Below the pieces are notes generated by a model. That model saw only the letters and a program-made list of their open reading frames with translations. It was not told the origin of the DNA and made no database searches. DNA of 62,731 nt from Bigelowiella natans CCMP2755 (taxonomy: Eukaryota; Protista; Cercozoa): assembly GCA_000320545.1 (NCBI GenBank), contig ADNK01000333.1, forward strand, positions 1-62,731, read 5' to 3'. Made by a program: the position numbers and the translations under genes. Positions 1 through 62,731 of the stretch are shown here, piece by piece (positions within the stretch are counted from its first letter, which is position 1; every line of letters starts with the position of its first letter).

Positions 1-286
1 AATTCAAACACACCTCTCATCATTCAATACGAAACATAACTCTGCTAAATAGCCCTCATATCCGCCAAAACACCCTTCCCCCCCCTCCCGCACTGATATG
101 CATAGGGAAATACTGCTTCTTATTCGAGCCGCTATACTCTATTGCAAAGCACGCTGTTTATGATGTGTGCTGCTGCAAAGGAGGGAGGAATACCTTGCTT
201 CTTCCCCCCCCCCTCTGCTGCTCCAGTCGCCTTCAGCCGATTGAATTTGTATGCCCCCAGTCCTTAAACAACCCACATTACATCAG

Positions 287-367
<81 letters not shown>

Positions 368-1207
368 TAAATATTAACGTGTACGTTATTGGACGACTCT
401 ATCACCATCCAACACAACGAAGAAGAAGAAGAAGAAGAAGAAGAAGAAATGGCCACGTACACACATACCCCACGCCACTGCATGCATCTCGATATCCTCC
501 GGAGACTCCGCCCCACTCTGAATTCTGCGCCGTTTGCGAACAGCACAGTGATTGAGAGTGCGGTCAGCGAGGTAGTCACTCAGCACAAAGCTAGCACGGC
601 AGAATCACCCAAAAACCCCACCTGAACACATAGCCCTTTGGCAGTTTCGCAGCGGCCGTTCCAAATGCTAGCGGTGCCGATCTAAGTCGTTTTCGAAGGT
701 GCAGAAGGGGGGATGAAGAGAAGGGAAAGGAGGGGATGAAACCTCATGCTCACGCGTGCTGGTAGAGTTCTAACACTATGATAGCACGATGCGTGCACTA
801 TTCCCCACCACCGTATCGTTAGTTTATTTTGATTGTATGAGGTGTAAATATACGGGGGAGGGGGGGGGGGGACATCGCTGCTGGGAACAGCTCAATATAT
901 CAGGATGATGGCGCTCATGCGGAATCACGATTGTTTCGCATTTGCTTCAGTCTTTCAGCTGGTGATTAGCGCTTGCTTTTGCGTGTATATTGGTGATTGT
1001 GGGCTGCGCATTTGGCAGGGCGCGGCCCGAGAGGGGGGGGGCTGATAGCGTATCATTCGCTAGTCGTACCCATCATCAATGCCGAAGAGGATGCTTCCGA
1101 CTGAATAAACGCAATTGAATATAATCACAACACATAGACAAAGAAGATCTCTCTCTCTCTTTCTCTCCATCTTTCTTTCAGATGTAAAAAGACACAAACA
1201 CACATAT

Positions 1208-1242
<35 letters not shown>

Positions 1243-2554
1243 TATATTTTATATGAAGATAGAAATGTGTCATCGTAAGTAATTTGCAAATGTAGTCGCT
1301 CATAGGAAAACAATTCCACGTTTGAAACATCGTCCATGCTTCATAGCACAGCAGTGCTGCCATTCGATTTCTCGTAACGAAGGAAATAACTATCCAACCC
1401 CCCGCCCCCCCCCCTCTCGTTACAGACGTGCAGTACGATTGTCCAGTTCTACTCGATATCGTTATTTTGGGGAGAGGCGGAGGGAGGGGGAGGGGGGAAA
1501 AGGAATACCAAATGATAACTAAGTAACCTGGGGAGGAAGATGATGGCACGATGCATGTAGAGCCAAGGTCCCCCTGATATTGTAACAAAGGATTTATTTC
1601 AATGAAAATAAAACTGATGAGTACTAGACTTTGACATATGTAGAAGAAGACTAGGTAGTTGTGCTTCGACTCTCATCGGATTATCGTCCTCCCCCACCTT
1701 CTCCATTTTCCTCCTCCTCCTCTCCTCCTCCTCCTCCTTCTCCTTCTACTTCTTCTTCTCGTTATAACCTTAAACTGACAGGCCTCAACCACGTAGTCTT
1801 TGTATTCTCCGGAGAGCTCGTTGATTCGCTCCATCTCTCCCTTCTTCACGATATGCACCTTTGTTTATTGTAAAGATGTGCGCGTGTGTGGTGGTAGTTG
1901 TGGGGGGGGGAGTGTCTGCCCTAGTATTCGCGTGTGTGCGGGTGTTTGCGTGAGTACGCGTGTATGTTCGCACGTATATATACATATATCATTGGTGTAC
2001 AAATGCCCACGCATAGCCGCTCTGTTTTCGCCATCATTCTAATTTTTTTTAGCAGTGAAACAACAGCGCGGCCTTACCGGTATCACAGTACGATCTCCAG
2101 CATCTGTAGTGAAGATGTCCTTCACTTTCACATCGAAGGACGCCTTCCCCATTCCCCCAGTAGCCGTCGCAGCAGAGGCCAATGACCTCCTCTTCCCCAA
2201 TAGCGCGGTGGGCTCGACTGAGAACCGTTGCTGCAGAGGATGGGGGGGTGACGACTGGGCGGCGAACGATGAGTGCTTTGGCGACGATGACAAGGAAGAG
2301 GAGGGAGGAAAGGCGCGTAGGGAATTTAATGCGCTAGGCCGATAACGGCGGCTACCAGCTACCACTCTTTTTGCGGAGCATGAACGCTGTCCTAACCATG
2401 CCTTGGCAGGTAGGCTAGTCCTCCTGAACATCATCACTTGCGAGAGGGCGATAAGGAGAATAAGGATCGCTGGGAAGAAGAGGGGGGAGGCGCCGATGGA
2501 GAAGCAACGTTTGCCTAACATTAGGGTCGCGGTGGAAATGTATGTCAGAGTCAC
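1..2554 (-). CDS. Leucyl aminopeptidase (peptidase M17), N-terminal part, with bipartite leader; multi-exon, runs off the left edge
   Basis: Stitched minus-strand exons read ...KASFDVKVKDIFTTDAGDRTVIP / VHIVKKGEMERINELSGEYKDYVVEACQFK / GDLGSTCIVPSSSSP / VGSILFGIDDG / SAPLAFGTAAAKLPKGYVFR / SGAESPEDIEMHAVAW / GLGAYKFNRLK. This matches the N-terminal domain of bacterial-type M17 enzymes (lP.kLP.G.Y ... WaLGaYrF.rYK). Exon 1 has a hydrophobic stretch followed by an S/R/A/P-rich segment. The catalytic domain lies outside the window. Confidence 0.72.
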
Positions 2555-2890
2555 GCAAGCTTTGGGAGGGGGAGAGGGAGAGTACGTGACGCTGAAGCGA
2601 GTGGCATAGGGTCACGAGGTCTTCGAGAGGTGTTGTTTCGCGTGTTTCCATTTAGGAAAAATCTATTAAGATATTATTCCGATGTTTCGTCTCCAAAGCG
2701 ATTTTTAAGTACTTGAAGCTATGGGAGGTAAATATCCTTGTCGCAGCTTTATTATTCTCCAATGTTTTTGCTATTATATCGCATTCAAAGCCGTAAATAA
2801 TGCAGAAATCGAAGGCGTTTTGCTATTGTTGTAGCAGTTGTTGCGGAGACCAGGAGCCTTCTCCCTCCCGGCAGACAAGGAAAGAGAAAG

Positions 2891-3830
2891 ATGGCATACC
2901 AGCAGAGACGGCGGAGGAACCGGGGGGGGATAGACCCCACGCTTATGCTCCTTCTAATGAAGGTGGGTGGGAATTCACCAATCCTAGCGAGGGATGGATT
3001 GCTGTGAGTTGTGATGTGTGTTGTGTTGCTCTGCCAACTGATCTTTACTTCCTTGTTCTCCCATTCTTGTCCCAATCTTCCCTTGCCGCTCAGCTCTTTG
3101 CACAGGTCCAGCAGATGCCATACAAGCCACCGGCGACACTCTTTATCATGGGCGTCAACATCGCGGGTAAGGCCATCATTCTGCATGTGGGGCAAGAACC
3201 GTGAGCTGTTTCTAATTGCCAGCAACCTCTTCCATCGTATTGATAAGCGACGGTGCATTTAATGAATGGTGAACAGTCCATCTGAACGACACGCTCATTC
3301 CCTTCTCAATTTCGAGCGTCTGTTTGCATCCAGCGCAGGTGTCTACGTAAACAATCGTGTGGTGGTAGGGCAGCGATACTACCACCAGTGTGAGCATATA
3401 TTTCATTCTCTAAAAGAAGAAAAGGAGAAACCTCGCGAGACTGGAAATCAACCGTCGCCACGAGTTTTAGGGTGTTGCGCTCTCACTAGACCTGAACTTT
3501 TAGTCACATTTTTGTATTTGCTGTGTGGTATAAAGATTCTCTTCGGGTGGGACCTGAAACGATTAGTGTTAAGGTAGGCATATTTTGATGCTGTACTATG
3601 ATGGTAAAGCAGCGTGTAAACAGCCCTTCTCACTGCAATCGCTCGCGACATCTGACTTGGTTAATACTCCCATATCCAAACTCTTTCTTCCAGCGCCTTC
3701 GTGCATGCAGACGACTATCATTTGGTATAAGCACTGAGTAGAAGATGAGCAAGTGTGTTATGGTGATGATGATGGTGTTGCTTCACAAGAGATAACGCAT
3801 GATACGTGTACCAGCGCCGTTCAAACTTGG

Positions 3831-3874
<44 letters not shown>

Positions 3875-3898
3875 GAATAAATTCTTCACTGATTATGG

Positions 3899-3932
<34 letters not shown>

Positions 3933-4042
3933 CCTACCACGCTTTTTAGTACTACAACATGTCGTCTCTCCTTTGGTAAGTTTCGATTCATCTTCAGAAG
4001 ACACTCGTACACGCAAAATGCAGCGAGAGAGAGGGAGGGGGA

Positions 4043-4086
<44 letters not shown>

Positions 4087-4463
4087 GATGACTCTTGCAC
4101 TTTGCGGTATGTGCGAACGATACGCAAAGCGCAGCTGCATGAGGCGTGTTTGCTGACTGATCATATCAAATATGCAAGGAAAGGAGCTCAACTGGAACAA
4201 ACAAACGGAACCGAGGTGATGTGTGTGTTGGGGGAGGGGGGGGGGGAAGTCATTTTGAATGAAGTAAGTAATAGCCTTGGCGAAGGAAGTGTATGCGCTC
4301 ATTAATTAAATTTTAATATCAAGGAGTTTTTGAAGATGTCGGCGTTTCTTCTCCTTGGTTCTCACGTTATCTACGTGCTCGTGGCCTGGTTGGTCTTATT
4401 CGTCGTTATCATCAGCATCATCATCATAATCATCACCCCATGAAGTGCAGGCCACACACAACT

Positions 4464-4518
<55 letters not shown>

Positions 4519-5500
4519 TCCAATGTTTCAGCGAACAATATAATCGCGGGACATAATTTCATCGGAAAGCTCTCCATTAGCACGTGTTAACAAAAATCCC
4601 CAATTTCTCGATCGAGATCTAACCGCAGCTCTTTTTCTTCTTCTTCTTCTTCTTCTTCTTCTTCTTCTTCTTGTTATTATTGCCTATCATTACCCAATAG
4701 GATTTTGTCCATGTTGGGAGTCTTCTCAGCGACGATGCAGACGTGTGCGGTATGTCGCAACCGCAGCGGATATATCCACCCTAGGTTAGTTATTCTTGAC
4801 GTGCTTTCATCTCGTCCCGCCAAAAGGTTGGATACTCTGCGGTGCTATTCGGCTACAAGATGGTCCTTAACTATAACTCGCCCAGTTTAAGCAGCTTCTA
4901 TGGAATGATGGGTGAGTTTCAATCTTGAACATCTTCTCGTGCCGCGCTAGCCATGCGAGTGTGAGCCGTACCACCGGCAAAGTAGGAGGATTTTGGTGAT
5001 CTCGACCGCTCCGCGAGTTAAGTCTTTTGCGGCTGGCTTTTCGCCGTTTCAGAGAGAATTTCACCGATGATGCTTCCCCGTAGTGATCACGAGAACCTTT
5101 TCTTTGTTGGTGGACAAAGAGCGCTCGCGGGGTGCTATTCTTCTCGTTGCGGGTTGTTAACGTACTTTGTCTTTGCCTAGTCCCTCTGAAGTACATGTGC
5201 TGGGTGGAGCTGGTGCTCATCTCCATCATCACGCCAAATGCATCATTTCTCGGCCACTTGTGTGGGATTTTGGCTGGTATGATGACTTGCGGGACTAGCC
5301 TCAGAATGTCGTCGTGCAGTCGATTGCAGGAAGGAGGGGGGGGGGGGGGGGGAGGTTGGAAGAAGCAGACGAAGTGTTTTATGCCTTCTCAAAGCTGCTT
5401 GGTGTTGTGTAGGTCTATGTTATCTGAAGAAGGAGGCGATTTTGTCTACCCTTGGAATTCGGTCGGCTTCAAGTAGTCTAGAGAATCGGAACCATGCATG
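2891..5500 (+). CDS. Rhomboid protease, RHBDD1/RBL14 type (about 10 exons)
   Basis: Exons: MAYQQRRRRNRGGIDPTLMLLLMK / LFAQVQQMPYKPPATLFIMGVNIA / ILFGWDLKRLVL / AFVHADDYHL / YYNMSSLLW / KGAQLEQTNGTE / EFLKMSAFLLLGSHVIYVLVAW / ILSMLGVFSATMQTCA / VGYSAVLFGYKMVLNY / VPLKYMCWVELVLISIITPNASFLGHLCGILAG. Catalytic GxS Ser and GHxxG His are present. The 3' end is approximate. Confidence 0.9.
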
Positions 5501-6811
5501 AAATCTGATCTTCCAACCTGATGGTGCCGGCAGCGCTCGTAGCATATACAGAGTAGAGGGGATTCCAGGACGTTCCGAATTGAACTTGCAACTTGACCTT
5601 ATTAAACTACTTAATCATACAATGTATATATATTATATATAATATTTATACGTGCAATTAGAGCATCGAGGATACAGCGAGGCAATCTGCGCCCCCCCCC
5701 GCCGCGTACTGGGTTCCAACAGCAACACAATGTCAGTGAATCGATTCGTTCTTAATCTCCCTAATAAAGCACATCTTCCTATACGTGCAAATATGCGTTG
5801 AAATGGAGGGGGGGGGGGGGGGGAGAGCGCGGAAGGAGAGAGATCAGTTTCGAGACACCCAGCCTTATCGCTGTAGCTAGCATTGAGTACCCACGATTTT
5901 CATCATTGATGTTGGAGAGAGTATAACACGTAATATGGCACGTGTAGTTTCTGATTGCGTTGTGCTTGTGTTTTGTGTTGTGTTTGTATGTGTGTGGGGG
6001 GGGAGGGGGGGGATTGGGGGCTGTACATATATGGTTTTGATGATACCTGTTATAATGTAACAGCGGTGGCGCAACTAGTGAATGCTTAAGATGGGGCGAT
6101 ATATCTTATGTGAGCAAAATCTGGCAGAAATTAGACGACCAACTAAAGGAAGCTCGAAACTTTTTTATGTCAACTACAAGACTACACGACGCCATCAGCT
6201 CGCACATGTAAAATCATTTCCAATGTGGCGCAAACATCATGTTTTCACGTCCAAAGCGTCTAGCTAAAGGCAACGAAAGACACGTGTATATATTTTATAA
6301 ACTTAGTATAAATATACTTAGTCTCTAACTCAACCAATGATGATTAAACTCCGGCAAAATACGCAAATCTGGAAATGCCAGAAAAGCCCTTGGTTTTGCA
6401 TGTAAATGTGTGGCGTGATATGCTAGTTCGTGGCTTTGTGAAGCATTGCTCATGCCCACTACATGTCACTAGACATTCTCCATTGAGCGTACGAAAGCGT
6501 GGATAATCGCATTATTCAACACGCAAAGCAAACAGTTACTAAAGCTTTATGAAAGCGCAGTAATAATGGCTGCCGATCCGGACTACATGGCGCACATGCT
6601 AGCATGTTCGGGCATGTCACACAGATCTTTTGATGGCAATGTTTTATATTAACAAATGTTTGTCTGCACAAGTAGCATCGATTACCATGTTGTAGTGCTT
6701 TTTTGAGTGACCTATCCATCTTCCTTTTTTGAACCTTCCTGCAGCAAATAATGCAATTGGCAACCATTATGCCCCGCAACTACTTCCTCGTATTGCTTAT
6801 AATACGCAATA

Positions 6812-8509
6812 ATCATTTAGTATCTTTGCCAGCAGCGAGATGGAGCCTTGTTTCTAAATCCCCCGTCGGTACAGATAGTCAGGCCTGGGCGGATTGATTA
6901 CTTATCTTCTTCGCGTTGCTTGCGTTTAAGGGCCATCGAGCACTGAAACCAGGTGTCTTTCCCTGTTTGTGATTTCAATGCAGCAGCAAGATTCCGTGAA
7001 TCAACGATCCGTCAAAACGGGAGATCCCGCAGCATTCCTCTATGCTCTCGTTCTACACTGTCCAACGCAAACAACGACATCACTACTACCGTGAACAACG
7101 TCCGACTCCCCATCGATCATGAAGCCGCCTGCTCCATAGAAGCCCAGCAGGTGCTGCTTTGCTAGGAGGAGGATTCGTTTCACCTGTGGATGGATCAACA
7201 AGATGTCGGCGTCGCGCCAATGACAATGAATGCTGCGAATTAGACTTGGTTCTGCGAATACGTAATGAAGGTCGATCTGCTGACTCTCTTCTCTCTTTTG
7301 CCAACACGCCATGGCTAGGGCTGTGGCTCGCAGAGAAACAGGGAAGCGTAATAGGCGATTTAGCTTTTCTTCAACTTTAAAAATAAAAATTATCTTTTTT
7401 TTGAATTCTTAGAATCTTGTGTCAAATCTCTGAAAGCGGTATGGACGTTGTTGGACGTCACGCGCGCATTTTATGCTGCTGCTCGGATGGTAGCAAACCT
7501 GTGGCTTTCGACTAGTAATTCTTCGGACGTATTCCTATCCATACCACGAATGAATGAATGCTGCGATGCAGTGCTGCTGCTGCTGCTGCTCGAGATGGGG
7601 AGCAATACAGGGCGGGGTTTCTCTACATGCTTCCGACGAGTAGCATTTTGCATAATTATCATATGCACAGATGACGACCGTCTTCGGAGCGCGATAATTA
7701 TCCTTCCCGCATTGGCACATGCGTGTCATCATCGCCCGCACTCAATCACACTGTTATGGCATCACATGCAGCATTCTACCCTGAGCATGGAAGAGCCATA
7801 GCCGTTTCGACGGAGCGTATTAGAAATCACAACTGAGTGTATGCACAGCGTCGCTCCCTATTGATTGATAACGGCAATGGTTGTTATGGTGGTTTGTGGT
7901 GATAAGGGGAGGCGCGGCTCAGAGCTATGCTGCTGGTGCCACGTTCACGTGAGAAATGATAACGATGATGAGTTGTGGTTGGGGGGTTACGACCTGTGGG
8001 TCGTGTTTACTCATTGAGTCATGAGTCAGATTTTTTTCGTCGCTGGTGAGAGTGCCGTTGATAAAGCCAATGACCTCCTCCCCGATCATCGCGACCTTAG
8101 AGGAAAATAATCGTGACAAACTTGGCCACACAAAAGCTTTCTGAGGGATGAAAGAGTAGGATCTCTGTACCAAGAAGAAATCCGAGGCGTTTTGAATCCG
8201 CATCATCAGCGATTTGGCGCTGGCCGCTTCATCTGTTGGTTATGGCTATGAGACGTTTTTGATTCGCAAAATGATGGAAGTGGTCGACATCTCGTACCGG
8301 GGGGATAAGAACGCGTCTCCATGTGATAGAGAGGTTCGAAGTCCTTTTCCTCCGCACACCGGTAGTTTAGCTTTATCCTCTGATGCGCGCACACAGTCAT
8401 CTGTGTGCATGCCGCCCCCATCTCTTGATAGTCGGAGTAGTTCCTGGTAGATTTGTGTGTGTTCGTATGTGGGAAGGGCGAGTCCTTCGTTGTGTCTTAC
8501 AAATCTCAT
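6812..8509 (-). CDS. Probable multi-exon hypothetical protein
   Basis: Exon-like segments bounded by AG/GT (e.g. HYVFAEPSLIRSIHCHWRDADILLIHPQ; LLGFYGAGGFMIDGESDVVHG; RHLVSVLDGLKRKQREEDK), divergent from the PH gene. No family recognised and the model is uncertain. Confidence 0.3.
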
Positions 8510-8864
8510 TCATTAGTCGCAATAGTCTAGTAGCGGACATAATCCATTGTCGCACATCACAAAACAAAGCCATTTTTGATTTTTCCAACTGCAGTCACAA
8601 CGACAGGCATAGCTTCAAGTCGCAAGAGAAGATTCACATCAGACATTGGAGCCATTTCCCGCAGGATTTCAGGGTTTTCACTGCATTTCTTTTTTTCTAA
8701 GTCAATTTCAATTACAAGAATGCGTCAATAAAACGGGTTTACCGTAAGATTAAAACCGCATGGATTTCTTACCATCGAATAGCCAGTTACGGCGAAACGC
8801 CGAAACGCCAGAGCCCCCACCAGCTCTGGTAATATCCGAAAATATTCAACCGGCGTGAGCACAG

Positions 8865-9544
8865 ATGGCGGAGGAGAGAGTTTCTGGGTTCAACACAACG
8901 AACTCCATATTCAAGAAAAAGAGGAATCAGCAGTCCGGCTATCTTCGCAAAAGAGGATCGCTAAACCCGGTCTACAGACGTCGATACTTTGAGCTATCGG
9001 GCGACAAACTTAATTATTATGCCAGCTCTAGCGGAGAGATTAAAGGTTCCATCGATCTCTCCGAGGCAGATGTGCTGGCGGAATGGAACAAGTTCCGGTA
9101 AAAAAGATCCTACTAATATATTTCATCGAATTTGGATTGACGGGTTCTCTCATATAAATCGATACCTTTCCCTGGTGTGCATACTAAAGGTTTAAGGTAA
9201 CTCAAAAGGGGAGCAAGCGGACCTTCAAGCTTCGCGCAGACGATGAAGATGAATTCTGCGTACGAACAACATTGAATTTGACAATTTTAATATCTTAGGC
9301 ATTCACTGAATTTTTGCTCAGAGTATTGTACTCAAAAGTGTTTGGTGGCTTGTGAAGGGCATTAAAAATCGTTTGGTTGTATCGTAAGCAGCCGACTTTC
9401 TTTGTAGGATTGGATATCCGCTATGCGTAAAATCTCCGGGATCAAAATTCGGGATTTTGATGAAGATTCTCAGGATGAAGGAGAGAATTTGACCCACATT
9501 TGGATGAAGAAAAAGTCTTGCTCGGTAAAATGTCTTCCACATTC

Positions 9545-9592
<48 letters not shown>

Positions 9593-10321
9593 GATGGAGG
9601 GGGGGGGGGGGATGAAACTATTGACCTTTATCTACCTCTATAATCTCTCTCAGTGTACGTGTGTGTGCGTGTGTGTAGAATTTGAGCCAGAAAATAGCGA
9701 CCAATTTTCTCCAAAAATAAAAATTTCTACATTGAAATCATCAAACTCGAAAATCTTTCCATAGAGAAACACGTGAGCCAAACAATATATCCTTGCGTGT
9801 TCGATGTCTCGATCTGATATAGAGCTTTCATCGCACAGACACATGGCCTTGTTGTCGTTCCAGAGAGCATGGGTAGCAGAAGACAGACTGAAGTACTGAA
9901 AATGAATGAGGAGGATGATGAAGAAGATGGTGAAGATGAAGCCAGTGATTTCAAGCTGCAAAACGGTTCAGAAGATAGTGTCGATACTGATGAAGAAGTA
10001 TTGCCCCGGGACACCGACGGAAAAGGTGCAGAAGAGAGATCTCGAGAGATTGAAGGCGCCGGTAGCCGCCCCAAGGCAGAACATAATAGTGATGGCGTGA
10101 TATCATCAAGTAAGGATATAAATAAGGAATTAGATACTTCTCGATCTGCAGAGGCCCACAACAATAGCAGTCGTCTTAGAGAAGCCAAAAGCAACAACAA
10201 CATTGAGACAACGAGAGACACAGCTGGAGAAGCACCATGGACGACCGCTGAAAGAGAAAAAGTAGAAATGAAGACTAGTTCAGCAGCAAACCAAGAAAAG
10301 CCACATGATACAACAACGTAA
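8865..10321 (+). CDS. PH-domain protein with acidic low-complexity C-terminus
   Basis: SGYLRKRGSLNPVYRRRYFELSGDKLNYYASSSGEIKGSIDLSEA...KFR / VTQKGSKRTFKLRADDEDEFC / DWISAMRK is a canonical PH domain with the C-terminal helix Trp. The D/E-rich last exon ends at 10321. Confidence 0.8.
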
Positions 10322-11225
10322 TATTTCTTCATGGGAGGAGAAGTTCCCGCACTAATCTTCATGAACGATTATAACGAAAAGGTGGGGATAAGTCGAACAA
10401 TGTACTGTAAAGGATGAACAGATCGATCCATCCAACCCGACTGTGGAAAAATGATGCATCGTGCAACTCCTAGAAGCTGATGAGCGATGCTGTGTAGTAC
10501 ACGCTACATGCTAACAATACATGCTGTGGATTGCTAGATTCCTAGCTAGCCAGATTGGCAGATGCACGCTCATGCATGCGCTCGGCCATTGCTAGATCGG
10601 TGCCCGCTCGCATGCATGGGACGTGTATGCCTGAATGCTCGAAGTGAATGCGCTTTTTAGTGACGGATGCGTAGTTCATGTGTGCGGCGGCTACAATTGA
10701 GTGTGTGCGTTGCGCAGTGTGCGCGCTCGGCTGCTCGCTAGCTAGCTAGCTCGTGTCGGCGTGTGTGTAACATGTGCACAAGCATGCATGCATGTGTTGG
10801 TGTGCGCATGCAGATGGTCATTTATTGCGCGCATAGTACGCACCTCTGCACGTGTCATCATACGCACAAATGTTCATCTGTACATGCGGCATGACGTGAA
10901 CGAAGGATGAATGTAGTTCGCAATCAACCCATGAATGAATGAAGTGGTGGAGGGTCCTCCGAGGGTTGGAGCTCCATTTCCCATTGATTTTCGCCGAGAC
11001 GACTTGTTTTTGTTCATGTCGCACTTCGAGAAACAACCAGACATCGCAAATCCCTCCGTTATTTTCCGGTTACTGCAACAATGCCGATTTTTACGAACGA
11101 TAGGGAAAATAAGGATGTCGCAGAGTGCAAATCGCAGCTCAATTCTGCATTGCTCTTCCGAAATTTAAGAATCCGTTGAATCGGCCCCCCCTCGCCCTAG
11201 GCACCCTCCCAGGAATATCGAACCA

Positions 11226-12862
11226 TGAATAAAGAAGCAAAGGCTCATGGTTCTCATGAAGGGGATAATGGTAGCGGGTTGGATGCTGGTCCTGCCGGAG
11301 CACATCCCTTAAAGAGCCAGGTAATGAGTCGATGTGAGTCGTCTAAGTAAACAAATCATTAGCACCGGACGGCTCTCACGACTTCTCCAGCTGTTTCAAC
11401 AGTAACAAACACAATTTCACTCCTGGCTCAGGAAACACTGATGGCGTCGGTCATGACACTGCGGCAAGGCATCGCAAACCTGGACGGCTGCATCTCCGAC
11501 GCGTCGCGGGTTCTTCCGTGTTATTCATGCATGCGGCTGTCATCGATATGGAAACACCACCACATGTGCACGCCTGCTCTTGTTCCACGAGATCAGCTTC
11601 ATAGAAAATATAATCTGTTATGTAGCAGTCGCGTAATTTCAGAGGTTTATATCCATATGATTCGCTTAAACACACCGCAGCATTCAGAGAAGCTGAGTGC
11701 ATCTGCTGTAGGCTTCGCGGCGAAGCTCACAAATGAGGTAGACGACTGCCTCTTTTGCTTAAAAAAAGAAAGTCAAATTCCTTTAGGGATTCGATCTCCT
11801 ATTCAAACTACGTGCGCGTGCATCCGTGCCCTTTGTCTGAAAACAACCAGTAACCTTGTGGTGTTACAACAGCTGACGTTTGCGCGAGCTGTGCTCGAAA
11901 CCCTCTCCGGACTTACGAAGGTGGGTTTGTTTGACATGAACATCAACATAAACATCGATAGAATCGAAAGCGCGCACACACGCGCACGGAAACTCCTAAA
12001 CTCACTCCAATATCAAAGGCGCACCGCCCAAGCATCGAAGACCCTCCCCAGAATGTACTCAGAAGCAAACCCACCGCGCCGTCCTCCCCAACTCTAGATT
12101 CAGCTCCTGCAACGCCCGCATCGCGTCTCACCGGCACACAAGAGGTCATTAATACGATAATGGACACGAATTACAAGGTCAACAGCGTGTTGTGAGCAAT
12201 GGCGGATGCTGAGATTGGCTGGTTCTCCTTTTTAACCAAAAACAGGAAAGCGAGGAGAAGTTGAGAAACCGACTCTCTACTGCTGTCGAGCCCTCTATTG
12301 GTACTCACAGACATTTTCTCTTTCAATGCTGTACTATTTTACAAATTTTCATATGTTGCTTGGCGAAAGGAAGGGGGGTGGAGGGGGGGGATTAAAGAAC
12401 AGGAGAAACGGGAGAGGAAGGGGGAGGGAAAGAGAGGGAGAGAGCCAGATATCTCCCAATTGTACTGATTTGCTCACACTTTATTATATACTAATCGATT
12501 GTTTGAACCCCATAATTCAGACAAAGACGGCCTTCCTGTGCCTATTTCCCTGTCGTCCTCTCTCCAGAAGGAGCGAAAGCAGAACTCGCCGCAGCTATTT
12601 GGTGAAGACGAAGGGGCGGGGGCAAGGAAGTTGCAAGGAGAATCAACGGGCGCTTGCGTGGAGGAAGCGGGATTCGAAGAGGGAGAGGAGCTTTTTGACG
12701 AAAAGGTGCTCGTATATTCAAATCGCTGTCGATATAAATGATAGGGTGGGGGCGGGGGGGGGGTGGGATAGACACGCCATTTGGAATCTCCGTAGAGATA
12801 ACCACACGTTTTGCATAACCAAAAATATTTGCATACGCACATATTTATAATTATGTATAATG

Positions 12863-12907
<45 letters not shown>

Positions 12908-14118
12908 CCAATCGATTATGCACAGTTTGAAGACCTAGTTGTGCGAGGCAAGAAGCTGGACCTTGACCATGCTCCCACCTCTGAGATCAAAGGAGGCAGC
13001 AATGTAACATCCATTCGCAATAAACCGATCTCCTCGCCAGCATTCAAACCAGTTCATCTCCATTTTTCTGCTGAATATGTACAGTTTGACGACTTAGTCA
13101 TACGAGGCACCAAGCTGGACATTGGGCGTGCTCCAAGCTCCGAGGTCAAAGGAGGCAGCAGCAGCAGCGCGCAGATGGAGGCCCATGTCGTCATGGCAGG
13201 TATACGACGATCGATAGAAACAACACAGCAGCAGCGGTTGGTTTCACGGAGAATACTTCGTTCTTTCACTTGCTGACTTTCCGCGCCTCTCTTCTGTATA
13301 GACCTGTCTGGAGTTAAGCCGATAATGAAGTTTGGCCCTGCTCCGTCAAGATCAGAGACACAACCTACTACTATCTTCAAGCTGCAATCAGCTCTAAGGT
13401 CAGTATTGACCACCCGTATTGTATATGCGCACAGAAATGATCTTGATCGATCTTACCCCCCCCCCCCCCCCCTCCCCAGCGACACCCTTTTCGTATCGAT
13501 CAACACTCGGAAGATTGGACGTCTTTTTCAAGCGCGAGACGCCGATAAATCAGGGTGACTCACGAACAGCAGCCTCGTCTCCTCACACGCACGTATGCAG
13601 TGTCGGTGTTCATTTCAGTGTTTACGTGTTCTCGTCAGATTTTTGGACTCCTCGGGCATCTACGCAGTAACATGTAAGCTATGGGCGGATATGCGGAAGA
13701 AGTTTCCCTTCCTCGCGCGCACCTGCTCAAGGTAACAGTTGCTGCTTTTACAATCATTTTGCATACAATGAGGGGTGGGGGCAGCCTACCCTCCTCCATA
13801 TATGCAATACACATATATACTCCTCCCTGCGCTGTAGAAGACCAGTAGCGCTGCGTGTTCTACTGGCCATTAACATTCCTAGATTCTTCTCATCATTGCT
13901 TCTCACATCGGAAGCCAAATACATCTGTCATCACGAGGTGGTGTGCCGCTAACGTTGATTCTCTTCTTCAGGAAAATATCTCAGGGTCGTTTTGAAAAGG
14001 CCTTCCAGAGAGCTGATCATGACTCCTCCGGCGTGATGACGTTGGCAGAGACCGAGAGCTTTGTCAAGTCCTTTCTGGTCAGTCAAATTTAGGCAAAGTC
14101 ATATGTGTATGAATTTAA

Positions 14119-14174
<56 letters not shown>

Positions 14175-14989
14175 CACGCGACTACAAGAGACGGAACTAT
14201 GCATGGAACCAACCAGCTACTGGATCCCCGTGTCGCTTTTTGCAATAACTCTCCAGTCAGCACCAAAGAAAGAGACTCAAGCTCTGAGTGTGCGCAGAGA
14301 TTGAACGTGTTTTCACGACACACCTAGGTCAGCCTTGCGGATCACGATTTCGAGGACTCTGACGTCGATGACATGGCCACGCAAGGACAGCCGTTGAGCA
14401 CTGTGCAGGTAGAAGCTCCTAGACCGCTTCGAGAGGAGCTTGTTTCCTCTCGTCTAAGTTCATAAAGCGATAAATCAAGTCATCGTGTACTACACATGCA
14501 TGCGATGCAATTCCCAATCCCCCCTCCCTCCCTTCCCCCCCGTCTTCATCGGCCAGTTTTCATTAGAGGTGTATTCGATTCTTAGCGCATCGTTCATACG
14601 CGAAGCATCTTGTGGAAGGAAGGCATCTTCTCCCCAGAGCCAAAATCGGTTACTACACGCGTACAATAGACAATAATAACGCTAAGTAGTGGACTATCAT
14701 AACTGCAGCTAAGCTGAACGTCGAGTCGGTATGCTCACGTACCGCGCACGCGCCGCCGGCTTCAACAGCTGTTTTAACAATGAATGACGAAACTGCGTGA
14801 AACGATGGATTAGGGAGGGAAAAGCCGCAGCTTCCTCTTCGGAGCAAACGTCTCGCTGAACTCCACAGCTCAATCCGACTTTCACATGCTCTCCTCCTCG
14901 TCAGCGGCCCCTGAAACAACTCTCGATAGCACCAAGGTAGCGCTACGTGTCCCATCTTCCTATGGTAAATGGGAGGAATGTATTTATGT

Positions 14990-15065
<76 letters not shown>

Positions 15066-15608
15066 AGCTCATGGCGTTAGACGTCACTGTCCTCGTCCCC
15101 CCTTGCAAAAGGCCATTTCGAGTGTAGACAAAATGCGCTCGGTTCTGTTTTTCGGAGCTCAAAATATTTGAAAAAGAAGGAAGCCAGAATTAAGAAGCCC
15201 GCTCCTCGCAACCGAGCGAGAGGGGGCGCGCTCGGCCCCACCAATGTTTTTCCATGCAATGAGATAATTTGAACACTGTAACATACACACGTGAAGTGAA
15301 TACCTCATGCGAGCTGTCCGTTTTATGTTCCAGGAACCAAACGCACTAGAATACCGTCAGCAGATCGAATGGGTGTATGGATATAACGGCCGCAATGGTA
15401 ACGAAGAACGAGCAGTAAGAGAGAGTGGGAGAGAGGGGGGGGGGGGGGGGGAGGCGTGGACCTGAACATGGAGGAAGGGATGCAAAGAGCTTGTCTTCTT
15501 GTGCATCGTTGTTTAATTTACCTGATCTAAATGAGCTGCCGGTACACCGAACGATGGGTTTCGCATGTGGCCTTCATTTTTTGAATATTTAAATTGAGTA
15601 GCTTGGTG

Positions 15609-15649
<41 letters not shown>

Positions 15650-16154
15650 TATACACTTGAAATAGGGCATTCGAACATCGTTTATGGTCCTGGTGGAGCG
15701 ATTGTATATCCATGCGGACGAATTCTTATATCATTCCATCCGAAACGCCACACACAGGTGCCAAGGGAGGAGGAAAAGGGGGCGGAGGGGGGGGGGGGTA
15801 GAATAACAGCATCGCTATGTACACGCCTCAAATGGCGCTCGAGGTCGCTCTCCCTCTTTCATCTTATAGTGCGCGGGAATAATACACTCTGATCTCACAC
15901 GAAGTTTACCGAGCCAATCGTGGCCTATTTTTATGTCTGTATCTGTGAACGTACAGTCATTCTACTTGGAGCACCAAGCGACGATTACGTGCATAGCGCA
16001 GGCCAATTTGGGTAAGTTCGCAGGGGCGAGCGGCGTCGCAGGGACGGAATTCGCGGCGACGGGCGAGGAGAGGCCAGGCTACAAAGGCGGTGTGCAAAGA
16101 CTTCCCGGTTGAATGAGCATACGAGCACATCATGCATGCTATATATTAGTGTTT

Positions 16155-16194
<40 letters not shown>

Positions 16195-17498
16195 ATGTGT
16201 GCGTGTGTGTGTGCGTTCCATAATGAATCTTTCACCGTGATCTCTCTAATTCTCCCCAGTTGAAATCAACTAAAGTCGCTTCTTGCTTCCCCCTCTCCTT
16301 CCTCGCGCAGCAATTCACATCGTAGACCTGCGGACGATGACGTGCATTATACGCCTGGACAACGCGCACACTACTTCTGTGCGCAACCTGGGTCTTAAAA
16401 CATATCTTGCACGAAGAAACGAAAACCAAAAAAGACTGCCGCCTCTAAATACTAGATTTCAAATTAAAAATAAAGATAAAACAACCCGTTTTCCGCTTCT
16501 ACATCGACGCCGTCATTAGTGCCTACATGCTAGAGTAACCGACACTCAGGATTGGCCAGGATTTACTGAGAGCAGCACAATCTAATTTTGATCTTTGGTA
16601 TGTTTCGATCGTCAGCTTTCGCCAGAGATTCGCGCCTGTTGGCCTCCGTTAGCGCTCCCCCCTCCCCGACAATAACCATCTGGAACTGGCGGAAGAGAGA
16701 ACGAATGTGCTCGGTACCATCACTATGAGAAGGCTCTTCTTTGACTTTTTAGAAAAAGAAGTGCGTGGAAAGCGGGCTATATTTCGGGGCAGGGATATCC
16801 ACTCTGCAAATGGCTTTTATCAGCGCCGTTTGACAGCTTTGCAGAATCTTCCCCGCCCCGAAACACGCGCGCGCATGAGAGCAACATCACCACGAGCGAG
16901 CCTGCTGCCGCTATTGGTGTATCCTGACGTTGACTCCTTCGTCCTCGCCTCTGTATAATACAGGTGGAGTTGAAAGGAGTCGAGGCCGTTTATGATATGA
17001 AATGGTCAAATACACACACACCCATCCTCGCGACAGTTGGCAAGCAGCACGCATCCATTTGGAGCTATGAAGGGAATAAGATGCTGCACGCGCCGCTCAA
17101 GCCTGACCCCGCCAATGGCTTCACCCGCACGTCCTTCTCCTCACTCGCCTTCCTCCCCAAAGGTACACGCAAGATAGTGTCCAAAGACGCTTCAGGAGAG
17201 ATTTCGCTCGTTTGTTTTATTTTTTAGCGCAGTGATTCTGGACGTCAGGGCGGGGTTGAGGGGGCATATATATGTGTACATATGTGTGTGTGTTATATAC
17301 ATAATATACATTCATATATCGTCTCCAAGCACAGCGATGCATATCTGATTGGTAGCATCATTCCGCATTGAATGTTGGATAGGTGACGTGGCGTTGGGTT
17401 GTCAGGGCGCAGGCCAGGTTCGCCTACAGCATGCAGCATTTATTACTATTCCAACCCCGCAATTGAGCGTGTGGTTGAGAGGAGGAGAGATTTTGATT

Positions 17499-17541
<43 letters not shown>

Positions 17542-18299
17542 TACGGCACTGTATGCGGTAACAAAGCGCTATGTGCCTTCGTCGAGCAGGTATATGTCGT
17601 TGACACCGGTGGAAATTGCAAAGCGCGGGCGTCGCTGCATCAAGGTTGCTTCGCTTGGGCATTCTTGGCGAAATGACGCCATTAGGCAGTAGCGATTAGA
17701 GAAAGCATTGCGAAGAGGAAAGAGAGAATGATGGAGCGTCGTGGGATTGAAACGGGGCATTTGATGGCATGGCCTTGGGACTCAGCCTTTCTAGCTTTTC
17801 TTCCGATTTTCTTCCTTCTTTTCTCACCCAACCAACACTCTCTGCCAATCGTTCGTCCAGTCATTTACTGAGAGAGTAGCGGATGAATCTTCTCTCATCA
17901 AACACAATACTTCCTCGATTAACGCCGGTAACATGTACTGCGAAAAGGAACCGTTTTCACGATGCTCAGCGTGCAGACGCTGAGTGGCTGGCGGCTTATA
18001 ACGGGGAGTAAGGACAAGACGGTATCTACTAAGTACCATATCGCGCGTGTGAATAGAGGACAGAAGCTGCTTTAATGGGGGGGGGGGGCTGCTCGCAAGA
18101 AACGTGTACGCTTTTCTGACAGTTTTGCTTGTCGGTTTTTCCTCCAGGTGTGCGTTTCATCGCTCTCATCGGGGTGTCCATTCGCGCTGCACAGGATTAG
18201 CTTTTGCCACTCCGTGCGGTCGTTGTGCGCAATCCCGGGAGTCACGAACGACTTTGGTGGGGACCACTTTACACAAGAGCAGCTGCGATATAAGAATGA

Positions 18300-18330
<31 letters not shown>

Positions 18331-18554
18331 ATCGCGTGTTCTATTACGCGTGCAGCTTTTGAGATGGATAATAATCAACACCAGGCCTCGTCGTCGGCAC
18401 GATTGCGAGTGATATCTTCTGGACAAATGCTTTGAGTGCAGACGACCTCATTGAGAAGGAAGATAGGTGGTTTTGTGAAAATATCAGCGTCACGACACTC
18501 GAGAATCATGCACCCTCTTCATGAGCAAATGTGCTCATTTTATTTGTAAATGTT

Positions 18555-18593
<39 letters not shown>

Positions 18594-19077
18594 GTCTGCA
18601 TGTGTGTGTGTGTGTGTGTGTGTTTGTGTGTGCCAAGAAACCCGATTGTATGTGGCCATTTCGATGGAGAAGTATGGGGATTAGACGTCGATACGAACAC
18701 GCAAGGTGGGAGGAGAAGCAACACCGATACGACACAATAATGACGATAAAGAGAGGGTAGCGGTCACCTGAAATCCATTCGTTTGTCTAAGGAGCTCAGT
18801 GCTGCTAACAGCACTCGGGTGTACGTCGAGTCGTTTTTTGCTTGAGTTGTGGTGTTTTCGGACGAAACTAGTCGGCGCACTCTCTAAAGTTGTCTTTGCC
18901 TTCGCGTCTTTCACAACTGATTTTGCCTCATGCTAGATGAGCGCCGCAGCCGGTTTGTGACCACCGGAGAGGACAACCAGCTGATCATGTGGGATATGAT
19001 CAAGAAAACAGCGGTAACTTACCGAATTCGCGCATTAAGGGCTTAAACACCTGTTTATGTGTGTGTATGTGTGTGTT

Positions 19078-19131
<54 letters not shown>

Positions 19132-19305
19132 CTCTCAATCACCTTTTTATTGGGAGAATGAGTCTTGTATTGAGAGGCCAGGCGGTGTGCATTTCTCTGC
19201 TCACTCATTCTCGTATCGCTTGTTAGGTTATGCGTACACGGATATCAGATGACCAAACCTTGCCTTCCGCTCCTGGCCGTATCAAGGTGAGAGCGGCAGC
19301 AGCAG

Positions 19306-19357
<52 letters not shown>

Positions 19358-20049
19358 TTGAGAATGTTTTGAATTTATATTTTGCAGAGGCGCCAAGCAG
19401 GTTCAGCTTCTTCCCACGCACTGGCGTTATCCTCTCGGTTCTCTATCATTCGTATTTTCTGAAAATCTACGCAATTTTAAACAGCTCACCCAGTAAAAAC
19501 AAAGGTTTCATTTGCGGAAAGACTGTTCAACTCGATGTCATTGCTTTCTCTTCCCCTGACTGTTCTTATACGTCTCCTCATGCACTCTCAGCGCCGTTGC
19601 GTTATCTCCAAATGGTGTCCATATCGCTGTCGGCACAAATACAGGTTGAAAGCGGTTCTTTGCGAGAGCTCTCTTAATTTATTTACTTTCATGAATTCTC
19701 TCGGTGATGACTCGACCAAATCGCTCGAGTTTTTGTATTGGTGTGTGCTTATTCTTTCCGAAATTTTGGTGATTCATTTCTTCTCGAGGTGTGAGATTTA
19801 AGATTGTATACAGAGTCGAATTGATGATATTTCTATAAGATACCGCGAAGATTCGTTTGTTTGTGTTCTCCTCCTCTCCCCCCCTCTTTGCCATTCGAAC
19901 CTGGAATTTTTGCTAGCGTCATTTTCACAAGTTGCAGAACAAATTGCATCCTTTTGAGATCGTCCTTGCCGTCCTTGTGTACTATAGGGAAACTCTTCAT
20001 TTTCGAGGCTGCGACCCTGAAAAGGTGACATGAGACGATAGTTTCAGGA

Positions 20050-20080
<31 letters not shown>

Positions 20081-22501
20081 AGATTTCATCATATACCACG
20101 TTTCAATCGTCGTAGAAGTTGATGCGTTGGATGTGTTTCTAGAGCTGGGAGGGAGAGGCGGAGGGGGGCAGGGCACATATTTACCGGGGAACCATCCTTT
20201 TATTATTTTGGATTCAAGTTAATAGCCAGCGCGTTCGTTCCTTCATCTATCCATTTTCTTCTCGTTTCTCAGGATTGAGTGCCGCGATTTATCGAACGTG
20301 CGGAAAGTTTCTTACTCGCCAGCATCCCCACGCGGGTCTCGCTCACGATCGGTGCCTTCTGCCATCGGCGTCTTACGGTAACGTAAAGACCTCCAAGGAA
20401 AGATTCCTCGATGACGCATTATAAGTGCAGTTGTAGAGAGAGAGGGAGGGAAGGGGGGAGGGAGGGAGAGAGGGGTGCAGCAGAGAAAACATGCGGCATC
20501 ATCTGATCTCGTTGTTTCTTCTCTATTTTTTGCGTTTTGGCTTTGATGCCATTGTGTCTTGGGGTGGCCTTGGCCGAAGGTACTCTCCCGACTCGCGAAT
20601 CCTCGCGGTGGGGATGCAAAACGCCATTACCATTCTGTGCGACACGAAGAAGGGCTATGCCGTAAAGGGCTACCTGGGCTCACATAAGGTACCGTTTGCA
20701 CCCGAGATTTCCATATTTCCGGCGCAATCTAGAAGTTGAAAGAAAATCATGTGCAAAGCCGATGGCCCGGTGCGTTTCTGGGCCGCCTTTGACGACGATG
20801 ATCCTTTTTGGTTGAAAGGCTCCTGTGACACACATGGATTGGTCAATCAATGGGCGGCACCTCCGCTCCGTTGCAGCCGATCACAGGCTATGCTACTTTG
20901 ATATCAATAAGGTGCGAGTGCTCTTGCGAGGACGATGCATGGAGAGGGGGGCGGGCGAGTGGGTTTTTTGCGGGGAAAGTTACATGCTGAGGATGGTGTC
21001 TAACACTGTATTATCGGAGAGTTAGGACCTACCCCATCTATGCGTCACCTTTCTTTTTCTTTCTCTTGGGCCACTGGGGGAGAGTTTGCCTTTGCCTTTT
21101 ATTTTTTGGGATTGGGAGTCTCCCGGGCTTGGTAGGTAATTGTGCCGACGAATTCGGTGGCACTTACGCGTATAACTCCAGGAGCAACTGTCCAAGTCAA
21201 AGAGCAATATCTACCCGCGGCTCTTCCGCAACACCTCTTGGAAGTCTCAGACCTGCATCTTCTCGTAATCGCCGCATTTGTTTTCGAGCGTACGATGTCG
21301 TATTGAGTCAATTTGGGGGGTGTTTATGGCCAGTGAGGTTTGGCAAATAAAGCATTGCTTTTGCCAGAACACGTACACGTGCATGATATGTACGGCTTAA
21401 GGTATTCAAAATAATTCTATCTGTTTATATAAATTGTGTTTTTGCCTTTTTCCTCTGCCCCTCCCCCCCCTCCCATTTCTACTCCAAAGGTACACGACAC
21501 AAGGCCTCCACCTCGATTCGGAGAAGAAAGACGATATAGCAACCTCGCCATCTTTCGCAGAAACAAGTGGAAGCCGGAAAAGCAAGGGCGTGCTCCCAGC
21601 ACAAATTCTTTGCGTTGACGTTGCCAGGAAGAAAGCCATCATCGCTGCCGGAGATGAGGAGGTGTAGATTATTTTTGTAGTGCATTTATCCCTCGGCGTC
21701 TTTTTTTTAAGAAAAAAAGAAGTGCATGGAAGGCCATAAAAGTCAGCACATGAAGCTGAGAGGCGTGTATTCATTGCTGTTAGGGATATGTGCATCTTGT
21801 CCGAAGTCCTTGCCTAGAGCCCTCCGCTCAACGAAAATCCGCTAACGCGCACTCCGTGTTGGTAAAAAAAATTCACATACTGTCTCAAAGCAATAGAGCT
21901 TCCTTCACATGAACATCGCGTGTTTGTATGAACCGAAGGCGTTCTATTGTACGCTGGTTTGAAGATGGTAGATGTTTTAACATGAAAATATTGACGTTTC
22001 TTTGTGTGTGCGGCAAGGTCGGCCAAGTACGATTCGCGGACAGCGAGAGCAAGATTCTTTCTGTGGGCGCAGGTAGTAGAAATACCAGCAACACCAACCT
22101 AACTATAACTTCACCAGCGGCTGTTACTCAAATACGACAGCCTCCATTTTATTCGAATCAAAACTAATCAATGCCCGTCTTTGGAACTGCTACCTAAGGC
22201 GACCGAACCATCATTCAATGGAGGCTGGAGAATACCGTGGAAGATACGCAATACGACGGTATGGTAGAGCGGAAAGATAGGGTCTTCGGCGCACAGCAAC
22301 CGCAGACGTTCTCTCTTGGTTAGCTTGTCATTCTTGTCGAGCTGTTGAAGACGACGAACACGATGATATCCATGTATGCTGATGTTCCCGCCATCATCTA
22401 CGCACGCCACAGTGTTGATTAGCTTAAATTCGAGCATCGGATTCTCAGCGCGGTAGATAAGACCTTTGCATGTTGCAACTGACGATGACGTGCCCAATTA
22501 G
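11226..22501 (+). CDS. Echinoderm microtubule-associated protein-like (EML/EMAP) HELP-WD40 protein with long N-terminal extension and EF-hand-like motif; many small exons
   Basis: HELP motif at about 15333-15397 (QIEWVYGYNGRN), then GHSNIVYGPGGAIVYPCG, SFYLEHQATITCIA, AVYDMKWS...LATVG, GHFDGEVWGLD, FVTTGEDNQLIMWD, YSPDSRILAVG...GYLGSHK, VTHMDWSINGRHLRS, QVRFADSESKILSVGAG / DRTIIQWRL. EF-hand-like exon at about 13971-14077 (FQRADHDSSGVMTLAETESFV). The start codon and the joining of the 11.2-15.3 kb exons to the WD40 part are inferred. Confidence 0.8.
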
Positions 22502-23460
22502 TTCAGAGAGCTAGTATGTGTCGTGTGGGTGATGAACGTCGGAAAAGGAGGCATCGATCGCGCGCGCACGTGCAACTTATTGCCGTTTCACATGCAGATT
22601 ATGGTGTGAGCCAGCGCTGTGACGACTGCGCGCGTTTATTTGCTTAACTACTAGCCTGTCAAGTCATTGTGCAAGTAACATGCATGCCTGATGCGGAAGA
22701 CGATGTATAAAGATTCAGATTTCTAGATGTGCCAACACAATATAAAGGGAACAATACTTGCGCATACTACGTTGCGATTGCTAGATTGTCATTGTTGGAT
22801 TAGTTTGTTTGCGTGAATAATTAATGTAAATGTAAGCAGCATGCAATATTCATGTGCGTGGCTATAGCAGCTGCACGCTGCACGCACATGTGTACCCAGC
22901 TAGCCAGTACGTAGTAAAGCAAATGAAAACAATAATGGCGTGCACATGCTATGAGCCAACACACGTAATCGCATGGAATTCACGACGCATGTTTGTTAAG
23001 CGGCCGGATGCAATATTGCATTGATGACCACATTGACACATCATTCTTTGATCGAATGTGTGGCGTGCACTATACACTAGTACAGGGCATGTGACGATGC
23101 TAGCAGGGTGGTATACAGCAGCTGTGCAACATCCACGCACTATAGCTGTGGCACCGTACAGCGCTCAATTTTCATTTGTCAAGCCTTTGTCTCAGCTGTC
23201 TGGGTTCGGCATATGTTCGTGAAAGCGCAAGCTGTTATTATTGACATTGCTATTGCTAGAATGCGGCGCCTGCGGCATATATGCTACAGTGACATGCGGC
23301 GCACGCGTGCTTTTGCTCATTGTAGCTTGCACACATCACAGTGTGTTTTGGCATGCAGATAGTAGACGCAAGACTCACGTGACGTACTCCGCATTATTCA
23401 ACATCGTCAACATGATGACGAGCGTAAGGCTGCCACCACACGACCATGAAGCCACTCGTC

Positions 23461-24980
23461 TATTTACCACTGCCGTCATCCTTCTCCACCTCCCCACAGT
23501 CGACAACCTAATCATTTGATTGCGCAACAAGGTGAGCTGACAAAACATGTGCATGTGCTAGCATTGCATCCGACAGCACGGACGGAGTTCTTGCCGGTAT
23601 CATCACTGCATGTGTGTATGTGTGTGTGTGTATATGTGTGAAGAATGAAGTCTTTAGTGCGGTCGGTCTTTCTATCTATCTTACCACTACACGGAACGCC
23701 GTGCTCCCAGTCGATGAGCCGACTTTTTCGATTTCCTTCACAGTGTTCATACCCGATACCACCTCGCCGAAGACAACGTGCCTGCGTAGAGGTTTCAGCT
23801 TTACGATGAGAACGAAACGAGCGTGCGCGATTACTAGTCTCTCCTTTGAAATATGGGGGGAAATGCGCGTTAATGACCTTCCATCCAAATGCGGTGTAGA
23901 CTTTGTGCACACAAAAAACTGCGAACCTGCATGATTGTGGCGATGACAGCGTCAAAGCAAGCTGCTGCTGCTGTTGTGTGCTATATTTTACCGTTTGTGT
24001 TGGCGCCTCTGTTGGCCATCGAAAGGATTCCAGGACCTGGCATTGTTCATAAACGTCGGAATTGATAACTTATATATCATAAAAAGGTATTATATGCACG
24101 CACGTTTTTGTCTCGCACAAAAACGTCATCTGCACACACCGTTCAACTTAAAGAGGTGTCGGATAATTACCAGTGTGCTTCAAGTCGAAGTTCTCGTCAG
24201 CAAAGGTTGAGCCTGTGATAAGGAAGGAGGAGGAGGAGGAGGAGGAAAGAGGGAGACGATGAGAGGGGAAGAGGGACAAAAGACAAACGATTCGAAGACA
24301 AAATAATTCTCCCTGCTAGCAAGCAAGCAATATCTGTGAGTTATTGCATCAGTCACTACCGTATATCGAGGCCCCCCCCGTTCCGTTATGGTTCGTGAAA
24401 TCCCCCCCTTGGCACATAAATCCTGGAATTACTCGATGGAATGTGGAGCCCCTATCGAGCGGCAGCGGGCGGGGGACGGAGTAAGACAGAGAGCGATAGT
24501 CGAAGGAGGAAAGGAAAAAGAGAAATTTCCTCATGTGACTGAATTTCACGAAGATCTAATCAATGGGAACATGCACTCAAAACTGCGAAAACGTATGATG
24601 GCCACTTCCATCGTCGAATACCAACAGAGAGACGTTTCTGCAAATACAGGGCTGAGAATAGCGCACCAACAAATTTTGTCTAGATGCGTGCCGCCGAACA
24701 AAACAAAACTCGTCGGCGCGCGTGCTCTCAGTTGCGAATACAGTGCGGTTTGTATGTTCGGTTATACTTGTATCCGTAGCCCTTCTCCCCCGTGCACAGT
24801 GCTCGGAAGTTTTCCGCTGTCTTCGGAACATCTGCATGCGCGGAGGGATTTAAGTTAGGCTTGTTTCTTGCAAAAATCTCTGCCGTCAAAGCATTTTTGC
24901 ATTTCATAGATCTTAGACTGTATTTGCATGTCTTACGGTCTGAGCGGAGCAGAAATTCGATGCGTCCAGCAGGCGTGCCT

Positions 24981-25024
<44 letters not shown>

Positions 25025-25490
25025 CCACCACCTTTTACTTCTGATAAATCCAAAGCGACTCGGCGGACAACACACACTTATTCACTCGCCCTCCCCTCTT
25101 CCCCATGGCAAAAACTTCTCGTCGAACACGAGGAGTGAGCGCGGAACAACAGCAACAGCTTCGTGCACCCACCTCCTATCTCCATATCAAAGAATACTTT
25201 TGGAAGTTCGGCCCCCGGTTTTGGGGGAGGGTTCTCTGCGGTTTCGCGGAAAAGGGGGAAGAGGGGGAGAATGAGAAATGCTCAAGTCAAGATCCCAGTT
25301 GCGATTTCAGACACAATTATACAGTAGTTCGCTCGGTCATGGTCACAAGATATTTTGGGACAATGGAATTTGAAGAGACCTGCAGATGTTCCGCTCGTCC
25401 CGCCACCTTGCTGTTGTTTCTGCCACTGTGAGAAGTGAAACCCGGCGTAAGCCGCAGCACCGCCGCCAATCACAAGGGCTCCGATCTGCC
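23461..25490 (-). CDS. Cyclophilin-type peptidyl-prolyl cis-trans isomerase with N-terminal extension containing a hydrophobic segment
   Basis: Exons: [10 protein letters not shown] / [12 protein letters not shown] / [21 protein letters not shown] / [31 protein letters not shown] / [12 protein letters not shown] / [15 protein letters not shown] / [16 protein letters not shown] / [22 protein letters not shown] / VVDCGEVEK. The true start is probably slightly upstream (about 25610). Confidence 0.93.
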
Positions 25491-26375
25491 ATTGTTAGAG
25501 AACATCAGCCAATAGTACTCGAAAATTTTCGTCATGCGCACCTCTGAGTGCTAGTTCCTAAACCATGACGAAAACCACGCTTTACACTAATTTATTACCC
25601 GATTAAGCATGCTAATCCTCTACTTGAATTGAGTAGGGGGGGTGGGGTAGCGTTGACGTATCCTGTGTAGAAGGATGTATTTGGAACAAAATTCAAGCGA
25701 AATATATCTAAAAAATATTCTAATTGAATTTCTCCTGATTTCTTAAAAATCATATTACATTCCTGTACTGCGTCTGGATAATATGGGTGACTTTAGAGGA
25801 AATAGGATATTGTATTCCTGCTAATCCCACATCATCTTCCGGGCAGATTTTGATCCAAGAAATAACCTAGCCAAGATTTTGATCATTTTTATCAGGAAAA
25901 GGACATAATAAATGATTGCGACATCGATTAAAAGCATAATTTAATTCCTAAATCCAAAGGGGATCGCCCATAGCGGAATGGCGACTCCCGCTTCGGTAAA
26001 CGCTTTACAATCTCGAGAGAAAGCAGGGGGGGGAGGGGGAAAGAGAGGCAATAGATGGGGGATTTTTTTCCACAGAAAATGAATTAGGTCCATGATTGAG
26101 AACCAGGGGCAGGGCGATATCCTGACCGGATTTCGGTTTCGATGGAGCACCTAACTTGATTTTCCATGGCCAATGTGACTTTTGTGCATGATACTTTACT
26201 TCAGCTACCTGCCCGGGCGATGGCCAAGTTCATAGACCTGGTATATGATGGTGAATCATGACTTCGCCTTTTAAGAACCAGCTTCATTGTAGTTCATACA
26301 TGCATCTAAAGCGTGATATCGAATCATGGACCTCCCTCTTCTCGTTCTACTTAGGTTGCAAAAACGGCAGTGGCT

Positions 26376-27790
26376 TTATCGCTTGGGGGAATCTTCACCA
26401 TCAAAGGTGAGCAAGAGGGCCATTCCTCCGATGATCCTTTGTCGTACTCTTTGAGTATAAGAGGGGGTGCAGGGGCAAGGCACTGGCAGTTCAAGAAAAT
26501 GATACACAGATATTTCCTGCATATACGTCAGGCCTAGTGTTCTCGACGGCCTATGAAGTTGTTCTACCAGTGGTTTGGCAGGTATATTGATTCTGAAACG
26601 ACGGAGAAAGGAAGGAGAGATAACATTTGTAGGATATTTTTTTACGTGATTCATGATTGCGGCATCATGCGGTTGTTTCTTCGTTGTCTTAATCGTGAAT
26701 ATAGTAGATATCAATGCTGGGTCTCGACGCCCTCTAGCTTTCCATATTCTACGCTGCCCGACTCTCAGTTCCATCTTTTTCTTTTTCTTTACGCATGTAG
26801 GGCCAGACAGTGGGGAAGAAAGTGATGGATATAAGATTTAAAAGGTAAGGAAGGAGAAGAAGAAGAAGATGATGATGATAATGATGATGATGATGAAGAG
26901 GATACACGTTACTTTGTGCTGCCCCCCTCACCCCTCTTAGAGTCGATGGAAAGCCTATTGGAATTGGAACAACGGTGCAGATTATTTTAATGATGTGTTT
27001 TTGTCCTGCGGCAAAGCCAATATGTTTTCAGTCAGTTTTGGTGTGACTGTGTTGTGCACATTCCGGAGTTCGTTCGTGACGATGGCAAATAGTTTCAATG
27101 CTAATTCTACGTAGACTCTAGTTTTGAACCTGCCACTGGTATTCTGGCTCGTATTCTGATGCCATTCTTCTTCCTCCTCTTCTTCTTCTTTCTCCTTAAA
27201 ATATCCTAAGGTGCTAAGGAATCTAGGTGATTCTTTGTTCTGCTTCCTTGGTTTCTTCGCTGCGGCTGCTAGTAACAGGTTCTCCCTTTCAGCTTCATTG
27301 TCGCTCCCTCCCCGTGTCCATGCATTCAGAGTACAAAGACGCACAAACTCATGGACGCCATTAACCGTTGGCATTCTATTTTTTTTTAAAAAACCGATGA
27401 AGAACGATCGCGGACCGCATGGCAGGCACTGAAGTCATCTTTGATGTCAAAGCCAAAGCAAAGGAAACAACCCGCCGGAAAAAGAGAAAAGGTGATTTTT
27501 TGTAGGGGGTTGGTGATAGTGTCTAAATAGTGACTAAATCCCATCCCTTCTGGATGATACCTGTAGTATTTCACCATATAACCCCACAATTTTGTAAAAA
27601 GCCCGGAAATTCGTCGTGTCTGGCGTGAAGATCCGCTCCTCCCTCTGAGAAGAAAGGCCTTATATTCCTTTTGCAGCTTGGCAGCAGCAGAAGCAGCAGT
27701 ACGAATGCACAAAAGGCCAAGCAGCATGTCTTAAATTACAAGCAGCCCGATCAGCAGCATCAGTAGTTCGCCGTAGAAAAGCTGCTGCAT
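26376..27790 (-). pseudogene. Possible degraded or unmodelled hypothetical gene
   Basis: Consecutive ORF pieces (27727-27386, 27374-26982, 26774-26376), with an in-frame TAA after MQQLFYGELLMLLIGLLVI and a frame break at the T/A homopolymer near 27380-27394. No family recognised. Confidence 0.25.
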
Positions 27791-28909
27791 GTAGCTACTA
27801 TTGAGCAAGGTCGTACCCGCGGAATCAAATCTCGTCTGTGCACACATACCCAGATACGTGCGGCCACGTGAGACAAGCTAATCCATGAAATGCGGTAGCC
27901 TCTAGCGCAATATCGTTGCATATTATTCATCAAGAGAAAAACGCGTTTACCTTGATCGAGTGCAAATAACTGCTATTATGCTTTCACGTGTGGTGCGCAA
28001 TACGCACAGTATCGTATTGCGTAATTCTAGTTTAGTTGTCGTGAGACGTGTAAAATTTCGTCATCATTATCCACGATGGGCATTAATTGATTCTTACTAG
28101 CTTAGGCTATAAGGCTGGATTCATGGTGCGCATGCTGCATGTGGCGCATTCGAGTAAATGATCCATGTCTCTAGCTGATGACACGTACCGCACGTTAACT
28201 CTGTACGTCGTCATCTTCGGCATTTTTCGCGCGACGTACGTACAGCATGACAAGATGAAACTGAAACTGCCGAGATCAATGCATGACTCCATGCACTCTA
28301 GCACTTGCAATTGCAACAACCCCCAGATCTAGCAGATGCTAGGATGCCCAGGGACGGCGACATTTGGAAATGAGTGTTTTGTTTCAGTAGAAAGTGTCAG
28401 ATTTTGGTGTGAAACCGGGCTAGCAGGGCGTTTGAGTTGCACCAATCGAGAGTTGTCTGCCAACCATTGCTAGATTGCTTAGATTGGAATGCTAGAATGA
28501 ATGTTGTGCATGACGAACGAATGTTGCATCATGACAATCATAGTTGTCGATCTGTTGCGTATGCTAGCATGAACCATCGCAAATGGCGGCATCATCTAGA
28601 TCATTGACTTTCACCGATCTAGCGATAGCATTGTTTCGGTCTTTTCATCATGATGCGTCACACAATCCGTAGATCCAAACAAAATGGACAATGGCACTTT
28701 CAACCGTCGATGACACCTCATGTTCAAGCACATACGCACACACCTGGGCAAAGACAGGCTGCGCTAATGGCGACATCCATATGCACTAACAATTATTACA
28801 TTGCACAGCGCTGGTCATCTGTGTGGGCACAAACAACAATGCATGCCTGTCTTTAATGATGCCTATGCCAGTCAATCTAGAGGCTAGTGCATTACGTCGT
28901 TCATCGGCA

Positions 28910-31197
28910 TTAGAACAAGACAAATTTGAATCGTGAGAGCTTGAGCGTCGTGTCTGCAGCTTTGCGGAAGAACTCAGCTGCTCTGAAAACACTCATTGGA
29001 TAAAATCCCTCTGGCACATGCTTATCGTATCTGTCTTGATCACAGGTTGCAAACAACCCAAACAAGCCATAATTATACGCAGTCCTCCTGTAGTTCTCCT
29101 CTGATTCTCTGCCTTTGATCTTGCCGCTCTTGTCACGACGCTGGCCTTTCTTAGACCTCATGCTCAGCTTTTTAGCCAAATCTTTCTCAACCTTCTCTCG
29201 TATGCCCAATTCATCCATTAGCTTCTCCTGAAAATATATCAGCTCATTCCCAATGCACGCCAGGTTCACCCCAATTAGCCCATCATTCTCCATTGCATTG
29301 CGTGTCTCATGAAGAATCGCACTGAGCCCTCCCTTATTCGCATCATACGCAGAAACTTCCATATTGGGCACTGTGTTTGAGGTGCGCTTTTGGTCTCCAA
29401 TCTTACTTGCCTCGGCATTTTTTATGCTGGAAATTGCGTAATCACGCGCAACAACACGCCGATATGATATGCTAACACTCTTAGGGTCATGATGCTTCAA
29501 ATCTCTCCCGTGCATCTTTTCGTCTTTTTGATTGCGCCCTGTTTCCTTGAGCAGCGTGGCTATATCACCACGGGCCAGCCTTGCAAATCGATCCACATCT
29601 CTGATTGCGAAACCATATGCAAGCATGTACGCCTTCAGGAATGATCCCTTAGAGGTGGGTCGCCCTCCAACCCATAAGCCTTCGCCCTCAGACAAGTGTT
29701 GCATTAGTAGTTCAAATATCGGAATAGGCTTTTCGAGTGCGCCGATGCAGCGAAGAGCGTTGTATATGTGAACAGCGGAGCGACACTGGGCGACGCAATC
29801 GACGATATTGAGGCCGTTGACGATTCCGAACCCATAGACACATAGGGAGAGGTGCTGGCCAGCCATCCAGGGGTTGAGATGGGCATTTTCAGAGCTGTGA
29901 CCATGGTTTGGGTCTACCTCTGCCTTCCGCTGCCCCTTCGCCATTTGCAAAACTTGGAGGTTTTCATATTTTAGCTTGGCGGGTTGGGCTCTGCCTGGCA
30001 GCTGCACCGCATATCTTCCGTCGGAAAATGGCCCTCCAACAACTGCCCATTAACCCAAAAGAATGTGTTATTTTTCTCAAAAGTTGGCAAGTGTGTCTCA
30101 TGAACTTTCGAGCGTGTTTAGTTATTGTACTTATCTTTTTTTTAATTTACCTTTTTTTTTTAATATGGTTGGACACTCACCTAGCGCTAATTGCCCATTG
30201 AACTGAGGTGCACTTCTAAGCCCAGTTACTAGCACCTGTGATCCGCGAGTGATTTGCATTTTATCCGACCCTGTTGTTACATCACAACACAATTTGGTCT
30301 TTCTAATCACAGCATTTATGCGCTGGATGTCCAAATGAAACACACAGACGCAAACCTATCGAGAATCCAGATTTTGCGTCAGAGTTGCTCGGCTTAAACT
30401 CGAGGTTCTTGAACAATTTGTCTAGGTAGAAGCAGATGATCTTGACATTTCGCTGCAATTGTTCCTGCATGATTGGGTGAATCCTCTTCGCAAGACCATC
30501 AAACTGTTTCCATAGCTTCTTTAAGGAGAGCTTCGTCATGAGCATTGTCCTCTCTACGCGACGTTCGCCTTGGACCTCGAGCATGCTGGCGCAGAGCGAC
30601 AAGAATGAGAACAACAGTGCAACCGACCCTAATTTCGCCCTCACGCCATCGCGGATGAGGAAAGGAAGTGGCATGACTGTCCTGAGAGGAAGGATTTTAC
30701 CGAGGAGTTTTTCTATGTCATTCAGTGACATGTTGGCGAAGACGGACAGCGAAGGGAGCACGTCTGCGAAGACGAATCCATCGAGATCCTTGTAGTTCTT
30801 GGCCAGATTTGTCCTCTCGTTCCAAGGCGGACCAAAGTACCCAGCACGAGGCCGCAGCACCTTGTTTGGGTCTATCATTGCCATCAACTTGTGAACACTT
30901 GTTGATAAATACAGGATGTCACCGTTCTGAGGGTGCAAGAAGCTTTTACTCCACACAAACATTGTGTTTGCAACGGCGAGATGGTTTTCCATCATAGCGC
31001 GTAGGACTAGTTCGCTTCCTTCATGCCCATAACCCAACTTCATCATTCGCCTTAATCCGTCTTCAAGGTTCACTTCTGCAAACTTTACCTGGGAGACTGT
31101 CGCAACGGCCTTTCTGTATTTGACCTAATTTTGCATTTGATGTTTCAACACAAGGGCTAGTAGCAATTCAACCAATACCGCACACGTACACACACAG

Positions 31198-31234
<37 letters not shown>

Positions 31235-32254
31235 GATACAAAGACCTTTGGAAAGTGATGGAGAATGAACTGAATGGACCACCGAAAATAAACCACAGAG
31301 ATGATATGATCAAACGATTTTAGGTGTGGAAAATCGAGCTGTAGCTCGCTCTCCATCCGTGTTACGTTCTCCACACAGAGGTTTGTCACCGTTGTTGCTG
31401 TGAGCAGGTTTATCTTTTTCCCTTTGTAATGGGCCCATGCTGTCTTCACCTCGCACAGGAGATCGTCAAAGTCAACCAAGAACAGCATGCAACGAAGCAG
31501 TTCATCCTTCTCGGTGAAATCTGCGACGGTCTGTTTGCTGATAGTCTGTGGAACTACGACAGCCTTACCCGATGCGACCGCTGTGTCTTTGGCATCAGAA
31601 AGTGCATTTTTATCACCGCTTGCATTGTTCCGGCTAGAGTCCTCTGTAGAAAGAGATGCAAACTGGTTTTTTAACGGCAAATCACTGCTCTCAACTATGT
31701 GCCTCCCTGATGGTTTTTCCTTTTTTTTCTTGGGCACGAGAGATGCAAGCTTGCGACGGAAGTCCCTGAGAAGGGAGATGAAGGATGCGTGTCCTTCGTC
31801 CCCATTCCCATGTTTGTGTCTTTGGTCAGATTTGAGCATTGATTTCACGCAATAAGACTCCTCACGCAGTTGGATGCTTGTGTCGAGGTCGCGAAGCACT
31901 TCTGAAGGCATAGGAATTTTGCCCCCCCCTGGGACACATTGCATTGCAGATCAGCAAACACTGGGTGTCTCATCGTAAATCACACACTACATAGCATGCG
32001 CCACACATTCTGCACTACATTATAGATCAGGAATCCATACACGACGCATCTTATATCGTAGATCGCGCGCCCACACGTCTGATAGAAGATTGTGATGTAA
32101 GATGTATTTACCAGACGCTGTTGACAGCGTTGGCTGCATCTTTGCATGTCCTTACGACTGATTTCGTTGACTTTTCAAGCCATTTGAAGAACCGAGATGT
32201 AGCACGCTTGTATCGACGATACCTTCCGTGAAAGGGGGCGCTGCTCGGAGACAT
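28910..32254 (-). CDS. DUF6604-family protein with an inserted SH3-like module
   Basis: N-terminus RYRRYKRATSRFFKWL, then LDTSIQLREE...DEGHASFISLLRDFRRKL, LKNQFASLS, and FLVDFDDLLCEVKTAWAHYKGKKINLLTATTVTN. This is the motif order I recall for DUF6604. Long exons at 31944-31230, 31073-30350 and 30040-28910. Confidence 0.72.
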
Positions 32255-32537
32255 CTTTACTATTCCGTGGGTAATGGGGCATTCGGTCCAGCACCTAAGC
32301 GGAATCCAGGCTAAGATCCTGGAAATCATTGTCGCTGCAATAAAACGGCATCGATATCCACGGAGCGCGTCGGCACACGGATCGAGGATATTGCTGGGCA
32401 GCGACATGAAAATTATTCCAATTTCGACATAGATTAGAAGGCCAGGATGTTTTCCCGATGTTTTTTATGCAAGAAAGTGACGCTATCCGCCTCCTGGACC
32501 TCCACAGACATTGGAGTACCGATTACGGAGACTACTC

Positions 32538-32806
32538 ATGAGCGGTGGTGGGGAACTTCGGCGCCAGGCCCCGCGCCTACCTGTGATCGCCTTTCTTGTG
32601 CTTTTCACTGCTGCTAGTGGTGATGGACGACGGGTCGGGTTCATTCGTGCAAAAGGAAGGCCAGCTGCTCGTGTCTGTGCCGGAAACGTGGCAAAGACGC
32701 GCGGAACTGTTAGGAGGAGGGGTACCTTAAGCTTCGGTGCAGGTCAGATGCTGTGGCCTTTCCGTGCGTCCATATACATATTTATATGTATATATGTGCA
32801 CTAGTT

Positions 32807-32866
<60 letters not shown>

Positions 32867-33521
32867 AACCTAGTGCTGCCAATATTATTTCTGGGTGGAG
32901 GGGGCATCGTGGATACCGCCCATGCAAGCTCATGTCCCTCCGGGCGGAAAGACGAAGATCCAGACTGGTTAGTCAAACGTGCACACACACTCTCGCATTC
33001 GATTGTAAGAATAGAATACACTGTTCGCCGCGTTTCATCAGTAAAACGAGGAAGGATTTCGGGTCGTGCGGGAACGCTTGCTGTGCTGTCGACTTAGCTG
33101 TGCCCAAACCACCGACTGAGGTATGTTTTGGGATGTGTGTGCGCTAAGCCATGATATAGACACGAAGGGCTTCCTCAAGTCTTCATATTGGGGAGCATCA
33201 ATCCGTGCAACGACTCGTAAGCATTTCACCCTAATGTTGTCGGTGGCTTTATATAGGTATACGAGGAAATGAGGAGATTCCTTGAGTCGGGAGGAGCAGA
33301 CAATAGCTACAGATACGTGAATGGCCCTGATGCTAGCGGGAATGACCCGAGCGATATGCTCCCAGATGGAGTGCCTAATGATAATAAGTATATCTTCCAA
33401 GGAACACACAAAACGTCGAAGTACGGATATGTTGACGTACTCAATTTTGCGATCCGAAACGATGAGAAAGGCACGTGCACAAGCAACGATTTGGACCCCC
33501 TCCCCCCCCCCCCAACACACA

Positions 33522-33562
<41 letters not shown>

Positions 33563-34170
33563 TGCATGCACGGACAAAACACACGGCATATTCCGAAACA
33601 TAACAGATTTATTCATCATCGTGTGTAGAGCAATGGTCGCTTCTCGTTTACAATTAACGTACAAACGCAGGTACTGGATCGATCGTTCGAATGTTTTCTT
33701 CTTCAGGTCACTATCTTAACGTAGTCATCAATAAAATTTGAAGAACAGATCCTCAAAGACCGAGAGAAAGTTTGTCCAACAGCGAGAGGGGGGGAAACTG
33801 TTGCAGAAGTTTTATTCAGTCAATTGATTATATTGGTGCAATTCAGAGGAAGTTATCGGTGCCTGAATTTCGGTGCCTTCAAAGCTCGAAAATACTTTGA
33901 CAGTATTTCGTTGCCATTCATCCCATTTTAATTAGCAGTGCTTTCATCTCTATCATCGTCCAATCAAACGCCTAATATCTACAGCCCCTGACTTCCAACC
34001 TCTGCTTCATAATGCATTCATTCCGCGTCGTTGTCGTCTTTGAAAAGGGGTTCACGGTGCGCTGGGGGACAATGGGCAGAATTTTAAGTCTTTGGTTGTG
34101 TTGACGGAGGAGATCGGGTACGATAAAAAGAAGGTTGTTCCGATCTACGGCTGCGGGAAAGGGGCAAAGG
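32538..34170 (+). CDS. Conserved algal/protist hypothetical protein with signal plus transit-like leader
   Basis: Leader PVIAFLVLFTAASG followed by an Arg-rich segment. Mature exons: DFGSCGNACCAVDLAVPKPPTE / VYEEMRRFLESGGADNSYRYVNGPDASGNDPSD...YIFQGTHKTSKYGYVDVLNFAIR / VHGALGDNGQNFKSL / VVPIYGCGKG. The 3' end is approximate. Confidence 0.65.
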
Positions 34171-34430
34171 TACTTTATTCCTAGATTTCCAAAACCATGA
34201 CTTTCACCAAAATAAAATCTCCAACAGCATTTCGAATTATCACTCACCCCACAACGGGTAAGCATGATACACGTTGCTGCAGAATAGCAATATAATTAAA
34301 ACTTACCAACTAACTCTCACACCCACTCACACACTCACTCGTGCACACGGTTCAGAATTTGACTAAGTAGAGCGATGGATGGCAGTGGGGACCTAGCAGA
34401 AGTCTTTTTGAGGGAGTAGTACCATGGCAA

Positions 34431-34628
34431 TTATAGACACGTAATATCATATATATATTATATATGCTATTACTATGTCTATTATAAGTATAAGCCCTTT
34501 TTATAGACACGTAATATCATATATATATTATATATGCTATTACTATGTCTATTATGGCATGTAGCGTCTTGCCGAACCTATTTATATACTGACTTTTTAC
34601 CGATTTTACCGATTTTACCGATTTTACG
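34431..34628. repeat. Direct repeat of about 55 bp with 70-bp period, followed by short TTTTACCGA tandem repeats
   Basis: TTATAGACACGTAATATCATATATATATTATATATGCTATTACTATGTCTATTAT starts at 34431 and at 34501. TTTTACCGA occurs three times at about 34595-34621. Confidence 0.85.
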
Positions 34629-35632
34629 GCGTGTTCCCCTGCCTAGCTGCGCATGTGCGCATGCATGGGAGGCGGATGTGATCAATCAAATTGAATTTGT
34701 TCAATGCATGTCACTAGATATGCTAGTGGCCCAATCGTCTAGATCGTGCGCACATGCGACACGTGTAGCTGTGCGAATGCCTGCGCGCACGTGCACACAT
34801 GCACGACGTTCCTGATCGATCGACAGCATCAGAGCACTTCATTGCATCCGTCTCACGCACGCACGTGACAGCTAGCTACGTCACACCTAGCTAGCTAGAT
34901 GTGTGCCAGATGCAATACTGCGCCCAGTTTGTGCACAAAATGCACAGCTTGACTTACAGACTGCAACTACAATTGCAACTTGCATGTGCGTACCTTGCGC
35001 GCTTAACACAAGTAGCGAATAATGTCACAATAATTTGAAGTTTCGATCAGCTTCTGCGCAGATGCGAGTCGCAAGATTTCTTATTATTCAAAAGAGGGTT
35101 TAAGCCAGAGCAATCAGGACAAACATCGTCAAGTTGCGTGGTAGCGTTTCGCTGTGCGCTTATTTTTATATGCATGAAGCGCATCGATCTGGCACCACAA
35201 TACTGGCCGTGCAAGGGCAAATTGAAGACACGTACGTATATTACTATAAGTCCATCGCAATATATTCAACAAAATGGACAATATAGCGTAATTGTAATTT
35301 TCATTGCCTTCCAATGGCAGCAGATGGCGCACACGATATATTGCTGTATTCGTAAGCATACTCAGCATCATACTGAAGCGCGCCCTGTGAAACGGAAGAA
35401 GCAATATTTTATGGATTGTAGTAGTTTCGGATCTGACAGTCCAAGAAGAAGAACGTACACAGAACAGAAGGACCTAACATTTAAGTTTGAAAATTAGAAG
35501 GCGTTTCTAATACCGAGATAGCTCAGTATACTGTGGGCATGAATGAATGGAATAGCGCGAAACACCAGCAAAGTATATGCCAAACCAAACGTGCAGAAAT
35601 CAACACGCAAATTCAACACATTTACCTGCAAT

Positions 35633-36234
35633 TTACTTCGAGCCGCAAACACCGCAAACGGTGCAAGTGGACCACAATTTCCACGTGTTACCCCCCCAGG
35701 CGAAGACCTTCTTGGCGCAGCCGAGATTGGTTGAGGGGTTGCAAGGGGCCCCGCCTCCGGAGCACGAAGCCCAGTTGGCGCTGTTTATTTGCCATAGACC
35801 TACGTCGTAAGAGCCCCCGACATTTTGATTAACTGCGTTCGCATTTCCACCAGATTCGTGCTTCATGATGCACTCACAGCTTGACTGAAAGGTAATCATC
35901 ATAGCATGTGATTGCTCAGTACAGATATATATATTGAAACTAAGTGCTCCCCTCTCCTTCGTCCTAAGGCAAACTCTCTCGTTTCCCCCTCTATGCCCGT
36001 CAGTGATTTCTTCGCATGCAGGGCGTTTGCGAATCGTGGCACGATTTTCAATGGAAGACCTACCTGGGACCATCCAGAGTACTTCGAGCACCAAGACGAG
36101 ATGCTCTGAGAGCTAGAGGAAGTGCCGCAAGGGCATGAGTCGCAGCCACCGGGGCAGTTACCCCCGCAACTGTCTCTAGTCACGTTGACGTTTATCGCCG
36201 AAACGGCGAAAACCATGACGAAGACGATGAGCAT
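35633..36234 (-). CDS. Secreted lysozyme-like (c-type/transglycosylase fold) protein with Cys-rich N-terminal module, 140 aa, 2 exons
   Basis: Exon 1 is 36234-36064 (signal peptide plus CGGNCPGGCDSCPCG...WCSKYSGWSQ), then a GT-AG intron, then exon 2 35884-35633 in phase: CECIMKHESGGNANAVN...YDVGLWQINS...CNPSTNLGCAKKVF...WKLWSTC. Catalytic Glu (HES) and the GLWQIN motif are present. Confidence 0.88.
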
Positions 36235-36299
36235 TCTCGAAGTGGAGATCTAGCAAATAGTTGCAACCAACTCAGCCCGGCAGCATTTTCGTGCCATTG

Positions 36300-38210
36300 T
36301 AAGACGATATTCACGTACACGCACGCGCTCTATCTCAGCAAAGACGCATCGCCAAATGATGCACAACGCTCACACTCTGATCAATGCTCGGAACACCCAC
36401 CATGACAGTTCGTTGCAATTGTGTAGGCAGATGGCTGGGGATGCTAACGCCTGTCGCGACCTGTCGCGACATGCGCCGGCAGATTTTCGGCCTATTTTCC
36501 GATTAGATTCTTCCCAACGACAACTCGAATGACTTGTCGCTTCAAAGAGACCTCGCGTCGGCAAACATCTTGCTTCTTCAGGGTGTGATGCATGCGGTTT
36601 TCGACGGAAACTGCAGCAGCCTTTCATTCTTTGGCGCTTCTGACTCTGCCAAAACCAAAGTGCCCCCGCCCTCGGATGATCAATTGCGGATGATCCGATC
36701 GTGACAGCCTTCAGGAAGTTCCTACTCAGAGTGGATGCCTTGCGTCGCCGCCATGTTGCTGCTAGTTGCATCGTTCCACGATGGCCAGATCACACCAACT
36801 TGGAAAAACCCTGCTGGTTTGCCAGTCAGTCCTCATTGAAGCTGGTTCGAGGCCCTGCGTTTCGCTCACTGCAAGCGTCTTGCAACACTTTGGAAGTGTG
36901 GTTTGTCATCAATGTTCATTGTTCATGATCGTACATGTCTCCCACGTGGTTCTTGCTCGTGCATGTCTCCCACGTGGTTCTTGCTCGTGCAGTTTTGCAT
37001 CAATGCTTTGTTCATTGTTGCTTGTTCGTGGTTGTTTTCGAATCTTTGAATCGCAGAGTCGAAACAACCCCCTTGCCCCCCCTGAGCCCCCCCCCCAACA
37101 AACAACGGAATGTGCTGGGAGGATGCATCTTTGTCGGGATGGCTTCCGTCCTTTTGGCCCTCTGCTCATCGTGCGCCATGCTCCCTCCTGCTCCTTCAGC
37201 TGAACTTCCAGCTTCAAATCGAAGCAGTGCCACCAGCTCGATGAGGTCTGTGCAACAACCACTCACTTGTGATCGTTGATGGCAGCAAAAAGACGAGTGG
37301 GCATGCAATGATGCTCACACCGAGAGCAGAATCTGCGAGAGAATCCGTCGTTTTCAGAGAGGACGAAGGAGGTCACCGTTGACAACGTTTCTTCTGTCCT
37401 TTCCTGCTGGCCTGTTGGTCAAGAACTCGCCCAGCACAACTCTTGGAGCTGGCAGCGCATGCGTGTGAAAACGCAACCATTTGTCTCAAAGTCCACTCAA
37501 GACGAAATTGCATCACTTTTTGAACAGCTCAATGTGAAAAAGCGCAAAAAGTCCACAAATCGACCAAATCGACGCGCACTTGCTTGGTCTGCTGGTCTGG
37601 CGCATTGAGTTTTGGTCCAATTTCGGACTCATTTTGCAGATTGGAATGCGTCTTGATCCAGTGATCAGAGCTGGAGAGCTTCAAGGCCAGGGGTGTGTCA
37701 TCCATTTTCATCAGAACGCACTGGAACGTCAAAGTGCTCAACAAAAACATCAAAGTACGTGTGCAGAGTCACAGCTGTTTTTGGCACACAATTGCGCCAA
37801 AATGGCAATTTTGATGGTTTTCATTTTTTTGTGTTTTGAAACTCGAGCATTTTTGAGTGTGCTCTGATGAACTCAGCTCCACCCGACATCAGGTTGCCGA
37901 GAAACTCATTTTTTGTGAAAATGCGCGCGTTTGCCCTGCAAGTTGTGACTTGGCTCGATGGCTCGATCGCAGCACGACATTTTGTTGCGCACGCGTGCTG
38001 ACTTAGCTAGTTAGCGTCATCACGTAGAAGCAATGCATGAAGGCTGGCGACACAGCTCATGGGGCTCACAGTCCAGCACACTGTCTAAGCCATGGAGCCT
38101 GGCAATTAGTGCGCTCATGCACACAACACATGATGAGAAATCCATGTGCATTTTTAAACATGCATGTGCATGTACATGTGCACATGTGTGTATGTACATA
38201 TGTGTACATA
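36300..38210. repeat. TpA-depleted degenerate repeat/transposon-remnant domain
   Basis: TA is nearly absent outside CTAG. Contains tandem ATGTCTCCCACGTGGTTCTTGCTCG units (about 36930-36990) related to the inverted copies at 48165-48360. Confidence 0.7.
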
Positions 38211-38545
38211 ACATTTGTGCACAATCGAAGTAGACACACAAATGAAAGCGCTGAAGTACAAAAATCTGGATATATCTGCACATCCTCCCTTGATGATATA
38301 TCTTCCTCCTCGGCTTCTGCTACGTCTGGAACAATGCAAGGACATGGCAGTCCCTCGCCATCGACGAAAACCAGCAATCTATCGATCTACATGTAATTAG
38401 CCTTTTTGGTTGGGAGAGTGATGAATGATATGTGCAGTGGCACCATTTATACACTTCAAATGTGAAGTCATTTTGAAGGATAAATAACAGTGTCTGCTAA
38501 GATGTCTTTTGGCTTGTTCTATGCGAGCGTGCTTTGATTAGTATA

Positions 38546-39862
38546 TCAGGCGATTGGATTGCCCTCTACGTCGACCCAGTTAGTCCCATCGTGCGTTTGA
38601 TACTGGAATTGCGCACAGGCGGCCGCAGTCTCGTCCCCTCCATACGTGTTGTACTTGTTGATGTCATCGCGGATGAAAACGCTGTTTTCCATGCCCAAAA
38701 ACCCAAGTGTGTTTTTCATGTACATCCAGGACAGACGGAGCCGTTCAATCTCCACCGCAGGGTCGGGAGGAGTACTGCTCGCCCGATTTCCGACAAAGGA
38801 GGTGCGGTTATCGATAACCCATTTCCTCCCATCCGCTTCTGTGCCATCAGTTTTGTGTACCGCTCGCCATTTGAACTCCCCCCCCCCTTTGGCATGGCCT
38901 CTGAGATTGGTGCTCTGCCATTTACCAATATGGATGTCCACGTTGAGGTCCCCGTGGCAGATGATGGCTCGGTTTTTAAACCAGTTGTTGCGATGTAAAG
39001 GCTGGTGCTCCCTTCCGAAGCGAAGGGAGTCGTCGTCTGCGATCATCCACAGGTTTGCGTCATCTAGAGCTAAGATATTACCAGGGTTGTTGAACATATT
39101 CTTCACTTGTGCATCGGTGATGCCCACGTCCTCCGCTACTTCCCAGTTGGTGTCACGAGTCCTCTGGAGGGCAACGGCTTTCCGTGTCTTCTTGTTGACT
39201 GTGATGAAGTGCTCGGGGTTATAATACGGCGCATGTCCAATGGCTTTGGTCCACGTAGTAACCAAATCCTCAATTCCGGTCCTATTGTTCTTCTGTCGCT
39301 GTGTGAGGGCACCAGCAACAATGTTTGCTTGCAAGATGTCCTTGATTGTTGCAGCTGTTGGGCAGAGCTGGTCCTGCGTTCCGGCAGCTTGGTTGCACTT
39401 ACTATCCGTAGTCTTGCTGGGTTGTTTCGAAGTCAGAGTGTAGCTGCCTGCTGGGACGGTGATTGTCAGCTCATCCCCATCCACTTCAACGCTTGTCACA
39501 GGCAGAGCCCAGTCTCCTTTCGGGGCCGCATGCACGGCATTGTCGACCTTGATGCTTTCCGTGTAAAACACCCTGTTAGCCTGAACTATGAAGGTACGTG
39601 TGTCCTTGGTTCCCCGATTCAATTTTTTGAACGCGTAGAAATAAATCGCCTCATAGTCCGTACCCCTATCGACCACGCAATAAGCTTGAGTGCCAGCGTG
39701 GCATTGCACAGCCCTCCGTTTGTTCACTGAGAGTGCTGTAACCGCACGATGAGCCGCCGTGTGATTGGATGCATGAAGGCTGTGCTGCTGGTGTCTCCCC
39801 TTGGGGGGGTCGAACTGGACCGCTTGGGCGGCGAGGAGGAGAGAGGAGAGGAGGAGAAGCAT
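38546..39862 (-). CDS. Intronless secreted 438-aa protein; C-terminal half resembles toxin-type ADP-ribosyltransferase-like motifs
   Basis: Uninterrupted 438-codon ORF with signal peptide MLLLLSSLLLAAQA and a dibasic KRR site. Motif order LWMIADDDSLRFGRE...HGDL...AKGGGEFKW...WVIDNRTSF. The coding call is strong; the function is tentative. Confidence 0.75.
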   Translation of the reverse strand: MLLLLSSLLLAAQAVQFDPPKGRHQQHSLHASNHTAAHRAVTALSVNKRRAVQCHAGTQAYCVVDRGTDYEAIYFYAFKKLNRGTKDTRTFIVQANRVFYTESIKVDNAVHAAPKGDWALPVTSVEVDGDELTITVPAGSYTLTSKQPSKTTDSKCNQAAGTQDQLCPTAATIKDILQANIVAGALTQRQKNNRTGIEDLVTTWTKAIGHAPYYNPEHFITVNKKTRKAVALQRTRDTNWEVAEDVGITDAQVKNMFNNPGNILALDDANLWMIADDDSLRFGREHQPLHRNNWFKNRAIICHGDLNVDIHIGKWQSTNLRGHAKGGGEFKWRAVHKTDGTEADGRKWVIDNRTSFVGNRASSTPPDPAVEIERLRLSWMYMKNTLGFLGMENSVFIRDDINKYNTYGGDETAAACAQFQYQTHDGTNWVDVEGNPIA

Positions 39863-39977
39863 GAATGCTTTATTTTGAATTGTGTGAAAAGATTTGAATT
39901 GTTTTATTTTATTGTTGCGTTCGAATTTGAACTGTTTTATTTTATTTTTGCGTTAGCTAGTTGGGGGTACCTTTTTT

Positions 39978-40142
39978 GCTGTCGCCTTCCAGGATCCCAG
40001 AGATTTTCAGAGATTAGTCTCCCGCAGCTTTTCAAAAGATTCGAGAGATTCCCAGAGATTTTCACTCGATTTCGGAGAATTTAAGAGATAAATTACGCCA
40101 TTACAATCTCCAGGAATCTCAGAGATCCTGGAAGGCGACAGC
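39978..40142. repeat. 165-bp segment bounded by perfect 19-bp inverted repeats (MITE-like or palindromic bidirectional promoter)
   Basis: GCTGTCGCCTTCCAGGATC at 39978-39996 and its reverse complement GATCCTGGAAGGCGACAGC at 40124-40142. Internal (CAG)AGATT sub-repeats. Confidence 0.75.
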
Positions 40143-40146
40143 CAGG

Positions 40147-43100
40147 ATGGAAGATGAGCAGAGCGGGGAGGGCGTGTTTGGAAGAGAGCTGGAGAAGACC
40201 ATAAAGGAGGTGGTGCCGAATCTCGACCCCCTCGATGCGCCGGAATTCGATCCCGTGGCCTATATCAATGAGGTGTCTTTGCACATTCTATAGCTTCCAT
40301 GGTGAGCTCCGCCCAAATGTTTGTTGCTGATCTTTGCTGCTTTGTAGATCTTCCCGGACGAGAGATCGCTTACTCACGCAAAGCTTGAATCGGACGATGT
40401 TTCCAAGAAACGAAGACCACACCATAGACTAGATGTACTCTATTTTTCCTCCGCTCATAATCCCAAACATAGCACGCTCTCCCCCCTTCCCTTCCCCCTC
40501 CCCCCTTTCTCCCCATATCTCTCTTTTTTAATTTTCGATGGTTGCGTCGTCTGGCTTGGGGTCTATCGATTGTCCCGTAGGTCCGACTGGCTAGTGTAAA
40601 GAGAGAAATGATTAGCATTTCTGAGGACATCTCACGAAGTGTTCGCCAGCACAGTTGTCAGAGGGTAAACGTCGTCATCACAACACACAACTACATCTCC
40701 CTATCCCTCGATCGAGATAATTTCCTGCAGAATAACTACCTCACTGAGTATCCTTACTTACCAGATGCAGACGAAGCAAGCTGTCGACGATGCGAAAACC
40801 TCCATCCAGGATTTGTTTGACAAGATCCGTGGAATCAAGGTGCATCTCACCGCCTTCATGAGAAATCATACTATGTACCCCTTTAAGAAGCATTTTAACG
40901 ACGCAACGACGTTGTTCCAACGTATCAATGTCCTTTTATGGAAAATTATGGTGAACAATGTGCATGACACGTGCTTTGATGGCAAATTTCGTGGTCTGCT
41001 TTGGCGGAGTCTGACTGTGGCTTTTCTGCCAAACTACCGTTCAGTGCAGCATCAACCGCACTTTAGCACACACCCCCCCTTCCCCCCCTTTCTCTAATTC
41101 ATTATCTCTTCTCTTTCTCGAAGGAAAAGGCGGAAAAATCCGAGAAGATGGTCCAGGAGATCTGCAGAGACATTAAATCCTTAGACTGTGCGAAGACGCA
41201 TCTTACTACGACAATTGCTGCATTGATGAAGCTACATATGCTGGTGAGTGCGCTATCTTTTCAGAATGTCCTTTAGTGTGGTCGCGAATTCTTACAGTAC
41301 TTACTTCTCCTACTGACTTTCCTAAGGTGCAAGCGGTTGATATGCTGGTGAAGATGTCCGAGCAGAAGCAATACAAGGAGGTGGGTTTCGTCCTCTCCCT
41401 CCGCATCAATCACCATCCTTTTGGAGTAGGAGGTGGAGGGCGGGGGGGGGGGGGGGGGGGGGGGGGGAGTAGGAAGAAGGAGAAGAAGAAGAAGAAGAAG
41501 AACGAGTTTTGAGAGAATAGGAGAAGGGATAATCAAACGCACGGAAAATACAATCGTTTCCCGAAAACAACGGTGAAATTTTGAAGAATATTAAAAATAA
41601 AAGATGGTAGTTAGATGAAGGAGGGAGGGGGGGGGCGACGAGAGCGAAAAAGGAAGCAAATGGCGAAGACGCAGAATCATTCATCCTCATAATCATCATT
41701 ACGATCATCACGCAATAGGTTGCAAATCGGCTGGGAGCTGTTGACATGTTATTCCTAGACTTTCAGAGTTACTCGCATATTCCAAAGATCCAGCAGCTCA
41801 AGAAGACTATGGTGTAGCCATAGCAGCAAACCTAAGAAACACACATGCAAATGCAGCGTGATGTTGATATGAATGGCAATCCATGTTTTGTAGCAATTCG
41901 CGAGGCACCGGCGGTCATGTGTATGGTTGAAAGTTAAAAGTTTGCATTTGTTTTCACACTCTCCCCCGCCCCCCCTCCCCCGGTATTTTCCCCTATACCC
42001 AGGTTAAAGAGAGGGCAAAGCTGCAGACGCAGATCATCGCAGAGTTCCAATCGTAAGTAGCACTGAGAACAACTGCTGCGACGACCGATTTTCGTCATTG
42101 AATGATAGCATGGAATGGCCTCCACAACATGATGTTTCACCATTATTTCGCCCCCCCCTCGCCTCCTCCTCCTCCCCCCCCTTCCTCCTATCCCTCTTCC
42201 CTGTTCCTATTGCGTAGATATGGCACAAATCCATCAATGGGATTAGACGATATGGTGGTGATGCTGCGAGAAGGCTGCTTAGTTATGCAGGCTCTCGGTG
42301 TGAAGGCCAAGGTTCTGAGCGTTTCATACAAAACACACACAAACATTTATATATATATATATATATATATATTATGTGTATTCGATGTAAAATCAAACAC
42401 GACCCCCCCCCCCCCCCCACCACCAGCCATCAACACAATGCAATACACCCTAAGTGCTACTGCTGCCTGTGGTATCCTTATCAGGATGAGCTGCTAATAT
42501 GGTTTTCTCGCTCAAAACTAGCGCCATACACCAACATCTTTGGCCCTGGTACGTGCCACTGCCCCCCCCGCCTCCTACCACTAACACATCCCAACCTCCA
42601 CCACGTTCGTCGTATTTTCAAAAGAACGATGATATCTTCCTATAAAATATGCAATCGAGTGCAACCTCCCCCCCAAACGAGTCTATCAAATTCATCGCCA
42701 ATGTTCTCTATGTACTTGTGATTTATTCATTAATACTGCCCCCCCTCCCCCCTCCCCTAACGCACCAGGGAAACCTGCGGCTGAGCTCCGCCAGTGCGAC
42801 CGAAGGTACGCGTGGTTGCGAAGGACTTTGCGTGAGTATGACGAGCAGGTAAACCAAAATTCTCGTTCAGTGAAATCATTCGGTTGAGAGGGAGGGGGGG
42901 GAGGGGGAGGGGGGGAGGCTAGTATTTGCTTGATAAAACAAGAGCGAATCTGTATTTTTAATCGGTACTTATATTTTTGCGAGTGATGGCCATTCTCATG
43001 GCTAGGCGCCTCGTCATCTGCGAAAGCTTGATATGCTGGTGTTTGCTGCCTGCCCCTGCAATACGACTTACACGGTCTTTCTCCTTCTCCTCGTTCTCCT

Positions 43101-43439
43101 TCTCCTTCTCTCCTCTTTCCTCTATGTTCTTTGTTCTTCTCGTCCAGTTTGGGGGTATCTTCCCTAAGAGCTGGGGCGTTCCAGCGGTGCTGAGTCGAGA
43201 CTTCTGCTACCTCACCAAGGACCACTTGCGGACGGTTTTGAAGAGCCAGGTGGAAGCCAAGCCCGGGGGGGGGGGTGTTTCCCACATTTTCTAATTGACT
43301 CGTGTTGGGAGGGCCAAATTCTATGCCTCGGTTTCATTGACGATTTTGTTGTTGTTTTTCCGCCACACGCAACAGGTGCAGACGATGGATATCAATGCCC
43401 TCGTCGCGGCGCTACAAAAAACCATTCAGTTTGAACAGG

Positions 43440-43486
<47 letters not shown>

Positions 43487-44241
43487 TTATACGTGCGCTT
43501 GAGAGCGAGCGTGTGTAGTTGTACTTAGCAATAGTATTGTAAAGCCATTCTGAAATGCTCGAAACATGTGCCTTCAACCTCCTCTCCTGACTCTGATGTT
43601 ACCCCCCCCCTCCCCCGCCCTGCCCTCCCTCCGCCAGCGTGACTGATTTCGTCATCTTACCTAACTTCTTGCATCTCGTGGTGGTTGCGACCACGGCTAT
43701 GGCGTCTTTTTGCAGGAGCTGCAGGTCCGATTTGGAAACACCAACGATGACGTTAAGGACTCGAGCGCAGTGACAAAAGGCAGCGGTGAGGAGGAGACGA
43801 GAAAGGATGCTGATGATGCTGCTGCTGCTGCTGATGATGATGATGCATGGCGATATTGCCAGTTAGCAGTTTGGAGGGAGAGGTAGGCGTCGTCATCGTG
43901 AATCCACCACTAATTACCAACGCCAACCGTGCAGGCATGGACGCTAATTCTATTAAGACACGCTACAAGCAGGAAATGGAAGAGAAGAAGGCCGGAGGTG
44001 AGATGCTGCTTATTGATTCATCAAAGCCTCGAATAGATGTTCTCCCCCTCTCGCCCCCCCCCCTTCACCCAACTCACTAACCGCTGGACGTATCAGGGAA
44101 GGAAAAGTACCTTTCCCAAATGGCCGCAGCGAAGGCGCAACGACCGAAGATGGACTTCAGGAAGGTCTTGCTTCCCCCTTCAATTCTCCTACTTTACATA
44201 CATGTTATATACGCAATTGCCTGCATAGAAATCAATATTTA

Positions 44242-44296
<55 letters not shown>

Positions 44297-45020
44297 AGAG
44301 ATTGGGAGAGGGAGAGAGAGGTACAAACGCTATCGTCAGCGACGTTAGCGTATTCGTAATTTGTTGTCGTTCTCATCGCCTTTCCTCCCCCCCCTCCCCT
44401 TCCTCCGGATCACGGACGATATCTCACAGATAATATCCTCGGTCTTCTACGGGTACCTTGGGGAGTACGTGAAGCTGGAGAGGGAAAACATTGCTAAGCT
44501 GCTTTCGCAGGTATCACCGTGCTCGGTGTATTATATGCTGGGTTATGGTCGTCACATATGCAAATAATGCCCCAACCGCTCGCACCGTGCTGCTGCTGCT
44601 GCTGCTGCTGCTGCTTCTAGCATTGCTAAAAGATGGTCATTGCACGTTTCGAATTAGATCAGAGTGGAGGGAGACGTGAGACTCGATACCCCCCCCCGCT
44701 AACCTCCCCCCCCCCCCCCCCTTTCTACCATTCAGGTCGAAAAAGAGGAGAAGTGGTCCGGAGGGAATGCCGACGAAAATAGCGGGGCAGACGGCGGAAA
44801 TGGGGAGGAGCGTCCATCTTACTCTGGGAGCGAAAAGATCCTCATCTACATTAAAAAGTCGCTCCAGCGGTGCTCGCGACTCACAACGGGCGCGGTAATG
44901 CTATAACTGAGCGGAGAATTATGAGTTGATATTCGCACTCTACCTTTCCTTTGCTTTGCCCCCGCACGCACACACGGCCCGGGCCAACCCCCTCTCACCC
45001 CAGCAGCAGTAGCAGTAGTT

Positions 45021-45052
<32 letters not shown>

Positions 45053-45369
45053 TGTGTAGTAGTTGAGCAAAACGATGCTGTGATCTTGGCATTGGTTCTG
45101 TTATAATTCGTAATGTAGATATGTCTTCTACATCCATATGTTGGATAGCTTTGCTCCATCGCCTTACCCCTCACCCTCACCCCCCCTTTCAGGTGCTGGC
45201 TGAGATTGCTAAGGAGTACCGCCAAGGCCTTTCTGACTACCGAGCGCTTATCACTAGCAAGCTGCCTCGAGGCTCAAAGACAGATTCTGTGCAGCAACTA
45301 TCACGGTACAGAAAGCTGAGAGAACGAGAGAGAAAAGAAATATAGACTATATATATTAAACCTCTCTCT

Positions 45370-45405
<36 letters not shown>

Positions 45406-45427
45406 TATATATTTTTATTTATTTATT

Positions 45428-45465
<38 letters not shown>

Positions 45466-45995
45466 CGCGCAATTACCTCTTCACCAATAAACGATGCAGG
45501 TCGGACAATGAGCGCTGCTGTCTAGTGGCGAATACCGCTGAGGACTGCAAAGACATTATCCCTGGCATTGAGAGGGCCATTAAGAACGTGAGTGACTGCC
45601 CGCACGATGGGGCAATACAGCGTAGTTACTGTCCCTGACAGCATGTGCGATGTTGCGCTGTTTCGTCCTGGGATGTGAGGCAATGTTGTGACTGGCTGGC
45701 AGGTTCTTGATGCGAAGTACACGGAGGAAGTTGATTTCTCCCACGAGCAAAGCCAATTCGCGGCGTTGGTGAATTTGGCGGTGGAGACGGTTGTGAAAGG
45801 GTTCATCTTCAGATTGGGCAAAATCCTGTCGATGATGACCCGAATGCCCTGGGACAAATGGGAGAGCGTTGGCGACCAGAGCGAGTAATGCGTGTGTGTG
45901 TGTGTGTATTGTGTTGTGTGTGTGTGTGTGTGTGTGTGTGTATAAATAGTATAGTTGTCTAGCTAGAAGTCCTTTATTATTTTCACGTACGTTAT

Positions 45996-46032
<37 letters not shown>

Positions 46033-46710
46033 TCTAGATGATCAAAATCCAAATATGAATTTCAAGAAATTTATGATTTCATTAAAGACGGCATCAGTCA
46101 GTACTAATCCTCTCCCAATCCCCCCCCACCCTCCTCTCACCCGCCGCTTCCTTCTTGCAGGTATGTCAACCAGATAAACTCAATGTTCTCCCAGTACGTG
46201 CCTCCTGTGTCCAAGATGCTATCAGATGCTTATCATCTCTTCTTCTGCAACCAGCTCGCAAAGGCGTGCATCCCTCTCTACGAGGAGCACATCTTCAAGT
46301 GCAAGAGGGTCAACGCTCTCGGCGCGCAGCAGCTTGCTCTGGATTCCCACGCCATCAAGTCGATCTTCCTGGCCATTCCGCGACTACGGGGCGGCGAGAA
46401 TCTTCCGGCGCGGCGCACACGGGCGTTCAATAGAATTGTTGATCGAGAAATGGGGCGTGTCGTCGCAATTGTCAAGACCCTGGCAAGCCCGACTGATTGC
46501 CTCATCGCCACCTGTAGGACTCTCATGCCAAGAGGAGATACGAGATTCTCCGAGACTCTCACGAAGGTGCTGTATCTAAAGGGGCTCAAAAAGCAGCAGC
46601 AGGAAGCACTGGTAGAGACGTATAATGCAGGGGTCGAGGCGAAGGACCACGTGGCCTTGGACAAGAAGTCAGACGGCCATTTCAAGAGGATCTTCAATTT
46701 CCGCTCATAG
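40147..46710 (+). CDS. VPS53: Vacuolar protein sorting-associated protein 53 (GARP/EARP subunit)
   Basis: [16 protein letters not shown] / IFPDERSL; [16 protein letters not shown] / [40 protein letters not shown] / VQAVDML; [10 protein letters not shown]; IFPKSWGV; ALQKTIQFE; [12 protein letters not shown] / YV; [17 protein letters not shown]. All are hallmark Vps53 segments. Confidence 0.95.
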
Positions 46711-46719
46711 TTGTAGCAA

Positions 46720-48560
46720 TTATCCAGTCGTCTAGCAATATGGCATGGAGCCCCACATGCATCATTGATCAATTGATGAGACATGCCTAGCTCCATGTGT
46801 GCATCACACGAAGCACATCAGAACATTTCATGGTGATTGGGGCACACGTGCAGAATCTACGTGTGTTGTTGCTGCAAACACACGCAGTGTTGCAAGCATT
46901 TGCGTGGGTTTTTCCCAACCTCTAGACCTAGCTAGCTAGCTAGCTAGTGAATGCGCGCGCGCATGCATCTGTGACTTTCGTATGCGTGTGAATCCACCAC
47001 GCTAGCACGGTTGTTGTGTGGCGCAGCTTTTTGCCGGCGCCACCCAGCTAGCCAGCTGGCAACTGTGCGTCCAACCTGCCTTGTTTTGTCGAGAGCTAGA
47101 GAGACTGATCACCTCGAAGTGCGCTCTTTTGAACAGTGGACGCCGGAGTCAAAAATTGAAACCCTAAACATCGGAACCTGTGAACCCAATCGGAAGTCAA
47201 CCTGTGTCGCGCAATTAGAACCAGCACCGCTAGACCGGCTGGGGCAGAAAGCTCCAGAACTTTCTTTTGACTGGCAACCAGTGCCAAGGGTGAGCTCTCT
47301 ACCATCAGTCTAGCTAGCTCTGGAGTTGAGTTCCAAAAGTGAGTTCTCTGTGTGCGTGTGTGCGTGCTAGCGCGTGCGCTCCCAGTCAGCACTCGCCGTC
47401 ACTTATTTTGCCATCTGCACACAAGTTTGGAAGTGTTCGAAGCCCCAAACACAACTGGACAACTCAGTCAAACCCAGCCGACGGATTCAGCGGTGATGCA
47501 CGTAGACGTTTGGCTGCGCAGCGCAAAAGGCAAGCTAGCAAGTTTTGAGCGTGTGTTCGCAGCGCTTCACGTTGATCAGTGTGACAACAAAACACACCTG
47601 CAACTTGACCGAGCGTCAAAGTGCAATTTTTGACCGTGAAACGACCAAAAACGTGCCACTTTCGAAGGCCAGAAACGCCATTTTTGCCAAAAGTGCAAGA
47701 AGTTGCACGTGTGAGAGTTGCAAGCAATGTGCAGCGCTGCAGCAGTGTTTTTTTTTTGACACGCAAGCGCGTGCGCATGCACGCTCACCACACGCACAGG
47801 AAAAATCCCAACTGCGTGCTGCGCGCTGAAGCTTCAAATCGCTTTCAAAAGCTCGCGCTTGCTGAAACACAAACCAGCAAACTCGTTGCAGGTTTGACCG
47901 AGCCGTGTTGTTCTTCCAATTTGCAACTCTTGCACAACGTGACTTGCAAATCTCGTCGTGCTCGTGACTGGCCGGCAGCTTCTCAGTTTGGCAATGATCG
48001 AACGTGAAGGCCAGACTAGCAGAAGGGGCCATGTTCACTGCGCAACAATTGGTTTCGTGCAGTTTTCACCTTTCGTTTCAAGCTGTGCTGGCAAGCTGGA
48101 CGAACGAACGAGCCCAGGAGTGACGTGAGTGAGTGAACTTCAATTGGTGAACTGGCCGGATGGGAGACAGGCGTGTGTTACGTGAACAATGAACAATGAA
48201 CAATGAAGAAAGCGTTGATCAAAACCACATGCGCCAGAACCACATGGGAGACAGGCATGTGAAAGCGCGTTTCAGCTGAAAACAACAATGAACAATGAAC
48301 AATGAAGAAAGCGTTGATCAAAACTACATGCGCCAGAACCACATGGGAGACAGGCATTTGCACGCAGCAGAGCCTCAACAACACTCGTTGCAAGGACTTG
48401 TCAGCACCCTGTTGGTGAGAGACACAAAAAATCAGCCGCATCCCCTGAAATTGGCATGGATGCCGATCAATGGTGCCGTTGAGATGTGAATTGGTTGAAA
48501 CTGAAGCTGGCATCTTGGATGCCGAACCGCAGCAAAAGTGTCAAGCAGGACAATGGTTCG
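46720..48560. repeat. TpA-depleted degenerate repeat domain
   Basis: TG/CA-rich, with TA surviving mostly in CTAG (e.g. the (GCTA)n run at about 46921-46948). Includes an about 106-bp tandem duplication at about 48184-48360. Confidence 0.7.
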
Positions 48561-49150
48561 AACAAACCATCTAGCCATCCTCGTCCTCAAAACTAACTGC
48601 CGGCAACTGCATTTCTCAATGGCTTGCGTCTTTCATGGAACGACAAGCATCAGCACCCAAATTGATCTACAAGAACTGCTTCTAAGCGTTAATGATCGGG
48701 GGCGACTTCGATTTTTTGTCGTGACGGATCCTGTTCGATCGTTTCTGGCGCCGTTCGCTACGTCAAAAGAGTCTCTCCGACATTTGACGAATGCAGGCCA
48801 TTTGTGGACCTAGATTCATTGGAAACTCAAAAACCAAAATTGCATCTCATGAAACACGGCCTTTTTTTAGCATGCGACATGGAGCGTAGATCGTCGCAGC
48901 CAGAAGTGGGTCCTGACCATGGAGCGTTTGAGAGGATGTCAAATAAGAGGTCGTTGGAATTGGTGTGGTATCATGTCAGTAGTTCTTTCTGCGGCTGTGA
49001 TAGTATCACCATCTGTTTGCTTTGTGGGGGGGAGGTGGGGGGGGGAAGAATGACTGTACCCACAACATGCACTGTACATATATCAAATAATAATTTTCAT
49101 TTCCCCAGTTCCAAATGTTAGTGTACTACATATTATTGCATGATAATTTA

Positions 49151-49194
<44 letters not shown>

Positions 49195-49265
49195 TTTTTT
49201 TCAAATTCATAATGTATTATATGTACATAAGCATTAGGGTTAAGGAACGATTCCCTCCTCCCGTG

Positions 49266-52200
49266 ATGCCCCTCTACGCGCTAAAGATCGTGTGTCTCCT
49301 TCTGATTGCTACGACCCAACGAGTCCATGCGGTAGGAACGTGTGGGTCGCATGTCATCGTCCAAGGCAATACTTATTCGACCCCTGATCCCTATGGAAAT
49401 GGTTTCTCTTGTACATTTATCCTTACCGGAATTTCGGGGATCAAATTTGACCGATTCTGGACTGAACCGGGCCATGACTTTCTTCAAGTGCAGAAACTAG
49501 GAGATGGAGGGTTCAACGAATCATTTAGCGGAGCTACAATCCCGGCTTCCATTGGCCAGCATGGTGACTACAGGTTTAATTGGTATTCTGATTATTCGAA
49601 GACATTTTCCGGCTGGTCTTTCACTGTGCTTCCTACTTCATCCGCAACCTGGAGTCCAACCTGGAGTCCAACATGGAGTCCAACCTGGAGTCCCACACGG
49701 TAGCAAAATGTCTTGTGCACGTTTACTTACCTCTACTCTAGCTCTGTCCACGATTGCAGTCGATTTGCAAGCTGCAGTTGGAATCCTATGTCATATGAAC
49801 TTTTGCTATCCATCAATTTACTTCTCCACCTCTCTTCTATTTATTTCTCTTCCTGCCAGCTCATAATTCTCTTTTCCGTACACAAATCATGTTGAAACTC
49901 AACAACATTTTTGTCAATTGAAATCTGGACTGTGCGTGTGCTCTTCACCTTCCCCCCTCCTCCCCCCCCTTTTTTTTAAGGAGTTACCTACAGGAAAAGG
50001 AAATAGAGGGGCTGCGAGAGCTTTGCACAGCACTGGGTGGACCCTCGGCACTTGGTCCAAGATGGGCTGGGCTGTACAACCCTACTCTATATTCTTCTCC
50101 CTGCGACTGGAAGGGCCTAGAGTGTGAGCCATGGATCGGCGATAAAGGAGTCTCATGGCACATTGGCAACATTTCGTTAAGTGGAAAGGGGCTGACTGGA
50201 ACGATTCCCAACTCTCTTCCCCAATTCTTCACATTCCTGCAGGTGCTGGATTTGAGTAACAACTCGATCTCAGGCACGATCCCGGCAGGATTTATATGCG
50301 ATCCGAAGAACCCGGACGGAGCGAGCAAATACATGCTAAATTTTCAAGTGTTCTCAAACCAGCTTTCCGGGACGCTTCCGTCCAACGAGTGTTTGGCGAG
50401 CCGATCCTCCCAGGCGCAGCTTCAATATTTCGCTGCTTATCAAAATTTGCTCTCAGGAACGATCCCTTCAGGGTTCATATGCGATCCGAAGAACCCGGAC
50501 GGAGCGAGCAAGAACATGAAATATTTTCAAGTGTACTTAAACAAGCTTTCCGGAACGCTTCCATCCAATGAGTGTTTGGTGAGCCGATCCTCCCAGGCGC
50601 AGCTTCAATATTTCGGTGTGGGTTATAACCCGATCTCAGGCACGATCCCGGCAGGATTTATATGCGATCCGAAGAACCCGGACGGAGCGAGCAAATACAT
50701 GCTAGATTTTCAAGTGTACTCAAATCAGCTTTCCGGAACACTTCCGTCCAATGAGTGCTTGGCGAGCCGATCCTCCCAGGCGAATCTTAAATTTTTTGGT
50801 GCAGGTCTAAACTTGCTCTCAGGCACAATCCCGGCAGGATTCATATGCGATCCGAAGAACCCGGACGGAGCGAGCAAACACATGCTAGATTTTGAAGTGT
50901 TCTCAAACCAGCTTTCCGGGACACTTCCGTCCAACGAGTGTTTGGCGAGCCGATCCTCCCAGGCGAAGCTTAATTTGTATTATGCATCGAGCAACTCGCT
51001 TTCAGGCACGATCCCGGTAGGATTTATATGCGATCCTAAGAACCCGGACGGAGCGAGCAAACACATGCAACATTTTGCTGTTGACTCAAACCAGCTTTCC
51101 GGGACGCTTCCGTCCAACGAGTGTTTGGCGAGCCGATCCTCCCAAGCGGAGCTTCACTTTTTCGCTGCTTTTCGAAATTTCCTCTCAGGCACGATCCCTG
51201 CAGGGTTCATATGCGATCCGAAGAACCCCGACGGAGCGACCAAGAACATGAAACAAGTTGAAGTGTTCTCAAACCAGCTTTCCGGGACGCTTCCGTCCAA
51301 TGAGTGTTTGGCGAGCCGAACCTCCCAGGCGAATCTTCAATTTTTTGGTGCAGGTCTAAACTTGCTCTCAGGCACGATCCCGGCAGGATTCATATGCGAT
51401 CCGAAGAACCCGGACGGAGCGAGCAAGAACATGAAACATTTTCAAGTGTACTCAAATCAGCTTTCGGGCACATTGCCGTCGAACAAATGTGTAGGAAGTC
51501 GAACTAATAGCACCACATTTAGTCCATTAAGCATATTTGAAGCTTCCGACAACATTGTGTCCGGGCATGTTCCTAGTAGTTTGTTCAATCTTGGAAGTGA
51601 AATTAGGTCTGGCATATTGGGACTAGCAAGATGCCATCTCTCTGGAGCCATCCCACCGGATTTGCAACGGGTTACGAGTACGAATCTTCATGTTGTTGAT
51701 CTAAGCCAAAATGATCTATCTGGAAATATTCCTGACCTCACACGGTCTTTTCCGAACCTCACAGTTCTCTCCCTGTCCTCGAACCGGAATCTCAAGGGAC
51801 GTCTTGATTCATTGCCTATGGCAAGATTGCAGTATTTGCTAATTGATGGGACTCTTTTGAGTGGTGATCTTGGTGCTCTAGGTTCCATGATGGGTCCAAA
51901 GAAAATTCATCTTGCAGGTAATCAGTTGAGTGGAACGATTCCGGAAGCGTTGTTCCTCCATTCTAGTTTAGAGGAGTTAGTTCTTTCGCATAACCGTGTG
52001 AGTGGTAGTCTTCCAAACGCAGTTGGCAATGCCCGCGGTATGAAAAAGTTGTTGCTAGATACGAATAGAATCGAGGGTCAGCTTCCTGACACTCTTGCGG
52101 ACGTGTTGCCTATGCTTCAAGAAATTTCCTTGAACCTGAACGAAATATCATGCGAGTTACCAACCAGATTGCAGCACACAGGGGCATTTGAAAGCAACAA

Positions 52201-54335
52201 TGGAACAAGGGGGGGCGTGTCGGTACAAATCGTACAAGGAAACATGTTTGGATGTCGTGGAATTGACGCACTTTCTAAGGTAGATGCGTATGGCAAAGCA
52301 TACCAATGCGGATATAGTGCCTTCCTCGCCCCTTTCTACGAGTCAATGGGCATGATTGTCTTAATTGCAGGAATAGGTGTGTGCATTGTTTGCCGCAAGA
52401 ATTCTATCAATTGGAAGCTTTTATGGGGCTGGGTGCTGGGGAGGGAACAAGGGCTTCTCCCACGCGCATCGCGCGGGGTGTTCTTACTTAGTGGGGGCAT
52501 ACTTGGAATCGGGCTGCTAGTTGTTGCTGCTGGAGTTCCTACATACGGAACAGCAAGCTCGCACTTTGAGTGCCAGTACGCAAACAAGTTCTCATTGGCA
52601 TTTGTGGAGAAAGCTCCCGAGTCAGCTTCCCACACCCATTATGCGGTGGAATGGGTGACGACCACTTTGCTAGCCCTCTCCATAGGAGGGATAGCATTGG
52701 CCATCATCAACTCGCGTCCTTCAAGGCTCAATTGCAAAGAATCCATTGCACTGAGGTTCGTTGGCATCGGCCTTCCCATGTCTTCAAGTGTTTCCCATGC
52801 ATCTGAGACTAAGCAGTCACTTTCTATCATTGGACAAAACCAATACAAGAAATTAGAAAGCAATGGTGGTAGCGACAGAGAAAGCGTGTCGGTGAGCTGG
52901 CAGCGATGTCGCACAGCATTGCTGGTGGCGCGTGTCACATTTGTTGTAATTTTGCTACTAGCACTCATCATGTCGACGAGCATAGCACAAGTGTACGTTG
53001 ATATTTCAAGCCGAATATCTAACTCGAACAAGAACTTCATACTCTATGGAATCACATTAATTCACAATGTAATGTCGCTCACAATTTTCCCACTTGGCAC
53101 CAACTTCATTGTTGGAGATTTGTCCGAGCTGAAGAGTGGTCGTCGCCAAGCAGGTGTTAGCTTTAGCGTGGCTCTATTGTGGAATACAGTGTCTAATTCA
53201 TTGAGTAACATTTTCGCTCCTGCAATCTCGGAAGCATTTGGCTACGATTCATGCTTGCGCCCGCTTCTAATCCCACTGCAATCTGTTCCTGAGGTCCATG
53301 TAACTACTGATGTGTGTACTTACGGACTAATGCAAAATGGAAAAATCACCGATTGTTTAATCCATGCAACTCTCAGTGCAGGGAAGTATCAGCCACACTT
53401 CGACCTTCGCTCAGACTACTGTACCTCGACCCTTGTTCGCGTGTTTGCGCCGTTCTTCACCACGGCTGTGCTAATGAGGCTTCTTGCACCTGTAATCCAG
53501 AGATACGCCGCATTTTCCCGCCCTCACAAGCTTTTGATGTTCTTCTTTGGGGACGGCAAGTCTTTTGCTGTGTGGCCTGCTTTAGCGAGGGAGATCGGTC
53601 CCCGCAAACTTGCTCGTGCAGTGGAGAAAGTTGTTGAATGTGCATACTGCGAGCAGATGGTGCTGGTGGGCATAATTCTATCAATAGGTATCGCAGCTCC
53701 AGTTGTCGCTGTGGCAGTGGCATTTGTCTCGGTCATCCTGGCTCTGCACTATGTGCACTGGATGTTTGTTCTTGGCACAGTGGTTTGTGAACGAGAGGAA
53801 GAGATCATCCGTGCTGGAGAAACAGAGGTCATTGTTAACTGTGATGTGGTGTACACCTAGAGAGCAGCGTCCCATTGTCGATTTCCTGCCCATTCCATTA
53901 ACTTAGCCGTGTCACAACAACATGTCCTTAGACATTGTGCGACGGGAAGAGAGGGAACGTGAAATGTCCAACATGGAGTGAAGGGGGGGATGTGGCGCGT
54001 TCATGCGTTTGCCCGATGTTTTGCATCCTAGAGCCAGAAACAAATTGAATCTTTTCACTGCCCTGCACCCAAACTGACAAATCTGGGCTTGGGCGAGAGG
54101 AGGGAAAGCGGGGGGGCACAGAGGGCACACGACATGAATCACATCCATGCTTGTGTCTCATGTGTGTCAGGTTGACGGCTCCATTCCATGGACTTCGTTG
54201 CTCGTTCCAGTGACGTGTTCTCTCATGTTTTGGGCAGTGTTTGGGTGGGCAGGTTTGAACTTTGGGTGGCCAGTGGCTGTGTACCTCATCGTACTTCTCC
54301 TGATCATCACTGCCATGAGCACAGTGGCACTCTGA
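49266..54335 (+). CDS. Signal peptide - CUB - (WSPT)4 linker - LRRNT - LRR array - multi-pass transmembrane receptor-like protein
   Basis: Exon 1, 49266-49699: signal peptide and CUB (YGNGFSCTF...FDRFWTEPGHDFLQV...FNWYSDYSKTFSGWSF). Intron 49700-49980 is in matching phase. Exon 2 from 49981: LRR cap EIEGLRELCTALGG...CDWKGLEC, plant-type LRRs (LxLxxNxLSGxIP), then several hydrophobic helices. A probable phase-0 intron 53828-54170 leads to a last exon with two more TM helices ending at 54335; unspliced, the ORF stops at 53860. Confidence 0.85.
50267..51480 (+). repeat. Coding tandem repeat, 183-bp (61-aa) unit, about 6.5 copies
   Basis: FICDPKNPDGA codons start at 50291, 50474, 50657, 50840, 51023, 51206 and 51389, an exact 183-bp spacing. 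Confidence 0.95.
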
Positions 54336-55122
54336 TGCCATTGGCAGGGGTTGTCAATCCATGCTAGCATGCACTCATCGCAACCTGCAGTCAACTTCAC
54401 ACATCAATTGACAGCATGCGGTGTGTGCAATGCCGTTCTGTTTGCATGTGCCATGTCACCGGTCAAAACAGCCAATGCTGCACATGCGTTTGTTCCGCGT
54501 CAACACGTGCTTTTGCTTGGAAACGCTGCGATTTGATTTTGAATTTGCATGCATCACACAGCTCTGGAGCTAGCTAGCTAGACAGCTGCATGAGGATGAT
54601 TGTTGAACAAACTCAATTGATTGATCACATCCGTCTTGCGTGTCACACGTCTCATCGTTCATGCGTCACATGCCACAAATGTCTGTCGTGACCTCGAATT
54701 TCATCAATTGCGTCTAGGCGTAGGTGTTGCACACAGTGAGCGCACATCGTGTGCCATGATGGACCATGCTGGCATGCTGGTGTGCTGGTGGTGTGTCGAC
54801 TTGGTCGAAATCACGGAAGGGGCCGAACAAGCCACCACGTGCACTTCGATACCAATGTGAAACCTGGAAAGAAAAGACTGATTCACTTGCCTTTTTTTTT
54901 GTTGTTCCCTCCTCTGGTCCAGTGGTCCTCCACGAATTCCACGTCGCCATCAACGTGACGCCCGCACTTTCATTGAAGTGCACAATGCTTCCAAACCCAC
55001 ACCGAACACGAGCGCTCCATCACAGAACGAGTTCTCTTGCAAAGTTGTTGATGAAGCAATTGTGAGAAGAGGAGAGGAAGAGGTTTGAGAGCAAGAGGGA
55101 GAAGACCTGGAGCAAGCGGGAG

Positions 55123-57262
55123 TGGAGCTGGGCACAAACACTTTTTTTGTTTGGAAATGCTTTCATTTTTCTGAACAAGCATTTGATTTGAACAAACAAT
55201 GTCCTTTTTTGCTGAACTGGCATTTGGTTTGTTCAAACAATGTTCGATCATGCAAGAAAAAGTGTTTGTAAACGTGTTTGCAAACGTTTTTCTTGCGGGA
55301 ATTTTTTGCAATCAATTTGAAACGTTTTCGAACGGCAATGCATTGAGACAACTTGTGCGTTGCACTTGCACTTCGTCACTTGTCACAATCGTGCTCACAC
55401 ACTTGAGCAGCGCAATGATGATCATGGATACAGTCGTGTTGCACGTGAGATGTGCATTGCACGACACGTTTGTTGCTGATTTGCGGACACGCTCATTGTG
55501 GACACAGTCGTGTTGTTGTGTGCACAAGATGCACATTGCGTGACACGTCCATCACAACGTTGCTGCAGCTTTGCACGTTTGTGCGCAAGTGCCTTGACCT
55601 TCCATGCTTGTGTGGCACGCGTGGCCGATTGTGCAATTCCAGAATTGCGTGAGTGGTCGCTCGTGCCAGCATGCAAGTGTCGCCTGCATTTTGCAACTTG
55701 GCGCATGCGTCTCGCAGCTCGTGTGAGCTGCACTTGCATTTTGTCACACTCATGCTCACATGCTCACACGTTCAAGCAGCGCAATTTGACAATGTTGCAA
55801 AGTGAAATTGCAATTTCGTGCACTTGACAACACACACATCAGTGATGCTGGCCAGCTGGCACGATGCAATGCAAGCGCAGTTCCAAGCCAATGAGCCGCG
55901 CTAGCGCGTGCTCTGCTGAAATTCGCAAGCAAGACTTTTTGCAGAACTGAAAGTGGCGTTGCAATCACACGACAGGCGCACGTGTCTGAGGTGTGCTGTG
56001 CATTGCAACTGCAATGCGCACGCGCTGCCCACCTGCGATCGTTGTCCGTGCGCAATCCACGTTTGTCGCGCCACGCTCAACGCATTGCACGTGCCAGCTA
56101 GCAGAGCAGCAGAGCTGGGCATGGCACACTTGAAAACAAAAACGTTTGCAAACACGTTTGAACAAACATTGTTTGTTCAAATGCGAACACTTTGAAAAAG
56201 TGTTTGCAAACACCAAACACTTGCAAACCATTGTTTGATTTGTTCAAGCGCTGCGCGAGCGCTTGACACACAAGTGTTTGATTTGAACAAACATTGCTTG
56301 TTCACGTGTGTTTGCAAACGTGTTTGTTTTCAAGCACTTGTGCCCCCAGCGCTCTGAGCGGGAGAGACGCTCGCTGCCAAAAAGTTCCCGTTTGTTTTCC
56401 TGACGAGACACGGTTCACATCGTGTGGCTGGTGCGATTTTTTCCCGTGAGTGGAAGCCAAACGTTGTTGCGCGCAGCATGCTTGGAATGCAAGTGAGCCA
56501 CGCTAGCACGGTCAGTTGGGCCATGGAGCAGCAGTTGAGAAGTTCAATTCCAGTTCTGGAGTTGAACAATTTCAGTTGAACGTTCGACTGCACTCTGGCA
56601 CTCCAGCACTTGTCACGTTGTGTGTTGATCAACCAATTGATTGACTGACCTTCTCAGTGAAGGTCTGTCTGGTGCACTTGCTAGCTCATTGCACTTTGTC
56701 ACGCTCGTGCTCTCGTGCTCTCACGCTCACACTTGTGCGCTGCACACGAATTTTGTCGTCATGCTCACGCTGGCATGCTCGGCACTGCACGCAGTGCACG
56801 GTGCGCAGTGCATGCTGGCATGAGTGCACCAGTGCGTGCGCACGTGCGCAACAACGTGGCGCGCAAGGTGATTGCCCGAAAGTCATCCACGACAAGACAG
56901 TTGGACAGGGGGTTGTCGCACCCCCAAAACACCTGACGATGGTTGAGCGTGTGAGCGTGCAAGGTCAAAGCACTTGCTCACAAGCGCACAAGCACGCAAG
57001 GCTGCACAAACAATGAAAGCCTGCACGTGTGCACGTGCAACCCTAATCACCAGATCAAAGGTGAAGGGGATTGGTCAGTTGTTTCAGTGACCGTTCGAAA
57101 ACGTTTCGAATTGTTTGCAGACGTTTTCCTTGTTCGAACACTGTTTGAACGAACCAAACACTGATTTTGCAACGTGTGGGCATTGTTTGTTCCAATCGAA
57201 CACTTGTTTAGAAAAAAGAAACACGTTTCCAAACCAAAAAAAAAGGTTTGTGCCCAGCTCCA
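55123..57262. mobile_element. Degenerate non-autonomous TIR DNA-transposon-like element(s), hAT-like ends
   Basis: TGGAGCTGGGCACAAAC (55123-55139) and its exact reverse complement (57246-57262). Similarity extends about 170-200 bp inward (GAACAAACAATG...GAAACGTTTTCGAACGG). A third related end CAGAGCTGGGCA lies at about 56109. No transposase or target-site duplication seen. Confidence 0.55.
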
Positions 57263-57644
57263 TGAGCTGCAGTTCGAGTGAGGCGTGCAATCAAGTGAAG
57301 GCTTGTGCCATCCGCAAAGAACCTTTGACACAGGTAGAGGTCCAAACATCCTTCGTTTGGCAACCAAGTCACCGTTGGCTGAGGCGACACGCCTGTCCAC
57401 TTCACCGGTGAAAAGAAATGTGGTTCAGGGGTGGGAGGAAAAGCCACCCTCGTGACCGGCGCCAACAGGGTGCAAATCGAGAGGGTCACTCGAGTTTTTT
57501 CTGTGTGTACCGACAAGTGATGAAAAGAAAACAAACCAAAACCCAATGGGAAAAAAGAAAGCGCTTGAAATTATTCAAGTCGCATCCCTATTCTACGCCT
57601 GCGCTTTGTTGACACCTGCTTCGCAATTGAAAAAAATTACATTC

Positions 57645-57717
57645 TGGTCATAAAGGGGCTCGAACCCTTGACCGCTGGCTTATTAGACCAGTGCTCTACC
57701 GACTGAGCTATACGACC
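57645..57717 (-). tRNA. tRNA-Ile (anticodon AAT)
   Basis: Reverse complement GGTCGTATAGCTCAGTCGGTAGAGCACTGGTCTAATAAGCCAGCGGTCAAGGGTTCGAGCCCCTTTATGACCA. It has a 7-bp acceptor stem, D arm, anticodon loop CT-AAT-AA and GGTTCGA T-loop, and is followed by an oligo-T Pol III terminator (A-run at about 57630-57636 on +). Confidence 0.95.
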
Positions 57718-57916
57718 CACTAACTCATTTATGTCTTTTTTCGGTGGGGTTAATGACTCATTTCCTTTGTCTCACCCTGAGATTTCCTCGAATTTCAACT
57801 GGAATTCCAGAGCCAGTCGGAAGAAGAGCAATTAAAAAAATACTGTCTGCATTTTTATTAAACGACAATGAAATTATAAGTTAAATAGGTTAGAAAAGGG
57901 AAGCCTCAAGGAGCCG

Positions 57917-58418
57917 ATGGGGGCCTCCCATCGCGTGCACCTCAAAGCTGCAGACAAGGATTCACGGGAATTGAAGGCCGTGCTCGAGAGCGATGTGGGA
58001 AGGAGGAACATCGACACGCTGATTAAAGCTCGGAAGTATAAGGGACTTTTCTCCTGCAACCATGTTAGTGCGGATGAAGCGTTGGTAGCGAACTTTAAAT
58101 ACCCGAAACAACTAATCTGCATCGCTCTTAACCTAACCCCTCCTTCACAATGTCTCAATCGAATAGACACCACTCCAGATCGCAGTCGTCGCTCATGGAT
58201 CCATGGACTCCGTGCGATTATTGTGCGAGAGTAAGGCGGATGTGAACGCAAGGAGCCGCGGCGGCCGAACGGCTCTAGGCTTTGCTGTAGAGTGTCACCA
58301 GGAGAGATCGAGCCCTATAGTGAAGTAAGTTGTCATCTAGATGCACGCCAATCGGCACCAATAAACATGAAAATACGCTGTTGCCGGTGTGCGCCACGTC
58401 AGCTTCCTTGCTTTCTGG

Positions 58419-58497
<79 letters not shown>

Positions 58498-60569
58498 TGC
58501 TCTCCCTCCACTCCCCGTTCCCGTCCTTTACTCTTGGTCTCCCCCCCCTAGATATCTCATTAGTTGTAAAGCAGACGTAAACACAGAGATTCAACCCGGC
58601 CTACCATTAATTCATTACCTCTATGAAAAAGGGGGGAACCACAAAGGTAGGCTTGCTAGTTCCGAATGCATTATTTCACAGGACTTCCGTTATGATATTG
58701 GATAAGTTTATTATCGTTAACCCCTCCTTCCCGGCCTCCGCCCCCTTCTCTTCCCCGGCCTCCTATAACTATTCCCTAGATTGTCTTTACATGGTGCTTG
58801 AAGCTGCAGGGCTTGACCCAAATGCACGTAAGATGATATCGAGCAGGAGCAATTTTCTGGCCACGCTCCTGGCCACGACCCAAAGAGATAACGTTGGTCA
58901 AATGGAAGAGAAGGGCATGAGCGTTCTCCAAAGAATGGCCGGCGGGAGGGGGCCGTCGCGTCCTTCCGAGTTGGGTTGGAGCAATGAAGATCTCGTGCAT
59001 CGTCTGGTAGCGGCAAAGGCGGACGTGAACCATACATTCCCCTGCGAAGATGGGGTCTGTGAGGACCAGGCGCGCTCGCCTCTTGAGCTTGCAGTTATGT
59101 ACGGTGGCGTTAATATGATTAGACCTCTCCTAGAGGTAAGGAGACAGGATGATGGTGATGATGTTGATGGTGACGATGGTGATGGGGGTGGTGGGGGTGG
59201 GGGTGATGATGATAACGGGGAAATGACGGTGAGGCTCAGGCCCAGATGAGAAGTAGGGCAGGTGGTCCTGTCTGATGTAGTTGTTTCTAATGTCGCAGCC
59301 TCTTCTCTACACCCCAATCTCCTAATCTGCTATCGTGGGACTGACTTCTTCGACTTCCCCCCCCCCCCCCCCTCCCTTGCAAAGGGGAAGGCGCAGATCT
59401 TCTTGCAACGCGGTCATGGCGGCGGAAGCAAAAGCGATAGCAACCCAAAGGTGTCACGCCACAGTAACCTTCTCAGTGCCATCGCATCGTCCTCCTCCTC
59501 CTCACACAACGCGCTTAGAAGCGCAGTACTCTTCGGGGAAATGGCGGCGGTGAAGAGGCTTCTGCCACTGATAAAGCTTGGAGGTCAGAGAGGACAGCAC
59601 GGGAGAGGTAACATCTGCCAAGGTGATGTCAGTAGCTCCAGGGGGGAGAAGATGCGGAAGGGGGAGGCGATTGCTTCGAATGCGAACCAAGCAGCACAGC
59701 CTCTGATTCAGGAACCAAGAAATGGTGATGATGATGGATTGGGGGGGGGGGCACCTCGTCTAGAAGAGAAGCAAAACAACGACGCAGACAACGACGATGA
59801 TGATTTTGTAGAGGGGCCTTTGGTGCCTGTATCCCCGGAAAGCTTCATTGGCGCGACGATGCATAGTCTCATATCAACCATTCGAGCCGATGGTAAGAAA
59901 GGCGTTAGATTTGAAGGCGGGCGACACAAAGCTGCATCGCAGCGGAAACGGCTTCAGTGCGTGCATGGATGGCTGCTGCTAAAGGTAATGAATGCTATAC
60001 GTGACTTTGCCCGCGCGCGTGTGCGGGTGCGTGTGCGGGTGCGGGTGTGTGTGCAGATAACAGATATGGAAAATAATAACCGTGCGACGATGAAAAGTTC
60101 CCAAAAAAGCTTGGACATTTGTTTTATAATAATGATTGTCATTGCCCCCCGCCCCTCCCCCCCTCCCCCCCTAGCGAATGGAGAGAGTTCTGAACCGCGA
60201 CCTTCCCTGTGCCGCCATGCTCTTTCCGGATATAAAGCAAGCTGTTTCTTGTCCCTGCCTTCTTCCGGATACGAACAACGCTGTGTGCGGTAGAAAGTGC
60301 GACGTGCTGCAGGAGTATGGCTTGCCTCCTCTACCCCGAAAAGTGGTGGGTTGCTATTTGGGAGGGGATGGAAAAGGGGGGGGGGGGGGGGGGGGGCGGG
60401 AAAATAAGGAGCTCTGCGTCGTATCCAAACGTGTACATCATAGTATTGGAAAACGGCGAAATGCATGTTTAGTAGTATATACAAACAGAATGAGTACACA
60501 CACATACACACACGCGCGCGCGCGCGCGCGCACAAACAGAGAGAGCGAGGGAGGGAGAAGCGGGGGAAG

Positions 60570-60608
<39 letters not shown>

Positions 60609-60809
60609 GGATATATATATAATATCGAGTGATACTCCGACTACGTGTGAGAGCGGCGTTAATGAGTATTGAATAAAGCAATGGCTATTCATTCCAACAA
60701 CAACAACCAACAGAGCTACCAGAGGGACACAGTCGCAGTGCGAAGATTGTTTCGCCGACAACGCACTGGAATCATCCGCATCGACCACGACTTGGGACCG
60801 TTTAGCTAG
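57917..60809 (+). CDS. Ankyrin-repeat protein (multi-exon)
   Basis: TPLQIAVVAHGSMDSVRLLCESKADVNARSRGGRTALGFAV; YLISCKADVN; LVHRLVAAKADVN...SPLELAVMYGGVNMIRPLLE; ALRSAVLFGEMAAVKRLL. The 3' exons are approximate. Confidence 0.8.
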
Positions 60810-62124
60810 ATTAGTAGCGACATGATGATTTGCAGGAAAGCCTAGAAATGAGTGCATGTAGTAGCAAAGAGCCTTAAAGGCTCTGAGGATGTACGCGTAA
60901 ATTTTCCAATCCGGGAACAACTCCGGGAACAACTCCGTCAAACACGAGCCAGGGAATACTAGAGATTTCGGAGAATACGCTCAGAATACACTAATCTTTC
61001 TCAACCTCTTCGGAACCGATATGTGACAGGAAGAATTATCTACCGCATGTGTGTAACTATTTACAAATGTTAATAAACACAATCCAAATCAACTCAAATC
61101 ATCTAACGGCTGTAGCTACAATAAGCAACACGCGCGACATCAATGTCGGGAACAGAATGAAAGTTGTTTCAACTTCAATCCCGGTCAACGAGTGGGTTTT
61201 GAATGAACTGTGCTTTGCGCGTGCGGCCTGGCGCGCTCAATCGTTGCAATTGGACATCAGAAGCACACCGGAGCCTGTTTGAGATTCAAATTTGATTTTT
61301 TTTTTTCGAATTTCAGCTTGAAAACCTCGTTTTTCAACGCCTGCGCACACGTCGATGACAGACACAGCTAGATAGTGACATCATGTGCAGCATGTGCATG
61401 GTCAACACGCCTGATCGAATCATTCATGCTGTTTGCCACCTAACTGTGTGTTCATTAACGTGCACTCTGGCACTTTTCAGATTGTTGCTTTGAATGTTGC
61501 ATGCCAGATTGATGATGGACACAGTGACATCACATGTTGCTGCTTGTGATGTGTGCTGTCGGCCATTCTAGCATCGCATGTTGCGATGCATGCGCGCAAC
61601 GTTGTTTCAACTCCATGTGTCGATGCTGACGTGCTGCTAGCAAGCTAGCAAGATGTGCACTTCATCTACCTCATGCCCGTAGGTCATTGCCACAAGCTGT
61701 CCATTCGTCGCACCGCAACACGTCTGGAGTGAAGCTGCTGCAGGCTAGCAGGATTTGACACAAAATAGTAGCTAGTTACATGGCCATGTAGGGCTATATA
61801 GAGCGTACCGGGTTTTAGGCACATATGTTACCAAGAACATGTGTGTGGAGTTACATGTGTTCGCACGTGTGTACGCTATGTAGCCACCTGGGGGTTATGG
61901 ATAGTTGTTGTCACATGGCACTTTTTAAACACTACTATCGTGGAGCATGCTATCTGATATACGCACATAAAATGTGTCTCATATAATTCTGTCTATTACT
62001 ACATTAAAGTTTATGGGTCGCACGTGCATACATGCATCGCCTGATGGCTAGTGTCCATGACTAGATAAATAAGCTGCTCAAAGGCTGTTATCTTTAAACA
62101 AATCCAACTCCGTGCTGTCTCGCT

Positions 62125-62317
62125 AATTCAAAGGCTCTACATCTATCACGTCTCCCTCCATGACGTCATTGTCCCCCCCACTCCTAAATAACATCGACAT
62201 ATCAGCCCGTCATCGAACGAAGGGCATCGACCCTCAAATTCGCACACGTTCTGATTAGAGCTCACCTGCTGCTGCCACGGCCTGCGTACGACTGCTCCCC
62301 CGCGTTCGAAAACCCTG

Positions 62318-62349
<32 letters not shown>

Positions 62350-62407
62350 TATGTATGTGTGTGCGCGCGCGCACACGTGTAGTAAGAACACAAAGCACAC
62401 ACACACA

Positions 62408-62452
<45 letters not shown>

Positions 62453-62731
62453 GTATACACACGGTAATGCAACTCACACGATAGAATCATTCTCCTTGGA
62501 ATCTTCTGTCTACATAGAACGATGATATAACACTACATCTCCGTAGGCATCATCACCTTGAATCCGGTCGTCTGTCATCACGTTCAGCGAAGGCGCCAAA
62601 AGCTGTATAGCAACAACAACGCAACAACCTACATCAGCCTCTCACTCAAGCACCTAGCACTAAGATAGACGTGAATGGATATAGAGAGAAATGATGCAGC
62701 TGTTATCACCATCATTATCACCCTCATCATC
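62125..62731 (-). CDS. Possible 3' exons of a gene entering from the right edge
   Basis: Short AG/GT-bounded segments (e.g. 62314-62266) separated by microsatellite-rich intron-like DNA. No family recognised. Confidence 0.3.

What the first reader, a model, noticed from the sequence alone, without database searches (positions are those of the whole stretch)
50267..51480. LRR array with frozen scaffold and hypervariable ligand face: candidate diversifying recognition receptor
Each 61-aa unit holds two unusually long Cys-containing LRRs. The segments FICDPKNPDGASK, NQLSGTLPSNECLASRSSQA and SGTIPAG are near-identical even in DNA. The x positions of LxxLxLxxN vary widely. Strand A: YMLNFQVFS, NMKYFQVYL, YMLDFQVYS, HMLDFEVFS, HMQHFAVDS, NMKQVEVFS, NMKHFQVYS. 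Strand B: QLQYFAAYQ, QLQYFGVGY, NLKFFGAGL, KLNLYYASS, ELHFFAAFR, NLQFFGAGL. Established: these positions form the concave binding surface, which is diversified in plant R proteins and lamprey VLRs. Units 3 and 6 share nearly the same B strand but have different A strands, suggesting cassette shuffling or gene conversion.
Basis: partly seen in the sequence, partly recalled or inferred. Interest (0 to 1): 0.8.

Follow-up and report, generated by a model that had tools for sequence, protein, structure and literature searches.

The report
Diversifying LRR array, Bigelowiella surface receptor
A surface-receptor gene of the alga Bigelowiella natans has six and a half near-identical double leucine-rich repeats that differ almost only at binding-face residues, a pattern known from plant and brown-algal receptors but here joined to an unknown many-pass membrane domain.

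Summary
Window 50261-51465 holds 6.6 tandem copies of a 183-bp unit. Each unit encodes a 32-aa and a 29-aa Cys-containing plant-type LRR.

The organism is Bigelowiella natans. The gene has three exons (49266-49699, 49981-53827, 54171-54335). It encodes a signal peptide, a CUB-like domain, a linker, about 24 LRRs and a many-pass membrane module without a kinase.

Variation sits on the five solvent-facing beta-strand positions of each LRR. Codon likelihood gives omega 3.8 there (P 3e-6) against 0.29 for the scaffold. One paralogue gives 4.9. A third gives 1.8, which is not significant.

Between paralogues these positions are saturated (dN 0.8-1.0). The same positions in the membrane-proximal LRRs are conserved (dN 0.07-0.15).

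Units cluster by gene, although the 7+6 repeat layout is ancestral, so the arrays evolve in concert. Half-units have discordant histories (P 0.002-0.009), which indicates gene conversion.

I found no donor cassettes and no sign of somatic assembly. Polymorphism could not be tested, and neither the ligand nor the function is known.

This is a new variant of a known kind. The scan found similar LRR arrays elsewhere in this genome.

The parts
49266..49699 (+). Exon 1: start codon, signal peptide, CUB-like domain (a lead only) and a Pro/Thr/Trp/Ser linker encoded by a 12-bp repeat
   Evidence: ORF and sequence. A GT donor at 49700 is in phase with exon 2. The Atlas feature search gives CUB clusters at 0.81-0.83, below the level that counts as more than a lead. 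Pfam finds nothing. JGI's model of paralogue C1714 (P0001) starts with the same domain.
49700..49980 (+). Intron 1 (GT-AG)
   Evidence: Contigs of run X15, whose record does not say it is RNA (I take it as RNA because it skips this intron and carries the exon 2/3 junction), give zero depth in bin 49744-49904. One of them begins to match at 49980 with 56 unmatched letters upstream. The splice phase fits.
49981..53827 (+). Exon 2: the whole LRR ectodomain and most of the membrane module in one open frame
   Evidence: Open frame of 1312 codons. X15 contigs cover it.
49994..50269 (+). N-terminal cap and first, non-repeated LRR
   Evidence: Translation. Helices and strands in the AlphaFold2 model, residues 1-92.
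50270..51463 (+). The array: six full 183-bp di-LRR units plus a seventh A-LRR (7 A-LRRs of 32 aa, 6 B-LRRs of 29 aa). Variable codons are unit positions 21, 23, 24, 26, 28 and 50, 52, 53, 55, 57, 58, 60.
   Evidence: Omega at the solvent-facing positions is 3.76.
51464..52321 (+). Divergent last B-LRR, about ten non-repeated membrane-proximal LRRs and a Cys-rich C-terminal cap. The concave-face positions here are conserved between paralogues.
   Evidence: dN at these positions 0.07-0.15. Pfam LRR_1, LRR_4 and LRR_8 hits lie here.
52322..53827 (+). Many-pass membrane module of unknown family (exon 2 part)
   Evidence: Hydropathy peaks. No Pfam, PDB-sequence or Atlas match. Only 59 relatives among 1.84 billion representatives.
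53828..54170 (+). Intron 2 (GT-AG)
   Evidence: An X15 contig matches up to 53829 and then continues with letters that match 54173 onward.
54171..54335 (+). Exon 3: two more hydrophobic helices and the stop codon

Best explanation
The array is the ligand-binding part of a cell-surface receptor-like protein of Bigelowiella natans. The protein has a signal peptide, a CUB-like domain, a linker and a plant-type LRR solenoid of about 24 repeats. It ends in a many-pass membrane module instead of a kinase.

Thirteen of the LRRs form a 6.5-unit tandem array of alternating 32-aa and 29-aa Cys-containing repeats. Unequal exchange and short gene conversion between units keep the structural scaffold of each paralogue's array uniform, which is concerted evolution. 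Selection for amino-acid change acts on the five solvent-facing beta-strand positions of each repeat.

As a result every repeat, and every paralogue, offers a different concave surface. The diversity is fixed in the germ line over evolutionary time. It is not assembled somatically.

Shown here: the repeat anatomy, the splicing, the fold class, the position of the variable residues on the inner strands, omega above 1 in two of three paralogues, concerted evolution, and mosaic units.

Inferred: that the concave face binds a fast-changing external ligand (microbe, virus, prey or mating partner), and that binding is passed on by the membrane module.
For: Anatomy.

Organism and family: (best hits are JGI Bigna1 models).

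Splicing and transcription.

Fold: the AlphaFold2 model has pLDDT 80, with strands at unit positions 24-28 and 53-57. Foldseek's top matches are FLS2, RGFR1, BRI1 and PEPR1, at E 1e-27 to 1e-25.

Selection: pairwise estimates give dN at the solvent-facing positions of 0.69/0.45/0.46 against scaffold dS of 0.33/0.22/0.095. The bootstrap ratio is above 1 in all three genes. Codon likelihood gives omega 3.76 (P 3e-6), 1.76 (P 0.05) and 4.89 (P 5e-6). With half-unit trees and with local synonymous sites only, the window gene gives 2.8-4.5 and C943 gives 5.3-7.0.

Internal control: between paralogues, the same positions in the proximal LRRs have dN 0.07-0.15, against 0.8-1.0 in the array.

Concerted evolution: scaffold dS is the same for units of equal and of different index between genes. 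Units cluster by gene with support 100, 83 and 97. There are 3-12 fixed scaffold differences between arrays. A distant environmental relative has the same 7+6 layout.

Mosaic units.
Against: - In paralogue C1714 omega is not significantly above 1. With local synonymous sites it is 0.81.
- In the window gene the conserved codons inside the strands have dS 0.68, equal to dN at the solvent-facing positions. A pairwise reading with local sites alone is therefore compatible with neutrality; only the likelihood version gives 2.8 (P 0.012).
- Recombination between units breaks the single-tree assumption and can inflate such tests.
- I had no coordinates of the model, so the direction of the side chains rests on the general LRR rule.
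- No ligand, expression response or population variation is known. RNA depth is low: 4 raw reads in about 6% of run X21.
Confidence: 0.7

Rival explanations
1. Relaxed constraint, not selection. The solvent-facing positions are simply free to drift. Homology-dependent conversion keeps resetting the similar scaffold segments but cannot act across the diverged strand segments. The strands therefore look older than the scaffold, and omega measured against scaffold synonymous sites is inflated.
For: In the window gene, strand-core dS (0.68) is higher than loop dS (0.27) and equals dN at the solvent-facing positions. C1714 gives omega 0.8-2.0, not significant. Conversion tracts are real.
Against: In C943 the strand-core codons are almost identical (dS 0.055) while dN at the solvent-facing positions is 0.46. 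With local synonymous sites only, omega is 5.5 (P 0.0014). The solvent-facing codons also cluster by gene, so they too were homogenised and have diverged since. The same positions in the proximal LRRs are strongly constrained, with omega about 0.12, so these positions are not free by default in this protein.
Confidence: 0.17
2. An adhesion or self-recognition protein, for example for gamete, cell-cell or substrate contact, rather than a sensor of foreign molecules. The fast change on the binding face comes from sexual or social conflict.
For: The evolutionary signal does not tell these ligand classes apart. A CUB-like domain and a Pro/Thr/Ser-rich linker are common in adhesion proteins (established knowledge; the CUB assignment is only a lead).
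Against: Nothing here speaks against it. It differs from the best explanation only in the ligand. The large polytopic module, conserved at omega about 0.3, suggests signalling or transport rather than a plain anchor.
Confidence: 0.1
3. A somatically diversified receptor in the manner of lamprey VLRs, or of the recombination proposed for Ectocarpus, with units exchanged within the lifetime of a cell line.
For: Mosaic half-units. Several adjacent codons change at once while neighbouring silent sites stay fixed.
Against: The germline gene is a complete open frame. A whole-genome DNA search finds the unit only in the three arrays, so there is no cassette store. Contigs of two DNA runs match unique parts of the array without differences, and no indel or joint was seen. 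The one divergent contig is explained as a graph chimera between units 4 and 5.
Confidence: 0.03

Closest known systems
Plant LRR receptor ectodomains with hypervariable solvent-exposed residues (LRR receptor kinases such as FLS2 and Xa21; receptor-like proteins such as Cf-9)
   Same: The plant-type LxxLxLxxNxLSGxIP repeat. A superhelical ectodomain whose best structural matches are FLS2, RGFR1, BRI1 and PEPR1. Replacement changes concentrated at the x positions of the inner strand with omega above 1. Sequence exchange between repeats and paralogues. That last pattern in plants is from my own knowledge; a review is listed (PMC3645687).
   Different: No kinase and no single-pass anchor; the protein ends in a many-pass membrane module. 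Repeats are 32 and 29 aa rather than 24, each with one Cys. The variable part is a strictly periodic tandem array evolving in concert. The host is a rhizarian alga.
Ectocarpus LRR-ROCO and LRR-kinase candidate receptors (Zambounis et al. 2012, PMC3341825)
   Same: An algal LRR family in which repeats compared with each other show positive selection on the concave face. The reported omega of 3.5-5.9 is in the same range as here. Repeats are shuffled within and between genes.
   Different: In Ectocarpus each LRR is its own exon and shuffling is at exon level, and the proteins are cytoplasmic ROCO GTPases or kinases. Here the whole array lies in one exon, the protein has a signal peptide and a membrane module, and exchange is by conversion inside an exon.
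Lamprey and hagfish variable lymphocyte receptors
   Same: A conserved LRR scaffold with diversity confined to concave-face residues, and mosaic repeats.
   Different: VLR genes are incomplete in the germ line and are completed somatically from flanking cassettes (established knowledge). Here the gene is complete and there are no cassettes.
Ribonuclease-inhibitor-type LRRs
   Same: Alternating A and B repeats of 28 and 29 residues containing Cys. That is the layout of the more distant family members, C3191 and the environmental P0122. The comparison with ribonuclease inhibitor is from memory and is only a lead.
   Different: The sequence motif is the plant type (LSGTIP). The protein is extracellular. 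The A repeat has grown to 32 aa in this subfamily.
Other homogenised LRR arrays of the same genome noted by this scan (s1-721193, s1-417347, s1-724912, s1-728107)
   Same: Near-identical repeats that differ at binding-face codons.
   Different: Those have different unit sizes (69 bp, or one exon per LRR) and belong to different gene families. I did not examine them.

Membership tests
Plant-type (plant-specific class) LRR ectodomain | Repeats matching LxxLxLxxNxLSGxIP, detected by LRR profiles | tested here: met
   Pfam LRR_1 43.3 bits (cut-off 20.6), LRR_4 37.9 and LRR_8 31.7 (cut-off 27). The motif is visible in every unit.
Plant-type (plant-specific class) LRR ectodomain | Superhelical solenoid fold like solved plant receptor ectodomains | tested here: met
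   AlphaFold2 model: pLDDT 80.3, pTM 0.75. Foldseek: FLS2 4.1e-27, RGFR1 1.6e-26, BRI1 4.4e-25, with TM-scores up to 0.65.
Plant-type (plant-specific class) LRR ectodomain | N-terminal cap of the LRRNT_2 type | tested here: inconclusive
   Pfam LRRNT_2 is not reported for the window protein. A helical cap with a conserved Cys and Trp is present. A distant family member, P0137, has a weak LRRNT_2 hit.
LRR receptor kinase | Cytoplasmic protein kinase domain | tested here: not met
   No kinase family in the Pfam scan of the 1205-aa ORF or of the membrane part.
LRR receptor-like protein (RLP) | Single transmembrane helix and a short tail | tested here: not met
   About ten hydrophobic segments over about 560 residues.
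Receptor under diversifying selection at the LRR concave face (R-protein-like evolution) | Omega above 1 at solvent-exposed strand positions, with purifying selection on the scaffold | tested here: met
   Omega at these positions against the scaffold: 3.76 vs 0.29 (window gene) and 4.89 vs 0.20 (C943). C1714 gives 1.76 vs 0.44, borderline.
Receptor under diversifying selection at the LRR concave face (R-protein-like evolution) | Multigene family with sequence exchange | tested here: met
   (at least eight loci). (significant mosaic tracts).
Receptor under diversifying selection at the LRR concave face (R-protein-like evolution) | High allelic polymorphism in populations | not testable with these tools
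   All holder runs carry one organism label. Their contigs break inside the array and show no reliable variant.
VLR-like somatic assembly system | Incomplete germline gene plus a store of donor LRR cassettes | tested here: not met
   Complete open frame. A DNA search of the whole genome finds only the three arrays.
Ectocarpus-type exon-shuffled LRR receptors | One exon per LRR | tested here: not met
   The array lies within the single exon 49981-53827.
OSCA/TMEM63-like channel module (proposed by scan note s1-724822 for a relative) | Sequence or fold match to the OSCA/TMEM63, TMEM16 or TMC families | tested here: inconclusive
   No Pfam family at E up to 5. Profiles A2 and A3 find no such chain among PDB sequences. 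The AlphaFold2 model of the module has pLDDT 38, too poor for a fold search.

The most novel reading that the evidence does not exclude
Chlorarachniophytes have a receptor class of their own, in which a germline-diversified LRR binding arm is joined directly to a channel-like many-pass membrane module. The ligand bound on the variable face would then gate or pull on that module. Intragenic gene conversion would serve as the routine generator of new repeat combinations. Together with the other homogenised LRR arrays of this genome, that would amount to an independent, rhizarian form of innate recognition.
Probability: 0.15. Interest if true: 0.75.

Novelty: new variant of a known kind. Interest (0 to 1): 0.45.

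Why it matters
Receptors whose LRR binding face evolves under diversifying selection are the backbone of plant immunity. They have been proposed for brown algae, but nothing comparable is described for Rhizaria, and searches of the paper library found no account of this family.

Here the signal is clean and has an internal control, because variable and conserved concave faces occur in the same protein. The binding arm is attached to a rare, unnamed membrane module found only in chlorarachniophytes and a few marine contigs.

That gives a concrete candidate for asking how a marine unicellular alga senses microbes, viruses or partners. It also gives a small, tractable case of concerted evolution and diversifying selection acting on the same repeats.

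Tried and rejected
- Membrane module. Pfam at lax thresholds, Atlas features, PDB sequence searches with two profiles, and a metagenome contig scan gave nothing usable. Its AlphaFold2 model was too poor (pLDDT 38) to search by fold, so I ran no fold search on it.
- CUB assignment of exon 1. Pfam and PDB sequence searches are blank. Atlas features give only sub-threshold CUB leads.
- Polymorphism and copy-number variation. Logan contigs of DNA runs break inside the array. The only differing contig (50936-51104, 7 differences) turns unit 5's strand into unit 4's. The shared scaffold stretch there is longer than a 31-letter word, so I read it as an assembly-graph chimera, not an allele.
- Assembly artefact. 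Rejected, because three paralogues and a distant environmental relative share the same 7+6 layout.
- Independent amplification in each gene as the reason units cluster by gene. Rejected for the same reason.
- DGR-like or base-specific hypermutation. The variable codons change at all four bases and often at two or three positions. I made no formal test.
- No model coordinates were available to scripts, so exposure of the variable residues could not be computed.

Full report
OBSERVATION

Tandem Repeats Finder reports one array at 50261-51465 with period 183, 6.6 copies, 84% matches and score 1662. The array lies in a 1312-codon open frame on the + strand.

In that frame the units start at 50270+183k. 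Each encodes 61 residues: a 32-aa A-LRR and a 29-aa B-LRR with one Cys each. There are seven A and six B repeats, and the last B repeat is divergent.

Pairs of units differ by silent changes only at most scaffold codons, and by replacements only at positions 21, 23, 24, 26, 28 and 50, 52, 53, 55, 57, 58, 60. Entropy averaged over three paralogues exceeds 1 bit at ten positions. Eight of these belong to the ten x positions that the LRR consensus defines beforehand. By my own arithmetic the hypergeometric chance of that is about 6e-7.

The scaffold is conserved but not frozen. It is 91% identical in DNA, against 64% for the variable codons.

WHAT THE GENE IS

The best database hits are JGI Bigna1 models, so the organism is Bigelowiella natans, a chlorarachniophyte.

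Contigs of run X15 give no depth in the bin 49744-49904. One contig starts matching at 49980. Another leaves the stretch at 53829 and continues with letters that match 54173 onward. The run's record does not say it is RNA; I take it as RNA because it skips one intron and joins exon 2 to exon 3.

Together with splice signals in phase, this gives exons 49266-49699, 49981-53827 and 54171-54335. Expression looks low, with 4 raw RNA reads in about 6% of run X21.

I searched the model exon by exon, by reference. It was joined once, inside a script, only for a hydropathy scan.

The parts of the protein are:
- Exon 1 encodes a signal peptide, a domain for which CUB is only a lead, and a linker.
- Exon 2 encodes a cap, about 24 LRRs, a Cys-rich cap and a many-pass membrane region.
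- Exon 3 adds two more hydrophobic helices.
- There is no kinase.

The AlphaFold2 model of the ectodomain has pLDDT 80.3. In every unit it places a strand at unit positions 24-28 and 53-57, and a second short strand over the xLSGT motif. Foldseek matches FLS2, RGFR1, BRI1, PEPR1 and similar plant receptor ectodomains at E 1e-27 to 1e-22. That alternate strand residues face the concave surface is established LRR knowledge. I could not compute it, because no coordinates were available.

FAMILY

The genome holds three full-length close paralogues: the window gene, C1714 and C943, about 70% identical in protein. Each has the same 7+6 array.

There is also a truncated copy with only the membrane module (C593) and more distant members (C3191, C2461, C1226, and C1218/C3482, which are near-identical to each other).

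A profile of the membrane module finds only 59 representatives among 1.84 billion proteins. All seven members scanned, six of them over 1000 aa, carry N-terminal LRRs. Sources are B. natans, Lotharella globosa and marine or unlabelled contigs.

One environmental relative (P0122) has seven 28-aa and six 29-aa Cys-LRRs, and C3191 is similar. The alternating layout and the repeat number are therefore ancestral.

SELECTION

Pairwise Nei-Gojobori estimates within arrays give the following:

| Gene | dN at x positions | Scaffold dS |
|---|---|---|
| Window | 0.69 | 0.33 |
| C1714 | 0.45 | 0.22 |
| C943 | 0.46 | 0.095 |

The bootstrap ratio over codons is above 1 in all three genes.

I wrote a codon likelihood model with a shared synonymous clock and one omega per partition:

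| Gene | Omega at x positions | Omega, scaffold | P (omega at x = 1) |
|---|---|---|---|
| Window | 3.76 | 0.29 | 3e-6 |
| C1714 | 1.76 | 0.44 | 0.05 |
| C943 | 4.89 | 0.20 | 5e-6 |

Robustness checks:
- With a separate tree for each half-unit, omega is 2.8 and 4.5 (window), 7.0 and 5.3 (C943), and 2.0 and 1.8 (C1714, not significant).
- With only the strand codons, so that only local silent sites set the clock, omega is 2.8 (P 0.012), 5.5 (P 0.0014) and 0.81.

The weak point is the window gene's strand-core dS of 0.68 in the pairwise estimate. That leaves room for a neutral reading in this copy taken alone.

There is an internal control. Between paralogues the array x positions are saturated (dN 0.8-1.0, scaffold dS 0.5-0.7), while the x positions of the membrane-proximal LRRs have dN 0.07-0.15, an omega of about 0.12. 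These positions are therefore not free by default in this protein.

CONCERTED EVOLUTION AND CONVERSION

Scaffold dS between genes is the same for units of equal index and of different index (0.59 vs 0.61, 0.67 vs 0.69, 0.52 vs 0.53), so no positional orthology is left.

Units cluster by gene on scaffold sites: support is 100 for C943, 83 for C1714 and 97 for the split from the window gene. They also cluster by gene on the variable sites.

There are 12, 7 and 3 scaffold sites where all six units of one gene differ from all six of another. One example is Ser in place of Asn at position 44, which removes the N-glycosylation sequon from all six B repeats of the window gene.

Because the 7+6 layout predates these genes, this is homogenisation, not separate amplification.

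Half-units have discordant histories:
- In the window gene, units 3 and 6 share a run of 21 polymorphic sites over the B strand (global P 0.002).
- In C943, units 1 and 4 have identical B halves but A halves only 88.5% alike.
- In C943, units 1 and 2 have A halves 99% alike (P 0.006-0.009).

WHAT IT IS NOT

It is not VLR-like. The gene is complete and the unit occurs nowhere else in the genome. DNA contigs of two runs show no indel or joint.

It is not the exon-per-repeat system of Ectocarpus.

It is not shown to be OSCA-like. An earlier scan note proposes that fold for a relative's membrane module. My sequence tests are blank and my model of the module was too poor to use.

VERDICT

This is a germline-diversified LRR binding face kept on a homogenised scaffold.

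Function as a recognition receptor is inferred. The pattern is a known kind. The new elements are the host lineage, the di-LRR unit and the unknown membrane module.

The scan has noted similar homogenised LRR arrays on other DNA of this genome. I did not check those.

Noticed in passing
window 52322-54335; relatives P0122, P0124, P0125, P0137, P0142: The many-pass membrane module is a rare unnamed family. It has 59 representatives among 1.84 billion proteins, from B. natans, Lotharella globosa and marine contigs. All seven members scanned (six of them over 1000 aa) carry N-terminal LRRs.
   Followed up: partly
G000:C943:24493-25636 (+), in L027: Head-to-head with paralogue C943 lies a stretch with three tandem copies of the CUB-like exon-1 domain, 83-86% identical to the window's.
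   Followed up: no
G000:C593:6513-8324 (-), in L026: A truncated paralogue. Its open frame starts in the last LRR and holds only the membrane module (73% identical). The search found no array of this type on that contig. It corresponds to JGI model 82801.
   Followed up: partly
window 50402-50404 and the same codon (unit position 44) in each unit: All six B repeats of the window gene have Ser where C943 has Asn in all six and C1714 in three. The Asn also recurs in several, not all, B repeats of the distant relatives. The N-x-S glycosylation sequon was therefore lost from the whole array of this gene.
   Followed up: partly
window 50936-51104: Logan contigs of two DNA runs differ here at 7 places. 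Two of them (51069, 51071) turn unit 5's strand residues into unit 4's. This is most likely an assembly-graph chimera across a shared scaffold stretch longer than the word size, but a real variant is not excluded.
   Followed up: partly
window 49155-49190 and 49645-49693: A (TC)18 microsatellite lies just upstream of the start codon. A 12-bp repeat (4.1 copies) encodes the Pro/Thr/Trp/Ser linker at the end of exon 1.
   Followed up: no
P0182 (JGI Bigna1 80031): A 2981-aa B. natans protein sits in the same 90% cluster as the LRR-plus-module protein P0124. It may be a much longer or fused gene model.
   Followed up: no
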